A stretch of 48,421 nt of DNA from a virus (IMGVR_UViG_2907227753_000005), one strand, 5' to 3'. Positions 1 to 48,421 are shown, numbered from the stretch's first letter. Numbers and translations: made by a program. The notes: generated by a model from the letters alone, not told the origin.

Positions 1-288
1 TCAGTCCTCCTTCGATAGGAACTCATCGAACTTGCTAACCATCTTGAGGTTAGCCGTAATCTCCTTGTCGATGTCAGATTTCTGTGTACCAATGTCGTCG
101 AGCTGAGACTTCAACTTCTCCTCACGCCTTACTGCTTCGTCTTTTGCGGCAGTAAGCTCACCAATAGCAACCCCGATACCATCACGAGCCTTCTGAAACG
201 TCCGAAGGTGAGCGTTGACCTTACCTTGTGCCCGCGCCATGCGGTGCTGTGGAGCCTTGAGGAATAATGACAGTAAACGTTTGAACAT
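1..288 (-). CDS. hypothetical coiled-coil protein (95 aa)
   Basis: GGAGG RBS then ATG at 288; TGA at 1-3; heptad-like helical sequence. Confidence 0.75.
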   Translation of the reverse strand: MFKRLLSLFLKAPQHRMARAQGKVNAHLRTFQKARDGIGVAIGELTAAKDEAVRREEKLKSQLDDIGTQKSDIDKEITANLKMVSKFDEFLSKED

Positions 289-314
289 ATAACTACCTCC
301 CGTAATGGTTGAAT

Positions 315-560
315 TTATTCAGCGGAGCAAGAGCCACTATCGGATGAACCCGAGTCGCTTCCGCAGTTGTCATTGCTTTCGTACCCACCGCTGTTGCCTT
401 CGTAGTAGGTCGTTGTCGGAGTGGTATTGTAGTAACTGCCGCCGCTAGAACTGCTTGATCGAGGTGACTGTGAAACGCTTGGTCGGCGGGAGTTGAAGCG
501 TCCCGTCTTGGTTCCCTGGTGATTGATTGGTGATCGTGCAGTTGGTTTACTAACACTCAC
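315..560 (-). CDS. Ser/Gly-rich low-complexity hypothetical protein (81 aa)
   Basis: GTG start overlaps the dut stop (GTGA) with a GGGGAG RBS; SSSSSGGSYY...DSGSSDSGSC tail. Confidence 0.55.
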   Translation of the reverse strand: MSVSKPTARSPINHQGTKTGRFNSRRPSVSQSPRSSSSSGGSYYNTTPTTTYYEGNSGGYESNDNCGSDSGSSDSGSCSAE

Positions 561-1066
561 GAGTTCATCTCCCCTGCATTGTCGAAGCTCGTCCCGAACC
601 CGCCGCGATCAGCGTTGCCCAGTCCTGCAACTTCGTACAACTCCTTCATGAACAGCGGCAGGAATACTGCTTGGCATACCTTGTCGCCATCGTAAATCGT
701 AGTTGGCTTGTCCGTTTCGTTCTTGAACTCAGCCGCCCACTCGTCTCCATCCCCGCAGAACAAGGAGTCCATCACGCCGACACCGTTAGTCAGCTTTACT
801 TTCCACTTGCGATACGTGGAGGATCTCTGGAACAGCAGACCTACAGCTTCCATAGGAATCTCTGTCGCTACATTCAGTGGGATGACTGCTACCTCCCCAG
901 GAGCAAGATGAATAGGTTCATCCAGTCGTGCAAAGAGATCGTACCCTGCATTGCGGGGGTTCTCCTTGTTGAAACCTTGGCGGCTAGTATCCATACGCTT
1001 GTAGGGAATGAACCCGTGAACCTGGGCAATCGCCTTACCCTTCTTGCCGCAATTCTCGCAACCCAT
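557..1066 (-). CDS. dut: trimeric dUTPase
   Basis: motifs AGYDL, RSS, GVMDSLFCGDGDEW, QAVF and C-terminal RGGFGTS. Confidence 0.93.
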   Translation of the reverse strand: MGCENCGKKGKAIAQVHGFIPYKRMDTSRQGFNKENPRNAGYDLFARLDEPIHLAPGEVAVIPLNVATEIPMEAVGLLFQRSSTYRKWKVKLTNGVGVMDSLFCGDGDEWAAEFKNETDKPTTIYDGDKVCQAVFLPLFMKELYEVAGLGNADRGGFGTSFDNAGEMNS

Positions 1067-1069
1067 CGT

Positions 1070-1276
1070 TTACTCACCCGCCTGATATGTCATAAGCACC
1101 GCATAAAACGGTTTGCCGTAGGACTTGTTGTAAGTGGAGGAGAACTCCATCCCTAAGACTAGGGAGGTTGAGTTCTCGTCTTGCCACTCACTGATCTGCT
1201 TGTCCAAGGCGGCTACAGATGCCGCCGAGAACGTCTTCACCTTGAACGATTGAGCGTATTTACTGATCTTCATCAC
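1070..1276 (-). CDS. Cse60/DUF2758-like small protein
   Basis: pattern KVKTF...LDKQISEW...VLGMEF...YAVLMTY resembles the Cse60 family pattern as I recall it. Confidence 0.5.
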   Translation of the reverse strand: MMKISKYAQSFKVKTFSAASVAALDKQISEWQDENSTSLVLGMEFSSTYNKSYGKPFYAVLMTYQAGE

Positions 1277-1683
1277 TTGCCACCATCCAACAGGTGAAGC
1301 TTAGGTGCTTCAGGGAGGATAATCTCAGGAGTGTTCTGCTCAGCCTTCTTCTCCTCAACCAGGGCTTCAAACTCTTCCTCGCTCAACTCTTGAATCTCAA
1401 GATCGAGAGTGGTCGTCAGGATGTAACCCATACCATCAGTGAGGTGGACGTTGAAGAATGTCTGCGGCTGTTCATTGAAGGAACCATCCTCATAGTTGAA
1501 TCCGATGACAGCTTTCTCGTATCCCGCCACAACGCCCGCGAACCATACGTTTACTTTCGTAGTGCCGCCCGTAGGTGTTTGAACCTCGTGCATGTTCGTT
1601 GGTGCGTGAACGTACTTACCGATCATGCTTGCTACGATTTCCTCCGTAAGAACTTGATCCTTCGCTTTAATTACTTGTGCCAT
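1273..1683 (-). CDS. hypothetical protein
   Basis: start revised to ATG 1683 (GGAGG RBS, downstream of the promoter at 1732-1760). Confidence 0.75.
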   Translation of the reverse strand: MAQVIKAKDQVLTEEIVASMIGKYVHAPTNMHEVQTPTGGTTKVNVWFAGVVAGYEKAVIGFNYEDGSFNEQPQTFFNVHLTDGMGYILTTTLDLEIQELSEEEFEALVEEKKAEQNTPEIILPEAPKLHLLDGGK

Positions 1684-1731
1684 TTGTAATTCCTCCAAAT
1701 TTGTATTTGAGCTTTTCGCTCTCTCACTTTC

Positions 1732-1760
1732 TCTATACGACACGGTTCGACCTGAGTTAA
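1732..1760 (-). promoter_or_regulatory. phage-specific promoter copy 1 (TTAACT-N15-CGTATAGA)
   Basis: exact motif, intergenic, upstream of ORF 1273-1683. Confidence 0.8.
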
Positions 1761-2113
1761 GCGTACTTTTTCAAGTTTTTCAGGATGTCGATTTTACTGC
1801 CCGAATCAATTGGCGGGGCGTATGAATCCTCAAACTGAGTGACGATAATCTCCCGTGATTTCAACTGCAACGTGACCAGTACACTGCGCCCGTGGAACTT
1901 CATTCGAGACTTCACAAGGATGCGATTCTTGTTCCCGTCGAGAACATACTCGGCTATATCCCCATTAGCCAGTGACTCCATTACATTGGCTCTCGAAAGA
2001 CCTTGCTTGAGCATTCCTGAAAGGCACTCTTGAGTGAATGTGAAATTACCGTCCACAAACTTCAAGATCGCTTCTCTTTCTAGTTGGTTAATACTTACTC
2101 CATCTTTCCGCAC
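1757..2113 (-). CDS. DUF4258-like hypothetical protein
   Basis: GTG 2113 after GGAGGTG; pattern FTFT..M...V...L..G.I.EY...RIL...GR.V.V...IIVT. Confidence 0.55.
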   Translation of the reverse strand: MRKDGVSINQLEREAILKFVDGNFTFTQECLSGMLKQGLSRANVMESLANGDIAEYVLDGNKNRILVKSRMKFHGRSVLVTLQLKSREIIVTQFEDSYAPPIDSGSKIDILKNLKKYA

Positions 2114-2134
2114 GACTTCACCTCCCTTAATTTC

Positions 2135-2163
2135 TCTATACGACATGAATAATTGGCAGTTAA
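2135..2163 (-). promoter_or_regulatory. phage-specific promoter copy 2
   Basis: TTAACT-N15-CGTATAGA. Confidence 0.8.
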
Positions 2164-2302
2164 ATTGGGCATAAAGGTGATGTGGTGCCACACGCTATAC
2201 ACGAATCTGCGGCTAGTCGCAGGGGTTTTGTCGTGTACATACCTGGGAAGAACAAAGCCTAAGGCTGATCGGGACGCTGATCGGTCTATTCGTGCTGTTA
2301 TA

Positions 2303-2330
2303 AAGAAAAAAGCACCCCGAAGGGTGCCTT
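2303..2330 (-). terminator. intrinsic terminator after nrdB
   Basis: GCACCC/GGGTGC stem, 4-nt loop, U-tract on the minus strand. Confidence 0.8.
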
Positions 2331-2334
2331 ATAA

Positions 2335-3396
2335 TTACTTCTTCTTACGGTTTTGGAGCTTGTCGAAGCCGTTAGCTGTAGACACTTTGGCATACTGCTT
2401 GGACTTAGCTTCAAAGAAGTCCGTCTTGGTGGCGTTAAGTGCTTCGTCAGAGAATGGACGAATCCAAGGCATAACGTTCTCCCCTTCAAAGTGCTTGCCT
2501 AGACCCATCATCACCAGTCGTTGGTTGGCAACCCACTTTACATAGCTCTCGAACTCATCGAGGTCTACGTTATCCAGTTCACCAAGTACGTGATGAGACC
2601 AAGCGATCTCAAGGTCAACTGCGGTACGGAAGGTCTCAACAGTCCACTGCATGTTCTCCTCAGTGTTCAGTTCAGGGTAATCCTTAAGAAGCTGTTTGAA
2701 TACTTCAGAGAAGAAGTACACATGCTGACGCTCATCCCGTTGGATATAGGAAGCCATCTCCGCAGTACGCATCATTCGCTGACTTCCCACCCGCGCCAAG
2801 CTATAGAAGAACGCGAACCCAGTGTAGAAGTCCAGTCCTTCCAAGATGATGTCAGCCACCAAAGACTTGAAGAAGGTCTGAGGGGTTGGGTTATCACGGA
2901 AGTCCTGGTACAGCTCTCGGATGAATAGGTTACGCTTCAGCAATACCTCATCCGTTTTCCAGTACTCGAACACTTCCTTCTGAGTCTCATAGTCTGCGAT
3001 GGACGACAGCACGTAAGTGTACGACTGGTTATGGATGATCTCCTGTTGACCGATGATGCCGCAGATCGCTTGCAGTGACGAGTCCGTAAGATAATCCTTC
3101 ACATCTGCCACGTACATACTTTGCATGGAGTCCAGTACTCCCAGGAGACCAATGATCTTCAGGTAAGCAGTCTGCTCCTGTTCACTCAGCTCCTCCTCGA
3201 ACTGCATCTTGTCAGCGTTCATAGGGATTTCATCAGGAATCCAGTGGTTACCAATCAGTACCTTGTAGAGCTTATACATTTTAGGCATCCGAATGTCATC
3301 CCAGTTCAAGATACCTGAGCACTCTCCGTTGACGATGCGGGTAGATTTGTTAGGCGCGGTGATGTCAAAGATGGGCTGTTTTTTCAATTGTTCCAA
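2335..3396 (-). CDS. nrdB: ribonucleotide reductase class I beta subunit
   Basis: di-metal ligands LDSMQ, EIIHNQSY (radical Tyr), LEG, DERQH; W.P.E motif. Confidence 0.95.
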   Translation of the reverse strand: MEQLKKQPIFDITAPNKSTRIVNGECSGILNWDDIRMPKMYKLYKVLIGNHWIPDEIPMNADKMQFEEELSEQEQTAYLKIIGLLGVLDSMQSMYVADVKDYLTDSSLQAICGIIGQQEIIHNQSYTYVLSSIADYETQKEVFEYWKTDEVLLKRNLFIRELYQDFRDNPTPQTFFKSLVADIILEGLDFYTGFAFFYSLARVGSQRMMRTAEMASYIQRDERQHVYFFSEVFKQLLKDYPELNTEENMQWTVETFRTAVDLEIAWSHHVLGELDNVDLDEFESYVKWVANQRLVMMGLGKHFEGENVMPWIRPFSDEALNATKTDFFEAKSKQYAKVSTANGFDKLQNRKKK

Positions 3397-3428
3397 GTTA
3401 ATTCCTCCTTAAATTGTCCTTCACATTC

Positions 3429-3457
3429 TCTATACGACACAGGTACGTCTCAGTTAA
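3429..3457 (-). promoter_or_regulatory. phage-specific promoter copy 3 (own promoter for nrdB)
   Basis: TTAACT-N15-CGTATAGA, just downstream of the nrdA terminator. Confidence 0.8.
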
Positions 3458-3490
3458 GAAAGAAAAACCCGCCTATTTCTAAGCGAGTTT
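3458..3490 (-). terminator. intrinsic terminator after nrdA
   Basis: AAAC(T/C)CGC/GCG(G/A)GTTT imperfect stem plus U-rich tail on the minus strand. Confidence 0.55.
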
Positions 3491-3511
3491 CTTCCTATTA
3501 TAATGTGTTGC

Positions 3512-5863
3512 TTATGAAGCGCAGGATTCACATTCTTCAGGCATCTCGTTTGCCATGTTACGTACGTAGTAAGTGGTTTTCACACCGCTTTTCCATGCGT
3601 CCAGGTGAAGCTCAAGGAAGTCCATTGCGTCGATGTCAGGCTTCACGTACAAGTTGAACGATTGTCCTTGGTCAATGAACCGTTGACGAGATGCTACGTG
3701 CTTAATAGACCAGTGTTGGTCAAGCTCGAAGGCATTCTTACGGTAGTACTGCACGGTAACCATGTTCAGATCAGGTGCAGGGTTGGCAATCTTGTAGGTC
3801 GTCTTCTCCTCGTATGTCAAGAGTCCGTACACAGGGTCGATGGAAGCTGTAGAACCTGCAATAACGGATGTCGATCCATTCGGAGCCACCGCGAACAAGT
3901 ATCCATTACGAATACCGTGCTCCATGACATCCAGGCACAACTGATACCAGTCAAGTCCCTGAGGGCTTTCGATTGGGAATAGTTTACCTTCAGCGTCACG
4001 ACCGACTAAGCCGCGATCAATGAAGTAGTTACCGTTAGCCCACTCGGAACCTTTGAACAGAGGGTACGCGCCTTTCTCCATCGACAACTTCATGGATGCC
4101 TTGATGCCATAGAAGCTGATCTTCTCGTACAGGTTCACGTTGTACTCAACAGCCGCATCCGACTCCCACCGCAGGTGATTCAATGCTAGACGGTGATGGT
4201 ATCCGAACGTTCCAAGACCAATAGCACGATATTGTTGGTTGGTGTGTACCGCTTGAAGGACTTCAAGCTTATCAGCATTCAGGTCAATGATGTTGTCCAA
4301 CATGCGAACCTGGATGTCGATGATACGTTCAAGCTCATGATCCTCTGCTTTACCTAGGTTGATAGAGGATAGGTTACACACTACCATCTCACCAGGAATC
4401 TTCTCGATGAGGATGCGAGTCTTACCTTCCTTAGTTACCAGTTCCTCCCTCACTACCTTGGTGGCAGATTGGTTCTGTTCGATCTCTGTGCAGAGGTTAG
4501 AACAGTAGATGATTCCGTGACCTTTGTTCGGGTTGGCACGGTTTACTGTGTCCTTGTAGAACATGTAAGGTACACCAGTCTCAAGCTGAGAGGTCAGGAT
4601 ACGGATGAAGATGTCGATAGCAGGTACGGTCAATCGCGGCAGAGTTGGGTGATCTACGCATTGTTGGTACAGCTCACGGAATCTTCCCTTACCCTGCTCC
4701 TCGTCATACACCTCGTCCAGTTCAAAGCCCATGATGGTATGTACTTCGTGAGGGCAGAACAAGTGCCAGTCGTCTCCGTTGTCCACTGCTTCCATGAACA
4801 GGTCAGAAGCAATGAATCCCAGGAAGATGTCGTGTGCTCTCATACGATCATCTCCGTTGTTCAGTCTGAGATCGAGGAAGCTCAGGATGTCACGGTGCCA
4901 GTCTTGCAGGTATACTGCAATGGAACCTTTACGAGTACCCAACTGGTCTACGGATACCGCAGTGTTGTTGAGCTGTCGAATCCAAGGCACCACACCCGCC
5001 GACTTGTTCTTGTAGCCACGGATGTCGGAGTTACGAGCACGCACCTTGCCCATGTATACGCCGATACCGCCACCCATCTTGCTCAACCGAGCTACGTCCG
5101 TGTTGGAATCGTAGATACCGATAAGCGAGTCATCTACTGTGTCAATGAAGCAGGACGAGAGCTGACCGCCCTTTGCCTTACCTGCATTCGACATCGTAGG
5201 CGTTGCTGTAGTCATCTTCAGAGTTGACTGTGCCCAGTATGCTTCTTTGACTAATTCCATACGCTTCTCAGGGGCTTCGTTAAGCATCTCAACCATGGAG
5301 ATAATCATGTAACGCTCCTGAGGAAGCTCGAAAGTGTTCTTCTCGTAGTCCCCTGTCAGGTAACGCTCATCAAGAGTAAGGAGACCAATGAACGTGAACA
5401 GGTGGTCGCGGGTATGGTCAATCGTTGCTTCAAGCTCAGCAATGTCACTGTCGGAATATACTTCCAACAATCGAGCATCATAGATACCGATAGACGTGAG
5501 GTACTTGAGCAGATCACTGAAGGAACCATACGGTTTATTTGGGTAAGTCTTGTATTCACGGTTGATCGCCGCTTGCTTGTACAGTTTGGTTCCGTAGATG
5601 CGGGATGCTACGAACATCCAATCAGGGAACTCTTTGTCGATCAGCTCTACCGCAGTCATGTACAATGCGTTGGTTATATCAACGCTTGCCACCTCTACGC
5701 GGTTCAGCTTGGACAATGCACCCTTCAGCAGTACCTCTTGGTCTAGGTTAGGGTGGTTCTCCATGACACGGGAGATGTATACCATCAACCTCTCAAGGTC
5801 AAAGCTCATCTCTCTGTTCTCAGGTTTGGTTACGGTCTTGATGCGAGTCTTAATTGCTGTCAC
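3512..5863 (-). CDS. nrdA: ribonucleotide reductase class I alpha subunit with N-terminal ATP cone
   Basis: ATPT, SCF, CSNLCTEI, APNGST, TTYYVR and C-terminal ECESC motifs; no intein-sized insertion. Confidence 0.96.
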   Translation of the reverse strand: MTAIKTRIKTVTKPENREMSFDLERLMVYISRVMENHPNLDQEVLLKGALSKLNRVEVASVDITNALYMTAVELIDKEFPDWMFVASRIYGTKLYKQAAINREYKTYPNKPYGSFSDLLKYLTSIGIYDARLLEVYSDSDIAELEATIDHTRDHLFTFIGLLTLDERYLTGDYEKNTFELPQERYMIISMVEMLNEAPEKRMELVKEAYWAQSTLKMTTATPTMSNAGKAKGGQLSSCFIDTVDDSLIGIYDSNTDVARLSKMGGGIGVYMGKVRARNSDIRGYKNKSAGVVPWIRQLNNTAVSVDQLGTRKGSIAVYLQDWHRDILSFLDLRLNNGDDRMRAHDIFLGFIASDLFMEAVDNGDDWHLFCPHEVHTIMGFELDEVYDEEQGKGRFRELYQQCVDHPTLPRLTVPAIDIFIRILTSQLETGVPYMFYKDTVNRANPNKGHGIIYCSNLCTEIEQNQSATKVVREELVTKEGKTRILIEKIPGEMVVCNLSSINLGKAEDHELERIIDIQVRMLDNIIDLNADKLEVLQAVHTNQQYRAIGLGTFGYHHRLALNHLRWESDAAVEYNVNLYEKISFYGIKASMKLSMEKGAYPLFKGSEWANGNYFIDRGLVGRDAEGKLFPIESPQGLDWYQLCLDVMEHGIRNGYLFAVAPNGSTSVIAGSTASIDPVYGLLTYEEKTTYKIANPAPDLNMVTVQYYRKNAFELDQHWSIKHVASRQRFIDQGQSFNLYVKPDIDAMDFLELHLDAWKSGVKTTYYVRNMANEMPEECESCAS

Positions 5864-5883
5864 GGTTTTCTCTCCCCCACGGT

Positions 5884-6285
5884 TTATTTTGATAGCCTGT
5901 AGTTTGCCATTAGGTGATCCACTACGAAGTCGAGTCCTGGCAATCTCTGCGAAACCATCTCCTCTAGTAACGGAGACAGTGATCGTAATCCCACCGCTAT
6001 AATTGGCGTTCTATTAGTATAGGCAGTATGGATTATCACTACTTCATCCACTGAGAGGTTTTCGTTGGTCGCATCGAAGACTACGACATCTGATTGAACC
6101 ACAGCCCTCTCGACCATGAGCATGTATTCACGGTTACTCATCCCGATGGCTGTGGAAGGGTCATGGTGTGCCCATGCAATGTCGGTATAGGTACTCAGGC
6201 TCTCTAATGAGAACCCGATAGCTACTGCGCTAATCACTACCGACCACCGCCCATCCATACGCTTTACCCTTTTTGACTTCCTCAA
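5884..6285 (-). CDS. nucleoside 2-deoxyribosyltransferase/TIR-like flavodoxin-fold protein (start uncertain)
   Basis: pattern SDVVVF...S.....IH.AY....PIIAVG. Confidence 0.4.
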   Translation of the reverse strand: MRKSKRVKRMDGRWSVVISAVAIGFSLESLSTYTDIAWAHHDPSTAIGMSNREYMLMVERAVVQSDVVVFDATNENLSVDEVVIIHTAYTNRTPIIAVGLRSLSPLLEEMVSQRLPGLDFVVDHLMANYRLSK

Positions 6286-6580
6286 GAGTTAGCGTCCCAA
6301 GCTCCTGACCATCCAGGTACTTGAACAGGTCAGACACATATACTTCAAACTGCTCCCCTGTATCCGTGTGCTCAATAGTTAGCCCTGCACTTGATCGGGA
6401 GGAGAACCACCCCACGATCTTGAAGGTGCCACCTACTCGTTGCTTGTCCCGAGTCTTGTTCTTAAGCTCAGGACGAACAGGATACTCATGGTTCAAGCAA
6501 TAGCCGTACTTGTCATCGTCCTTGTACTCCTTATCGCAGGAGGGGCATACCTTGACCATGATCTGACTACTCTTTGCCAC
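6230..6580 (-). CDS. hypothetical protein with N-terminal zinc ribbon
   Basis: CPSC...CLNH; GGAGG RBS. Confidence 0.7.
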   Translation of the reverse strand: MAKSSQIMVKVCPSCDKEYKDDDKYGYCLNHEYPVRPELKNKTRDKQRVGGTFKIVGWFSSRSSAGLTIEHTDTGEQFEVYVSDLFKYLDGQELGTLTLEEVKKGKAYGWAVVGSD

Positions 6581-6860
6581 TGAACAACCTCCTTCCTTGA
6601 TCGACGACCTCCCGAAGCTCTTTCAACTCCCTCATCAGCTTGTGGTACTCGTCTCCCGTCATGATCGCCACACTATAATCCAATCGGGTCAACCCCTGCT
6701 TGTCATCGCGGGTCTCCTGCACAGTGATGTTCTCAAACAGAGGTTTCCTGAACTTATTTGCCATGTCATTGTCAATGATCTTCTTCAGCTCATCAGGAGG
6801 AATTTTACAAGTAGCTACCTCAAGATCAGTTACCAACCGAGTTGCGTGATACAAGTTCAT
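6567..6860 (-). CDS. hypothetical protein
   Basis: GAGG RBS, operon position. Confidence 0.7.
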   Translation of the reverse strand: MNLYHATRLVTDLEVATCKIPPDELKKIIDNDMANKFRKPLFENITVQETRDDKQGLTRLDYSVAIMTGDEYHKLMRELKELREVVDQGRRLFSGKE

Positions 6861-7215
6861 CCCTTAACCTCCTCAGCAAGTCAAGCTCCTCTACCAAGGT
6901 GTAGAACTCTCTATCCCGAATAACGAAGTAGTCAGTGTTCTCACCGAAAGAGAATGCAAGGGCAGGTATCTTCTTGTTCTCGAACCCTTCCTGCTCAATC
7001 TTGTCCATCCATTCCTTCTTTATGGTCATTGACTTGGAAGGTTTCTCCTTGGTCTTGGCTTCTATTTGAAACAGCTCGGATACGATGTCACTCTTAGCGA
7101 ACCACAACGCCCCCGAAGCCAATACTCTTTTCGCATCTTGTTTGATCTGTTGAAGACTCCGTGTAATGCGAGTCTCTTGTCGCTTGGAAGCGATCTGACC
7201 TCTGCTCTTAGACAT
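6826..7215 (-). CDS. Holliday junction resolvase-like PD-(D/E)XK nuclease
   Basis: E..I....SGA....KSD....IEAK...W..KI..E....K.PAL. Confidence 0.75.
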   Translation of the reverse strand: MSKSRGQIASKRQETRITRSLQQIKQDAKRVLASGALWFAKSDIVSELFQIEAKTKEKPSKSMTIKKEWMDKIEQEGFENKKIPALAFSFGENTDYFVIRDREFYTLVEELDLLRRLRDELVSRNSVGN

Positions 7216-7438
7216 TTACCTGACCCATCCTCTCTACAACCTGCTGTTTAATTGAGCTTTCTACAGCTTCAATAATGCGTGGGCTGTTCTCCGATACGAT
7301 CTGCTGAGTAACGGTGAGGTAAATATCCCTCTTTGCTTGATTCAATCTATATTTGAGACAGTACCCCAGGGACAGGGCGATAGCGTTAGCTACCCCCGCC
7401 ACTGCGATACCGTAGGCGATTGGCTCCATACGGTTCAT
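7208..7438 (-). CDS. small membrane-anchored hypothetical protein
   Basis: N-terminal hydrophobic helix; overlaps both neighbours by a few bases. Confidence 0.65.
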   Translation of the reverse strand: MNRMEPIAYGIAVAGVANAIALSLGYCLKYRLNQAKRDIYLTVTQQIVSENSPRIIEAVESSIKQQVVERMGQVNV

Positions 7439-7728
7439 CCCTTCTGTTTCATTTCATAAATCTTCAGGCGAAGTGTAGCCCGAAGCATAGGGAAGAACAG
7501 CCCTACGATGGATGGTGGAATGTCGAGGATGACACGCACCACATGATACAAGCGAATTACTCGCTCTCTACCGAGGAACACGTTGAGATACCCTTTGACC
7601 ATCCCTTCATCCCTGGTTTCAGACCAAATGTGGCAAGCTCTGACGATGAAGTAGAGAGCATAAGCCGCCCACAGAATCATCTGCCACCAAGTCAAGCTGA
7701 CAAACGATGTATACAATCCCACGAACAT
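7435..7728 (-). CDS. hypothetical membrane protein
   Basis: two hydrophobic segments. Confidence 0.65.
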   Translation of the reverse strand: MFVGLYTSFVSLTWWQMILWAAYALYFIVRACHIWSETRDEGMVKGYLNVFLGRERVIRLYHVVRVILDIPPSIVGLFFPMLRATLRLKIYEMKQKG

Positions 7729-7732
7729 ACGG

Positions 7733-8836
7733 TTACCCCCTAATTGCGTTTTGGACTAGCTCGTAGATCATGTTGTAAAGCTTGCTATCGTTCTCCTGAA
7801 CGTCCAATTCTACGGCTTCTTTGACCTTAGCGATACCGTTCCACTTCTGCTCCTTGCCTTCCTCATCGGGAACGATCTCCCCAGTAGTGGTGTCAACGAG
7901 CTTGAGCCAAGACGTTCCGCTAAGAACACCCACCTCTTTAGCTACCGTTACAAGCTCCATGATTCTGTCCATACCATAGGCATAGTACAGGTCGATGGAA
8001 GCAGTTCGGAACGGCGGCGCGATCTTGTTCTTCGATACCTTCAGCTTGGACTGCTGACCTAGGATTACCTTGGCTGATCCCGATCCTTTAGCGAAGAACT
8101 CGCCTTTGCTTACGTCCAATGTCTGAGTGGAGTTATGCTTGAATGCACGCCCACCTGAGGAATCAGTTGGAGTACCGTACATGGAGAAGCCGCCGATCTT
8201 GTCACGCAACTGCTGAATGAAGATCAGTGTGGTGCCTGAGTTCTTCAGCTCACCTGAGTTGACGAGCTTACGCATGGCAGAGGAGTTCAGCTTGGACGTA
8301 CCGCCCACCCGAGTCTCTTTCTCGAAGTCGTCATTCTCCATCTCGCTTTTAAGCATCAGACCGTCCGTGGAATCCAGTACGATATAGGCGAACCGTCTGC
8401 TACGAAGCATCGAAAGGATCATGCCGTAGATTTTCTCTGCGTAGGTATCAGGCTGAGAGACGAACAGCTTATCTGTGTTCACTCCGAGAGTCCGTGCCCA
8501 CTCAAGGTTCAAGGCATTCTCCAAGTCGATGATCGCATTGTCACGTTCAGGCTCAACCTGCTGTGCTTCTGCAATCGCCATGAGTGCCAATGTCGTTTTA
8601 CCTGCCGCTTCCCCGCCACGAAGGAATACCATCCGTCCCTGGGCAAAGCCGCCGCCAAGTGCCAGGTCGAGCATCAAGGAGCCTGATGACCGCACATTGA
8701 TGTCGAACAGCTTCTCGGACTTACCGAGCAGGAACATGGACTGCTCACCGAACTCCTTACGGAATTGCTGAAGGAGCTTGACCCGTTCCGCGTCATAGAT
8801 GTCGATTTCTTTCTCAACCGTTGCTGTTTCCGTCAT
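7733..8836 (-). CDS. recA: RecA recombinase
   Basis: SGSL.LD.ALGGG, Walker A GGEAAGKT, IDLENALN, IVLDS, QLRDKIG, GGRAFKH, KNKIAPPF. Confidence 0.96.
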   Translation of the reverse strand: MTETATVEKEIDIYDAERVKLLQQFRKEFGEQSMFLLGKSEKLFDINVRSSGSLMLDLALGGGFAQGRMVFLRGGEAAGKTTLALMAIAEAQQVEPERDNAIIDLENALNLEWARTLGVNTDKLFVSQPDTYAEKIYGMILSMLRSRRFAYIVLDSTDGLMLKSEMENDDFEKETRVGGTSKLNSSAMRKLVNSGELKNSGTTLIFIQQLRDKIGGFSMYGTPTDSSGGRAFKHNSTQTLDVSKGEFFAKGSGSAKVILGQQSKLKVSKNKIAPPFRTASIDLYYAYGMDRIMELVTVAKEVGVLSGTSWLKLVDTTTGEIVPDEEGKEQKWNGIAKVKEAVELDVQENDSKLYNMIYELVQNAIRG

Positions 8837-9144
8837 TGCTCACCCTCCGTGAATTTCTCAATTTCATCCCATGTCTTCTTCATCCTAAGTAGAGGACTGA
8901 AGGCACATATAGCGTTGTCATACGACTCCCCATCGAGTTGTTTGATGTCCCGTAAGGTACGGAGCAGTGCGACGAACGCCCCAAGAGAGTTATGAATGAA
9001 CTCATCGTAGGTTACTTTCGAGGGGAGGATATTTCTCTTGTACGCATCAATTGTCATCCCGTGAGCGATTACAGTTCTCTCAAGACCTTTCGACAAGGTT
9101 ACGTAACTCTTACCGTCATCAAGTTTCACTTCAAACTGAATCAA
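8833..9144 (-). CDS. hypothetical protein
   Basis: TTG start with GGAGG RBS; stop overlaps the recA start. Confidence 0.65.
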   Translation of the reverse strand: MIQFEVKLDDGKSYVTLSKGLERTVIAHGMTIDAYKRNILPSKVTYDEFIHNSLGAFVALLRTLRDIKQLDGESYDNAICAFSPLLRMKKTWDEIEKFTEGEQ

Positions 9145-9307
9145 GTCTTACATCCTCCTTCGTGGTGATCTTTACGTTGTAGAAGCCGTGCTTATCCCGT
9201 TTCACAACAGCGGAGTCTCCCACGGAGGTCTTAAAAGTACCGTCCGTGAGATTGTTCTCCTGCATAAACGGGATGATCTTCTCGTGAACCAGGTCTCGGA
9301 AGCTCAT
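9131..9307 (-). CDS. small hypothetical protein (58 aa, not in the ORF track)
   Basis: GGGAGGTG RBS then ATG 9307; MSFRDLVHEKIIPFMQENN...VRLDSV; fills an operon gap. Confidence 0.7.
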   Translation of the reverse strand: MSFRDLVHEKIIPFMQENNLTDGTFKTSVGDSAVVKRDKHGFYNVKITTKEDVRLDSV

Positions 9308-9320
9308 CTCCGCACCTCCC

Positions 9321-9707
9321 TTACTTCTTTTTCTTTTCGAGCTTACGTCTGCGAACAGTCACGAACTCAGACTTGTTCTCGCTGAGGAACTGCCCTACTA
9401 CACTCGAAGTGACGACCTGCTTCTCAACAAGAGCCGACACTCCTTGGTAGTCAAGCTCATCACGCTCACGACCAGTCTTGGAAGCAAGACCATCCTTGTC
9501 GAAGGACTTCGTGTAACGGTAGTTGTTCTTGAATGCCAAGCAGTGAAGCTCATCCACAGGTACCGTCATCTCAGCCACACCCTCCTCGCGGAGAATGTCT
9601 GCGATCTCGTCTTTGATGCGGGCTTCTGCCAATTCGATCTCAGACTTCTTCAGACGAAGACTCAACAACTCGCTACCCAACTGAACCAACTTAAACTCTT
9701 TACTCAT
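9321..9707 (-). CDS. hypothetical protein
   Basis: ATGA overlap with the upstream gene, GGGGG RBS. Confidence 0.7.
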   Translation of the reverse strand: MSKEFKLVQLGSELLSLRLKKSEIELAEARIKDEIADILREEGVAEMTVPVDELHCLAFKNNYRYTKSFDKDGLASKTGRERDELDYQGVSALVEKQVVTSSVVGQFLSENKSEFVTVRRRKLEKKKK

Positions 9708-10255
9708 GCGTTATTCCCCCTGTTAATTTGTCTTCTTGTATCAAGATTGTCGTTACCTCTGCGAGTGATCTCCCGAGAGATCGCGTTTGCACGGTGCTCA
9801 TATCCTTCACGTAAGGCACGGAAGGTGATAAATGTAGCGAGATTCTGAGTGTAGGTCTGCTCCCATTCCACATATACTGGCTCTGTGTGGACTGCGGCAT
9901 CCCGTAGCTCTCGGCTCCCGTCTTGGATTGTGTACAGTTGTTTCTTGATAGTGTCTCTGATCTCCCGAGCCGTAGCTTGGTCGATGTCAGCGAGTGCTTC
10001 ACAGTATCTTGCATAGGAGATCATTGTCGTCCATCGGTCAAGAAAGTCACCCAGTTCGGAGAATGGTACATTCGCCACCCCACCGTACCGCCGCTTCATC
10101 TGCTCCCACTCCGTGAAAAGGTCAACCCCATTCACAGCATCCTCAGGCTTTGGCGGGACTGGTAGACCCGCCTTAGCAATTTTGGACTTCGTGGCTTCCC
10201 TGGACTCGAATGACTTAATCCCCTGCTCGATTTGCTGTCGAGTCATTTCAGGCAT
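9704..10255 (-). CDS. UvsY-like recombination mediator (tentative)
   Basis: all-helical protein ending in RANAISREITRR, near recA. Confidence 0.45.
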   Translation of the reverse strand: MPEMTRQQIEQGIKSFESREATKSKIAKAGLPVPPKPEDAVNGVDLFTEWEQMKRRYGGVANVPFSELGDFLDRWTTMISYARYCEALADIDQATAREIRDTIKKQLYTIQDGSRELRDAAVHTEPVYVEWEQTYTQNLATFITFRALREGYEHRANAISREITRRGNDNLDTRRQINRGNNA

Positions 10256-10611
10256 TAGTCACACAACCCCTCATATTGCTCACCTAACTCGGCAAGCCGT
10301 TTCAATTCGTTGAAGTGGGTGTAATGGATGGTCACCAGTACGTCCTTGTTGTCACCCTTCTCCTTCATGACAAGGATTGGGGTCTTCTTGGATGCCTTAG
10401 CTTCCACCGCCAACTTATCCCACCAACGGAAGATTGCTATCTTGGTGTAGCACTTACACTCGATCTCGTAGGTAGAGTGGATAACGTCCCCCGTGCGATC
10501 TTCACCTTGGTCGGTTTTGTTAATTGCCCCCGACCCCATGTTACGCTTAGCACCATCAAAGATGTTCTTACCTACCCAACGCTCGAATGCTTTCCACAAC
10601 TTGTCAGCCAT
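10255..10611 (-). CDS. second Holliday junction resolvase-like PD-(D/E)XK nuclease
   Basis: FER....GSG....GDV....IECK....W....EA....KTPIL. Confidence 0.75.
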   Translation of the reverse strand: MADKLWKAFERWVGKNIFDGAKRNMGSGAINKTDQGEDRTGDVIHSTYEIECKCYTKIAIFRWWDKLAVEAKASKKTPILVMKEKGDNKDVLVTIHYTHFNELKRLAELGEQYEGLCD

Positions 10612-10612
10612 C

Positions 10613-10723
10613 TTAGAAACCCCCTATATGCCAGTAGATAAATCCATGAGTCAGCCCCAGGATGTAGAACACGAGGAGGACAAGGATAGTAAGTTGCTCA
10701 GGGTCAAGTTGTTTTTTGAACAA
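10613..10723 (-). CDS. small membrane protein (36 aa, not in the ORF track)
   Basis: AGGGGG RBS, TTG start, LTILVLLVFYILGLTHGFIYW transmembrane segment. Confidence 0.55.
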   Translation of the reverse strand: MFKKQLDPEQLTILVLLVFYILGLTHGFIYWHIGGF

Positions 10724-10727
10724 GGGC

Positions 10728-11027
10728 TTAACCCCCTAACGCCGAGAACTCCGTGCGATATTCTCTTGCCTTTTCTTGACGTGCTTCAAGAACTCGTGCA
10801 GGAGGTGTGATCTCCCGAAGCTCCACCAATTTACGGAACTGACGAGTGATCGTCTCCGCAGGTGTTGCCTTGCGAATCTCTGCCATTTCCTTCACATTGT
10901 CATACAGCACCCAGTAGGAAGCTACGAGATCGTTGTAGTTCTCCTTCACCTCAGGGAAGGCTTTCACCATCTCGATGATGTTCTTGCGAATGTTGAAATA
11001 CTGCGCTACTTTCGGTTGCTCTTGCAT
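10728..11027 (-). CDS. hypothetical phage protein
   Basis: GGAGG RBS; first gene after promoter copy 4. Confidence 0.75.
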   Translation of the reverse strand: MQEQPKVAQYFNIRKNIIEMVKAFPEVKENYNDLVASYWVLYDNVKEMAEIRKATPAETITRQFRKLVELREITPPARVLEARQEKAREYRTEFSALGG

Positions 11028-11068
11028 CCTTATTCCTCCTCGAAGTTCTTAAATTGTCTTACACTTTC

Positions 11069-11097
11069 TCTATACGACATGGATTAAGAGCAGTTAA
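11069..11097 (-). promoter_or_regulatory. phage-specific promoter copy 4 (recA/resolvase operon)
   Basis: TTAACT-N15-CGTATAGA. Confidence 0.8.
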
Positions 11098-11112
11098 GGG
11101 GCTATTTTAAGC

Positions 11113-11140
11113 AAAGAAAAAGGAGAGCATTAGCTCTCCT
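11113..11140 (-). terminator. intrinsic terminator
   Basis: AGGAGAGC/GCTCTCCT stem plus U-tract. Confidence 0.75.
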
Positions 11141-11483
11141 TAATTGCTTTCATAACGATCTCCAACTTATCCAACGGCAGTTTCCTGAAGTCGGTACCAC
11201 TAATCTCATACAGGAGATTCCTCCTACGGTTAGCATCCTTGACTTCTTGTGTAACTGGTTGCAGGTAGTAACGTGTTGTAAACCACCCCTCACCTGAACG
11301 ATGATCTCCTCGATTATCAAATAGAAGATCATTGTCTAGCCTGATCTTTCCAGTAGGGGTGACACGCTTCACCTTATGGATGGCATAACTCTTATCACCG
11401 CCATAGCGAACGGTATTGTACGCCACCTCGTCCCCTTCCTTTAGACCTTTAAGCCACTTTTCGTGTTCTTCTCCTCTTATCAT
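11130..11483 (-). CDS. hypothetical protein (small beta-barrel-like)
   Basis: LK.GDEVA...KVKRVTPTGKIRL pattern. Confidence 0.7.
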   Translation of the reverse strand: MIRGEEHEKWLKGLKEGDEVAYNTVRYGGDKSYAIHKVKRVTPTGKIRLDNDLLFDNRGDHRSGEGWFTTRYYLQPVTQEVKDANRRRNLLYEISGTDFRKLPLDKLEIVMKAIKES

Positions 11484-12295
11484 TTCTTCTTCGGCTCCTT
11501 TAGGTCTGCGTCACAGAGGTATTTGAACTCGCAGTATCTACAGCTATCGCCTTCTTCCTTCGGCGGCAACTCTCCACGCAGAACGTAGTCTTCGATGGTT
11601 GTAATACGGGCTACGACCCAATCCAGTTGTTCCTGACGATACTCCACGAAGTACGCCTTCCACTCCTGGTTCCCCTTATTCAGGTACAGAAACATGACGT
11701 ACTTAACTCCTGTCCCTAGGCAGTAGATCGCCCCCTGCTTCAGGTGGTCTTTCAGCGGCTCAATGATCTTGTCATAGTCGGTGGGGTTGATCGTCTTGAA
11801 CTCGAACAGTATGTCCTTGTTAATGAACGAGAACGCCCCGTCCACCATTGCCGAGATCGGGTACTTCTTCGTCCAACGGCTGTCAACGAATTTGACTTCC
11901 ATTGGAGGAGCGTTGTGCTCTTTAATCCACTCAATACCTTCCGCTCCGTATGTAGGTAGCTCCTCAAGTGGAATGAGCTTAACAGCAGATTTCTCCTCCT
12001 CGTTCATCTTCATGAGAACCTGGGTCTGAACCCATTCATGAAGCTGAGTCCCTACGTCCAGGATGCGCTCCGAACGCGGATACTTCTTCTTACGAGGAGG
12101 TTGTCCCGTCAGCTTGTAAAACTGAAGCCGCCCGCACTTGTAGTAACTTGACGGGTTGAACGCAAGTCTACCTGATCGTTTGTTGTTACGTGAAGTGAGG
12201 AACTTGTCCAATACAGCCGTGAATAGCTCCTCAGGTGTTTTATTCGCTACGTTGGATTCCTTCTTCACCATGTTTGCTAGTTTCTTCAACGACAC
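11480..12295 (-). CDS. Cas4-like PD-(D/E)XK exonuclease with Fe-S cysteines
   Basis: PSS..KC.R, VGT.LH, VDG....FEFKT, Q..IY and C-terminal C..C....C. Confidence 0.82.
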   Translation of the reverse strand: MSLKKLANMVKKESNVANKTPEELFTAVLDKFLTSRNNKRSGRLAFNPSSYYKCGRLQFYKLTGQPPRKKKYPRSERILDVGTQLHEWVQTQVLMKMNEEEKSAVKLIPLEELPTYGAEGIEWIKEHNAPPMEVKFVDSRWTKKYPISAMVDGAFSFINKDILFEFKTINPTDYDKIIEPLKDHLKQGAIYCLGTGVKYVMFLYLNKGNQEWKAYFVEYRQEQLDWVVARITTIEDYVLRGELPPKEEGDSCRYCEFKYLCDADLKEPKKK

Positions 12296-12584
12296 AGTTA
12301 AGTACCTCCCTTGATTTTTCTATTCCGTAGTACCTAACTTGAACGGTGTGTTGGCTATCTGCGGAGAAATTCACAACATCAATCTCCGTAAGTTCTGTAT
12401 TGTTGGCAGTCAGTATCTCAAGAATTTCCTGTGCCATCTGTGCAGGGCAGTCACAGAAATACAACTGATCATGACACTTAGGACACCTTGTTCGGTCATC
12501 AGCAGTATCTTGTTTTCCACAGAGCCACTTCCACTCTTGTAACTTCTCTGTTAACTCAGTCAAAGAACTCACCCACCACTTCAA
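12240..12584 (-). CDS. hypothetical Cys-containing protein (true start probably TTG near 12563)
   Basis: CPKC...C.C motif; operon position. Confidence 0.5.
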   Translation of the reverse strand: MKWWVSSLTELTEKLQEWKWLCGKQDTADDRTRCPKCHDQLYFCDCPAQMAQEILEILTANNTELTEIDVVNFSADSQHTVQVRYYGIEKSREVLNCVVEETSKHGEEGIQRSE

Positions 12585-12675
12585 ATAAGAATTTAATCAG
12601 CGGCTTGCCGATCAGACCAACGATCACACCAACAATACCGCCGACAATGAACCAACCAGGGTCAAAGGGATTCAT
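12556..12675 (-). CDS. small membrane protein (39 aa, not in the ORF track)
   Basis: GGGAGG RBS, ATGA overlap; WFIVGGIVGVIVGLIG helix with GxxxG repeats. Confidence 0.65.
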   Translation of the reverse strand: MNPFDPGWFIVGGIVGVIVGLIGKPLIKFLFEVVGEFFD

Positions 12676-12842
12676 CGGAACAGCCCTCCCCAAATGATTC
12701 CTGCGGAAACACCTGTAATGCTCAGGGATAACAACAGGAACAATAGCTCGTACTTATTGATGCTTTTGAAGGTGAATTTCCTCACTAGAACCAGTGTGAA
12801 GAACGCATAGAATACAAAGAATAACCACGCGATAACTAACAT
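12672..12842 (-). CDS. small two-helix membrane protein (56 aa, not in the ORF track)
   Basis: ATG overlapping the rnhA stop; MLVIAWLFFVFYAFFTLVLV...LLFLLLSLSITGVSAGIIWG. Confidence 0.65.
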   Translation of the reverse strand: MLVIAWLFFVFYAFFTLVLVRKFTFKSINKYELLFLLLSLSITGVSAGIIWGGLFR

Positions 12843-13300
12843 TGAGCCTTCACCCTTTCCTTGGCTTCCTTAGCAAGCTCATCAGCTCGCTCGTTGTATT
12901 TGTTACCGTCATGCCCCTTCACCCAATGCCACTTGACATCGAGGTATTCAGACATGCGATAAATTGATTTGATAAGATTAAGATTTGGTCGATCAAGCCA
13001 TCCATCCATCTTCCACCTATAGCAACGCTCACTGAAGGCATTCACTACATACTGGCTGTCGGAAACAACGTGGATATCCCAGTGTTTTGCTTTGTCAAAG
13101 TCCAGGCTTCTTATGGATTCATAAGCCGCCATCATCTCCATCTCTCCAATGGAAGTTCCTTTCTTGCCGCCCGACAGCTCCTTGTAATGGACTACCTCCC
13201 TGTCGCCGTTAAGGACGAGGAGCACAGCTCCCCACCCTCCGATACAATCGGGCTTACCATTCTTTGATGTCGAGCCATCTGTGAAGATGGCGATTCGCAT
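12836..13300 (-). CDS. rnhA: ribonuclease HI
   Basis: FTDGS, GGWG, EM.A, SDSQYV, WVKGHDG..YNE.AD. Confidence 0.93.
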   Translation of the reverse strand: MRIAIFTDGSTSKNGKPDCIGGWGAVLLVLNGDREVVHYKELSGGKKGTSIGEMEMMAAYESIRSLDFDKAKHWDIHVVSDSQYVVNAFSERCYRWKMDGWLDRPNLNLIKSIYRMSEYLDVKWHWVKGHDGNKYNERADELAKEAKERVKAQC

Positions 13301-13746
13301 TAGAAACCACCCTTACGCCATGTGACATTCACTTTGATGGTCGCGTACCGCTGAACGAAGTGGAACTTGCGGTTACCCAGGCTGTAGGTGTACCCGTTCT
13401 CAACGATGCGATCACCCAGGTTAGGGCTAGGGCTATCCTTGTGAGCGTTCAGCTCCTTAACACGACTTTCGGAGTACATCTCGTACAACTCGAAACCATC
13501 CCCTTCGATGTCTCCTGTAACAACTACATATTTCTTGAACCATTCATGGAAGTCGCCGTCAAACCAAAAGTACAACCGTAATCCCGTATCCTTCAGGAAC
13601 ACATGGATTGGTGTAAAGGAACGGGACTTGTAGCCGCTCATGAAGTATGTCTTGGCGGTGAACCAGTTGCCTTCAGGTAGCTTACGAGCGTCTTGCACCA
13701 TGAACTGTTCGCTAATTGCTTTCACTTTGTCATTGATCATTCTCAT
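13300..13746 (-). CDS. hypothetical protein
   Basis: AGGGGG RBS before ATG 13746 or 13740. Confidence 0.7.
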   Translation of the reverse strand: MRMINDKVKAISEQFMVQDARKLPEGNWFTAKTYFMSGYKSRSFTPIHVFLKDTGLRLYFWFDGDFHEWFKKYVVVTGDIEGDGFELYEMYSESRVKELNAHKDSPSPNLGDRIVENGYTYSLGNRKFHFVQRYATIKVNVTWRKGGF

Positions 13747-14060
13747 TTCCCCCTGAGAAGGTGGCACCCAGTTTCATCGAACAGGAGTGCTTCACCTTTA
13801 TTTATGTTGAAATGCACGTTCTCTTTGTCGTAGATCAGTCGCTCTGACTTCTCGTATTGGCTCACCGCTTCAGGCGGCGGGTTCACAGTCACGTTTGCAT
13901 GATCTGTGACCACCCACCCCCGAGGGTTTGCTCTCTTGCTCGGCTTGGTCTCAACTGACCAACCGTTCTCCACGAGAATGACAGGAGCCTTGGTACAGCT
14001 TTTGTAGGTGTGAGAAGTCCACATCTTCTTAGGCAGACACCAGTGGACGATGTTCTTCAC
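13743..14060 (-). CDS. hypothetical protein
   Basis: GTG 14060 overlaps the polA stop, GAGGAGG RBS. Confidence 0.7.
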   Translation of the reverse strand: MKNIVHWCLPKKMWTSHTYKSCTKAPVILVENGWSVETKPSKRANPRGWVVTDHANVTVNPPPEAVSQYEKSERLIYDKENVHFNINKGEALLFDETGCHLLRGK

Positions 14061-16297
14061 GCCACATCCTCCTCGTCGAACATGGAGAGATCGTCTTCGG
14101 ACATCTTCTGACCCCACTTCGCTCCAACCTCAATGTCGGATTTAAGACCGCAGTCCAACGGCAATGCGTTACACATGATGTCTGCAATTCTACGAAGGTT
14201 GTCCATGCCGATATTCTCAGGTACATCGAAGATGATCTCGTCATGCACCCACATCACGATTCTTGAATCTAACTCCTCAAGAAGCGGCTGAAGCTTGATT
14301 GAAGCGATTTTAACCATGTCTGCTGAGGAGCCTTGGATCACAGCGTTAATTCCCATCCGATGACCACGACCGATGAGCCACTTCTTACCTGATTGCATCT
14401 CCTCGTAAACTCTCCGCTTACGACCGAGCATGGTCTCAGTGAATTGGTCAGCGTTCATGATCTTGCGTTGCTCAGCCATCCACCGTTTAACGCCTGGGTA
14501 CGCATCGAAGTAACCTTTGATGTACTCGACAGCTTCGTCCTCGGTAATCTCCAAGGTTTCTGCCAAGCCTTTCTCACTCATGCCGTAAATGATTCCGAAG
14601 TTAACGACCTTGGCATCCTTACGGAATTTCTCGTACTGGATACCTAGGAAAACATCCTCACGAAGTGCTTCAGGGTTCTTCGAGTTGATCTTCTCCTCAT
14701 TGAACAGCTTGCGAACGAGATCATCGCTAAGGAGCCTGTCTTCCACGAGCTTACCGTCAGGATCAAGGAATAAGTCCTTCATGCCGCGACGATACTCAAA
14801 CTCCTCATATGTGACGTTAGGGTTGTTTCGGTTCCACATCCCCACAGCGGTCATACTGTGGACATCCAATCCATCGCGGTAAATCTTCAACAAGGTCTCG
14901 TCTTGCGACACATGAGCAAGTACACGAAGCTCTTGTTGCGAGAAGTCAATGGAAGCCAACAAGCGACCATTATCCGAGATGAAGGCGTTACGAATGAGAC
15001 CGCCCACCTTCGCGGGAATCTGCTGAAGGTTCGGTGAGTTACAACTCATACGTCCAGTCTTAGTTCCTACAGGGTTGAATGAGGTGTGCACTCGACCATT
15101 CACGAGATTCTTAGGAAGCTTGTCTGCAAATGCTGTAGTCAGCTTCACCTTCTCGCTGTATTCGAGCATCAGTCCGATAACCTCGTGAGTCTTCTTCAGC
15201 TTCTTGAGCGTCTTCTTGTCGGTGCTCATCGGCTTATCCTTATTGACCCTAGGAAGCCCTAGCTTGACGTATAAGGCTTCTGCTTTCTGTGCAGGGGAGT
15301 TAAGATTGATCTCTCCCGTATACGCCCAAATCTTCTGTCTCAGAAGCTCTAGCTCGTTGTGCAAGTCCTTGGCTACTTTCTCAACCAAGTACTCACGATC
15401 AAGAAGCACTCCTGCTTGCTCTGCCTTCCACACAATATCTAGGAAGGGCATCTCTATATTGAAGAACAGGTCATACAGCTTCTTGAGGTTCCCACGGTTC
15501 AACGCCCGCCCCTGGAACTCTGCCATACGATAAGTAAGCTCGGTATCCTTGATGGCGTAGTATCCTGCCAAGCACCCCGTCCGAGTGTTCGGGTCGAGCT
15601 TGATTGGAATTTTGTCGAACGTGATCTTTCCGAACAACGTGGAGAACTTATCTGCTTCGACCTTCAGGTAGTACGGAGCCATATCTTTGAGAGCCTTTGA
15701 CTGGTTCTCATCGAGTACAGCCTGACCTATCATGGTATCGAACCATGGCACCAGTCGAATCTGCATCCAATTCCAAAGGACGTGCATATCAAACTTAGCG
15801 TTGTGGAGCAGGTACTTAGTGCTCCTGTCCTCCAAGATGGGTCGTAGCATGTCTGCCACAATGTCTTTTGGTAAACAAATCTCGTCGATGTGCTTGAGTG
15901 GGATATAGTATCCGCGATGAGGTGCGTAGAAGCTGATACCTACGATCTCATCAGCAAACGGGTTAACACCCATGGTCTCGGTATCGACCGCAACCACGCT
16001 CTGTGTTCGGAGCCATCTGCACATATCGTCCAGTTCTTCCAAGCTCCAAACCATGTGATAGTAGTCAGGTAAGACGGTGTTATTTGCCATCTCAATGATC
16101 TGCTGTTCTTTCTTAGTGATCTTCTTAGCGGCAGACTTCTCGGTGACACCCTTCTTCGCCCGAGTCTTCTTTTTCTCGGTCTTAGCTTCTCGGTCATCCA
16201 AGAGTCCTGTCAGTTCAAGTGCTCCCTGGTCTTCCAAGACTTTAGCCTTGCGGGGTGCTCTCTTGCGCTTAGGTAGTTCGACCACTTCAAGAGTCAT
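14057..16297 (-). CDS. polA: family A DNA polymerase with 3'-5' exonuclease domain
   Basis: DTET, HNAKFD, YAIKD; motif A DFSQQELR, motif B R..AK..NFGIIYG, motif C VHDEI. Confidence 0.96.
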   Translation of the reverse strand: MTLEVVELPKRKRAPRKAKVLEDQGALELTGLLDDREAKTEKKKTRAKKGVTEKSAAKKITKKEQQIIEMANNTVLPDYYHMVWSLEELDDMCRWLRTQSVVAVDTETMGVNPFADEIVGISFYAPHRGYYIPLKHIDEICLPKDIVADMLRPILEDRSTKYLLHNAKFDMHVLWNWMQIRLVPWFDTMIGQAVLDENQSKALKDMAPYYLKVEADKFSTLFGKITFDKIPIKLDPNTRTGCLAGYYAIKDTELTYRMAEFQGRALNRGNLKKLYDLFFNIEMPFLDIVWKAEQAGVLLDREYLVEKVAKDLHNELELLRQKIWAYTGEINLNSPAQKAEALYVKLGLPRVNKDKPMSTDKKTLKKLKKTHEVIGLMLEYSEKVKLTTAFADKLPKNLVNGRVHTSFNPVGTKTGRMSCNSPNLQQIPAKVGGLIRNAFISDNGRLLASIDFSQQELRVLAHVSQDETLLKIYRDGLDVHSMTAVGMWNRNNPNVTYEEFEYRRGMKDLFLDPDGKLVEDRLLSDDLVRKLFNEEKINSKNPEALREDVFLGIQYEKFRKDAKVVNFGIIYGMSEKGLAETLEITEDEAVEYIKGYFDAYPGVKRWMAEQRKIMNADQFTETMLGRKRRVYEEMQSGKKWLIGRGHRMGINAVIQGSSADMVKIASIKLQPLLEELDSRIVMWVHDEIIFDVPENIGMDNLRRIADIMCNALPLDCGLKSDIEVGAKWGQKMSEDDLSMFDEEDVA

Positions 16298-16318
16298 TCA
16301 GTACCACCTCCTACTTCC

Positions 16319-16347
16319 TCTATACGAAAAGAAAAGCACCCAGTTAA
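16319..16347 (-). promoter_or_regulatory. phage-specific promoter copy 5 (polA)
   Basis: TTAACT-N15-CGTATAGA; the -35 element is the loop of a terminator hairpin. Confidence 0.8.
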
Positions 16348-16355
16348 GGGTGCTT
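16327..16355 (-). terminator. intrinsic terminator with TTAACT loop
   Basis: AAGCACCC-TTAACT-GGGTGCTT followed by TTCTTTT on the minus strand. Confidence 0.8.
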
Positions 16356-16359
16356 CTCG

Positions 16360-17133
16360 TTAAGTTCTCGCTTTAGAGATTTTGACTTCTATACCATACT
16401 TCTCTCCGTCCTCGAATGTCTGCAACAGGTAGTTGAACAGTCCTGAAGCATCCTCTCGCCCGCCTTCAGCTACTAATATCAGCTTGTGGATACCCCCAAC
16501 AGGTGGAATAATAAGCTCAGCGCAGTAAGCACCCAAAGCGTCAGCAGACGCAATCTCCTGGTACTCCTCCTCACTGATCGGCATGGTGTGCAGACGTTCA
16601 GTGTCAACACTCACTTCTTGCTCCAACACCTCTTTAACGCTTCCTGTAGACTCTTTGCCAAGTTTGTACGCCGCAACTTCCATGTCCCATTCCTCGTTCA
16701 AGCCTTCAGGAACCTCATACCCCGCCTTGTTCTTCAGGACGCTCACCTTGTACCCGTAGATGGTTTGGTACTTGGCACCGAATATCTCTGCGAGATCGTT
16801 AGTGGTGATCTCAGGGTACTTGGTCACAATGTAGGCTACCTTCTGCTTGTCGATCTTCAGGTTTGTTCTCACGGTTTTCTTTCGCCCCTCATAGGATGGT
16901 TTGTTAGACAGGTAATCCTCAACAGCCTTATCCACCGCCGCCGAGTCTATCATCTTCCTCAGGTACGTCAATCGACCCGACTGGTGACGGGTTCGGTAGT
17001 AGCTAATAACAGTTGAGCTGTAACCAAAAATCTTAGCGAAGTCTTTGTTATCAAGTTGCTCGAACTTTCTGAACGCGTAAACTAGCTTTGCTACATCCAC
17101 GTTTTCTTCGTTTTTCGTTACTGAGGTAGACAT
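16360..17133 (-). CDS. putative DNA-binding protein with two HTH-like repeats
   Basis: AAGGAGGAGG RBS before ATG 17133; DFAKIFGYSSTVISYY and DLAEIFGAKYQTIYGY. Confidence 0.6.
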   Translation of the reverse strand: MSTSVTKNEENVDVAKLVYAFRKFEQLDNKDFAKIFGYSSTVISYYRTRHQSGRLTYLRKMIDSAAVDKAVEDYLSNKPSYEGRKKTVRTNLKIDKQKVAYIVTKYPEITTNDLAEIFGAKYQTIYGYKVSVLKNKAGYEVPEGLNEEWDMEVAAYKLGKESTGSVKEVLEQEVSVDTERLHTMPISEEEYQEIASADALGAYCAELIIPPVGGIHKLILVAEGGREDASGLFNYLLQTFEDGEKYGIEVKISKART

Positions 17134-17221
17134 AGGAGTTACCTCCTCCTTCTTCTTCTTTTCTTCGATTGGGTCAGTTCGCAAGACACCATCTTTGCCT
17201 ATACGGTATACGGTGGTCTTC

Positions 17222-17332
17222 TCACCTTTTTAAGGTGAACTCCACGCAACAGTCACGGCAAAAGTACGTATTCGTAGCAACTATCCCGAGGTTCGCTGAA
17301 TCACATGAGGGACATCTAAACCCTAATAGCAT
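17222..17332 (-). pseudogene. zinc-ribbon mini-gene interrupted by a +1 frameshift (pseudogene or programmed frameshift)
   Basis: MLLGFRCPSCDSANLGIVATNTYFCRDCCVEFTLKR-stop; the +1 frame continues GEKTTVYRIGKDGVL into ORF 16360-17184. Confidence 0.55.
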
Positions 17333-17365
17333 CCATAGATCACACCTCTCGTCCTATCTACTTTC

Positions 17366-17394
17366 TCTATACGAGGTGGTTAGACCAGAGTTAA
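17366..17394 (-). promoter_or_regulatory. phage-specific promoter copy 6
   Basis: TTAACT-N15-CGTATAGA. Confidence 0.8.
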
Positions 17395-17395
17395 A

Positions 17396-17423
17396 TAGAA
17401 AAAGCACCCACTAGGGGTGCCTT
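17396..17423 (-). terminator. intrinsic terminator after ssb
   Basis: GCACCC/GGGTGC stem plus U-tract. Confidence 0.75.
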
Positions 17424-17439
17424 ATCTACTTCTATTCAA

Positions 17440-18048
17440 TTAGAACGGGAAGTCGTCGTTGTTCTTGGAGTTGCCGCCTTGGTTCCCGCCGCCGTTATTT
17501 CCGCTGTCGCCGCTAGGAGCATCAGTCACCTGACCAATACCACTCATCAGCTTTTGAATAGCTTCACGAGTCAGCGTTTGAGATTCTACGAGAGCTTCCA
17601 AGTCCATACGCTCAACCTTCTCAGCGAACGGCTGAGGATCACGAGCGAAGAACTGGTACGTAGTATTCAGTTTCTCACCTTGACGAGCGATCTTGAAGTC
17701 GCGCTTTGTAAGATCACCGTACTCCTCGATCAGACCAAGCAACTGTGTTCCCATTGTCTTGGAAGCCTTGAGTACTTTAACCTTCTTGTCAGAGTAGTCG
17801 TACACTTCCAAGTAGGACTTGAATCCAGGCTTATTACCACTACCTTGCAACGGGTCTTCATTGCGTGGAAGTGCAGTAATAGTTTGCCATTGACCATTGA
17901 TCTCCAACGTGTACTCCCAAACGGAGATGATGTCTTCAGCAGGAGTCAAGATACGTACTACAGCCGATTCATTTGGTTTAATTTTCAGCATTGTAGTAGA
18001 GTTGTTAGCCGCGTCACGAATTGCACCAAGACCTTTTTGAATCGCCAT
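17440..18048 (-). CDS. ssb: phage single-stranded DNA-binding protein (gp32-like)
   Basis: VRIL, RDFKI.R.GEK..TTY pattern, Gly/Asn linker, acidic C-terminus DDFPF. Confidence 0.78.
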   Translation of the reverse strand: MAIQKGLGAIRDAANNSTTMLKIKPNESAVVRILTPAEDIISVWEYTLEINGQWQTITALPRNEDPLQGSGNKPGFKSYLEVYDYSDKKVKVLKASKTMGTQLLGLIEEYGDLTKRDFKIARQGEKLNTTYQFFARDPQPFAEKVERMDLEALVESQTLTREAIQKLMSGIGQVTDAPSGDSGNNGGGNQGGNSKNNDDFPF

Positions 18049-18106
18049 GTTATTTCACCTTATCCTTTTCGTTTTGTAGTGGTGGGCTTCTTGCCCCCTC
18101 ACTTTC

Positions 18107-18135
18107 TCTATACGAAGTGATTAAGGATGAGTTAA
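18107..18135 (-). promoter_or_regulatory. phage-specific promoter copy 7 (ssb)
   Basis: TTAACT-N15-CGTATAGA. Confidence 0.8.
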
Positions 18136-18194
18136 GAGGGTGTTTCAAAGATTTTTAATGTGGGTAATACCTATAGGGGATGTACGTAGGGAAT

Positions 18195-18225
18195 AAAAAG
18201 CCACCATGACTGATGTCATAGCGGC
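18195..18225 (-). terminator. intrinsic terminator after the sigma gene
   Basis: GCCGC-T-ATGAC/GTCAT-G-GTGGC stem plus TTTTT. Confidence 0.7.
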
Positions 18226-18235
18226 GGGGTATGCT

Positions 18236-18799
18236 CTACAGGGCTTCGTACTTTTCGCGGATACCTTTCCATAGTTGGGAGATGCGGGCTTTAGTTACTC
18301 CGAGGATACTAGCAATCTCTACGAACTCGTACCCATTGGAGCGAAGCTTGAAGATTTCTTTCTCCCGTTCATTCAGCTTCATGTTCTCCATGATGTCAGT
18401 CACGAACTCGAAATTCTCGAATGCGTACCCTTCATGTCCTAGCGTCAACCCCATGCTCGTATCGGCGGTCTCGTCTTCAACGTCAAGATCAGTGGATACA
18501 ACTTGAACAGCGTTCACTACGTTCAGGTTTTTCTCTGACATGCACTTTCGGTACATATCTTTGATCTTGTTGTCAATCAAGTGGTCTACGAATGTTGACA
18601 TTTTCGCTTTCTCAGCACTGTATTGATCAAGTGACTTGTACAACTTAATCATGACCTCTTGAGTTACGTCCTCTTTCTCCATCCCCGCAAACGTTTTGCC
18701 TTTAAGCTTTTGTCGGCATTTATCTTGAGCCTTATTCAAGAAAGCATCCATATCACCGATTGCAAACAATTCATCGAAACCCATAGTTGTAGTAGACAT
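18236..18799 (-). CDS. sigma-70 family (ECF-like) RNA polymerase sigma factor
   Basis: region 2 EDVTQEVMIKLYKSLDQY...FSTF-like segment; region 4 LNEREKEIFKLR..GY.F.EIA..LGVT..RISQ. Confidence 0.88.
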   Translation of the reverse strand: MSTTTMGFDELFAIGDMDAFLNKAQDKCRQKLKGKTFAGMEKEDVTQEVMIKLYKSLDQYSAEKAKMSTFVDHLIDNKIKDMYRKCMSEKNLNVVNAVQVVSTDLDVEDETADTSMGLTLGHEGYAFENFEFVTDIMENMKLNEREKEIFKLRSNGYEFVEIASILGVTKARISQLWKGIREKYEAL

Positions 18800-18822
18800 T
18801 TATAATTTCCCCCGTAGTCATT

Positions 18823-19917
18823 TTAGTTTTTAGTTGGATTTTTAATTTCTTCGATGTCTAGGTATCCTGCATCTCTAACCATCGACTCGTATTCGAGGTA
18901 TGGGATAGTCTTGATGGAACCTAGCTTGTTATTTCTCAGCAGATCGTTGGAATCCTTGTATTTCTGCTCCTCGATGTCAGTTATTCCATATTGGCGGTTA
19001 GGGTACAGTACCACATTTACCCTTATTGCCGAATGCTTGGAGATTAGCTCATATGCCCTTAACGTACAGGCAACCCCTGCTTCATCATTATCGAAAAAAA
19101 GATTTACCGTCTTTATCCCTGCCCGCATCAATTCACGCACCTGCTCGACGAATAAAATACGTCCTAGAATTGCTCCCGCAGGTAAGCGTCCTTCGTAGCA
19201 AGACATTGTATCAGTTTCGGACTCGTTTAGATAAAGTTCATTGATAGGTTTCGGAGCTTGTAGAATATAGTATAGACCATACACTATATCCTTCTTCTCT
19301 ATCCCCTTCTCATTAAGGAATCCTTTTCGTGAGACAAACCGCTTCTTTATAAACCTTATCAATCCCTTGCTTGTCCTAACTGGAAAAGTAATTGCTTGAG
19401 TAACTTCGTCATAGCCCACTTCATACTTACTGATCGTGTGCTCGGAAAATCCTCGACCATATATGTATGAATGTCGTTTCTTTGTATATCGGAGCACTTC
19501 TTCTTCGGGTAAAGACCTCATTCGATCTTTTTTATTTCCACCATTCAGTATACTTTCCATATCAATAGGATTTCGCTCGTTAGAGCTTACCACTAGATAG
19601 TTCTTCATAATAAACTGCATACCTAGGAGTTCATTAGGTAGCCCAACAGCGTGAGCCACTAGACTAGCGAGACTTCCATGAGCACCACAACCGAAACAAT
19701 TGTATCGGTACGGGTACTCTGTCTCGACACCGCAAGCGGGGTTATTACCATCATCGTGGAAGGGACATAAGAACATTATGTTCTCGCCCTTGTTCGTCAC
19801 TTTTGAGAAAGCTGAGACATTGTAGCGAGAGATACTTCTCGCAAGCCAGTAAGCTCTCAAATCATCAAGTACTTCTTCAATCTCTAGCTGATAAGACGAC
19901 AGCAGAGAGTTTTGCAT
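18823..19917 (-). CDS. dnaG: DNA primase (CHC2 zinc finger plus TOPRIM)
   Basis: CPFH..., CFGC, ESETD, FFDNDEAG, KDSND. Confidence 0.9.
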   Translation of the reverse strand: MQNSLLSSYQLEIEEVLDDLRAYWLARSISRYNVSAFSKVTNKGENIMFLCPFHDDGNNPACGVETEYPYRYNCFGCGAHGSLASLVAHAVGLPNELLGMQFIMKNYLVVSSNERNPIDMESILNGGNKKDRMRSLPEEEVLRYTKKRHSYIYGRGFSEHTISKYEVGYDEVTQAITFPVRTSKGLIRFIKKRFVSRKGFLNEKGIEKKDIVYGLYYILQAPKPINELYLNESETDTMSCYEGRLPAGAILGRILFVEQVRELMRAGIKTVNLFFDNDEAGVACTLRAYELISKHSAIRVNVVLYPNRQYGITDIEEQKYKDSNDLLRNNKLGSIKTIPYLEYESMVRDAGYLDIEEIKNPTKN

Positions 19918-19947
19918 GTCCTGCCCTCCTCACAATTAAAAGCCATC

Positions 19948-20043
19948 TCACTCGAATTTGCAAGACTTTTGTCGAACACACGTATTGCAATATAAATTGT
20001 CTAATAAGAATACCAAACGCGAACGGGTGTTCGCAACCCTTAT
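19948..20043 (-). CDS. candidate 31-aa upstream ORF with AUA start (IRVANTRSRLVFLLDNLYCNTCVRQKSCKFE)
   Basis: GGAGG 6 nt before ATA; lies in the primase leader; Cys-x2-Cys-x5-Cys. Confidence 0.3.
   Translation of the reverse strand: MRVANTRSRLVFLLDNLYCNTCVRQKSCKFE
20020..20033. promoter_or_regulatory. LexA (DinR/Cheo) SOS box CGAACGGGTGTTCG
   Basis: exact match to the Bacillus consensus CGAAC-RNRY-GTTCG; partial second site at 19973-19986. Confidence 0.75.
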
Positions 20044-20099
20044 TTTCCACCTCCACTGAATCTTATTTCCTATCAAATCTAAAAACTGCTTACACTTGC

Positions 20100-20128
20100 T
20101 CTATACGCGCTAGTTAATGCTTAGTTAA
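20100..20128 (-). promoter_or_regulatory. phage-specific promoter copy 8 (primase-sigma operon), with an 11-nt A-tract upstream
   Basis: TTAACT-N15-CGTATAGA; T11 run at 20142-20152 on the plus strand in UP-element position. Confidence 0.8.
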
Positions 20129-20186
20129 GGGGGAATATAAATTTTTTTTTTTCTGAATTAATTGCTAGATCAATGAGAGCATAGTA

Positions 20187-20347
20187 AACAAAAAAGACCA
20201 ACACAGAACACACCAGTGAGCAAGATACCCATAGTGGTGGTAATGTGTCGGTCTTGGTCAGACTTAATATTCGTTCCAATTACCGATAGTCTTTTGTTGA
20301 AAACCATACGGCTTCTTTCAGATCACGAAGGTCTGTCCAATCGCCGT
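20187..20347 (-). ncRNA. putative ~160-nt structured small RNA or attenuator leader
   Basis: SigA promoter upstream; 5' ACGGC/GCCGU hairpin; long 3' hairpin at 20194-20255 followed by U6. Confidence 0.55.
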
Positions 20348-20353
20348 AAGAGA

Positions 20354-20383
20354 AGTATATAGGAAAGATGTGGTAACTGTCAA
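20354..20383 (-). promoter_or_regulatory. SigA-type promoter TTGACA-N18-TATACT
   Basis: consensus -35 and near-consensus -10. Confidence 0.75.
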
Positions 20384-20385
20384 CC

Positions 20386-20443
20386 AAAAAATAGACCTGT
20401 AGGACTAACTAACGAAAAAAATATGTATAGGTCTACAGTCTAT
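20386..20443 (-). terminator. long-stem terminator after the DUF2294-like gene
   Basis: ATAGAC-TGTAG.../...CTACA-G-GTCTAT followed by TTTTT on the minus strand. Confidence 0.6.
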
Positions 20444-20447
20444 GTAC

Positions 20448-20843
20448 CTATGGAATGCGAACCTCCTCATTTTTCAATAATTGTTCTATGTCTTTGTTGA
20501 GTTTCATGATAGTCACTTGCTCTGTGAAGTCTGAGCCAAAGAAGGTGGTTTTTATTTCTTCTATTTTCAGCCCCATATTCATATACGCGAAAACTGGGTT
20601 GAAATCTTCTACCATGGCACGACATAGCTTTTGCCTATATTGGTCAAACACATCGCTAGGGTGCGAACTCATGTGTTCAAGCATTAAGGACTCAGGGTGT
20701 GAAAACTTGGCAATGTATTTGATAATAATAAAGTTATTCATCAAAGACACTCGCGTATCAACAGGACCCTTCTCCGTAAATTCTTTCCTTAGTCTCGACG
20801 CGATCTTAGCAAGTTCCTTCTCGAAATCCTTACTCTCTATTAT
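20448..20843 (-). CDS. DUF2294/MpsC-family-like protein, probable AUA start (131 aa)
   Basis: ELAKIASRLRKEFTEKGPVDTRVSLMNNFIII...SHPESLM fits the family pattern; AGGGAGG RBS 6 nt before ATA; in-frame TAA 5 codons upstream. Confidence 0.6.
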   Translation of the reverse strand: MIESKDFEKELAKIASRLRKEFTEKGPVDTRVSLMNNFIIIKYIAKFSHPESLMLEHMSSHPSDVFDQYRQKLCRAMVEDFNPVFAYMNMGLKIEEIKTTFFGSDFTEQVTIMKLNKDIEQLLKNEEVRIP

Positions 20844-20949
20844 GCCGTCCCTCCCTTACACACACCTTCCGTGGAAACACCTTAATTAGTCTATTTAATC
20901 AAATGGACAAAGCAATGGCAAGTTGGAATAAGTCCCATAATTAAACAAG

Positions 20950-20975
20950 GAGGTGCCTTAGGTCTAAGGCACCTC
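20950..20975 (-). terminator. terminator after thyX
   Basis: perfect 11-bp stem GAGGTGCCTTA/TAAGGCACCTC. Confidence 0.75.
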
Positions 20976-20981
20976 TCTAAT

Positions 20982-21863
20982 TTATAAGCCTAACTTATGC
21001 TTTTTGTAGTAAGGCATTGCCCATTTACCTGATGGGTCAAGCTCAATCAATCCGCAAGTCTTCTTCTCGGGACACCCTCCCGCCGTATAGCAAGGCATGT
21101 TCACATCACCGAAGACAGTAGGGAACACTTTCTTCAGTTGGTTAGTTTCTTGTCTACGGATACGGCGAATTTCATCCTGCGCTCGTAAACACAACCGCTT
21201 CTCAGCATGGTGAATCCATGACCAAAGGTTACGTGTATCCATATACATAGTGTTTACTCCAACAGGTAGCCGCGCTCGCATGGTCTCACGAATACGTTCA
21301 GGATTAAGACCTAAGGCATCCCAAAAGTCGTTCAGCTCATCGTCGGTGTACTTCGAGTACCGTTCGATTGCCCGTTCGTGATCGTCAATCCATTCCTGGC
21401 GCATCACTGCAAGCTGTGCCGCCTTTTCAGGCTCAACCTTGGCTTTCTTCTCAATGAAGGATGTTTCCAGGTAATTAGGGACATAGTAAGTAAGTCCACC
21501 GTCTGCCGCTCTACAGTACCGAAGGGATCGCTCGTCGAAGGAAGCGTGTCTTGCCCTCAAGTCCTGCCGCGCTACGAAGATCGGAACCTTCTTAACGAAT
21601 GTCGCGGCACCATGTTCGATTACAGTGTTGTGGTTACTGTCGCGGCAGTGCAGTGTAATTCGCTGACCTACTTTGTTAGGGGTCAGTGTCTCCTCATCAT
21701 GAGCTACCTGAACAGTGTCGTAACATAGTGCCCCTGCGTTTGCCAACAGCACCTCAGCTCCATCGTACCACCCCACCATAACTGAAGTCATGATAGGGAT
21801 GTCACGAGTCAATTCAATTACGTTCTTGTACTTCTTGCCGTTATATTCAAACCGTACTGCCAC
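20982..21863 (-). CDS. thyX: flavin-dependent thymidylate synthase
   Basis: H.TVIEH, RQ..R(A)R-x7-S-x-RY, LP.G..T, RLC.RAQ.EIR. Confidence 0.85.
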   Translation of the reverse strand: MAVRFEYNGKKYKNVIELTRDIPIMTSVMVGWYDGAEVLLANAGALCYDTVQVAHDEETLTPNKVGQRITLHCRDSNHNTVIEHGAATFVKKVPIFVARQDLRARHASFDERSLRYCRAADGGLTYYVPNYLETSFIEKKAKVEPEKAAQLAVMRQEWIDDHERAIERYSKYTDDELNDFWDALGLNPERIRETMRARLPVGVNTMYMDTRNLWSWIHHAEKRLCLRAQDEIRRIRRQETNQLKKVFPTVFGDVNMPCYTAGGCPEKKTCGLIELDPSGKWAMPYYKKHKLGL

Positions 21864-21880
21864 GATGTCATCTCTCCTCT

Positions 21881-23089
21881 TTAGTCTTTGTACGGGTCGA
21901 ACTCGTCAGCTCCCGCCATGCACACACCGATAGGTCTTAGAACGTTCATGACGTTCAATGTACCTACATGAGAGTTCAGTACCTCTCGAAGCTTGCGGTA
22001 CACAAACGGACTCTCGTCAGTTCCCGCCCCGCGCAGTTCAACGCCATATTCTTGAATTGCTTGTGCCATCATCTCAGGAGAGATCGCACCGCCTGAACGA
22101 GTCTTTGTTTTGTAGTTCATCTTCCCTGCCGCCTGTGTTCGGCTCATTACGCGCCCTGCACCATGAACAGTGCTATAGAATGCGTTCGCGCTCTCAGTAC
22201 TCTCAACACCTTGAACGATCACCGAGATGTCACCCATGGAGCCGCCAATGAATCCAAGCTGACCAGGGGCAAGTGGTGTCGCGCCCTTACGAACAACAAC
22301 GACCTCTTTACCGTAGTGCTCCTCTTTCCAGGCGTAGTTATGGTGATTATGTACTGCAAGATCGTAATCCGCTCCCAGGATGTCCAACACTTGGTCAATA
22401 ACATAGTCACGACCTGCGTATGCGTATCGTCCTGCCAGTTTCATAGCACGGTAATACATATCACCAATCTCGCTGTCCAAGTCGAACAGTGTTGGTGGTT
22501 GCTCCATCTTCTCCCCAGGAGCCTTACCGAAGAACTCACGCCCCGCCCCGAGATTCAAGAACCCGCTTGCTGTCTTGTGACCAAACCCTCGGCTACCAAA
22601 GTGGTTCGCAATCCAAACCAACCCAGTCGTTGGCTCAACCAAGATGTCAACGAAGTGATTCCCTGAACCTACAGTACCCAGTTGATTACGGGCAAGGGAC
22701 TCCATCTTCTGATTAACACCCAGGTCTTTGAATACCGCCCAGTCAGGATCATCGAACAAGGCATGGTCAACCTTCTCACTGTTCACACGCCCTACTCCGA
22801 AAGAGATTCTACGTGCAATCTCATCCATTACCGCAGGGAGCTTGTCCTGCAAGTCTTCGACATGGAGGTCAGTACGAACAGCCTTGTTGCCGCAACCAAT
22901 GTCGTAACCAACACCTGACGGAGAGATTTGACCGTCATACACAATCACGCCGCCCACAGGTTGGCTGTAACCGAAGTGACCGTCAGCGCAAAGAACGCCG
23001 CCAACTACATTCCCTGTGTTCAAGCAGGTATCAAACTGACCGATAGTTTTCTCGTCATGTTTTCCGTAGATTACTCTTTTCATTTTCAT
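21881..23089 (-). CDS. rtcB: RtcB-family RNA ligase
   Basis: D.H.GY..PVG, GYDIGCG, GTVGSGNHF, H.GSRG.G, HNHHN, RKGAT, GSMG, HGAGR, DESP..YR. Confidence 0.95.
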   Translation of the reverse strand: MKMKRVIYGKHDEKTIGQFDTCLNTGNVVGGVLCADGHFGYSQPVGGVIVYDGQISPSGVGYDIGCGNKAVRTDLHVEDLQDKLPAVMDEIARRISFGVGRVNSEKVDHALFDDPDWAVFKDLGVNQKMESLARNQLGTVGSGNHFVDILVEPTTGLVWIANHFGSRGFGHKTASGFLNLGAGREFFGKAPGEKMEQPPTLFDLDSEIGDMYYRAMKLAGRYAYAGRDYVIDQVLDILGADYDLAVHNHHNYAWKEEHYGKEVVVVRKGATPLAPGQLGFIGGSMGDISVIVQGVESTESANAFYSTVHGAGRVMSRTQAAGKMNYKTKTRSGGAISPEMMAQAIQEYGVELRGAGTDESPFVYRKLREVLNSHVGTLNVMNVLRPIGVCMAGADEFDPYKD

Positions 23090-23113
23090 TCCCCCTAGTT
23101 CGTTTATAAGTTG

Positions 23114-24190
23114 TTAGATGACGCATTCAGATGAATTTTTGTCATCACGCATACGTGAGAACTGCGGGTGACGATAGAAACCGTCCTTGGTTCTCTGCAT
23201 GGCTTTTATCTCCATGACTTCACCGATGTAGTTCTGAGGGTTCTCGGACATGTCCTTACGAAGATCGTCCGTAATTCCCGAACACTCCCCAAGCTCGATC
23301 AGGTTTCCGTTTGCGTCGAACTTCCCGAACTTCACGGCACCTTTCCAGTCATTGAAGAAGAACTTGGTAACTGGAACCCAACCCTCTTTCGGAACAAAGA
23401 CTCTCTCACCGTCCACCAAAGTAGCGTCAAGGACGTTGTAAGTGTTAATTACAAACTCCTTCTCGCCGCTAGGATTGATCCAGTAAGACCACGATTCGAT
23501 CTCCTTGCCCGTGTACTCACGAACAGCATCTTTGAAGCCCATAATGACCACATCGTCATCAATCTCGGTCTTAACCTTGATCCAGTTCTTCGCGGGCTTC
23601 TTGCCAGGGACGTACTTACCGTTGATGTTCTTGAGCATGATACCTTCGCCACCCTCAGCAAGGACTTTAGCCAAGAACTCCTTCTTGTTCTCCGTGACAT
23701 ACTCAGGGCACTTCATGAACTCGTTCCGAACAACGGGAAACACTCTCTCAAGAATTGCTCTACGTTCGTGCCATGGCTTATCAACCAACCACTCCCCTTG
23801 GAACATGAGAATGTCGTAGACCATGTAGTACAACTTCCCTTGCTCCTCTTGTCGTTCGATAGCCTTTTCAGCCTTCGCCCCCAGGATGGAAGTCACCTCA
23901 TTGGATGTCTTGCCTGGGAAGTACAACTCACCATCCAGGATGAGTCCTGGGAAGGTTGAGAGATGTTCGGATAGATGAGGAACCCGATCACTCTTTTCAA
24001 CAGGGATTCCGTCCACGTCACTGATGCGACGAGAGAAGAACCTACCGACGATGGAGAGATAACGAGAACCGTCCCACTTAACCTCAGCAACATAATTCGG
24101 ATCACTCATGAAGGCTTCCAGTTTCGCGTCGTCCTTGACCGCATTACCTCCCATCGGCAGAACATGTTTATCTAATGGATAATCGCGCAT
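23114..24190 (-). CDS. lig: ATP-dependent DNA ligase
   Basis: motif I EVKWDGSR, LDGE, YDIL, EGIMLK, WIKVK, OB-fold RHP.F...R.DK. Confidence 0.92.
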   Translation of the reverse strand: MRDYPLDKHVLPMGGNAVKDDAKLEAFMSDPNYVAEVKWDGSRYLSIVGRFFSRRISDVDGIPVEKSDRVPHLSEHLSTFPGLILDGELYFPGKTSNEVTSILGAKAEKAIERQEEQGKLYYMVYDILMFQGEWLVDKPWHERRAILERVFPVVRNEFMKCPEYVTENKKEFLAKVLAEGGEGIMLKNINGKYVPGKKPAKNWIKVKTEIDDDVVIMGFKDAVREYTGKEIESWSYWINPSGEKEFVINTYNVLDATLVDGERVFVPKEGWVPVTKFFFNDWKGAVKFGKFDANGNLIELGECSGITDDLRKDMSENPQNYIGEVMEIKAMQRTKDGFYRHPQFSRMRDDKNSSECVI

Positions 24191-24202
24191 TAAAATGACC
24201 TC

Positions 24203-24460
24203 CTAGGATTGGGTTACTTTCTTAGGGCACGTTCTCAAGTACTGGCGTGTCTTTTTACCATTCAGTTCAAACCAAGATGCACACTTACTTTCGAGGTACC
24301 ATTTACAGTCACGACAGATGTTTTGAACTACGTTCTGACACCTCATTGGAACTTTGTCTTGGAGCTTAGCAGGGATTTTTTCCCCACCGCTCACCAAGAC
24401 CTTGTGACATTTATCGAAGTAGTCACACCCATTACAGGCAACATTAATTTTGTTGTACAT
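24203..24460 (-). CDS. Cys-rich hypothetical protein (two C..C....C units)
   Basis: start revised to ATG 24460 with GAGG RBS. Confidence 0.6.
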   Translation of the reverse strand: MYNKINVACNGCDYFDKCHKVLVSGGEKIPAKLQDKVPMRCQNVVQNICRDCKWYLESKCASWFELNGKKTRQYLRTCPKKVTQS

Positions 24461-24638
24461 TCGGAACCTCAATCTTGAGGACGCTGAATGCAACAAGGTT
24501 AAGAAGAACCTCAGCCCCATGCTGGTTCTCAATGAGATCGAAAGCTTCTTCAGTAGCACCGACAATCTCTTTATCAGAAGTAAACTCCATAGTTACGATG
24601 TCATTTCTCGTCAGTGCGTAAGTCAGTCTGTACAGCAT
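24444..24638 (-). CDS. hypothetical protein
   Basis: GAGGAGG RBS before ATG 24638. Confidence 0.6.
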   Translation of the reverse strand: MLYRLTYALTRNDIVTMEFTSDKEIVGATEEAFDLIENQHGAEVLLNLVAFSVLKIEVPNVQQN

Positions 24639-24933
24639 CGTTATCCTCCTCTTGTGCAGTAAGCTCGATGTCTCGAACTTCTGTGAGATCAATGATGTGA
24701 GCTACGCCATCCGTGTCTTCCAACGTGATCGCCTTCCCCTCGTGCTTGTGCTTGATGAAAAGCCTGCGGTACTCTTGCTTGACCTCCTCAGCAGTTAGCG
24801 GGATTTCACGGACAACCTTGTCAGTGTCCTTTTCCTTTTGCTGAAGTCTCGGGTTTTCTTCAACCCAGGTGACGGTCTTCTTCTTCTTGCCATTTCCTTT
24901 GAAGTAGAAATGAGCCGTGAGCTGTGCATTCAT
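24601..24933 (-). CDS. hypothetical protein
   Basis: AGGAGG RBS before ATG 24933, downstream of promoter copy 9. Confidence 0.7.
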   Translation of the reverse strand: MNAQLTAHFYFKGNGKKKKTVTWVEENPRLQQKEKDTDKVVREIPLTAEEVKQEYRRLFIKHKHEGKAITLEDTDGVAHIIDLTEVRDIELTAQEEDNDAVQTDLRTDEK

Positions 24934-24973
24934 CAGGTAGTACCTCCTAGAAATAAATTGGCTCCCTAATTCC

Positions 24974-25002
24974 TCTATACGAGGTAGGGAGCTGTGAGTT
25001 AA
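24974..25002 (-). promoter_or_regulatory. phage-specific promoter copy 9 (lig-rtcB-thyX operon)
   Basis: TTAACT-N15-CGTATAGA. Confidence 0.8.
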
Positions 25003-25006
25003 GGGC

Positions 25007-26263
25007 TTAGAACACCATTTCTTCTTTCGTTGTTTCTTCCCATATACCAGTGTCGAGATCAGTACGCATGAAGACATCCTCGTCCTTCTTACCACCACGG
25101 TTCTTCTTGAGTGACAGCTTGAAGATGTCGTCGATCTTACGAAGGGTAACTACCTTCGTGGCTTTTTGCGCGGGGTTGTCCGACTCTTGGATTTGGTGAA
25201 GCTCAGGAGCCGCGTTCGGGTCTTTCTTCTGATCTTTCGCGGAGTCACGTCCCGCCTGTGCCAACATGATCGTCGGGGTCTTCGTACTAAGGTTCACGTC
25301 ACGAATCCCATTTGTCACATTGATAATGCGGCGACGAATATCACGCTCACCCGTACCGTCCGAAAGGTCATACAATTGGTCAAGTACGATCAAGCCTGGA
25401 CGTTCGGACTCGATAATCGCTCGAATATCCATCGGGGTGAACGGCTTACCACGGTTAGCGTCCTGGGACAGGATAATCATGCGCTGATCCTTCTTCATCA
25501 GCTCCAAAGTGTATTCACGATACAGCTCAGCATCGGTCAGCCGACCCTCGTTTAGGGCACGGTTACTGAAGTGCGCTCTGAAGGTATCCATACGGTAAGC
25601 TACCTCGATTTCAGGCATCTCGGTACTAAGGTAGATAATCGGGTCATTTATGTTAGCTTTTACGAAGGATAGCCATGCGGCATAGGCGAAGAACTCCCCC
25701 ACCCACGACTTACCTTCGTTTGTCCGACCTGCAAGAAGCACGAGGTCATCCATCTTCCAACCACCCGTGAGATCATCGAGTCCTTTGATGCCTGTCGTGA
25801 TTCCTGAAAGACCTGTTTGACCGTGCTTCTCCATGTACTTGTTGTAGCGATCCTCCGCATGTTTAGTCCATTCGTACTGTCCGATGTTTCCTGTGAACTT
25901 CTTCAGCATCACATCGAGATCGTTCCGCATCTTCCACATGGCTTCGAGCGTTTGACCACTGTTGGTCATGTTCGCGTTCTCTACAAGCACTGGACGGTAA
26001 TCCATGTATGCCCTCTGTTCCCGCAGGACGTTAACACAATACTCAACAGGATCAAGGTCTTTCAGAACCCTGAAGTCCTCGAACTCCACCGCCACGGTCT
26101 CAATCGTAGGCATGTGTCCGTTCATGTCATTGCGGAATCCTTCGATCCAAACAACCACATCCTGAAGGGCGACGAAGTAAGTGTTGTCTATTCCATGCTT
26201 CCGCATGAGGTAGGGGTCTTTGCTTTGTAGCCAGTGATTAACATATGAAAGTTCCTCAAGCAC
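25007..26263 (-). CDS. dnaB: DnaB-like replicative helicase
   Basis: Walker A AGRTNEGKS, YLSTEM, IVLDQL, LAQAGR, ESD...Q.AT, L.K.R. Confidence 0.9.
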   Translation of the reverse strand: MLEELSYVNHWLQSKDPYLMRKHGIDNTYFVALQDVVVWIEGFRNDMNGHMPTIETVAVEFEDFRVLKDLDPVEYCVNVLREQRAYMDYRPVLVENANMTNSGQTLEAMWKMRNDLDVMLKKFTGNIGQYEWTKHAEDRYNKYMEKHGQTGLSGITTGIKGLDDLTGGWKMDDLVLLAGRTNEGKSWVGEFFAYAAWLSFVKANINDPIIYLSTEMPEIEVAYRMDTFRAHFSNRALNEGRLTDAELYREYTLELMKKDQRMIILSQDANRGKPFTPMDIRAIIESERPGLIVLDQLYDLSDGTGERDIRRRIINVTNGIRDVNLSTKTPTIMLAQAGRDSAKDQKKDPNAAPELHQIQESDNPAQKATKVVTLRKIDDIFKLSLKKNRGGKKDEDVFMRTDLDTGIWEETTKEEMVF

Positions 26264-26999
26264 GTTTGATTACCCCCTTAACAGACTCAGGTCTTCTATC
26301 GCGACCCTCAACCTGAACACCAACACAGTCGGATAGTAATCGGGAAACAGTACGCTTACCAATGACCTTCTCGTGAGACAATGCCTTTGAATCGAAGTTG
26401 GATGTGACAATAGTGGAGCGTCCTGCGTTGAATCTTTCATTAACGATCAAGTAGGTTTGCTCAGCCGTAAATTCCGAGGTCGTTCCCGCTCCGATGTCAT
26501 CTAACAGCAGGAATGGGACTTCTTTAATAGAAGAAACACGTCTTTGCACTGCTTCATCATCTCTGCGATAACGTAAATCATCCATTAGATCGGCGTAGCT
26601 GACGAACAACGCTAACGGGTTCTCGAAGTCGAACTTGCTAGTCATGCACGTCTTGTAGATGTATTGGTTCAGAAGCATTGCGGCGTTATATGTCTTACCT
26701 GTCCCCGCTCCTCTGTTCCACAGGAAGAAGTTAGTGCCGTTCTCCTCAACTTCCTCGACGATATTTTCAACGTACACGTTAAGTCCTTCGTAAATGTAGC
26801 GGTTATCATCATCAATCTTGTAGTTGTAGATGTTAGCCTTCAGGTACTTTTTAGGTACCTCTGAAAGCTTCAGTGCTTTATCTAAACGAAACTTTGGGTT
26901 ACACCAATCAGGGAAATCAGGTGTTTCCACCTCCCCTGAATACCTCTTGCAGAATGGTGTAGCCAAACACTTCGCGCAGTCTTTGTACGGGGTATTCAT
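26256..26999 (-). CDS. DnaC/IstB-like helicase-loader ATPase
   Basis: N-terminal Cys cluster, Walker A GAGTGKT, Walker B LLLDDIG, TSN, SRL. Confidence 0.87.
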   Translation of the reverse strand: MNTPYKDCAKCLATPFCKRYSGEVETPDFPDWCNPKFRLDKALKLSEVPKKYLKANIYNYKIDDDNRYIYEGLNVYVENIVEEVEENGTNFFLWNRGAGTGKTYNAAMLLNQYIYKTCMTSKFDFENPLALFVSYADLMDDLRYRRDDEAVQRRVSSIKEVPFLLLDDIGAGTTSEFTAEQTYLIVNERFNAGRSTIVTSNFDSKALSHEKVIGKRTVSRLLSDCVGVQVEGRDRRPESVKGVIKRA

Positions 27000-27010
27000 C
27001 AGATCACTCC

Positions 27011-28051
27011 TTAGCTAAATATGTTGTAGTCAACTCCACCATCGTCTTCAAGCGAAGGCTTCTCGTCTTTCTTGTTCATGTACCACGGAAGCTTACCTGT
27101 ACGAGTGAACTCATCCAGTACCGCTTGGGTGTTCGTGGAGCCAAACAACCTAACTGTCTTTGGGGCGAATTGGTCGATGCTGAAGAACTTATCAAGAGCT
27201 TCCTTGAGGGAACTGTTGTCTCCCTTGGTCTCTCGCATCTTGTGCATCGTCTTCTGATCTTCTTCCGTCCATGAGTAGGCACTGTGGTACTTATCTTGAT
27301 AATGCCGCATGAAGTAAGCGCGGAAATGGTTGGTGTTCCAATCCTCTACGGGAGCTTCATCAGGGTTCTTACTTACACCCTTCCTCTTGGCTTTCTCAGG
27401 CTTCGTAGGGTCTCCCACCTTCTCTACGCCCTCCTCTCGGATTACCTGCGGCTTACGGCGACCTGAAGGCTGTGGTGGCTTAGGTTGCTCAGACATTGAT
27501 TGTCCTGGCTCCTCTACGTGAGTCTCGCCTTGCCACTGTACGAACCACTGCCTTACTTTGTCTTTATGAGCGTTAGGGTCAGACTCTTGAGAGACTGTGG
27601 TGTACACCTCTGAGTCTTTGTAATCTGCCAGGGAGTTAGCGAACACTTCTCGCTCGTCAGACCCAAACAGTTCCTTACGTATCTCATGCACAATCTCCGA
27701 ATGCGCGATCACGGGAACCGTGTGAAGCTCCTCAAGAAGGTACATCAACGGTCTCCCTGGATGTCGTATCGTCTTGATGAAGCCCTTCTTCCTAAGCTCC
27801 TCTACATACTTGGTAACTGAGTTCTTAGACCACCCCAGTTCAGCGCGTAGCAGGGCTTGGCTTGGGAAGCATTCCTTGCTCCCGTTGTAAGCATACTGAT
27901 TAAGATTGTGGTAGAGAGCCTTGGCATCACTCGTGAGAAAGTAACATCTGTCTACCTTGCTGTGGATTTGGGTGAAGCCGAAGTTAACTCCAAACTGAGT
28001 CAGAAACTCTTTCTCAGATGAAGCAAATCTGGTTGTAAATCTCTCCTCCAT
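27011..28051 (-). CDS. replication initiator with N-terminal winged HTH
   Basis: LY..L..Y....CFPSQ..L..ELGWS..SV.KY..EL...GFI; start revised to ATG 28051 (GGAGG RBS, downstream of promoter copy 10). Confidence 0.75.
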   Translation of the reverse strand: MEERFTTRFASSEKEFLTQFGVNFGFTQIHSKVDRCYFLTSDAKALYHNLNQYAYNGSKECFPSQALLRAELGWSKNSVTKYVEELRKKGFIKTIRHPGRPLMYLLEELHTVPVIAHSEIVHEIRKELFGSDEREVFANSLADYKDSEVYTTVSQESDPNAHKDKVRQWFVQWQGETHVEEPGQSMSEQPKPPQPSGRRKPQVIREEGVEKVGDPTKPEKAKRKGVSKNPDEAPVEDWNTNHFRAYFMRHYQDKYHSAYSWTEEDQKTMHKMRETKGDNSSLKEALDKFFSIDQFAPKTVRLFGSTNTQAVLDEFTRTGKLPWYMNKKDEKPSLEDDGGVDYNIFS

Positions 28052-28075
28052 GCTGAATACACACCTCCTACTTGC

Positions 28076-28104
28076 TCTATACGACTTAGGTAGGCGGCTG
28101 TTAA
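28076..28104 (-). promoter_or_regulatory. phage-specific promoter copy 10 (initiator-loader-helicase operon)
   Basis: TTAACA-N15-CGTATAGA. Confidence 0.75.
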
Positions 28105-28108
28105 ATGG

Positions 28109-28137
28109 TTGACAAGGATAATCGTCATGGATATACT
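28109..28137 (+). promoter_or_regulatory. SigA promoter TTGACA-N17-TATACT for the tyrosine recombinase
   Basis: near-perfect consensus with optimal spacing. Confidence 0.85.
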
Positions 28138-28141
28138 CAGG

Positions 28142-28168
28142 ATTATGAGCGATCATATTATGAGCGAT
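28142..28168. repeat. 12-bp direct repeat ATTATGAGCGAT x2 (15-bp period) in the recombinase 5' UTR
   Basis: copies at 28142-28153 and 28157-28168. Confidence 0.6.
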
Positions 28169-28180
28169 GGAGGAACCTGC

Positions 28181-29032
28181 ATGAAACTACTTGAGGATTT
28201 TTGCAATTACATAATGAATGAGAAGAATTTGTCGATGAACACCGTGGACGGTTATGGAAGGGATTTGAGTCAGTTTACTTCCTTTATTGAGAAGCCCGTT
28301 ACGAAGGTTACCACTGAGGATGTTTCTTCTTTTCTGTCTCACCGCCGCGCTGAAGGTGACGGGGTTTCTACCGTTAGCCGCAAACTGTCAGCAATCAAGT
28401 CCTTTTACAATTTTTTGGTTCGCAGAGGTAAGCTCAAGTACAATCCCGCTTCTTCAATAGAAGGAATGAAAAAGCCAAAGCGACTCCCTCGCCCTGTCGA
28501 TTCAGAGGACATTGACAGCCTACTGAATATGATTGATAACCTGAGAGATCGGACTATATTTGAGGTTCTTTATGCTACTGGAATACGTAGGGAGGAGCTG
28601 TGCGCGATAAATATACAAACTGACATAAACTTCAGGAGAGGTGAACTGAGGGTTGTGGGTAAAGGTGATAGCGAAAGAATCATCCCTCTGTTCCCTCGTA
28701 CCCTTGACTATATTAAGTCCCTCTCTGCTGAGCACGGGAAAGAGTGGTTGTTCCCGAGCATCAAGACAGGAGGGCATATCGGTAAGCGACAGATCAATGA
28801 GATCGTTAACAAGTGGACGAGTGCCGCAGGTCTTGAGTGGGTAACGCCACATAAATTCCGACATTCCTTCGCCACCCACCTAATGGATAACGGTGTTGAT
28901 CTCGGAGACATCCAGGAACTTCTTGGGCATAGCAGTCCCGAGACCACAAAAATATACGCAGGGGTAAGTAAGGGTCGTGCTCGTAGCGCGGTCATGAAGC
29001 ACCCATTAGCAACAGAAAAAGGACAGCCTTGA
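28181..29032 (+). CDS. XerC/XerD-family tyrosine recombinase
   Basis: catalytic set TGIR, GKG, HKFRH, LGH, TKIY; SAM-like N-terminal domain; GGAGG RBS before ATG 28181. Confidence 0.92.
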   Translation: MKLLEDFCNYIMNEKNLSMNTVDGYGRDLSQFTSFIEKPVTKVTTEDVSSFLSHRRAEGDGVSTVSRKLSAIKSFYNFLVRRGKLKYNPASSIEGMKKPKRLPRPVDSEDIDSLLNMIDNLRDRTIFEVLYATGIRREELCAINIQTDINFRRGELRVVGKGDSERIIPLFPRTLDYIKSLSAEHGKEWLFPSIKTGGHIGKRQINEIVNKWTSAAGLEWVTPHKFRHSFATHLMDNGVDLGDIQELLGHSSPETTKIYAGVSKGRARSAVMKHPLATEKGQP

Positions 29033-29045
29033 GCTGTCCTTTAGT
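29016..29045. terminator. bidirectional terminator between the recombinase and tail genes
   Basis: AAAGGACAGC/GCTGTCCTTT stem flanked by A-rich and T-rich runs. Confidence 0.75.
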
Positions 29046-29955
29046 ATTTCTTAACGGCGATTCGGTTGCCTTTAGAGTCGTAGAAGTACCTGAAGTTCGT
29101 CTGTGTTGGGGTTGCTCCCATCGTAGAGATCATCCTGTACTCAAGCATACCTGCCGCATCATACTGATAGACCACATCCATCAGTGTCGGGAGCATTACA
29201 AAGTCTACCCCATTAAAGAGGTAAATCTCCCCGATGGATGTTACCAGGAAAGATTCCCCCTGGGAGAAGCCATCCGTACTGTCAGGCATAGTAAGTACTG
29301 GTTCCTTCACGATCTGCTCTACATAGTTGTCAGTAACCACTTGACGAATTACCCGACCTAGGTCATCGAACGCGAAGTAAGTTACCACATCCTTGTACTC
29401 CACCAAATCACTGATCGCATCCCAGGGGTCGATGGTATTAAGCTTCCCACGCTCTGCCGCTGTCATGCTTACGTGGTCTACACCGTCCGTAATCATATCA
29501 GCACTGTGCGTGTCAGGATGCTCGTACTTATTTGCATCACTCTCAATAGCAGAGAGCTTATCTCTCTCAGCCCTGGTCATAGCTACCTTATTGGTTCCAT
29601 CAGAGAGGATGTCAGCACTATGGGTACTTGGGTGGGTATATACCACGATCTTGGTACCGTTAAGGGTCAACGCACCATTATCAGTATCGTTTAGAACCCT
29701 GTCCCCGCTCACCTTTGCGTAACCCTTGGTGCTGTATGTGTACGCCGTTGGCTCTCCCTGATTGCTCGTGTCCTGACGCACCAAGTAAAGCCGCCCAACC
29801 TCTCCTGTAGATGGAAGCTCTGTCTTTAATCTGACCGAGACCACGTTCCCTATCGAGACCGCATCAAGTCTACCATCCAGAGATGAGTATGAATCTCGGG
29901 CTTGCTTGACCTCCCTCTCTACCTTTGCCGCCTTACTGAATGAAACAATATCCAT
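29041..29955 (-). CDS. tail-fibre-type protein with HPxTHSA repeats and C-terminal YD-like repeats
   Basis: EVKQAR...SL..RL motif, 38-aa tandem duplication, YQYDAAG and YFYDSKGN. Confidence 0.65.
   Translation of the reverse strand: MDIVSFSKAAKVEREVKQARDSYSSLDGRLDAVSIGNVVSVRLKTELPSTGEVGRLYLVRQDTSNQGEPTAYTYSTKGYAKVSGDRVLNDTDNGALTLNGTKIVVYTHPSTHSADILSDGTNKVAMTRAERDKLSAIESDANKYEHPDTHSADMITDGVDHVSMTAAERGKLNTIDPWDAISDLVEYKDVVTYFAFDDLGRVIRQVVTDNYVEQIVKEPVLTMPDSTDGFSQGESFLVTSIGEIYLFNGVDFVMLPTLMDVVYQYDAAGMLEYRMISTMGATPTQTNFRYFYDSKGNRIAVKKY
29430..29640 (-). repeat. 38-aa (114-nt) intragenic tandem duplication Y.HP.THSAD...DG...V.MT.AER.KL..I
   Basis: two copies starting at 29640 and 29526. Confidence 0.8.
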
Positions 29956-29965
29956 AACGCACCCC

Positions 29966-30361
29966 CTACCTTGTCGTTAATCCTGTGACCTCAATCCAGA
30001 AGTCAGCAACGTCAGTCCCCAGGTTCTTGATTGAAAGGTGCAGAGACGAAGTACCGTCTGCATCCTCGTAAGGGAGATCGAGCATATCGTAAATACCTTC
30101 CAGGAAGTTACCAGTCGAGTACTGAGCATTGTTGAAGTACAGTATTTCAGGCGTGGTGCCTGAGCTGTCTAATATATTGACCTCTACGTTCGTCTCCCTC
30201 GAAGGGATGACTCGCAAGGTCTTAATCAGGAACCTAGGGTGATCCATCGGTATGGACACGATTGCCTTAGACCCACCGCCTACAGATTCAACTTTCCAAC
30301 CCAGTGCTACAGGCATGAACACCTTTCTCATCTCCTCCATCAGCTTCCATGTTCTGTTCAA
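29966..30361 (-). CDS. virion structural or hypothetical protein
   Basis: beta-rich ORF in the tail operon. Confidence 0.6.
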   Translation of the reverse strand: MNRTWKLMEEMRKVFMPVALGWKVESVGGGSKAIVSIPMDHPRFLIKTLRVIPSRETNVEVNILDSSGTTPEILYFNNAQYSTGNFLEGIYDMLDLPYEDADGTSSLHLSIKNLGTDVADFWIEVTGLTTR

Positions 30362-30918
30362 CTATTGTCCCTCCTTCTCGGGATGTGAGTATCAGGATAC
30401 CTACGGGGTCGAAGTACGGTGGTTGTTCCCCCACCTACTCCATTGTTCGTCCAGTCTCCCCACGTCTTACCTGTAAGGTCTTCTTGGTGAACTGGAATCC
30501 TGACCTTGATAACAGCGTCCAGTCCGTTATAGTTCTCCTTCACTCGTATACCATGTAGGGACTCTCTAACTATCCCTACCCCATTACTACTAGGGACAAT
30601 CTCAACACGTTGGACTAAGTTTAGCTCGGAGGGCTGTCCTAGGAATGTACGCTCCCCGTACTGGTACTTGTCTGAAATAAACCCGTTCAGTTTATCTTCG
30701 TGGTTATCCATCACACGCCATGTTCCCCATCGGTAAATGTCAACCATCTCCGCAGTTGTGCTCAGAAGACCGACCTCATACGACATCTCCCGCCCGTCAA
30801 AAACTTCAGGAACCACTTCCTGGTTGTATCCAATACTGAACAGCTTGGCGATCCTCCCTTTAGGGGAAAGGGAGCCGTTAGCGGCGGCTCCCCCAATACT
30901 TCCGTTATATACTGCCAT
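30358..30918 (-). CDS. virion structural or hypothetical protein
   Basis: ORF in the tail operon with an RBS. Confidence 0.6.
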   Translation of the reverse strand: MAVYNGSIGGAAANGSLSPKGRIAKLFSIGYNQEVVPEVFDGREMSYEVGLLSTTAEMVDIYRWGTWRVMDNHEDKLNGFISDKYQYGERTFLGQPSELNLVQRVEIVPSSNGVGIVRESLHGIRVKENYNGLDAVIKVRIPVHQEDLTGKTWGDWTNNGVGGGTTTVLRPRRYPDTHIPRRRDNS

Positions 30919-30932
30919 CTGTAATCACCGCC

Positions 30933-31724
30933 CTAGTTCATTAGTACGGCGACCGTTGACCCCGTGAGGAAACTCTGACCTCCGATGGACAAGGAGTACA
31001 CCTTATACGTCTTCGTACCCACTTTGATCTCGTCCCCATGGGATACACCTGCTGAAGGTACCGCGTAGATGTCGATGAGTTCTCCCCGCGCACCTTCTAC
31101 CCCGTTGCACATAATCAACGGAGCGAGATGATACAAAGAACCCCATCCTGGGTTTACTGGAAGCATTGCAGAGTAAGCATCATAGATGTTGTTCACCGTA
31201 AGCTTATCCTTGTCTCTGAGAGTCCTGATCCCGTTGTCCCCGTTATAACTCAGACCGATCCCGAGAGCCGAGGAGTCATTCTCAGTTGCATACCTGTTAA
31301 GGACTCCGAAATACCCAAGGTTAGCTACACCTGAAACAGAGTTCACATCACCTTGTAGGTAGATAATGATGCGGTTAGGTTGAACAGATACTTGGTAGTC
31401 GATCAAGAGGTTACTGTCAACCAAAGTGTTATGAACAACGAAGTCCTTCTTAATCTCAGCCCTACTCACGGGAATACTTCCGTCAGCCGACATAACATCT
31501 TCAGCAACACCCACAACTAACTTGTTTCCTGTGATGCTTTTGCTATTACCTACCTCAAGTCGAAAGAACAATTTATCTGTTCCAGTCGTACCTACCGATT
31601 TTAGTACGAGAGAGCTTGCATTCTCGTAATGGATAGACCAAGGAGAGCTGACAATAGTCTTGAACCCTTGGACGATATTTGCGTACAGCTCATTCAATTT
31701 CACTTTACCTGAGAATGTTGCCAT
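30933..31724 (-). CDS. virion structural protein, paralog 3 of a tandem trio
   Basis: shares the Y.G...,P..G..Y...P.....EG.RGE...,G..... module with the two upstream genes. Confidence 0.65.
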   Translation of the reverse strand: MATFSGKVKLNELYANIVQGFKTIVSSPWSIHYENASSLVLKSVGTTGTDKLFFRLEVGNSKSITGNKLVVGVAEDVMSADGSIPVSRAEIKKDFVVHNTLVDSNLLIDYQVSVQPNRIIIYLQGDVNSVSGVANLGYFGVLNRYATENDSSALGIGLSYNGDNGIRTLRDKDKLTVNNIYDAYSAMLPVNPGWGSLYHLAPLIMCNGVEGARGELIDIYAVPSAGVSHGDEIKVGTKTYKVYSLSIGGQSFLTGSTVAVLMN

Positions 31725-31740
31725 GTCTCATGGACACCTC

Positions 31741-32697
31741 CTATATTGGGAATAACAAAGCTCTCTGCCCGCCACCTAGAACACGAGCACCGTGGAAGAA
31801 CTTCGGTCGGGAGTAGAGATTGTTCTGACTAGAGATGTAGTAGTATCTGCCATTGTCAGCGTTAGGGTAATCCTGATCTACTACATGGAAGACGTAGTAC
31901 TTACCGTCAGCTCCTAAGTCTAGGATAGAACCATCAGGGTGTTGAACACCGTTCTTGAATACGATTGATCGCATACCTTTTAACTCTCCGCGAACACCTT
32001 CTTGAGGGTGGTACACCATGAAAGGTGTTACGTAATAGCGAGAACCAAGCCCTGGGGAAGCAAGAGATTCAGTTCCGAAGTTGTATAGTTCATACTCTGT
32101 ACCGTTACGAGAAGTTCTAACTACCCCTCGTGGTGTATCGTACTGATCGGCGGTATTATCGTCATGAAGGTTGAAAGGCATATGAGTAAACACACCGTAG
32201 AACTTGTTAGCAATAGCGGGGTCTTCGGTCTCGACAGCCTGACATCTACCTAGGTAAATCCGAACAGGGTACCCAGTAGTGTGATTGTCCAACCTCTCTC
32301 CGTGAATGAACATTACGTCTTCATTGGTAATGACCGTCCACTTATAGTTGATATTGTACTGCCCTGAATAGCACATGAACGGAGTCTCCGTGTAAGCACT
32401 GCTAGTGAATCCCGCAGGAGGGTTGGTGTACATATCAGGAGTTGCAACGTCGGTACCCAGGTTTTTCATCCCCCACCTGATGCTCACACCTCGCGCATGA
32501 GCGAACACGCACATAGTGAAGCGCATTTGACTGTCTTTCCTGTTGGTAGCAACCGCATTACCCCAGTTAGCGTAAGTAGTTTCCGCTGTGTACTTTACAA
32601 CCCAGTAAGGGTCTACCGCATTGGTTAGTGCGGTAGCTAGTTGATTAGCAAACGTGTTTAGAGTACTTGTGAACTCGTGTCTACGAACCATTGTCAA
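31741..32697 (-). CDS. virion structural protein, paralog 2
   Basis: YPVRIYLGR...EDP.IAN.F.GVF, SRNG, SPG, EGVRGE, PDGSILDLG, GGGQR.LLF. Confidence 0.7.
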   Translation of the reverse strand: MTMVRRHEFTSTLNTFANQLATALTNAVDPYWVVKYTAETTYANWGNAVATNRKDSQMRFTMCVFAHARGVSIRWGMKNLGTDVATPDMYTNPPAGFTSSAYTETPFMCYSGQYNINYKWTVITNEDVMFIHGERLDNHTTGYPVRIYLGRCQAVETEDPAIANKFYGVFTHMPFNLHDDNTADQYDTPRGVVRTSRNGTEYELYNFGTESLASPGLGSRYYVTPFMVYHPQEGVRGELKGMRSIVFKNGVQHPDGSILDLGADGKYYVFHVVDQDYPNADNGRYYYISSQNNLYSRPKFFHGARVLGGGQRALLFPI

Positions 32698-32700
32698 GGG

Positions 32701-33765
32701 TTACACCTCCTTCTCAATCTCAAACAAGAGTACCCTCTGTCCCCCGCCTAAGAGGAGGGAAGAATCAAAGAAATAAGGTTGCCCGTTAACATACGACCCA
32801 CTCGTTGTAAACCACCCTTGGTAGGAAGTGGGGTATGCCTGGGAGGTGGCGTGAAACACGTAGTACCGCTCCTCCCCCAAGTCAAGAATAGAACCATCGG
32901 GGTACTTACTTGCGTCCCTTAGAACTGCTGTCCTCACCCCGTGAAACTCCCCTCGAACACCCTCGTTACCGTGCCACACATAGAAAGGAGAAATAAAGAA
33001 TCTACCGCCCACCCCTGGGGAAGGCACCTGACTACTTGTAGCAAAGTGGTACAAGGCGTTTGGAGTACCATTGCGAGAGCTTCTTACATAACCCGATCCT
33101 GAGCTGTATTTTAGCTCATCCTCGGCATCGTCTAGGCTCATAGGAAAGTGGCTAAATACACCAACGAAGTCGTTTGCAATTAACGGGTCTTCATCTTCAA
33201 AGGGTTTAAGTCTACCCATATACAAACGTACTGGATAAGCCTGGGCAGGGTAGTTTTGCGGCTCCCCGTATACGAAGATGTAATCCTCAGCCGTAAACAC
33301 AGTCCACTTGTAGTACGTGTTTACATGGGAGCTTGTAGTTGCACTACTGTTGACGTATGAATCTCCTGTTTGGAAAGGTATCTCTGACCTGCTACCCACA
33401 TTCGTGGATAGGTCGGGGATGACGGAAGACCCGTTGTTTCTAATCCCTACCTTCATGATGTGGTTCTTGTAGGACATCCTATCACTCCAGGAGTTTACAC
33501 AAGACAAGGTAACACAGATAGTGAAAAACATACTTGGGTCTTTCACATTCTTCGCGGTAATTGTTCCGTAGTTAACAACGTTATGGTTGGTTCCACTCCA
33601 CACCTTAGAGTTCGCGTAAGTGTTGTTTGCGCTATAACCCCACTCCCAGTGAATGTCCCCGTAAAGTTCTTGAGACATGGTATTGTAAAGCTCGGACGCG
33701 AAGGTCGTTGTGGTAGCATAGAACTCATATCTACGTAATGATCCTAACAGTTGATTTTCAGCCAT
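32701..33765 (-). CDS. virion structural protein, paralog 1
   Basis: same motif series as 31741-32697. Confidence 0.7.
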   Translation of the reverse strand: MAENQLLGSLRRYEFYATTTTFASELYNTMSQELYGDIHWEWGYSANNTYANSKVWSGTNHNVVNYGTITAKNVKDPSMFFTICVTLSCVNSWSDRMSYKNHIMKVGIRNNGSSVIPDLSTNVGSRSEIPFQTGDSYVNSSATTSSHVNTYYKWTVFTAEDYIFVYGEPQNYPAQAYPVRLYMGRLKPFEDEDPLIANDFVGVFSHFPMSLDDAEDELKYSSGSGYVRSSRNGTPNALYHFATSSQVPSPGVGGRFFISPFYVWHGNEGVRGEFHGVRTAVLRDASKYPDGSILDLGEERYYVFHATSQAYPTSYQGWFTTSGSYVNGQPYFFDSSLLLGGGQRVLLFEIEKEV

Positions 33766-33779
33766 TCACAGCACCTCCT

Positions 33780-34130
33780 TTAAGCTCCAAATCTTGTCCG
33801 CATGTCTCGCAAGATATGCTCTTTAATTACCGCAAGAAGCACGGCTTTGATGTTGTCGTCACGCTCTTTTACTAACGCAGAGTGCTCCTCGTCCTTGTCC
33901 TGTAATTCCCTCTCCGTTTCCTCCCCTGTAAGGATAAGTTCGGATACGTCAGGAATTGCCTGTAACGAGGGTAGGAACTTTTGAGCTACGCTATCAAACA
34001 GGATATTACTCTGAAAAGAAAACACCAGAGTCTCGAATTCACCTTTTGTGAAAGACTCCTGGTTATTTCCCGAGAGCTTGTCCAGGATAGTAGGGACTGC
34101 AAATTTCACATCCTGTACTGTCTTAGCCAT
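33780..34130 (-). CDS. hypothetical tail-associated protein (possible chaperone)
   Basis: RBS, located directly after a coiled-coil fibre gene. Confidence 0.55.
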   Translation of the reverse strand: MAKTVQDVKFAVPTILDKLSGNNQESFTKGEFETLVFSFQSNILFDSVAQKFLPSLQAIPDVSELILTGEETERELQDKDEEHSALVKERDDNIKAVLLAVIKEHILRDMRTRFGA

Positions 34131-34131
34131 A

Positions 34132-35898
34132 TCAAATCACAACCTTTCTTATTTTAGTACCTGTGATGTTCCCTGTAGCATCATACTCGAAGGTCTTCTT
34201 GACTCCTTGACCGTCATAGATCAAAGTCTCGGTAGCCACTGTTCCATCATCATTGTATGTGAACGATGTCTTCTTCAAGAGCTGAGGGGTCACCCCCGTA
34301 GTATAGACTTCCTCGGATTCAATGTCCCCGTTAGAGAAGTAGTTGTACTTGATGTCGAGATCAAGACCTGTCCCCTCAAGGAATGTAATCCTTCTCCTTA
34401 CGTCTGTATCATCGTAAGTGTCCCCGCCTTGCAAGACATAGTACATTGCACCGTTATTGATCTCACGTTCCACCTTGCCCGCCGAGTCGCGCTGATACTC
34501 AATACTCTTGAGCTGACCGTTACTCTCTGTGATTGCTTGACGTTCAACGTTACCGTTGACATCGTAGAAATACTCAATCGTGCGGTTGATACCACCAGTA
34601 ACAGTCTCAGTGTGAACCTTTCCATCAGGGTAGTAAGTATAGTCGGTAATGGAGGTTGTGTTGATGATAGAACCCCTTCCGATCACTGTCACCCGCGCTT
34701 CCTTAGGTACGTCGAACGTGAAACGAATTACGGTCTCGCTATACTCGATGTAGTCGTCCAAGACATCCATACGAATACCGTCGAGGAAAACCTCTGCCGA
34801 GTTGGAGCCGATCACGTACTTGGGGATTGTGAAGTCCCTCTGAGAACTTAGGCGAGTATCAGGCGGTGAAGTAAAATGGAATACCGATTGGTGCTCCATA
34901 GTACCACGGCTCTCTGCCAACTCAAGTCGGCTTTGCATGTTGTCAAGCCTGTCCTTCAGGGCATCGTATACAACGCCGTTCTTGTCCTCACGAGAATCTT
35001 TAACCTCTCTAACTACCTTATCTAGGTCGGTCTGCATGGCAGTGATCGCCTTGCCCTGGTTAGTAATAGAAGTCTTGTGACCGTCTACGTCAGTCTCAAG
35101 ATTTGCTACCTTCTCCTGAAGGTCGGCTACATCTACCTCAACAGAGCCTTTAGTTAGGAAGTATCTGAAGTCGGTTGCCGTGAGAGCTGTCGTTGGAGAC
35201 AGACCCACGTCAATGCCGCCAATGATAATAGCATTGTCAGGCTCCTGGTTATCCGTGCCATACGAATAAGAGCCATCTTCGTGAAGGAAGATGTAGTAAG
35301 AGGTATTCGCCGTTATGTCAGGGATAGATAAGTTCTGAGTGAATTTATCGACGATGGACTTGTTAATACTCGCCCGCCCTGCTTGAATGGTCACCACAAC
35401 ACTATTGGTTGCATCCTCATAGACAGGATTTGTAACGCTTAGGTCAGTAATCGGTTGCTTAGCAACTTCATCAATGTACTGCTCAAGACTTTCGAAGCGA
35501 TCACCTACGGACGCTTCAGCTCCTCTAGCGTTCTTGATTTCAGTCTCCGCAAGGCTTAACCGTTTCTCGTGATCGTTCTGATTTGTTTGCAGAGTAGCAA
35601 CGTCTTTAACTAATACAAGTGCATCCCTCTCATAATTATCAAGACGGTTCTCATGCTTGGTAACCGTTTCTTCGAGATTTGTCAGCCTTTCTTCGTGATC
35701 TTCGACAGTAATCTTATTGTCGTTAGCCGTTGTCTCGATCTTATTAATACGGTCACCAAGGCTTAACTCTGAACCCCTAGCACCCTCCACTTCAGCGATA
35801 GAGAAGTCAATCTCCTCATGCGTATGTGTGCCGATGTCGGTCAGTTCCTTATGGCTCTTGAGTGAGTCTGAATGGGACTGGTTAATCCTTACTGACAT
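34132..35898 (-). CDS. coiled-coil tail fibre protein with C-terminal YD-like repeats
   Basis: three ARG..S..DR-type motifs, heptads, IP.Y..G...EVFLDG domain, YFYDVNGN/YDATGN repeats. Confidence 0.7.
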   Translation of the reverse strand: MSVRINQSHSDSLKSHKELTDIGTHTHEEIDFSIAEVEGARGSELSLGDRINKIETTANDNKITVEDHEERLTNLEETVTKHENRLDNYERDALVLVKDVATLQTNQNDHEKRLSLAETEIKNARGAEASVGDRFESLEQYIDEVAKQPITDLSVTNPVYEDATNSVVVTIQAGRASINKSIVDKFTQNLSIPDITANTSYYIFLHEDGSYSYGTDNQEPDNAIIIGGIDVGLSPTTALTATDFRYFLTKGSVEVDVADLQEKVANLETDVDGHKTSITNQGKAITAMQTDLDKVVREVKDSREDKNGVVYDALKDRLDNMQSRLELAESRGTMEHQSVFHFTSPPDTRLSSQRDFTIPKYVIGSNSAEVFLDGIRMDVLDDYIEYSETVIRFTFDVPKEARVTVIGRGSIINTTSITDYTYYPDGKVHTETVTGGINRTIEYFYDVNGNVERQAITESNGQLKSIEYQRDSAGKVEREINNGAMYYVLQGGDTYDDTDVRRRITFLEGTGLDLDIKYNYFSNGDIESEEVYTTGVTPQLLKKTSFTYNDDGTVATETLIYDGQGVKKTFEYDATGNITGTKIRKVVI

Positions 35899-35928
35899 TT
35901 GACCACCTCCGATCTTGCCCCTAATTTA

Positions 35929-35957
35929 TCTATACGATGTAACTCGGGATATTTTAA
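35929..35957 (-). promoter_or_regulatory. phage-specific promoter copy 11 (variant -35 TTAAAA)
   Basis: CGTATAGA with 15-nt spacing, intergenic. Confidence 0.65.
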
Positions 35958-35958
35958 G

Positions 35959-37089
35959 TCACAGGTAAGTGGAATACATCTTCAGAGAGAACTTGACTTG
36001 TGAAGCGTACCTATCCTGCGAGTCCTCCCGCGCCATCCTCAGCCAAAACTTATATGACTGCCCTGGCTCAATTTTGAACGCTGTTACCGAGTAACTGAAT
36101 CCACCTGGGAAGCCGCCGACATCAGGAGCGATCTGAACCTTATCTGTCCCTGTTGTCAACGCAAAAGTGACATCCTTGAAGTCACCCGTCATCATAGGGT
36201 TCTTGGCGAACATCTGAACCTCTTGCGTAGCTGAGCCGCCCGCAGTCAAGTAGCCAAGAAAGCGATCAGTATTCGGAGTAAGGAGTACATCAAAGTACCC
36301 GCCACTCTCTGTTGATTCCTTGTAATAAAGGTCAGGAATTACCTCGAAGTACATTAAGTCTCCTTTGTAGACCTTAATGTCGTCCATTCCCTGGAACCTG
36401 TTACCGTCCAATAGCTCTACACCGAAGTTTCCTTCAAACGGGTAAGGGTACCTATCCAGTTCAAAGATCACGGAGGTCTCCTCACTTCTGCACACCTTGG
36501 TTTCAAGAACCACGCCGTTGCTGTCGATTAGATCAACTTTAGTTCCCTTCGTCAGGTTATCTACCGTCACGGACGTTCCCCTGTTCACCCTGATGTATTC
36601 AACGGTCAACGGATGATCTCCATCGCCCCGCAGGTACAGCCCAATCTTAGGTGCCCCACTAAGCTCTACGCTACCGAGGATGTTCCAAATGACACCATCA
36701 TCTGACCAGTAGGCTGTGAAGTAGTTGTGGTCACGCACAAGGCGAATCCATGGGTAGGTCTTCAACAGCGGTGTTGGTAATGATGTATCCAGGAACTCCT
36801 CAATTTCCATATAGTTGTGCTCGTCCACAAAAACGACAATCCCACCGAAACAACCTTCTTTGTCAGGGTTGTAGTTGTTCTTCACGTCCATAACGAATTG
36901 CTTGGTATCCGTTAAAGGTTTGAGGAACATATAAAGAGTAGGGGCACCATGTTTAAGAACAAGGTTGCCCCCACTTACTTCATATCGGGTGGGGTCGTTA
37001 GGGAGCACTTCCCACTTGGGGTCAAGGTTAGAGTTCAGGAAGTCGTCTTCATAAATCCTCCCCGACTCCATAAGCCTTGCAACTCCCAT
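35959..37089 (-). CDS. virion protein with N-terminal ConA-like lectin/glucanase domain
   Basis: DF...LD.KW...,GG.VV..D..NY, WIRLVR....F.AY.S.DG..W pattern typical of the beta-xylosidase C-terminal ConA fold. Confidence 0.65.
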   Translation of the reverse strand: MGVARLMESGRIYEDDFLNSNLDPKWEVLPNDPTRYEVSGGNLVLKHGAPTLYMFLKPLTDTKQFVMDVKNNYNPDKEGCFGGIVVFVDEHNYMEIEEFLDTSLPTPLLKTYPWIRLVRDHNYFTAYWSDDGVIWNILGSVELSGAPKIGLYLRGDGDHPLTVEYIRVNRGTSVTVDNLTKGTKVDLIDSNGVVLETKVCRSEETSVIFELDRYPYPFEGNFGVELLDGNRFQGMDDIKVYKGDLMYFEVIPDLYYKESTESGGYFDVLLTPNTDRFLGYLTAGGSATQEVQMFAKNPMMTGDFKDVTFALTTGTDKVQIAPDVGGFPGGFSYSVTAFKIEPGQSYKFWLRMAREDSQDRYASQVKFSLKMYSTYL

Positions 37090-37105
37090 ACAGACACCCC
37101 TTTCT

Positions 37106-40100
37106 TTATGTGAATAGCCATATACGCTTACCGATCACGCACATCTTAGGTCGAGATTTCCAAATGTCCAGTAGACACTTGATAAGAGCTTCAACGCACT
37201 GGTCGCCCCCGCCGCCTTCGCAGTAAGGGGTAACATACACGTCATCACAAATCCAGTTAGTCAGCTCCATCCAGTCTAGTTGGGCATACTCGTAACTACG
37301 AACCCCGACCTCTTGGTATGAAGTGAACACCCACTTGAACTCATGCTTTCCCTTAGGTACTGGGTAAGAGAATGTATAGTAGCCACCCTCAGTGGTGAAT
37401 GTCTTGATTAGCTCTCCATCAATGAAGAAGTCAAGCTGACTGTCGAACGGCTCAGGAACCCAAACCCATCTCTCATATACCTTGAAGTCGTGCATACGGA
37501 ATGTAGTCATGTACCTTTTTCCTGTCCAAGAACTTACATAGCCTTTTTGATCTGTAGTGATCTCCACCCTGTATTTAGTATAGGGCGTTGGCTGTAATCC
37601 AGTAACGCTGAACTCGTGATAAGCTTCGCCGTAGTAGCGTTGATCGAGGACAACGGAACCGTCCTCTCGAATGACCCGCACCCTCATGTGGCTGTCATCA
37701 CAACCTCCCATCCAAACAGGCTTGTTGTCCCAAACCTCGAAGTGAGTTACCTCTGCCCATGACTTATCTACAGGAACGCTATCCTCCATGGAGAAGGAGC
37801 CACCCCAAATCATTGCACCGTCACCAGGACAGCCTTGCTCGAACTTTATCTCAACGCGGTAATCTTTTATCTCATCAGAGGTGTTATCGACAGTAATCTC
37901 TACGAACTCATCATCCGTATTAACAACATACTTGGTGTCGATCAGGTTACTGCCCTCGTAAGTCTTGATAGCAATTCGAGAACCTGGGCAAGCATCAAGC
38001 ATATTCTCGTAGAGCCGTATAACATCGAGCCACACATGACTCCCACCATCAGGTGCGGTTGTGTCAGGAGGAGGATCAGTCCACCACCCATCGTCAGGGT
38101 GAGGGGAGTCACCGCTTGGGTACACGTTCCCTTGAGCATCTACGCAGTAACCATTCCAGTACTCATTGAACTTACCTCCACTCAAAGTGAACCCGCCGCC
38201 ATTAAGACCCGTTCCTGAACCATTACCTTTTCTCAAGGTATACTGGACTGTGTAGGATTTCCCTGGTTGAGTGTATCCTGAGAAATTAATGTTGTACGTA
38301 GCAACGTTTCCGTCATTTCCGTAATATTTTTGGGAGTACACCTTCTGACCTGTCTCCTTGTCGTACAAATCGACAAGAACGTAAGTCTGATCGTCAAGCC
38401 TTGGTTTATCAATCAACCTCCAATCGTTTAATCCAGTAGGGTCGGATGTCTTCAGGCTGATGTTATTGATCGTGGCGTGGAAGTAGAAATTGTTTGATTC
38501 GTCGTAGTCATAATCGGGATAGGTATCGGTAATACCAAACACGATGGTGTACCAACCTGGGGAAACTGCCTTTGTTACGCTAAATGGCTCTGCTTCAGCC
38601 CACATGTTATTGGTGATGTTCTCAAAGTTGGAAATCTTACCATCGTGGTACCCTTGATTATCCTTCTCATCTAAGAGGGTAATCTTCTTGGACGGGTTGC
38701 TGTCAGGTATGAGGTACACTCGGAACCGCGCCCGTTGATCTCCTGTCCAAATGTACGTATGGTATAGGAAGCTAAGGCTCAAGCTCCCGTCACAGTAGAA
38801 CCGCTCAAACACCTTCTTGGTGTGTGGTGTGTCGAATTCTGTCAGAGGATTTCCTGGTCTCAGACCTTTGACCTTCAGTACGTAGTATTTCTGCGTGGAG
38901 TGTTGCCACACGATATTGTCGTTCGTATACCAGTCCTGATTAAGGGCACTCATGTTGATAGGGCGAAGACCTGGGGTAGTAACGTTTTGCGCGGGATACA
39001 CCTTCAGCTTCTCGAAGTAATCAACTTCCCCAAACTCAGGAGCGTAGAAGCTTCGGGTAATTATCTTACCGTCCTGCTCCACCCCGTGGGCAATAGGAAC
39101 CCCTCCATCGTAGTAAATCCCGCCTTGGTTACCCCAAGCCCATGAGGATGTGCGATCTGCTTCTCCTCGACTCGATGTCTGACCATAGTTGATTCCGTGT
39201 ACTTCACTTCCGCTTGGGTAGCAGTGTTCTCCGAATGGGTTGTCCGAACCACTCCCACTCCCACTTCCACCGCCGCTACCGCCTGAACCCTCGTTGCCAG
39301 GGATGTATACACTGCCATCCCGATAAACCCAACGGAAGGTGTGGTTTCCAGGAGGTAGTGGGTACATGCAGTTTGTACCTGCGTCACCGTTTTCTTCGTT
39401 CCCTGTCCAAACGGTAACCCCGTCAATCTGAAGTTCTAGCATCTCTCCGCTGTCGAATTGACCGCCATACTGCCAACAGATGTAACCTGAATTACTGATG
39501 CTTGCAGAGAAATCACAGGTGTACTCTCCACCATGTCCTTCAGCCCACATCACCCCGTCACCGACTGGTGGTGGGTCTGACGGATCAACTTCTGCTGACG
39601 GGTCAATCCAAGGAGGGCTTAGGTCAACCCAGTCCCAACCACTACTGAAAGTCAAAGCAGGGTCATAGTTGTCTTCCTCATTGAACAGCTCCTCAAACAC
39701 CATGATGTCGCGGGTATCTCCACTTACTGGGTCGTAGTTCCCGTCCATAGCAGGGTAGATACGCATATGCTCTTTGAATGTGACCTTGGCTCCTGGATTT
39801 AGGCGCATGTTGTAATTGATTGTATCCCCGTTATTCTCAGTCTTTGCCCCGCCATCAGTAGAATCCCAATCCCTTTGTATGTCCACGTAGCTTCCTAGTG
39901 GAGACTCCGTTCGGTAAGTTTGAGAAGCTGAGCCACCGTAAGAGAATACCTTCTCGAAGTTATACATAAAGGGCTGCTCCGTATAGGAATCACGTATAAG
40001 GAATTGAATGTTGTTATTACCTGCACTTAGCGGGATGCGGATACCACTCCCTGAACCCTGCTCTCTTGTGTAGTAAACGGACACCCCATTCACCATCACC

Positions 40101-41785
40101 TCGAAGGCTTCTGTCGGTCGTAGATCATGTGCGTAGTTGAAGATGAACCACCCATCGTCAGGTATATACACTGTTGTCTGCGCGACCATTACTCCTTCTT
40201 GGGGTTCATCAATGCGAAGGTAGTTTAAGTGGTCAACCCAGTTTGGTGATCCTGACATGCTCCATGAGTAGTAACTCAACCCCTGCCCCAAGTGGTATGG
40301 CTCCCAGTGGTCAATGATTCGCGGCGGGCATATAACCTCTAAGTTTCCGAAGATGTCAACTGTGGTATCTTCCCCAACCACCACTTCATATGTGATTAGG
40401 GCGTTGTCAACTTCAGTCTCGCTGTACTCCCCGTTCTGAATCCACTCCACACCGTGCAATGAATCAGCGTAACTTCCATGAGGAGCGTCACCATGCTGTG
40501 TCCTGCTCGTGAACTGGTCATCGAAGAATAGGTTGTAATCAGTGTTCGGGTAAGGTTCCCCATCAATCCCCATCTTGTAAGCAAAGGAGATGGTTCCGTC
40601 ACACTCGTTATCAAGCTCCATCGTCATTGTCTTACTTCTACGATCATCTGTAATGAACTGACCACTGAAGTGAGCCTGTGCGATACTCTGAGGAGACCTC
40701 ACAACCCAGTTCCCATCCGTTCTGACTTCCTCCCCGTCGAGGTCGTAGTCAGGGGGTGCAGGGAACTTACGTGTATCAACAATCTCTACGACCTCAATAT
40801 CCTTGATATAGATGCCGTTGTGTTGCCATACCTCAGGGCGCATCTTCCTTATCAGCCAGTCGAACTTATACATCTGCCCAGGCTGTAAGGTGAATGCCGC
40901 TTGTTGCCATCCCGTGTTCTCGCTCCATTCCCCGCCGACCTGCTGACCGTTGATATAGAACAGCATCCCGTTACCCCGCTTCGCGCTTGCAAGGTACTTG
41001 AACCTGACTTGACCATATCGCTTAACCCGCCAGTTGAATGTGATCTTTGACGAGTTACCAATCTCAAGGAGTCCAAGATCGAGCTTCAGAATCATGTCTG
41101 CGCCTGACTGCTCGTTTTTACCTACGGAATGGACTGTCACCCACTCTTGATCTTCAGTCGATGAAACGTAGCGGAAGAAGTCAGGGAACTTATCTGAGAA
41201 CGGTACATCCTCTTTCATCGAGAACAAAGGGATCTCATACACCGTAGCGTCGAAGTGGTTAAAGTAGTTTCCACTGAAATGATGGTAGTACGGTGCAGGG
41301 CATGTCGGTAAGGACACCCCAAGGTGTGTTCCTCCTGGCTCCTGAGCATTCTCAAGAATCTTATAGATACAGTCCTTGATCATCTGTAATACCCTTTGGT
41401 ACTGAGTCTTATCAGGTGGCTGTTGTTGCATCACCCACCACTCAATCCTGCGATACATGTTCCACAAAGCTTCGCGGCACCTGACGCTTGCATACCATGA
41501 TTTATCCCTAAGATACTGCTCAATGATTTGGTCGATTGTGTTTTCCAAAGCATCAAGCTGAACCGTCTGCCACCGACCGATCTGACCGTACCCAGGGTCG
41601 CCCAGGATAGGGTTGTTCTCGTCACCATGTCGGTCAGTCTCACTCCTAGGAGCATTGGGACTTTGCGGCAGGTGCTCGGGGTGGTTAGGATTTCCTGTGT
41701 CGTAATCCTCTGCGATCTTTGCCCTCATGTTAGCGAACAGAACGCCTTGTTGAGACTTGGTAAATAGCCCAAACGTATGACCCAT
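37106..41785 (-). CDS. 1559-aa tail fibre or adhesin built of beta-sandwich (galactose-binding-like) domains
   Basis: repeated G.I.F.Y...L.F.IDG.....Y.L..G.H.F.W modules; Cys-rich termini. Confidence 0.72.
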   Translation of the reverse strand: MGHTFGLFTKSQQGVLFANMRAKIAEDYDTGNPNHPEHLPQSPNAPRSETDRHGDENNPILGDPGYGQIGRWQTVQLDALENTIDQIIEQYLRDKSWYASVRCREALWNMYRRIEWWVMQQQPPDKTQYQRVLQMIKDCIYKILENAQEPGGTHLGVSLPTCPAPYYHHFSGNYFNHFDATVYEIPLFSMKEDVPFSDKFPDFFRYVSSTEDQEWVTVHSVGKNEQSGADMILKLDLGLLEIGNSSKITFNWRVKRYGQVRFKYLASAKRGNGMLFYINGQQVGGEWSENTGWQQAAFTLQPGQMYKFDWLIRKMRPEVWQHNGIYIKDIEVVEIVDTRKFPAPPDYDLDGEEVRTDGNWVVRSPQSIAQAHFSGQFITDDRRSKTMTMELDNECDGTISFAYKMGIDGEPYPNTDYNLFFDDQFTSRTQHGDAPHGSYADSLHGVEWIQNGEYSETEVDNALITYEVVVGEDTTVDIFGNLEVICPPRIIDHWEPYHLGQGLSYYSWSMSGSPNWVDHLNYLRIDEPQEGVMVAQTTVYIPDDGWFIFNYAHDLRPTEAFEVMVNGVSVYYTREQGSGSGIRIPLSAGNNNIQFLIRDSYTEQPFMYNFEKVFSYGGSASQTYRTESPLGSYVDIQRDWDSTDGGAKTENNGDTINYNMRLNPGAKVTFKEHMRIYPAMDGNYDPVSGDTRDIMVFEELFNEEDNYDPALTFSSGWDWVDLSPPWIDPSAEVDPSDPPPVGDGVMWAEGHGGEYTCDFSASISNSGYICWQYGGQFDSGEMLELQIDGVTVWTGNEENGDAGTNCMYPLPPGNHTFRWVYRDGSVYIPGNEGSGGSGGGSGSGSGSDNPFGEHCYPSGSEVHGINYGQTSSRGEADRTSSWAWGNQGGIYYDGGVPIAHGVEQDGKIITRSFYAPEFGEVDYFEKLKVYPAQNVTTPGLRPINMSALNQDWYTNDNIVWQHSTQKYYVLKVKGLRPGNPLTEFDTPHTKKVFERFYCDGSLSLSFLYHTYIWTGDQRARFRVYLIPDSNPSKKITLLDEKDNQGYHDGKISNFENITNNMWAEAEPFSVTKAVSPGWYTIVFGITDTYPDYDYDESNNFYFHATINNISLKTSDPTGLNDWRLIDKPRLDDQTYVLVDLYDKETGQKVYSQKYYGNDGNVATYNINFSGYTQPGKSYTVQYTLRKGNGSGTGLNGGGFTLSGGKFNEYWNGYCVDAQGNVYPSGDSPHPDDGWWTDPPPDTTAPDGGSHVWLDVIRLYENMLDACPGSRIAIKTYEGSNLIDTKYVVNTDDEFVEITVDNTSDEIKDYRVEIKFEQGCPGDGAMIWGGSFSMEDSVPVDKSWAEVTHFEVWDNKPVWMGGCDDSHMRVRVIREDGSVVLDQRYYGEAYHEFSVTGLQPTPYTKYRVEITTDQKGYVSSWTGKRYMTTFRMHDFKVYERWVWVPEPFDSQLDFFIDGELIKTFTTEGGYYTFSYPVPKGKHEFKWVFTSYQEVGVRSYEYAQLDWMELTNWICDDVYVTPYCEGGGGDQCVEALIKCLLDIWKSRPKMCVIGKRIWLFT

Positions 41786-41804
41786 AAAATCACCTCTTAC
41801 CCTC

Positions 41805-41833
41805 TCTATACGAAAAACGGAGCACCGAGTTAA
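41805..41833 (-). promoter_or_regulatory. phage-specific promoter copy 12
   Basis: TTAACT-N15-CGTATAGA; the -35 element sits in a terminator loop. Confidence 0.8.
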
Positions 41834-41844
41834 TCGGTGCCCGT
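41813..41844 (-). terminator. terminator after the 2009-aa gene, with TTAAC loop
   Basis: ACGG-GCACCGA/TCGGTGC-T-CCGT stem plus TTTT. Confidence 0.75.
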
Positions 41845-44800
41845 CAAATCGTATTGAAGTTTGTAGTCAGTGTAGATTTGGATTCGCCCATCCATAACCG
41901 ATACTGACAATGTGTACCACTTATCCTTTTCCCACTTGAATGGTTGCATTGGGGAGCCTATGGCGGTAGGCGTTCCACCGACGACCTTGAACAACTGCAT
42001 TGGTCTTCTCATCCCCAGGCTGTTGTCTGCATCTCCTCCGTGTACCATGAACATCCAGTAGTTGTTCTCATCGTAGTACTTGAAGATGATCCCTGCTCCA
42101 TCAGCATCGCCCTCTGTATCAACCTTGAAGTCGATTGAGAACTTGTACTTGTCGGCAAGGAAGTTATTGCGGTACCAACCACCCACTGTAGGGATGTCAC
42201 TCTTAGAGTAGAACTTACCGATCAGCTTATCACGCTCCCATTCTCCATCACCAAACTCAATCCAATCATCAGTCTGAGACAGCTCCAAAGCGTCCATGTC
42301 CTTGGAGTAAGGGTAGTAAACGTTGAAGGGGTCTTCAGGGTCGTAATCCTCAGGGACTCCGAAGCCGCCCTCCCAATCCTCAGGGTTCATACCTTGGTCG
42401 AGAAGGTCGTTGGTGTAGTCGTAGATCAGACCTTGTGCCATTGTGTCCATGATCGGCAGGTATGCTTCGGATGGTTGATCGCGGAAAGCAAGGTGCTCGT
42501 CTGTTTGCAGGAAGCTGTCCCGAGGTTCCGTCTTCGCTACATGGTAGATTTCCATGAGGTGAGCTGTTCTCTCAGGAAGGAATGCGTGGAGCTGTTCCAG
42601 GTACTCAGCCCTCGCTTCAGGACGTTCTGCAAAGATGAAGCCTGTGATTACCTGAGAGCAACGCTCCTCGAAGGTAGCCATTAATGATTCAAGGTCTTCG
42701 ATCTCCGATAGCCGTGCATTGGCGGTACCGACTGGGAGCTGACGCTCAACAAAGGATTCACGTTCCTCCTTGTGAGCCAACGAGTAATCATCCTCCGTGT
42801 ACCCTGCTCTTGACTGGTGTGTTGCCAGGGAATACTCATCACTGGTGTACCCTGCATCCATAAGCTTCCTTCCGATGGTCTCGCCATCTCCGACCACGAA
42901 CCCTCCATCGACATCCTTACTTCCGTAAGACAGCTCATCGTCCGAATACCCTAGTCGCTGAAGCGAATGCCCGTAGAGGTCTTCCCCAATGTCACCGTGA
43001 CGCTCTTTGACAACATTGCCTTCGATCTCATGCAGATGAGCACTACGATCACCCTTACCTGCAAAGAATGCTTCCTCGTCAAGGTTCGCGTTCCTTATTT
43101 TAACTACGTTGGATTCTCCCTCGTGCATGTAGCCCTCTCGGATGCCTTTATGAGCGAACACTCCTTCAATCATCTCAACCTGCTTATATTGGATACCGAC
43201 AAGTTCAGTCTCAAGAACTGAATCCCTAAGTCCTTTGCCGCCGAACAGCAAGTCTTCGTCAATTGAAGCGTTTCTCATCTTCAGTACATCGTCAATGGTC
43301 TCGTGTAGATGAGCTTCCCTTCCACCCTTTCTAGCGAACAGGCTGTCTTCGAGGTATGAATCCCTCTCTCCCTTGCCCGCAAAGATCGTACCTTCTATCT
43401 CCGCGTCCTTGACATCCTTGAATGCGAAGACATTATTATGAAGAAACGCATCTTTTCCATCCTTATATGCAAAGAGGTTGTCGTGAACGAAGGAGTCCTT
43501 GGCGTTCTTAAAGCCTACAAGGTTTTCTTCCAGGTGACCGTACTGCGGTTTGTCTGCAAGCAGGTTCTCCTCAAGATTTCCGTACTGCGGCTTATCTGCT
43601 GTCAGCTCCTCCTCGATAGTACCGTACTTCAGTTTTGTACCGCCGACGATCTCGATTGGGACATCTCCATATTTCAGGCTAGTACCGCCCACAATTTCAA
43701 TTGGGATGTCACCGTATTTCAAGCCGGTTCCACCTACAGATTCTACAGGTACGTCTCCATACTTCAGGCTAGTGCCGCCTAGAGGTAATAATGGATCAAG
43801 GTAACCGTATTGCGGTTTGTCTGCTACGAGCTGTTCTTCAAGCTCCCCTATCTTCTCCTTGCCACTCTCGGTGGTCTCGTGCAGGTAGGAATCCTTAGGG
43901 TTCTTGATCGCAAACAGGTTATCATGCAAGTACGAGTCATTCACGTTCTTGTACCCGACGAGGTCATCAAATGTAACCGAGTCCTTGGTGCCTTTAATGG
44001 CGAAGATGGTTTCATCCCCAAAGTTGAAGGAATCCCTCTCACCCTTCAAAGCGAAGATCGTTTCATCACCGAAGTCATATGCCGCTTTAGGGAGAACGTT
44101 CCCGAACACAGTGTCCTCGATCTCTGCCAGCTTACCTCCCTTGATACCGTCCAGGAACAGCTCGATCACTGAATCCTTAACATCTTTCACACCGAACAGC
44201 GTGCCCTCGTCAAGCTGACTGAACCGTAGCTTGACCACATTACTCTCCGTCTCGTGGACGTGGGCATCTTTTGACAACTTGATCGCTGTCAGCTCCTCGT
44301 GCAGGTGAGCGTCCTTAGTGTTTCTCTCAGCAGTCAGGTCAGTGTTGAGGAATGCAGGTTGTGATTCTGTGACTGCAAAGATCGAATCGTCGCTGACTGT
44401 TCCTATAAGCCCTTCCCTCACAGCTTCTACTGAGCTGTCGTCCAGGATGGATTGCTGAGCTTCACGAGTACCAATGGTGTACTCATCGTTGATGTGGAGC
44501 TGTCTCAGGTTCGAGGTACCCAAGGTATACTCGTCATTCGTGAATCCATCCCGCGCCCGCGCAGTTCCAATGGAATAATCGTCACTCACGAACGTTTGAC
44601 GGAGCTGAAGGGTAGCCAGGGAGTACTCGATATCAATAGCTCCTTGACGCGGCTTCAACGATCCGATGGAGTACTCATCGTTAGTGAATCCCTCCCTCGA
44701 CTTAGAAGTACCAATGGAGTATTCATAGCTAATGTCTCCTTCCCTAGACTTGGCTGTTCCCATAGAGTACTCGTCGTTGGTGTAGCCCTCACGGGATTTC

Positions 44801-47800
44801 GCTTGCCCTGTGGAGTACTCATCATTGAGATACATCTGCCGCAGGAAAGGACTTCCGAGAGTGTACTCCTCATCAACGTACCCGAAGCGATCACGGGGTG
44901 CCCCGCCCATTGCGAACTCGGTATGAAGCTGTCCACCAATCTCTTCCCGTGTGCCCAAGGAGTACTCATCTGATGTGTAGCCGCCGCGTTCGTACTTGCT
45001 TCCCAAGGAGTATTCATCCGAGGTATAGCCGCCACGTTCATGCTTGCTTCCCAGGGAGTATTCGTCTGAAGTGGTGCCGCCGCGCTCGTGCTTGTCGCCC
45101 ATGTACTCAGGATCATCAGGGTAAAGACCACCGTCAGGGGTGAGTGTTCCTGTCCAATCAGGGAACTCAATGATGGCAGGTCTCGTTCTGAAGTCGTCCC
45201 CGTACAGGACTTCCTCAATCTCACCGTGCAGTGTTTCTTTGATCTTGGTGCCCTCGAACCCAACATCCACCATGTGAGACTCACGTTTGTCCTTATCAGC
45301 AATAGTCAGTTCCAAATCAACAATACCTTCTTTGGTAACACTGGACGCTAACGGGTAATCATTAGAAGTGAACCCTTCACTAGCTTCCTTAACACCCTCG
45401 AAGTTCAGTGTGATAATGCCTGACTTCGTACCGTCCTTGGAACCCGCAAGGATACCGCTGTCGATAAGGGCATCAATACGCTCCTTCACACCAACGATAA
45501 ATTCCTCATCAAGGTAAGCAGGTGCGTCAGCATTGTGAACCGCGTCGATCATCAATTCTAAGATCACCGCAGGTCTGTTCTGAAGCAACTCACCTACGAT
45601 CATGTCCTCGTCAAGATAACCTGGGTATTCCTTGTTTCCGAGCCAACCGCCGCCCGCCAACCTATCCAATAGCTCATCACGGTAGATCGTTGGTCTTCCC
45701 AGTTCCTTGATCGACTGCATGACTCTTTCCAACCGCATATTTTTCTGTCCCTTACTGAACTCAAGCGGCTTTTCAGTGAGGTGCATATTCTTCTGCGTAT
45801 GGTTCTTGCCGAACGATTCCAAGAAGCTCAAATGGGTGTCTCGGGAGATTTCCTTGTCAGCCGAAACGTGTTCGGTCAGCCACATGTCACGCTCACTTTC
45901 CCTATCCGAAGCAACCAAGTCGTTTGTATGCAGACCAAAAGAATCGTTCCTCTCAGCACCCTCCTCGATCTTAGGTAGTAACATATTGCGTGGGGCTGTA
46001 CTTGCTTCATGGAAACGCTCCTCGATGTAAGCTTCAACCTTATCGTCCCTCACACCCAGGTGGTACTTCTGTAGAACGTCCAAGGCTTCAGTGAATACCC
46101 TTTTACCCACAGGTCTTTCGTGCTCAATATAACCTAACGTCTTTCTTACCCTGCTTGATTCCTGAAGGTCTCTGAACACAAAACCGTACTCTGTGCTGTC
46201 TCGGTAAGCCTGTTGCATTTCCCGATCTACAGTTCCCTGAACCACGAAGATTCTCTTAGCAGTAGGTTTATCCTGCTCAATATACATGCTCTCTACGAAC
46301 AACCTCTGTGCAGGGGTAAGGTCTTCGATCAGGTGCATCTTCTCGACAATATCACGGGAAGCCCAAGGGAACTCCTTGTCGATAACTGCCACGGTGTCAA
46401 TGTCACGGTGTGCCAGGATGATACCCGATTCTGTTACCGTGGGATGCTTGTCGATGATACGAGTAGCCATGATAGGGTTCCATAGAATGTCACTTGGACG
46501 GAGAACTGGTTCATAGCGGAATCTTACGCGTGTACCTTCAGTCAGCTCATCATGTAGGTGTATTTGACCCTTACCGATCTCTCGCACACCCCGCACCTCT
46601 CGATGAAGAAGCGTAGGGTACTGTCTGTCCTTCAGTTTTGCCAGTACGTTCTCATGGATCATTAACCCTTCTTCAATGTCGCGGCGGGCTTGGCCAAGCT
46701 CAGCAATAAACGCCTTCTCGCTGAACTCCCTCGATGCTTCAATGATCTTGTCTGTAGTGGAGCCGCTGAAGGTCGTTTCTCTCAGTGCCTTGTCCATAGT
46801 TCTCATCAGTGCCAGTTTTGCTTCGTCCACCCGCGTACCTACAGGGCGAGAGTAGTCAATAAACAGGTACTTGACTTCCTGAAAACGTCTGATGAAAGCG
46901 GTAGACATGTCATTCGGCACAACCATCTCGTGATTGTCGATAACCCTTGCCCCTAGGATCGTGGCTTCTTGTACCATAGCTTCTCTTTCAATGTCACGAG
47001 TACCTAGAAGGTCTTGATACAGCACCTCGACTTCCTGACGGGATACCCGCTCTGCTTTAATCGTCTCGCTAAGCTCAGTATCCCTTAGATGGCTCATGAC
47101 TGCTTTCAGTAGCGGCTCTGTCTCTGCGGATCGACCAATGATCTTCTCAACAGCATCATACAGCCCCGCCATATCCAGGTCAGGCTGATCGTCCCTTACG
47201 GAGTCCACTAGCTCACGGACAACCATCCCGTACTCGCTAACCTTATCTGCACTGTCGGCATAGTCAGCAATCATACCGAACTCGTTGACCCTAAAACTGA
47301 TCTTACTCGGGTCGATCTTACCGAGGTTCTGTACAAACCTGCGTGTAAGCCCCAGGTTGCGAACGATCTTCAACTCCTTGTCGTTGTCCACCCGCCAACC
47401 CTCAGTCATACCATCATCCAGGGAAGCGTCCTTCAGGAAGTTAGGTCTGTGACCCATAGGATGCTCGTCGGACTCAAGTGCTTCGATCAAGGCTGTTCGC
47501 TCTGCTTCAAAAGAGAACTCCATCATGTGACCTCTGCCATCCTTTGTTGAGTCGCCTGAAACCTGTTCGTGCAGTAATCCAGTTTTTGATTGCTTCCCGT
47601 CACCGAAGACAATGAACCCTTCCTCCGCTTCCATGTCCTTACGGATAGCTTGGATGAGGTCGTGATTAATACCGTAAGAAACAGAACGGGCTACGTAGAA
47701 GTCGAGCATTAGGACACTTGGGTACCGACTATAAGGCATATAGATAAACCGATACTCCTCTGGTCTACTTCCTGTGGTGCCAACGGTGAAAAGGTAACCG

Positions 47801-47859
47801 TACTGCGTGGTTGTATAGTCTATTACAGTAAAATCGTACTGGCTTACAACTTGATTCAC
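41830..47859 (-). CDS. 2009-aa repetitive virion protein with C-terminal DUF1080/LamG-like lectin domain
   Basis: long array of 14-16-aa degenerate repeats; C-terminal YKFS.DFK...D.DG.GIIF.Y.D..NYW...W.TL.V.V..G.I. Confidence 0.75.
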   Translation of the reverse strand: MNQVVSQYDFTVIDYTTTQYGYLFTVGTTGSRPEEYRFIYMPYSRYPSVLMLDFYVARSVSYGINHDLIQAIRKDMEAEEGFIVFGDGKQSKTGLLHEQVSGDSTKDGRGHMMEFSFEAERTALIEALESDEHPMGHRPNFLKDASLDDGMTEGWRVDNDKELKIVRNLGLTRRFVQNLGKIDPSKISFRVNEFGMIADYADSADKVSEYGMVVRELVDSVRDDQPDLDMAGLYDAVEKIIGRSAETEPLLKAVMSHLRDTELSETIKAERVSRQEVEVLYQDLLGTRDIEREAMVQEATILGARVIDNHEMVVPNDMSTAFIRRFQEVKYLFIDYSRPVGTRVDEAKLALMRTMDKALRETTFSGSTTDKIIEASREFSEKAFIAELGQARRDIEEGLMIHENVLAKLKDRQYPTLLHREVRGVREIGKGQIHLHDELTEGTRVRFRYEPVLRPSDILWNPIMATRIIDKHPTVTESGIILAHRDIDTVAVIDKEFPWASRDIVEKMHLIEDLTPAQRLFVESMYIEQDKPTAKRIFVVQGTVDREMQQAYRDSTEYGFVFRDLQESSRVRKTLGYIEHERPVGKRVFTEALDVLQKYHLGVRDDKVEAYIEERFHEASTAPRNMLLPKIEEGAERNDSFGLHTNDLVASDRESERDMWLTEHVSADKEISRDTHLSFLESFGKNHTQKNMHLTEKPLEFSKGQKNMRLERVMQSIKELGRPTIYRDELLDRLAGGGWLGNKEYPGYLDEDMIVGELLQNRPAVILELMIDAVHNADAPAYLDEEFIVGVKERIDALIDSGILAGSKDGTKSGIITLNFEGVKEASEGFTSNDYPLASSVTKEGIVDLELTIADKDKRESHMVDVGFEGTKIKETLHGEIEEVLYGDDFRTRPAIIEFPDWTGTLTPDGGLYPDDPEYMGDKHERGGTTSDEYSLGSKHERGGYTSDEYSLGSKYERGGYTSDEYSLGTREEIGGQLHTEFAMGGAPRDRFGYVDEEYTLGSPFLRQMYLNDEYSTGQAKSREGYTNDEYSMGTAKSREGDISYEYSIGTSKSREGFTNDEYSIGSLKPRQGAIDIEYSLATLQLRQTFVSDDYSIGTARARDGFTNDEYTLGTSNLRQLHINDEYTIGTREAQQSILDDSSVEAVREGLIGTVSDDSIFAVTESQPAFLNTDLTAERNTKDAHLHEELTAIKLSKDAHVHETESNVVKLRFSQLDEGTLFGVKDVKDSVIELFLDGIKGGKLAEIEDTVFGNVLPKAAYDFGDETIFALKGERDSFNFGDETIFAIKGTKDSVTFDDLVGYKNVNDSYLHDNLFAIKNPKDSYLHETTESGKEKIGELEEQLVADKPQYGYLDPLLPLGGTSLKYGDVPVESVGGTGLKYGDIPIEIVGGTSLKYGDVPIEIVGGTKLKYGTIEEELTADKPQYGNLEENLLADKPQYGHLEENLVGFKNAKDSFVHDNLFAYKDGKDAFLHNNVFAFKDVKDAEIEGTIFAGKGERDSYLEDSLFARKGGREAHLHETIDDVLKMRNASIDEDLLFGGKGLRDSVLETELVGIQYKQVEMIEGVFAHKGIREGYMHEGESNVVKIRNANLDEEAFFAGKGDRSAHLHEIEGNVVKERHGDIGEDLYGHSLQRLGYSDDELSYGSKDVDGGFVVGDGETIGRKLMDAGYTSDEYSLATHQSRAGYTEDDYSLAHKEERESFVERQLPVGTANARLSEIEDLESLMATFEERCSQVITGFIFAERPEARAEYLEQLHAFLPERTAHLMEIYHVAKTEPRDSFLQTDEHLAFRDQPSEAYLPIMDTMAQGLIYDYTNDLLDQGMNPEDWEGGFGVPEDYDPEDPFNVYYPYSKDMDALELSQTDDWIEFGDGEWERDKLIGKFYSKSDIPTVGGWYRNNFLADKYKFSIDFKVDTEGDADGAGIIFKYYDENNYWMFMVHGGDADNSLGMRRPMQLFKVVGGTPTAIGSPMQPFKWEKDKWYTLSVSVMDGRIQIYTDYKLQYDLTGTD
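43540..43845 (-). repeat. 42-nt units (QYG.LEE.L.ADKP) flanking four 45-nt units (KYGD.P.E.VGGT.L)
   Basis: 45-nt period at 43622, 43667, 43712, 43757; 42-nt units at 43540, 43582 and near 43807. Confidence 0.8.
44954..45097 (-). repeat. three 48-nt tandem units (K.ERGG.TSDEYSLGS), core of a longer degenerate array of about 44470-45100
   Basis: units start at 44954, 45002 and 45050. Confidence 0.85.
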
Positions 47860-47880
47860 GTCACCGCCCCCTTTAAATTA

Positions 47881-47920
47881 AAAAGGGAACCTCCTGAGTG
47901 GAGTCTCAGAAAGTTCCCTC
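47881..47920 (-). terminator. terminator-like hairpin between promoter copy 13 and the 2009-aa gene
   Basis: GGGAAC...CTGAG/CTCAG...GTTCCC plus TTTTT. Confidence 0.65.
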
Positions 47921-47928
47921 TTACTGAA

Positions 47929-47957
47929 TCTATACGACTCAGCTATCGTGCAGTTTA
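47929..47957 (-). promoter_or_regulatory. phage-specific promoter copy 13 (variant -35 TAAACT)
   Basis: CGTATAGA intergenic, degenerate -35. Confidence 0.55.
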
Positions 47958-47959
47958 AC

Positions 47960-48421
47960 TTACAGCGGGTAACGGACTTCCTTCAGGATCGCTACGCCCA
48001 TTCGTTGGTTCGCAGACAGGTTCATGAAGGTTTGCTCTGTGTCCGTATCGAAGTAGCGGTACACCTCTTGGTTCCAAGGCTTGCCTTCTACGTCAATGAT
48101 AAGCTCATCCAGGTGAAGGATGTTGTGCTTAGTAACCGCGATGCAGTTGTCGAACTGTCCACGGTAACCCTCGTAAGGGTGAACCACGTAGATCGGAGAC
48201 AGGTGGTACTTGGAAGTCCACTTGGACGCTTGGAAACCTTGTGGTTCCAGTTCCAAACCAGTGTCGCCCAGTTCAGGGTCAAGGTAGGCTTTGCCCTTAG
48301 GTGGAGCCTGTGTGATGAACGATGGGTAGTGACGTTGGAACTCAATACCCGATTTCGTCTTCAGCATTTGCAGGGTGTTGTTACCTGCGGAAGTGTACTG
48401 ACCGAAGTAGTACGTTCCAGT
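47960..48421 (-). CDS. virion structural protein, 5'-truncated by the window edge
   Basis: the frame stays open from ATG 48367 to 48421 (TGTYYFGQYTSAGNNTLQMLK...). Confidence 0.65.
   Translation of the reverse strand, partial: TGTYYFGQYTSAGNNTLQMLKTKSGIEFQRHYPSFITQAPPKGKAYLDPELGDTGLELEPQGFQASKWTSKYHLSPIYVVHPYEGYRGQFDNCIAVTKHNILHLDELIIDVEGKPWNQEVYRYFDTDTEQTFMNLSANQRMGVAILKEVRYPL

Follow-up and report, generated by a model that had tools for sequence, protein, structure and literature searches.

Gene and Genomic Context

How a phage protein of 1559 aa without recognisable family is folded, and what it does for the phage, is the question raised by gene P0001. The analysed window is a single stretch of 48,421 nucleotides (IMGVR_UViG_2907227753_000005), whose source is probably a Paenibacillus/Brevibacillus-type, Jenst-like phage that is temperate and has a non-contractile tail. 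The open reading frame occupies positions 37106-41785 on the minus strand with a good ribosome-binding site upstream; the plus strand carries stops throughout. P0001 revealed no match above cut-off in Pfam or PHROGs and thus no membership of a curated CBM or GBD sequence family, and nothing informative came from ESM Atlas features, from searching PDB sequences or from tblastn with annotated phages as the target. From the sequence alone, the original prediction had proposed a chain that lays down first halves of beta-sandwich modules, forms an intact central domain and returns with the missing halves in reverse order. All 25 tested motifs are present in the order claimed, with outbound motifs at aa 395, 464/476, 543/588, 656/668, 766/812 and 909/921, a central block at aa 998-1112 and return motifs at aa 1134, 1251, 1269, 1343, 1365 and 1449/1477.

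The neighbours of P0001 match gp128, gp129, gp132, gp133/135 and gp134 of phage 0305phi8-36, and P0001 sits between the gp129-like and gp132-like genes, the place of gp130. In 0305phi8-36, orf126-134 form an optional block, absent from the relative BtI1, which comprises curly-fibre candidates and low-copy virion proteins (PMC2147016). One of these curly-fibre candidates is gp129, and gp130 carries a mass-spectrometry-based annotation as a virion protein. A collapsed profile of the P0001 base weakly matched gp130 residues 835-1004 (18.8 bits, with no more than 3.2 reached by any of 200 shuffles); otherwise gp130 and P0001 showed no tblastn match and an hhalign value of 3.5%, and Jenst gp44 did not match P0001. 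While 0305phi8-36 has a tail sheath, none was found in four near-complete relatives of the present phage.

Domain Map of P0001

P0001 very probably consists of six split jelly-roll domains nested around an intact tip and standing on a helical base. The out-and-back nested architecture, taken alone, is in our view close to certain, being borne out by structure prediction, symmetric deletions, intact rejoined modules, cysteine co-loss and, weakly, covariation. Two points of this map differ from the original prediction. The helical N- and C-terminal segments add one further, outermost nesting level, and the single module class assumed there is replaced by two, alpha and beta, which alternate in layers 2-6. 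The features, in chain order with the neighbouring genes at the end, are:

37106-41785, minus strand: whole gene P0001, 1559 aa (open reading frame call)
41300-41608, minus strand: outbound half of helical base, aa 60-162, with C103, C139 and C162 (conservation, cysteine co-loss)
40766-41203, minus strand: D0, aa 195-340, intact class-alpha jelly roll set laterally at the base
40553-40750, minus strand: class-alpha outbound half of layer 1, aa 346-411, interrupted behind strand 3, with C395
40322-40546, minus strand: class-beta outbound half of layer 2, aa 414-488, with C486 (cysteine co-loss, covariation)
39977-40321, minus strand: class-alpha outbound part of layer 3, aa 489-603, only the last strand missing (6bqm_A superposition)
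39737-39976, minus strand: class-beta outbound half of layer 4, aa 604-683 (loss in P0027, intact copy in P0086)
39302-39718, minus strand: class-alpha outbound part of layer 5, aa 690-828, only the last strand missing (2xom_A superposition)
39236-39301, minus strand: Gly/Ser linker forming the outbound hinge, aa 829-850 (pLDDT <50; split site in two-gene relatives)
38984-39235, minus strand: class-beta outbound half of layer 6, aa 851-934, with C855 (8ic1_A superposition)
38432-38968, minus strand: intact tip, aa 940-1118, galactose-binding-like/CBM/MAM jelly roll (structural matches)
38138-38404, minus strand: layer 6 return half, aa 1128-1216, with C1214 (cysteine co-loss, superposition)
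38051-38137, minus strand: return linker rich in Pro/Asp, aa 1217-1245, counterpart of the outbound hinge (pLDDT <50, model residues 897-904)
38000-38050, minus strand: layer 5 closing strand, aa 1246-1262 (2xom_A superposition)
37775-37999, minus strand: layer 4 return half, aa 1263-1337, with internal pair C1266/C1319
37718-37774, minus strand: layer 3 closing strand, aa 1338-1356 (6bqm_A superposition)
37460-37717, minus strand: layer 2 return half, aa 1357-1442, with C1362 (cysteine co-loss, covariation)
37244-37459, minus strand: layer 1 return half, aa 1443-1514, with C1513 (P0055 junction, hhalign, cysteine co-loss)
37109-37243, minus strand: return half of helical base, aa 1515-1559, with C1522, C1530, C1537 and C1549
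41830-47859, minus strand: upstream 2009-aa low-complexity repeat protein (context, outside the nest)
35959-37089, minus strand: downstream homologue of 0305phi8-36 virion protein gp132 and Jenst gp45 (context)
47960-48421, minus strand: 3' end of a gp129-family gene (context; L001 orthologue matches gp129, E 9e-30)

Upstream of D0, relatives carry between zero and three extra intact modules, and the return half of the helical base holds a conserved C-terminal motif. The order of the halves is itself informative. To be completed, the outbound halves of layers 1-6 require long, long, short, long, short and long complements, and the return arm provides long, short, long, short, long and long, the exact reverse and one of 15 arrangements. 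Forward pairing is incompatible with this order, so that the predicted mirror-wise return of the halves fits reverse pairing alone, beyond chance.

Structure Prediction and Fold Comparison

An AlphaFold model spanning aa 340-1530 (1191 aa) reached a mean pLDDT of 82, with about 90 in the lone closing strands and values below 50 only at the linkers and the chain end; its pTM was 0.45, and overall shape, straightness and length are not fixed by it. For layer 5, the CBM61 structure 2xom_A superposes on the discontinuous range aa 693-1261 (127 residues, rmsd 2.6, Z 13.2). Layer 3 is covered by 6bqm_A on model residues 162-1015, corresponding to aa 501-1354 (115 residues, rmsd 2.6, Z 12.4), and layer 6 by 8ic1_A on aa 860-1210 (135 residues, rmsd 3.6, Z 10.2) as well as by 3nqh (Z 9.7), the model carrying layer 6 having a pLDDT of 91. 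Jelly-roll topology of the tip and layers 3, 5 and 6 was found with Z 10-13 and rmsd 2.6-3.6 over 115-137 residues. Single compact folds covering discontinuous ranges contradict a string of sequential domains without contacts between the halves, the outcome that would have spoken against the prediction. Layers 1, 2 and 4 probably form single domains as well, an assignment drawn from sequence evidence rather than from fold searches.

The fold common to the tip and layers 3, 5 and 6 is that of CBM61, CBM16, MAM and the Elapor1 GBD (PF23032), the last being precomputed on three P0001 homologues. Identity to these families is only about 10%, many unrelated families are tied and no ligand is thus indicated; in P0001, moreover, the matching layer domains are discontinuous. 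A Foldseek search of the 1191-aa model against viral or solved structures gave no match to the whole architecture (TM about 0.1), which is not proof of a new fold, and an Atlas shape search returned weak matches.

Layer Loss and Intact Copies in Relatives

Homologues with symmetric deletions, which the original prediction had named as a check, were found. Both halves of layer 4 are missing in P0027 and both halves of layer 5 in P0041, while P0055 is devoid of layers 2-6 and the tip, its layer 1 halves being joined directly; among relatives, zero, five and six inner layers are thus seen. P0055 is a complete gene with the same gene order in two contigs from different samples. Neither P0055, P0097 nor gp130 has a stalk, and since P0055 appears intact without it, the stalk may be accessory.

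Layers that are split in P0001 also occur uninterrupted: an intact layer 4 in P0086 (99.5 bits), an intact layer 5 in P0029 (123 bits), layers 3 and 5 intact in P0029/P0034/P0035/P0041, and a contiguous layer 1 in P0055. No intact copy of layer 2 was found among the relatives, and lists of contiguous copies for layers 1 and 6 were set aside, being confounded by adjacent modules. The junctions in P0055 and P0086 are short direct joins, and rejoined halves align with one another across the junction (hhalign, 97-98%; layer 1 with layer 5, 97.6%). Further variation includes peptidoglycan-binding domains inserted between tip and layer 6 in P0041 and, in P0035 and gp130, a long N-terminal extension in one chain with the P0001-like part. 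Weak helical-motif matches in L029 and L030, proteins of 4,100 aa matching no other segment, were taken as chance.

Cysteine Pairs, Covariation and Conservation

Co-loss of cysteines was scored as both present, neither present or discordant in 39 representatives, counts that are not phylogenetically independent. The result was 36/2/0 for C395-C1513, 33/4/0 for C486-C1362 and 29/6/1 for C855-C1214; in the helical base, C103-C1530 and C139-C1537 each gave 37/1/0, reflecting one loss event each. Five outbound/return pairs are therefore lost together nearly without exception and may form disulfides. Two of the three pairs originally predicted, C486/C1362 and C855/C1214, agree with this pattern. 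The third, C162/C1513, was rejected: C1513 is lost together with C395 while C162 stays (P0043, P0055), and C1513 accordingly pairs with C395. By elimination only, C162 is assigned to C1522; no partner was identified for C1549.

Covariation points weakly in the same direction, as 52-62 of the top 200 covarying inter-arm pairs fall into nested partner boxes against 26 expected, forward pairing giving 24-29. Mean identity declines from base to tip along both arms, from 0.65 (aa 60-146) to 0.21 in the tip, the return half of the base showing 0.66; the outbound helical base is the most conserved part and the tip the least conserved domain.

A Two-Gene Form

Several phages, an Anaerovirgula prophage among them, carry the gene in two parts, with the break at the flexible linker that separates layer 5 from layer 6; five domains and the base would then have to be put together from two chains. 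At the junction, L026 and L028 show a stop/start overlap with a change of frame, L027 and L079 a short gap with Shine-Dalgarno-like sites, and the Anaerovirgula locus (L056) direct adjacency in one frame; in L024, a transposon lies between the two genes. As these junction types differ at the same linker, sequencing error or read-through was ruled out as the source of the split. Two independent splits were considered, but the trees, both unrooted, disagree, one needing two changes and the other one. We consider it rather probable that the family occurs in a single-chain version as well as in the form of a natural zipper of two chains, with a seven-level cysteine-stapled stalk, co-evolving inter-chain cysteines and a second gene serving as an exchangeable cassette for the host-binding tip. 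Our literature search found no paper on a multi-domain fibre built from two such chains and no earlier description of the P0001 family or its two-gene form.

Proposed Role and Alternatives

Synteny and the variability gradient suggest a receptor-binding or tail-fibre role, and binding of the host is the function we favour, with some reservation. The model that we consider somewhat more plausible than its rivals taken together describes a low-copy virion protein, presumably monomeric, with a nested stalk, a glycan-binding distal unit and, in some phages, a two-gene heterodimer. Both chain ends would meet in a small cysteine-rich helical base docked on a fibre or tail-tip module of the gp129 family. 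From there, the chain would run out, lay down the first parts of six jelly rolls, fold the CBM-like tip and return, completing the layers in reverse. Layers 1, 2 and 6 would each hold one cysteine pair and every domain would be crossed by two chains, by which we propose that layers 1-5 may form a stiff, unfolding-resistant stalk of perhaps 25-30 nm overall, judged by domain count. The hinge of two linkers would let the distal unit, layer 6 and tip, swivel and bind a cell-wall glycan, and gain or loss of whole layers would alter stalk length. In one lineage, where the gene is cut at the hinge, the products may zip together as a heterodimer through strand complementation.

The same nested fold might instead belong to a structural or accessory part, such as a cap, spacer or initiator of gp129-family fibres or an environmental tether, which is possible but clearly less probable. 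The lack of a stalk in gp130, P0055 and P0097 fits such a part, as does the fact that the matching 0305phi8-36 module is optional and absent from BtI1 (PMC2147016); the most variable tip, the most conserved base and the distal addition of peptidoglycan-binding domains in one relative argue against it.

Phage fibres are mostly trimers. By this analogy, the halves could complement each other between the subunits of a domain-swapped dimer or trimer rather than within one chain, and co-loss and covariation are blind to this distinction, while the existence of two-gene relatives points to a possible complementation in trans. Such an oligomer is nevertheless quite improbable, as single-chain models close all three checkable domains with high confidence, the joins in P0055 and P0086 are short and direct, and no coiled-coil or trimer repeat was seen in the P0001 sequence. 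That each half is a small beta domain of its own or a degenerate repeat, strung one after another and in mirror order by coincidence, is scarcely credible, since the low pTM of the long model is the sole point in its favour and discontinuous superpositions, symmetric deletions, intact rejoined copies, cysteine co-loss and V-shaped conservation all oppose it.

Comparison with Known Systems

The design is less unusual than originally suggested, nesting being already known in phage particles (tail sheath) and in adhesins (RrgA, RTX split domains). SI3 of the cyanobacterial RNA polymerase beta' subunit (RpoC2) is a six-level recursive insertion described in a survey (PMC13114784) and, like P0001, is wired as A1-B1-C-B2-A2 from homologous small beta modules to a similar depth. 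SI3, however, consists of sandwich-barrel hybrid motifs in an enzyme, whereas P0001 consists of jelly rolls in a phage structural operon, and the survey passages on SI3 mention neither cysteine staples nor a split within the nest (PMC13114784). P0001 resembles SI3 in wiring only and does not belong to its hybrid-motif group.

The 'Russian doll' tail sheath proteins, T4 gp18 and diffocin CD1363, are also nested proteins of phage particles with variably present layers, but contain two to four non-homologous domains in a polymerising subunit, compared with six layers of homologous fold plus tip in a putatively low-copy protein (PMC6088184). Perhaps the best functional analogue is offered by the pilus tip adhesins RrgA and GBS104 (PMC7893114) and the split domains of RTX adhesins (PMC12077191), in which an out-and-back chain holds an intact ligand-binding domain distally; they have one to two Ig-like levels on a bacterial surface, in contrast to six jelly-roll levels in a phage. 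The gp130 protein of 0305phi8-36 (PMC2147016) shares the neighbourhood, and its C-terminal part weakly matches the helical base and one jelly roll; unlike P0001, it lacks a stalk, and a long N-terminal extension is part of its chain. Literature searches retrieved nothing relevant on phage fibres of nested design or on curly fibres resolved by cryo-EM.

Significance

The P0001 family is an unusually well-documented case of natural recursive domain insertion, its depth equalling the six-level example in the 2026 ECOD survey (PMC13114784). Layer variants, intact modules and the two-gene form allow direct tests of how nested proteins fold, inside-out or by strand zipping in trans, and how they grow, and the two-chain form offers protein design a candidate for a natural strand-complementation pair spanning several domains. 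For the phages themselves, P0001 provides a structural clue to the curly-fibre module of 0305phi8-36, so far unexplained, and suggests a non-trimeric way in which phages of Gram-positive spore-formers may extend a binding domain.

Domain architecture of P0001

P0001, the 1559-aa protein under study, is encoded by a single ORF (41785-37106, minus strand), and a nested architecture in which the chain runs out to a tip and back is, in our judgement, very nearly certain. All 25 motifs tested from the original prediction were found in P0001, in the order claimed. Sequence searches revealed no match among curated families, annotated phages or solved structures; the closest homologues (36-67% identity) are uncharacterised proteins encoded on viral contigs and in genomes of Paenibacillus and Brevibacillus, while remoter ones come from Anaerovirgula and from bioreactor and other metagenomes. 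The return parts of layers 1-6, the split jelly rolls, follow in the reverse of the outbound order.

Domain layout of P0001 (amino acid positions)
60-162: helical segment
195-340: D0, intact jelly roll
346-411 (outbound) and 1443-1514 (return): layer 1
414-488 and 1357-1442: layer 2
489-603 and 1338-1356: layer 3
604-683 and 1263-1337: layer 4
690-828 and 1246-1262: layer 5
851-934 and 1128-1216: layer 6
940-1118: tip, intact
1515-1559: C-terminal helix

Profile comparison of the rejoined halves unveiled two module classes, namely alpha, comprising layers 1, 3 and 5 (mutual probability 93-98%) together with D0 (82% with layer 5), and beta, comprising layers 2, 4 and 6 (97.8, 97.4 and 56.8%). 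The cut lies after strand 3 in layers 1, 2, 4 and 6, and before the last strand in layers 3 and 5; the alignment of layer 1 with layer 5 spans the layer 1 junction, over a stretch that is uninterrupted in layer 5. Return pieces have lengths that agree with reverse pairing and disagree with forward pairing. Among the top 200 covarying pairs, at an effective depth of only 37, nested partner boxes were enriched about 2- to 2.4-fold, with no enrichment for forward pairing.

An AlphaFold model of residues 340-1530 (26 sequences) reached a mean pLDDT of 82.4 and a pTM of 0.45; confidence is low mainly in the linkers (the Gly/Ser linker, about 825-847, and a portion of the return one), in two short loops and at the end of the chain. 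The carbohydrate-binding module CBM61 2xom (145 residues) superposes over 127 residues on layer 5 (693-1261; rmsd 2.6, Z 13.2), and a 115-residue domain of 6bqm on layer 3 (501-1354; Z 12.4), extents being the first and last model residues given by the structural aligner. In a second model (849-1222; pLDDT 91, pTM 0.66), the tip shows a galactose-binding-like/MAM/CBM fold (Z 10-12), and 135 residues of 8ic1 superpose on layer 6 (860-1210; Z 10.2, rmsd 3.6). Given these discontinuous superpositions, layers 3, 5 and 6 are each predicted as one single domain, closed by residues that lie 350-850 positions further along the chain.

Natural deletions and intact copies

The homologue P0055 has 799 aa and is encoded by a complete gene, found in conserved gene order on two contigs from different samples. 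It joins the equivalent of P0001 residue 413 directly to 1444, leaving layer 1 uninterrupted and without any of the inner parts. As it is the sister of P0041 in both (unrooted) trees, it probably represents a clean loss of inner layers. In P0027 the outbound and return halves of layer 4 are both absent, as are the two parts of layer 5 in P0041. Several homologues carry intact layer 3 and layer 5 copies near the N-terminus, and an intact layer 4 module, its halves linked by a few residues, was found in the unrelated 387-aa protein P0086 (99.5 bits). In P0086 (L080:1047-2210), this class-beta module lies between motifs resembling S-layer-homology repeats by eye, with no Pfam match. P0102, a distant 1423-aa protein, has two tandem matches to the outbound region of layers 1-3 and may be another nested arrangement.

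Cysteine pairs

Outbound and return cysteines are lost pairwise among 39 representatives (<80% identity); no count is phylogenetically independent.

Cysteine co-loss (both/neither/discordant)
486-1362: 33/4/0
855-1214: 29/6/1
395-1513: 36/2/0
103-1530: 37/1/0, single event
139-1537: 37/1/0, single event

C486-C1362 also ranks top in a blind covariation scan. The co-lost cysteines may be disulfide partners or metal ligands. The predicted pair 162-1513 failed, co-loss joining 395 with 1513; C162 and C1522 never vary and are putative partners by elimination. Because of the putative pairs 103/1530 and 139/1537, the C-terminal helix is predicted to pack on the N-terminal helical segment as a seventh, outermost level.

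Two-gene form

A split gene was seen at six loci, including an Anaerovirgula multivorans prophage (L056) and L027, whose contig terminates inside the second gene.

Split orthologues
L024:9845-18788
L026:9845-16833
L028:9845-16704
L056:9845-16333
L079:367-5315

Strand 7 of layer 5 is the last element encoded by the first gene, which ends at the position of the Gly/Ser linker between layers 5 and 6. The second gene supplies the remainder, from layer 6 and the tip through the return parts to the C-terminal helix; in L024, L026 and L028, distal segments were read by eye, profiles scoring layers 1-2 and the helix only. Sequencing error or read-through is ruled out because the junctions differ among loci, ranging from overlapping stop/start in another frame over short gaps and direct adjacency to an intervening transposon, a resolvase plus TnpB (IS607-like) element in L024. 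Across both genes the base and layers 1-2 keep their cysteine pairs; L079 has lost C486/C1362 and C103/C1530, in each case on both genes together. On the simplest reading of these sequences, the two products would form a heterodimer, with five domains and the base completed in trans; the split may have arisen once, one of two unrooted trees requiring a single change and the other two changes. Second proteins of the main two-gene clade carry 2-5 extra short repeats just ahead of the conserved C-terminal motif (L056:15800-16333; L024:17900-18788), resembling MucBP by eye, with no Pfam match.

Genomic context

Phage replication genes and an integrase of the XerD type lie in the window; judged by motifs only, the former include an RtcB-like RNA ligase gene and one resembling ATP-dependent DNA ligases.

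Further features of the window and related contigs
21881-24190 (-): the two ligase genes
30933-33765 and 47960-48421 (-): paralogues of the gp129/gp160 family (PHROG 9130) of Bacillus phage 0305phi8-36, candidate fibre subunits, two blocks flanking the P0001 gene
41830-47859 (-): 2009-aa protein of short degenerate repeats (about 670 to 2000 aa in relatives), no family match
L024:18799-19677, L026:16844-17704, L078:7922-8839 (PF02562 on L078): PhoH-like ATPase gene within the structural operon, adjoining the P0001 orthologue

On the closely related L001, neighbours match gp128 (E 8e-29), gp129 (1e-23 and 9e-30), gp132 (3e-40), gp133/135 and gp134 of 0305phi8-36, as well as gp40-43 and gp45 of Jenst, a siphovirus (PMC4909266). 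In the 0305phi8-36 lineage this block is an optional module (PMC2147016). Its gp129 is a candidate for the curly fibres, and mass spectrometry marks gp130 and gp132 as virion proteins. A profile of the helical base with rejoined layer 1 matched gp130 in one stretch (835-1004; 18.8 bits, <=3.2 in 200 shuffles), weakly and in the expected place. Four near-complete relatives yielded no sheath gene. In P0035 and gp130, the P0001-like part shares its chain with a long N-terminal extension, which may be a fusion with the 2009-aa repeat protein.

Comparison with known nested proteins and possible function

Recursive insertion six levels deep is described for cyanobacterial RNA polymerase SI3 and called rare (PMC13114784); phage sheaths provide examples of Russian-doll domains (PMC6088184), and out-and-back stalks with a binding tip are known in RrgA (PMC7893114) and RTX adhesins (PMC12077191). 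P0001 belongs to none of these families and works like the latter two, its stalk running out and back with the tip at the end. Conservation declines toward the tip, mean identity being 0.65/0.66 at the N- and C-termini, 0.38/0.48 in layer 1 and 0.21 at the tip, and P0041 (L077:10001-15550) carries two peptidoglycan-binding (PG_binding_1) domains after the tip, ahead of the return half of layer 6. The conserved base would thus dock on the particle, with the variable, host-facing tip on a hinge at the end of a stalk estimated from domain count at 25-30 nm. A putative role in host binding is plausible and somewhat favoured. What surprises most about the P0001 family is the putative two-chain form of some relatives.
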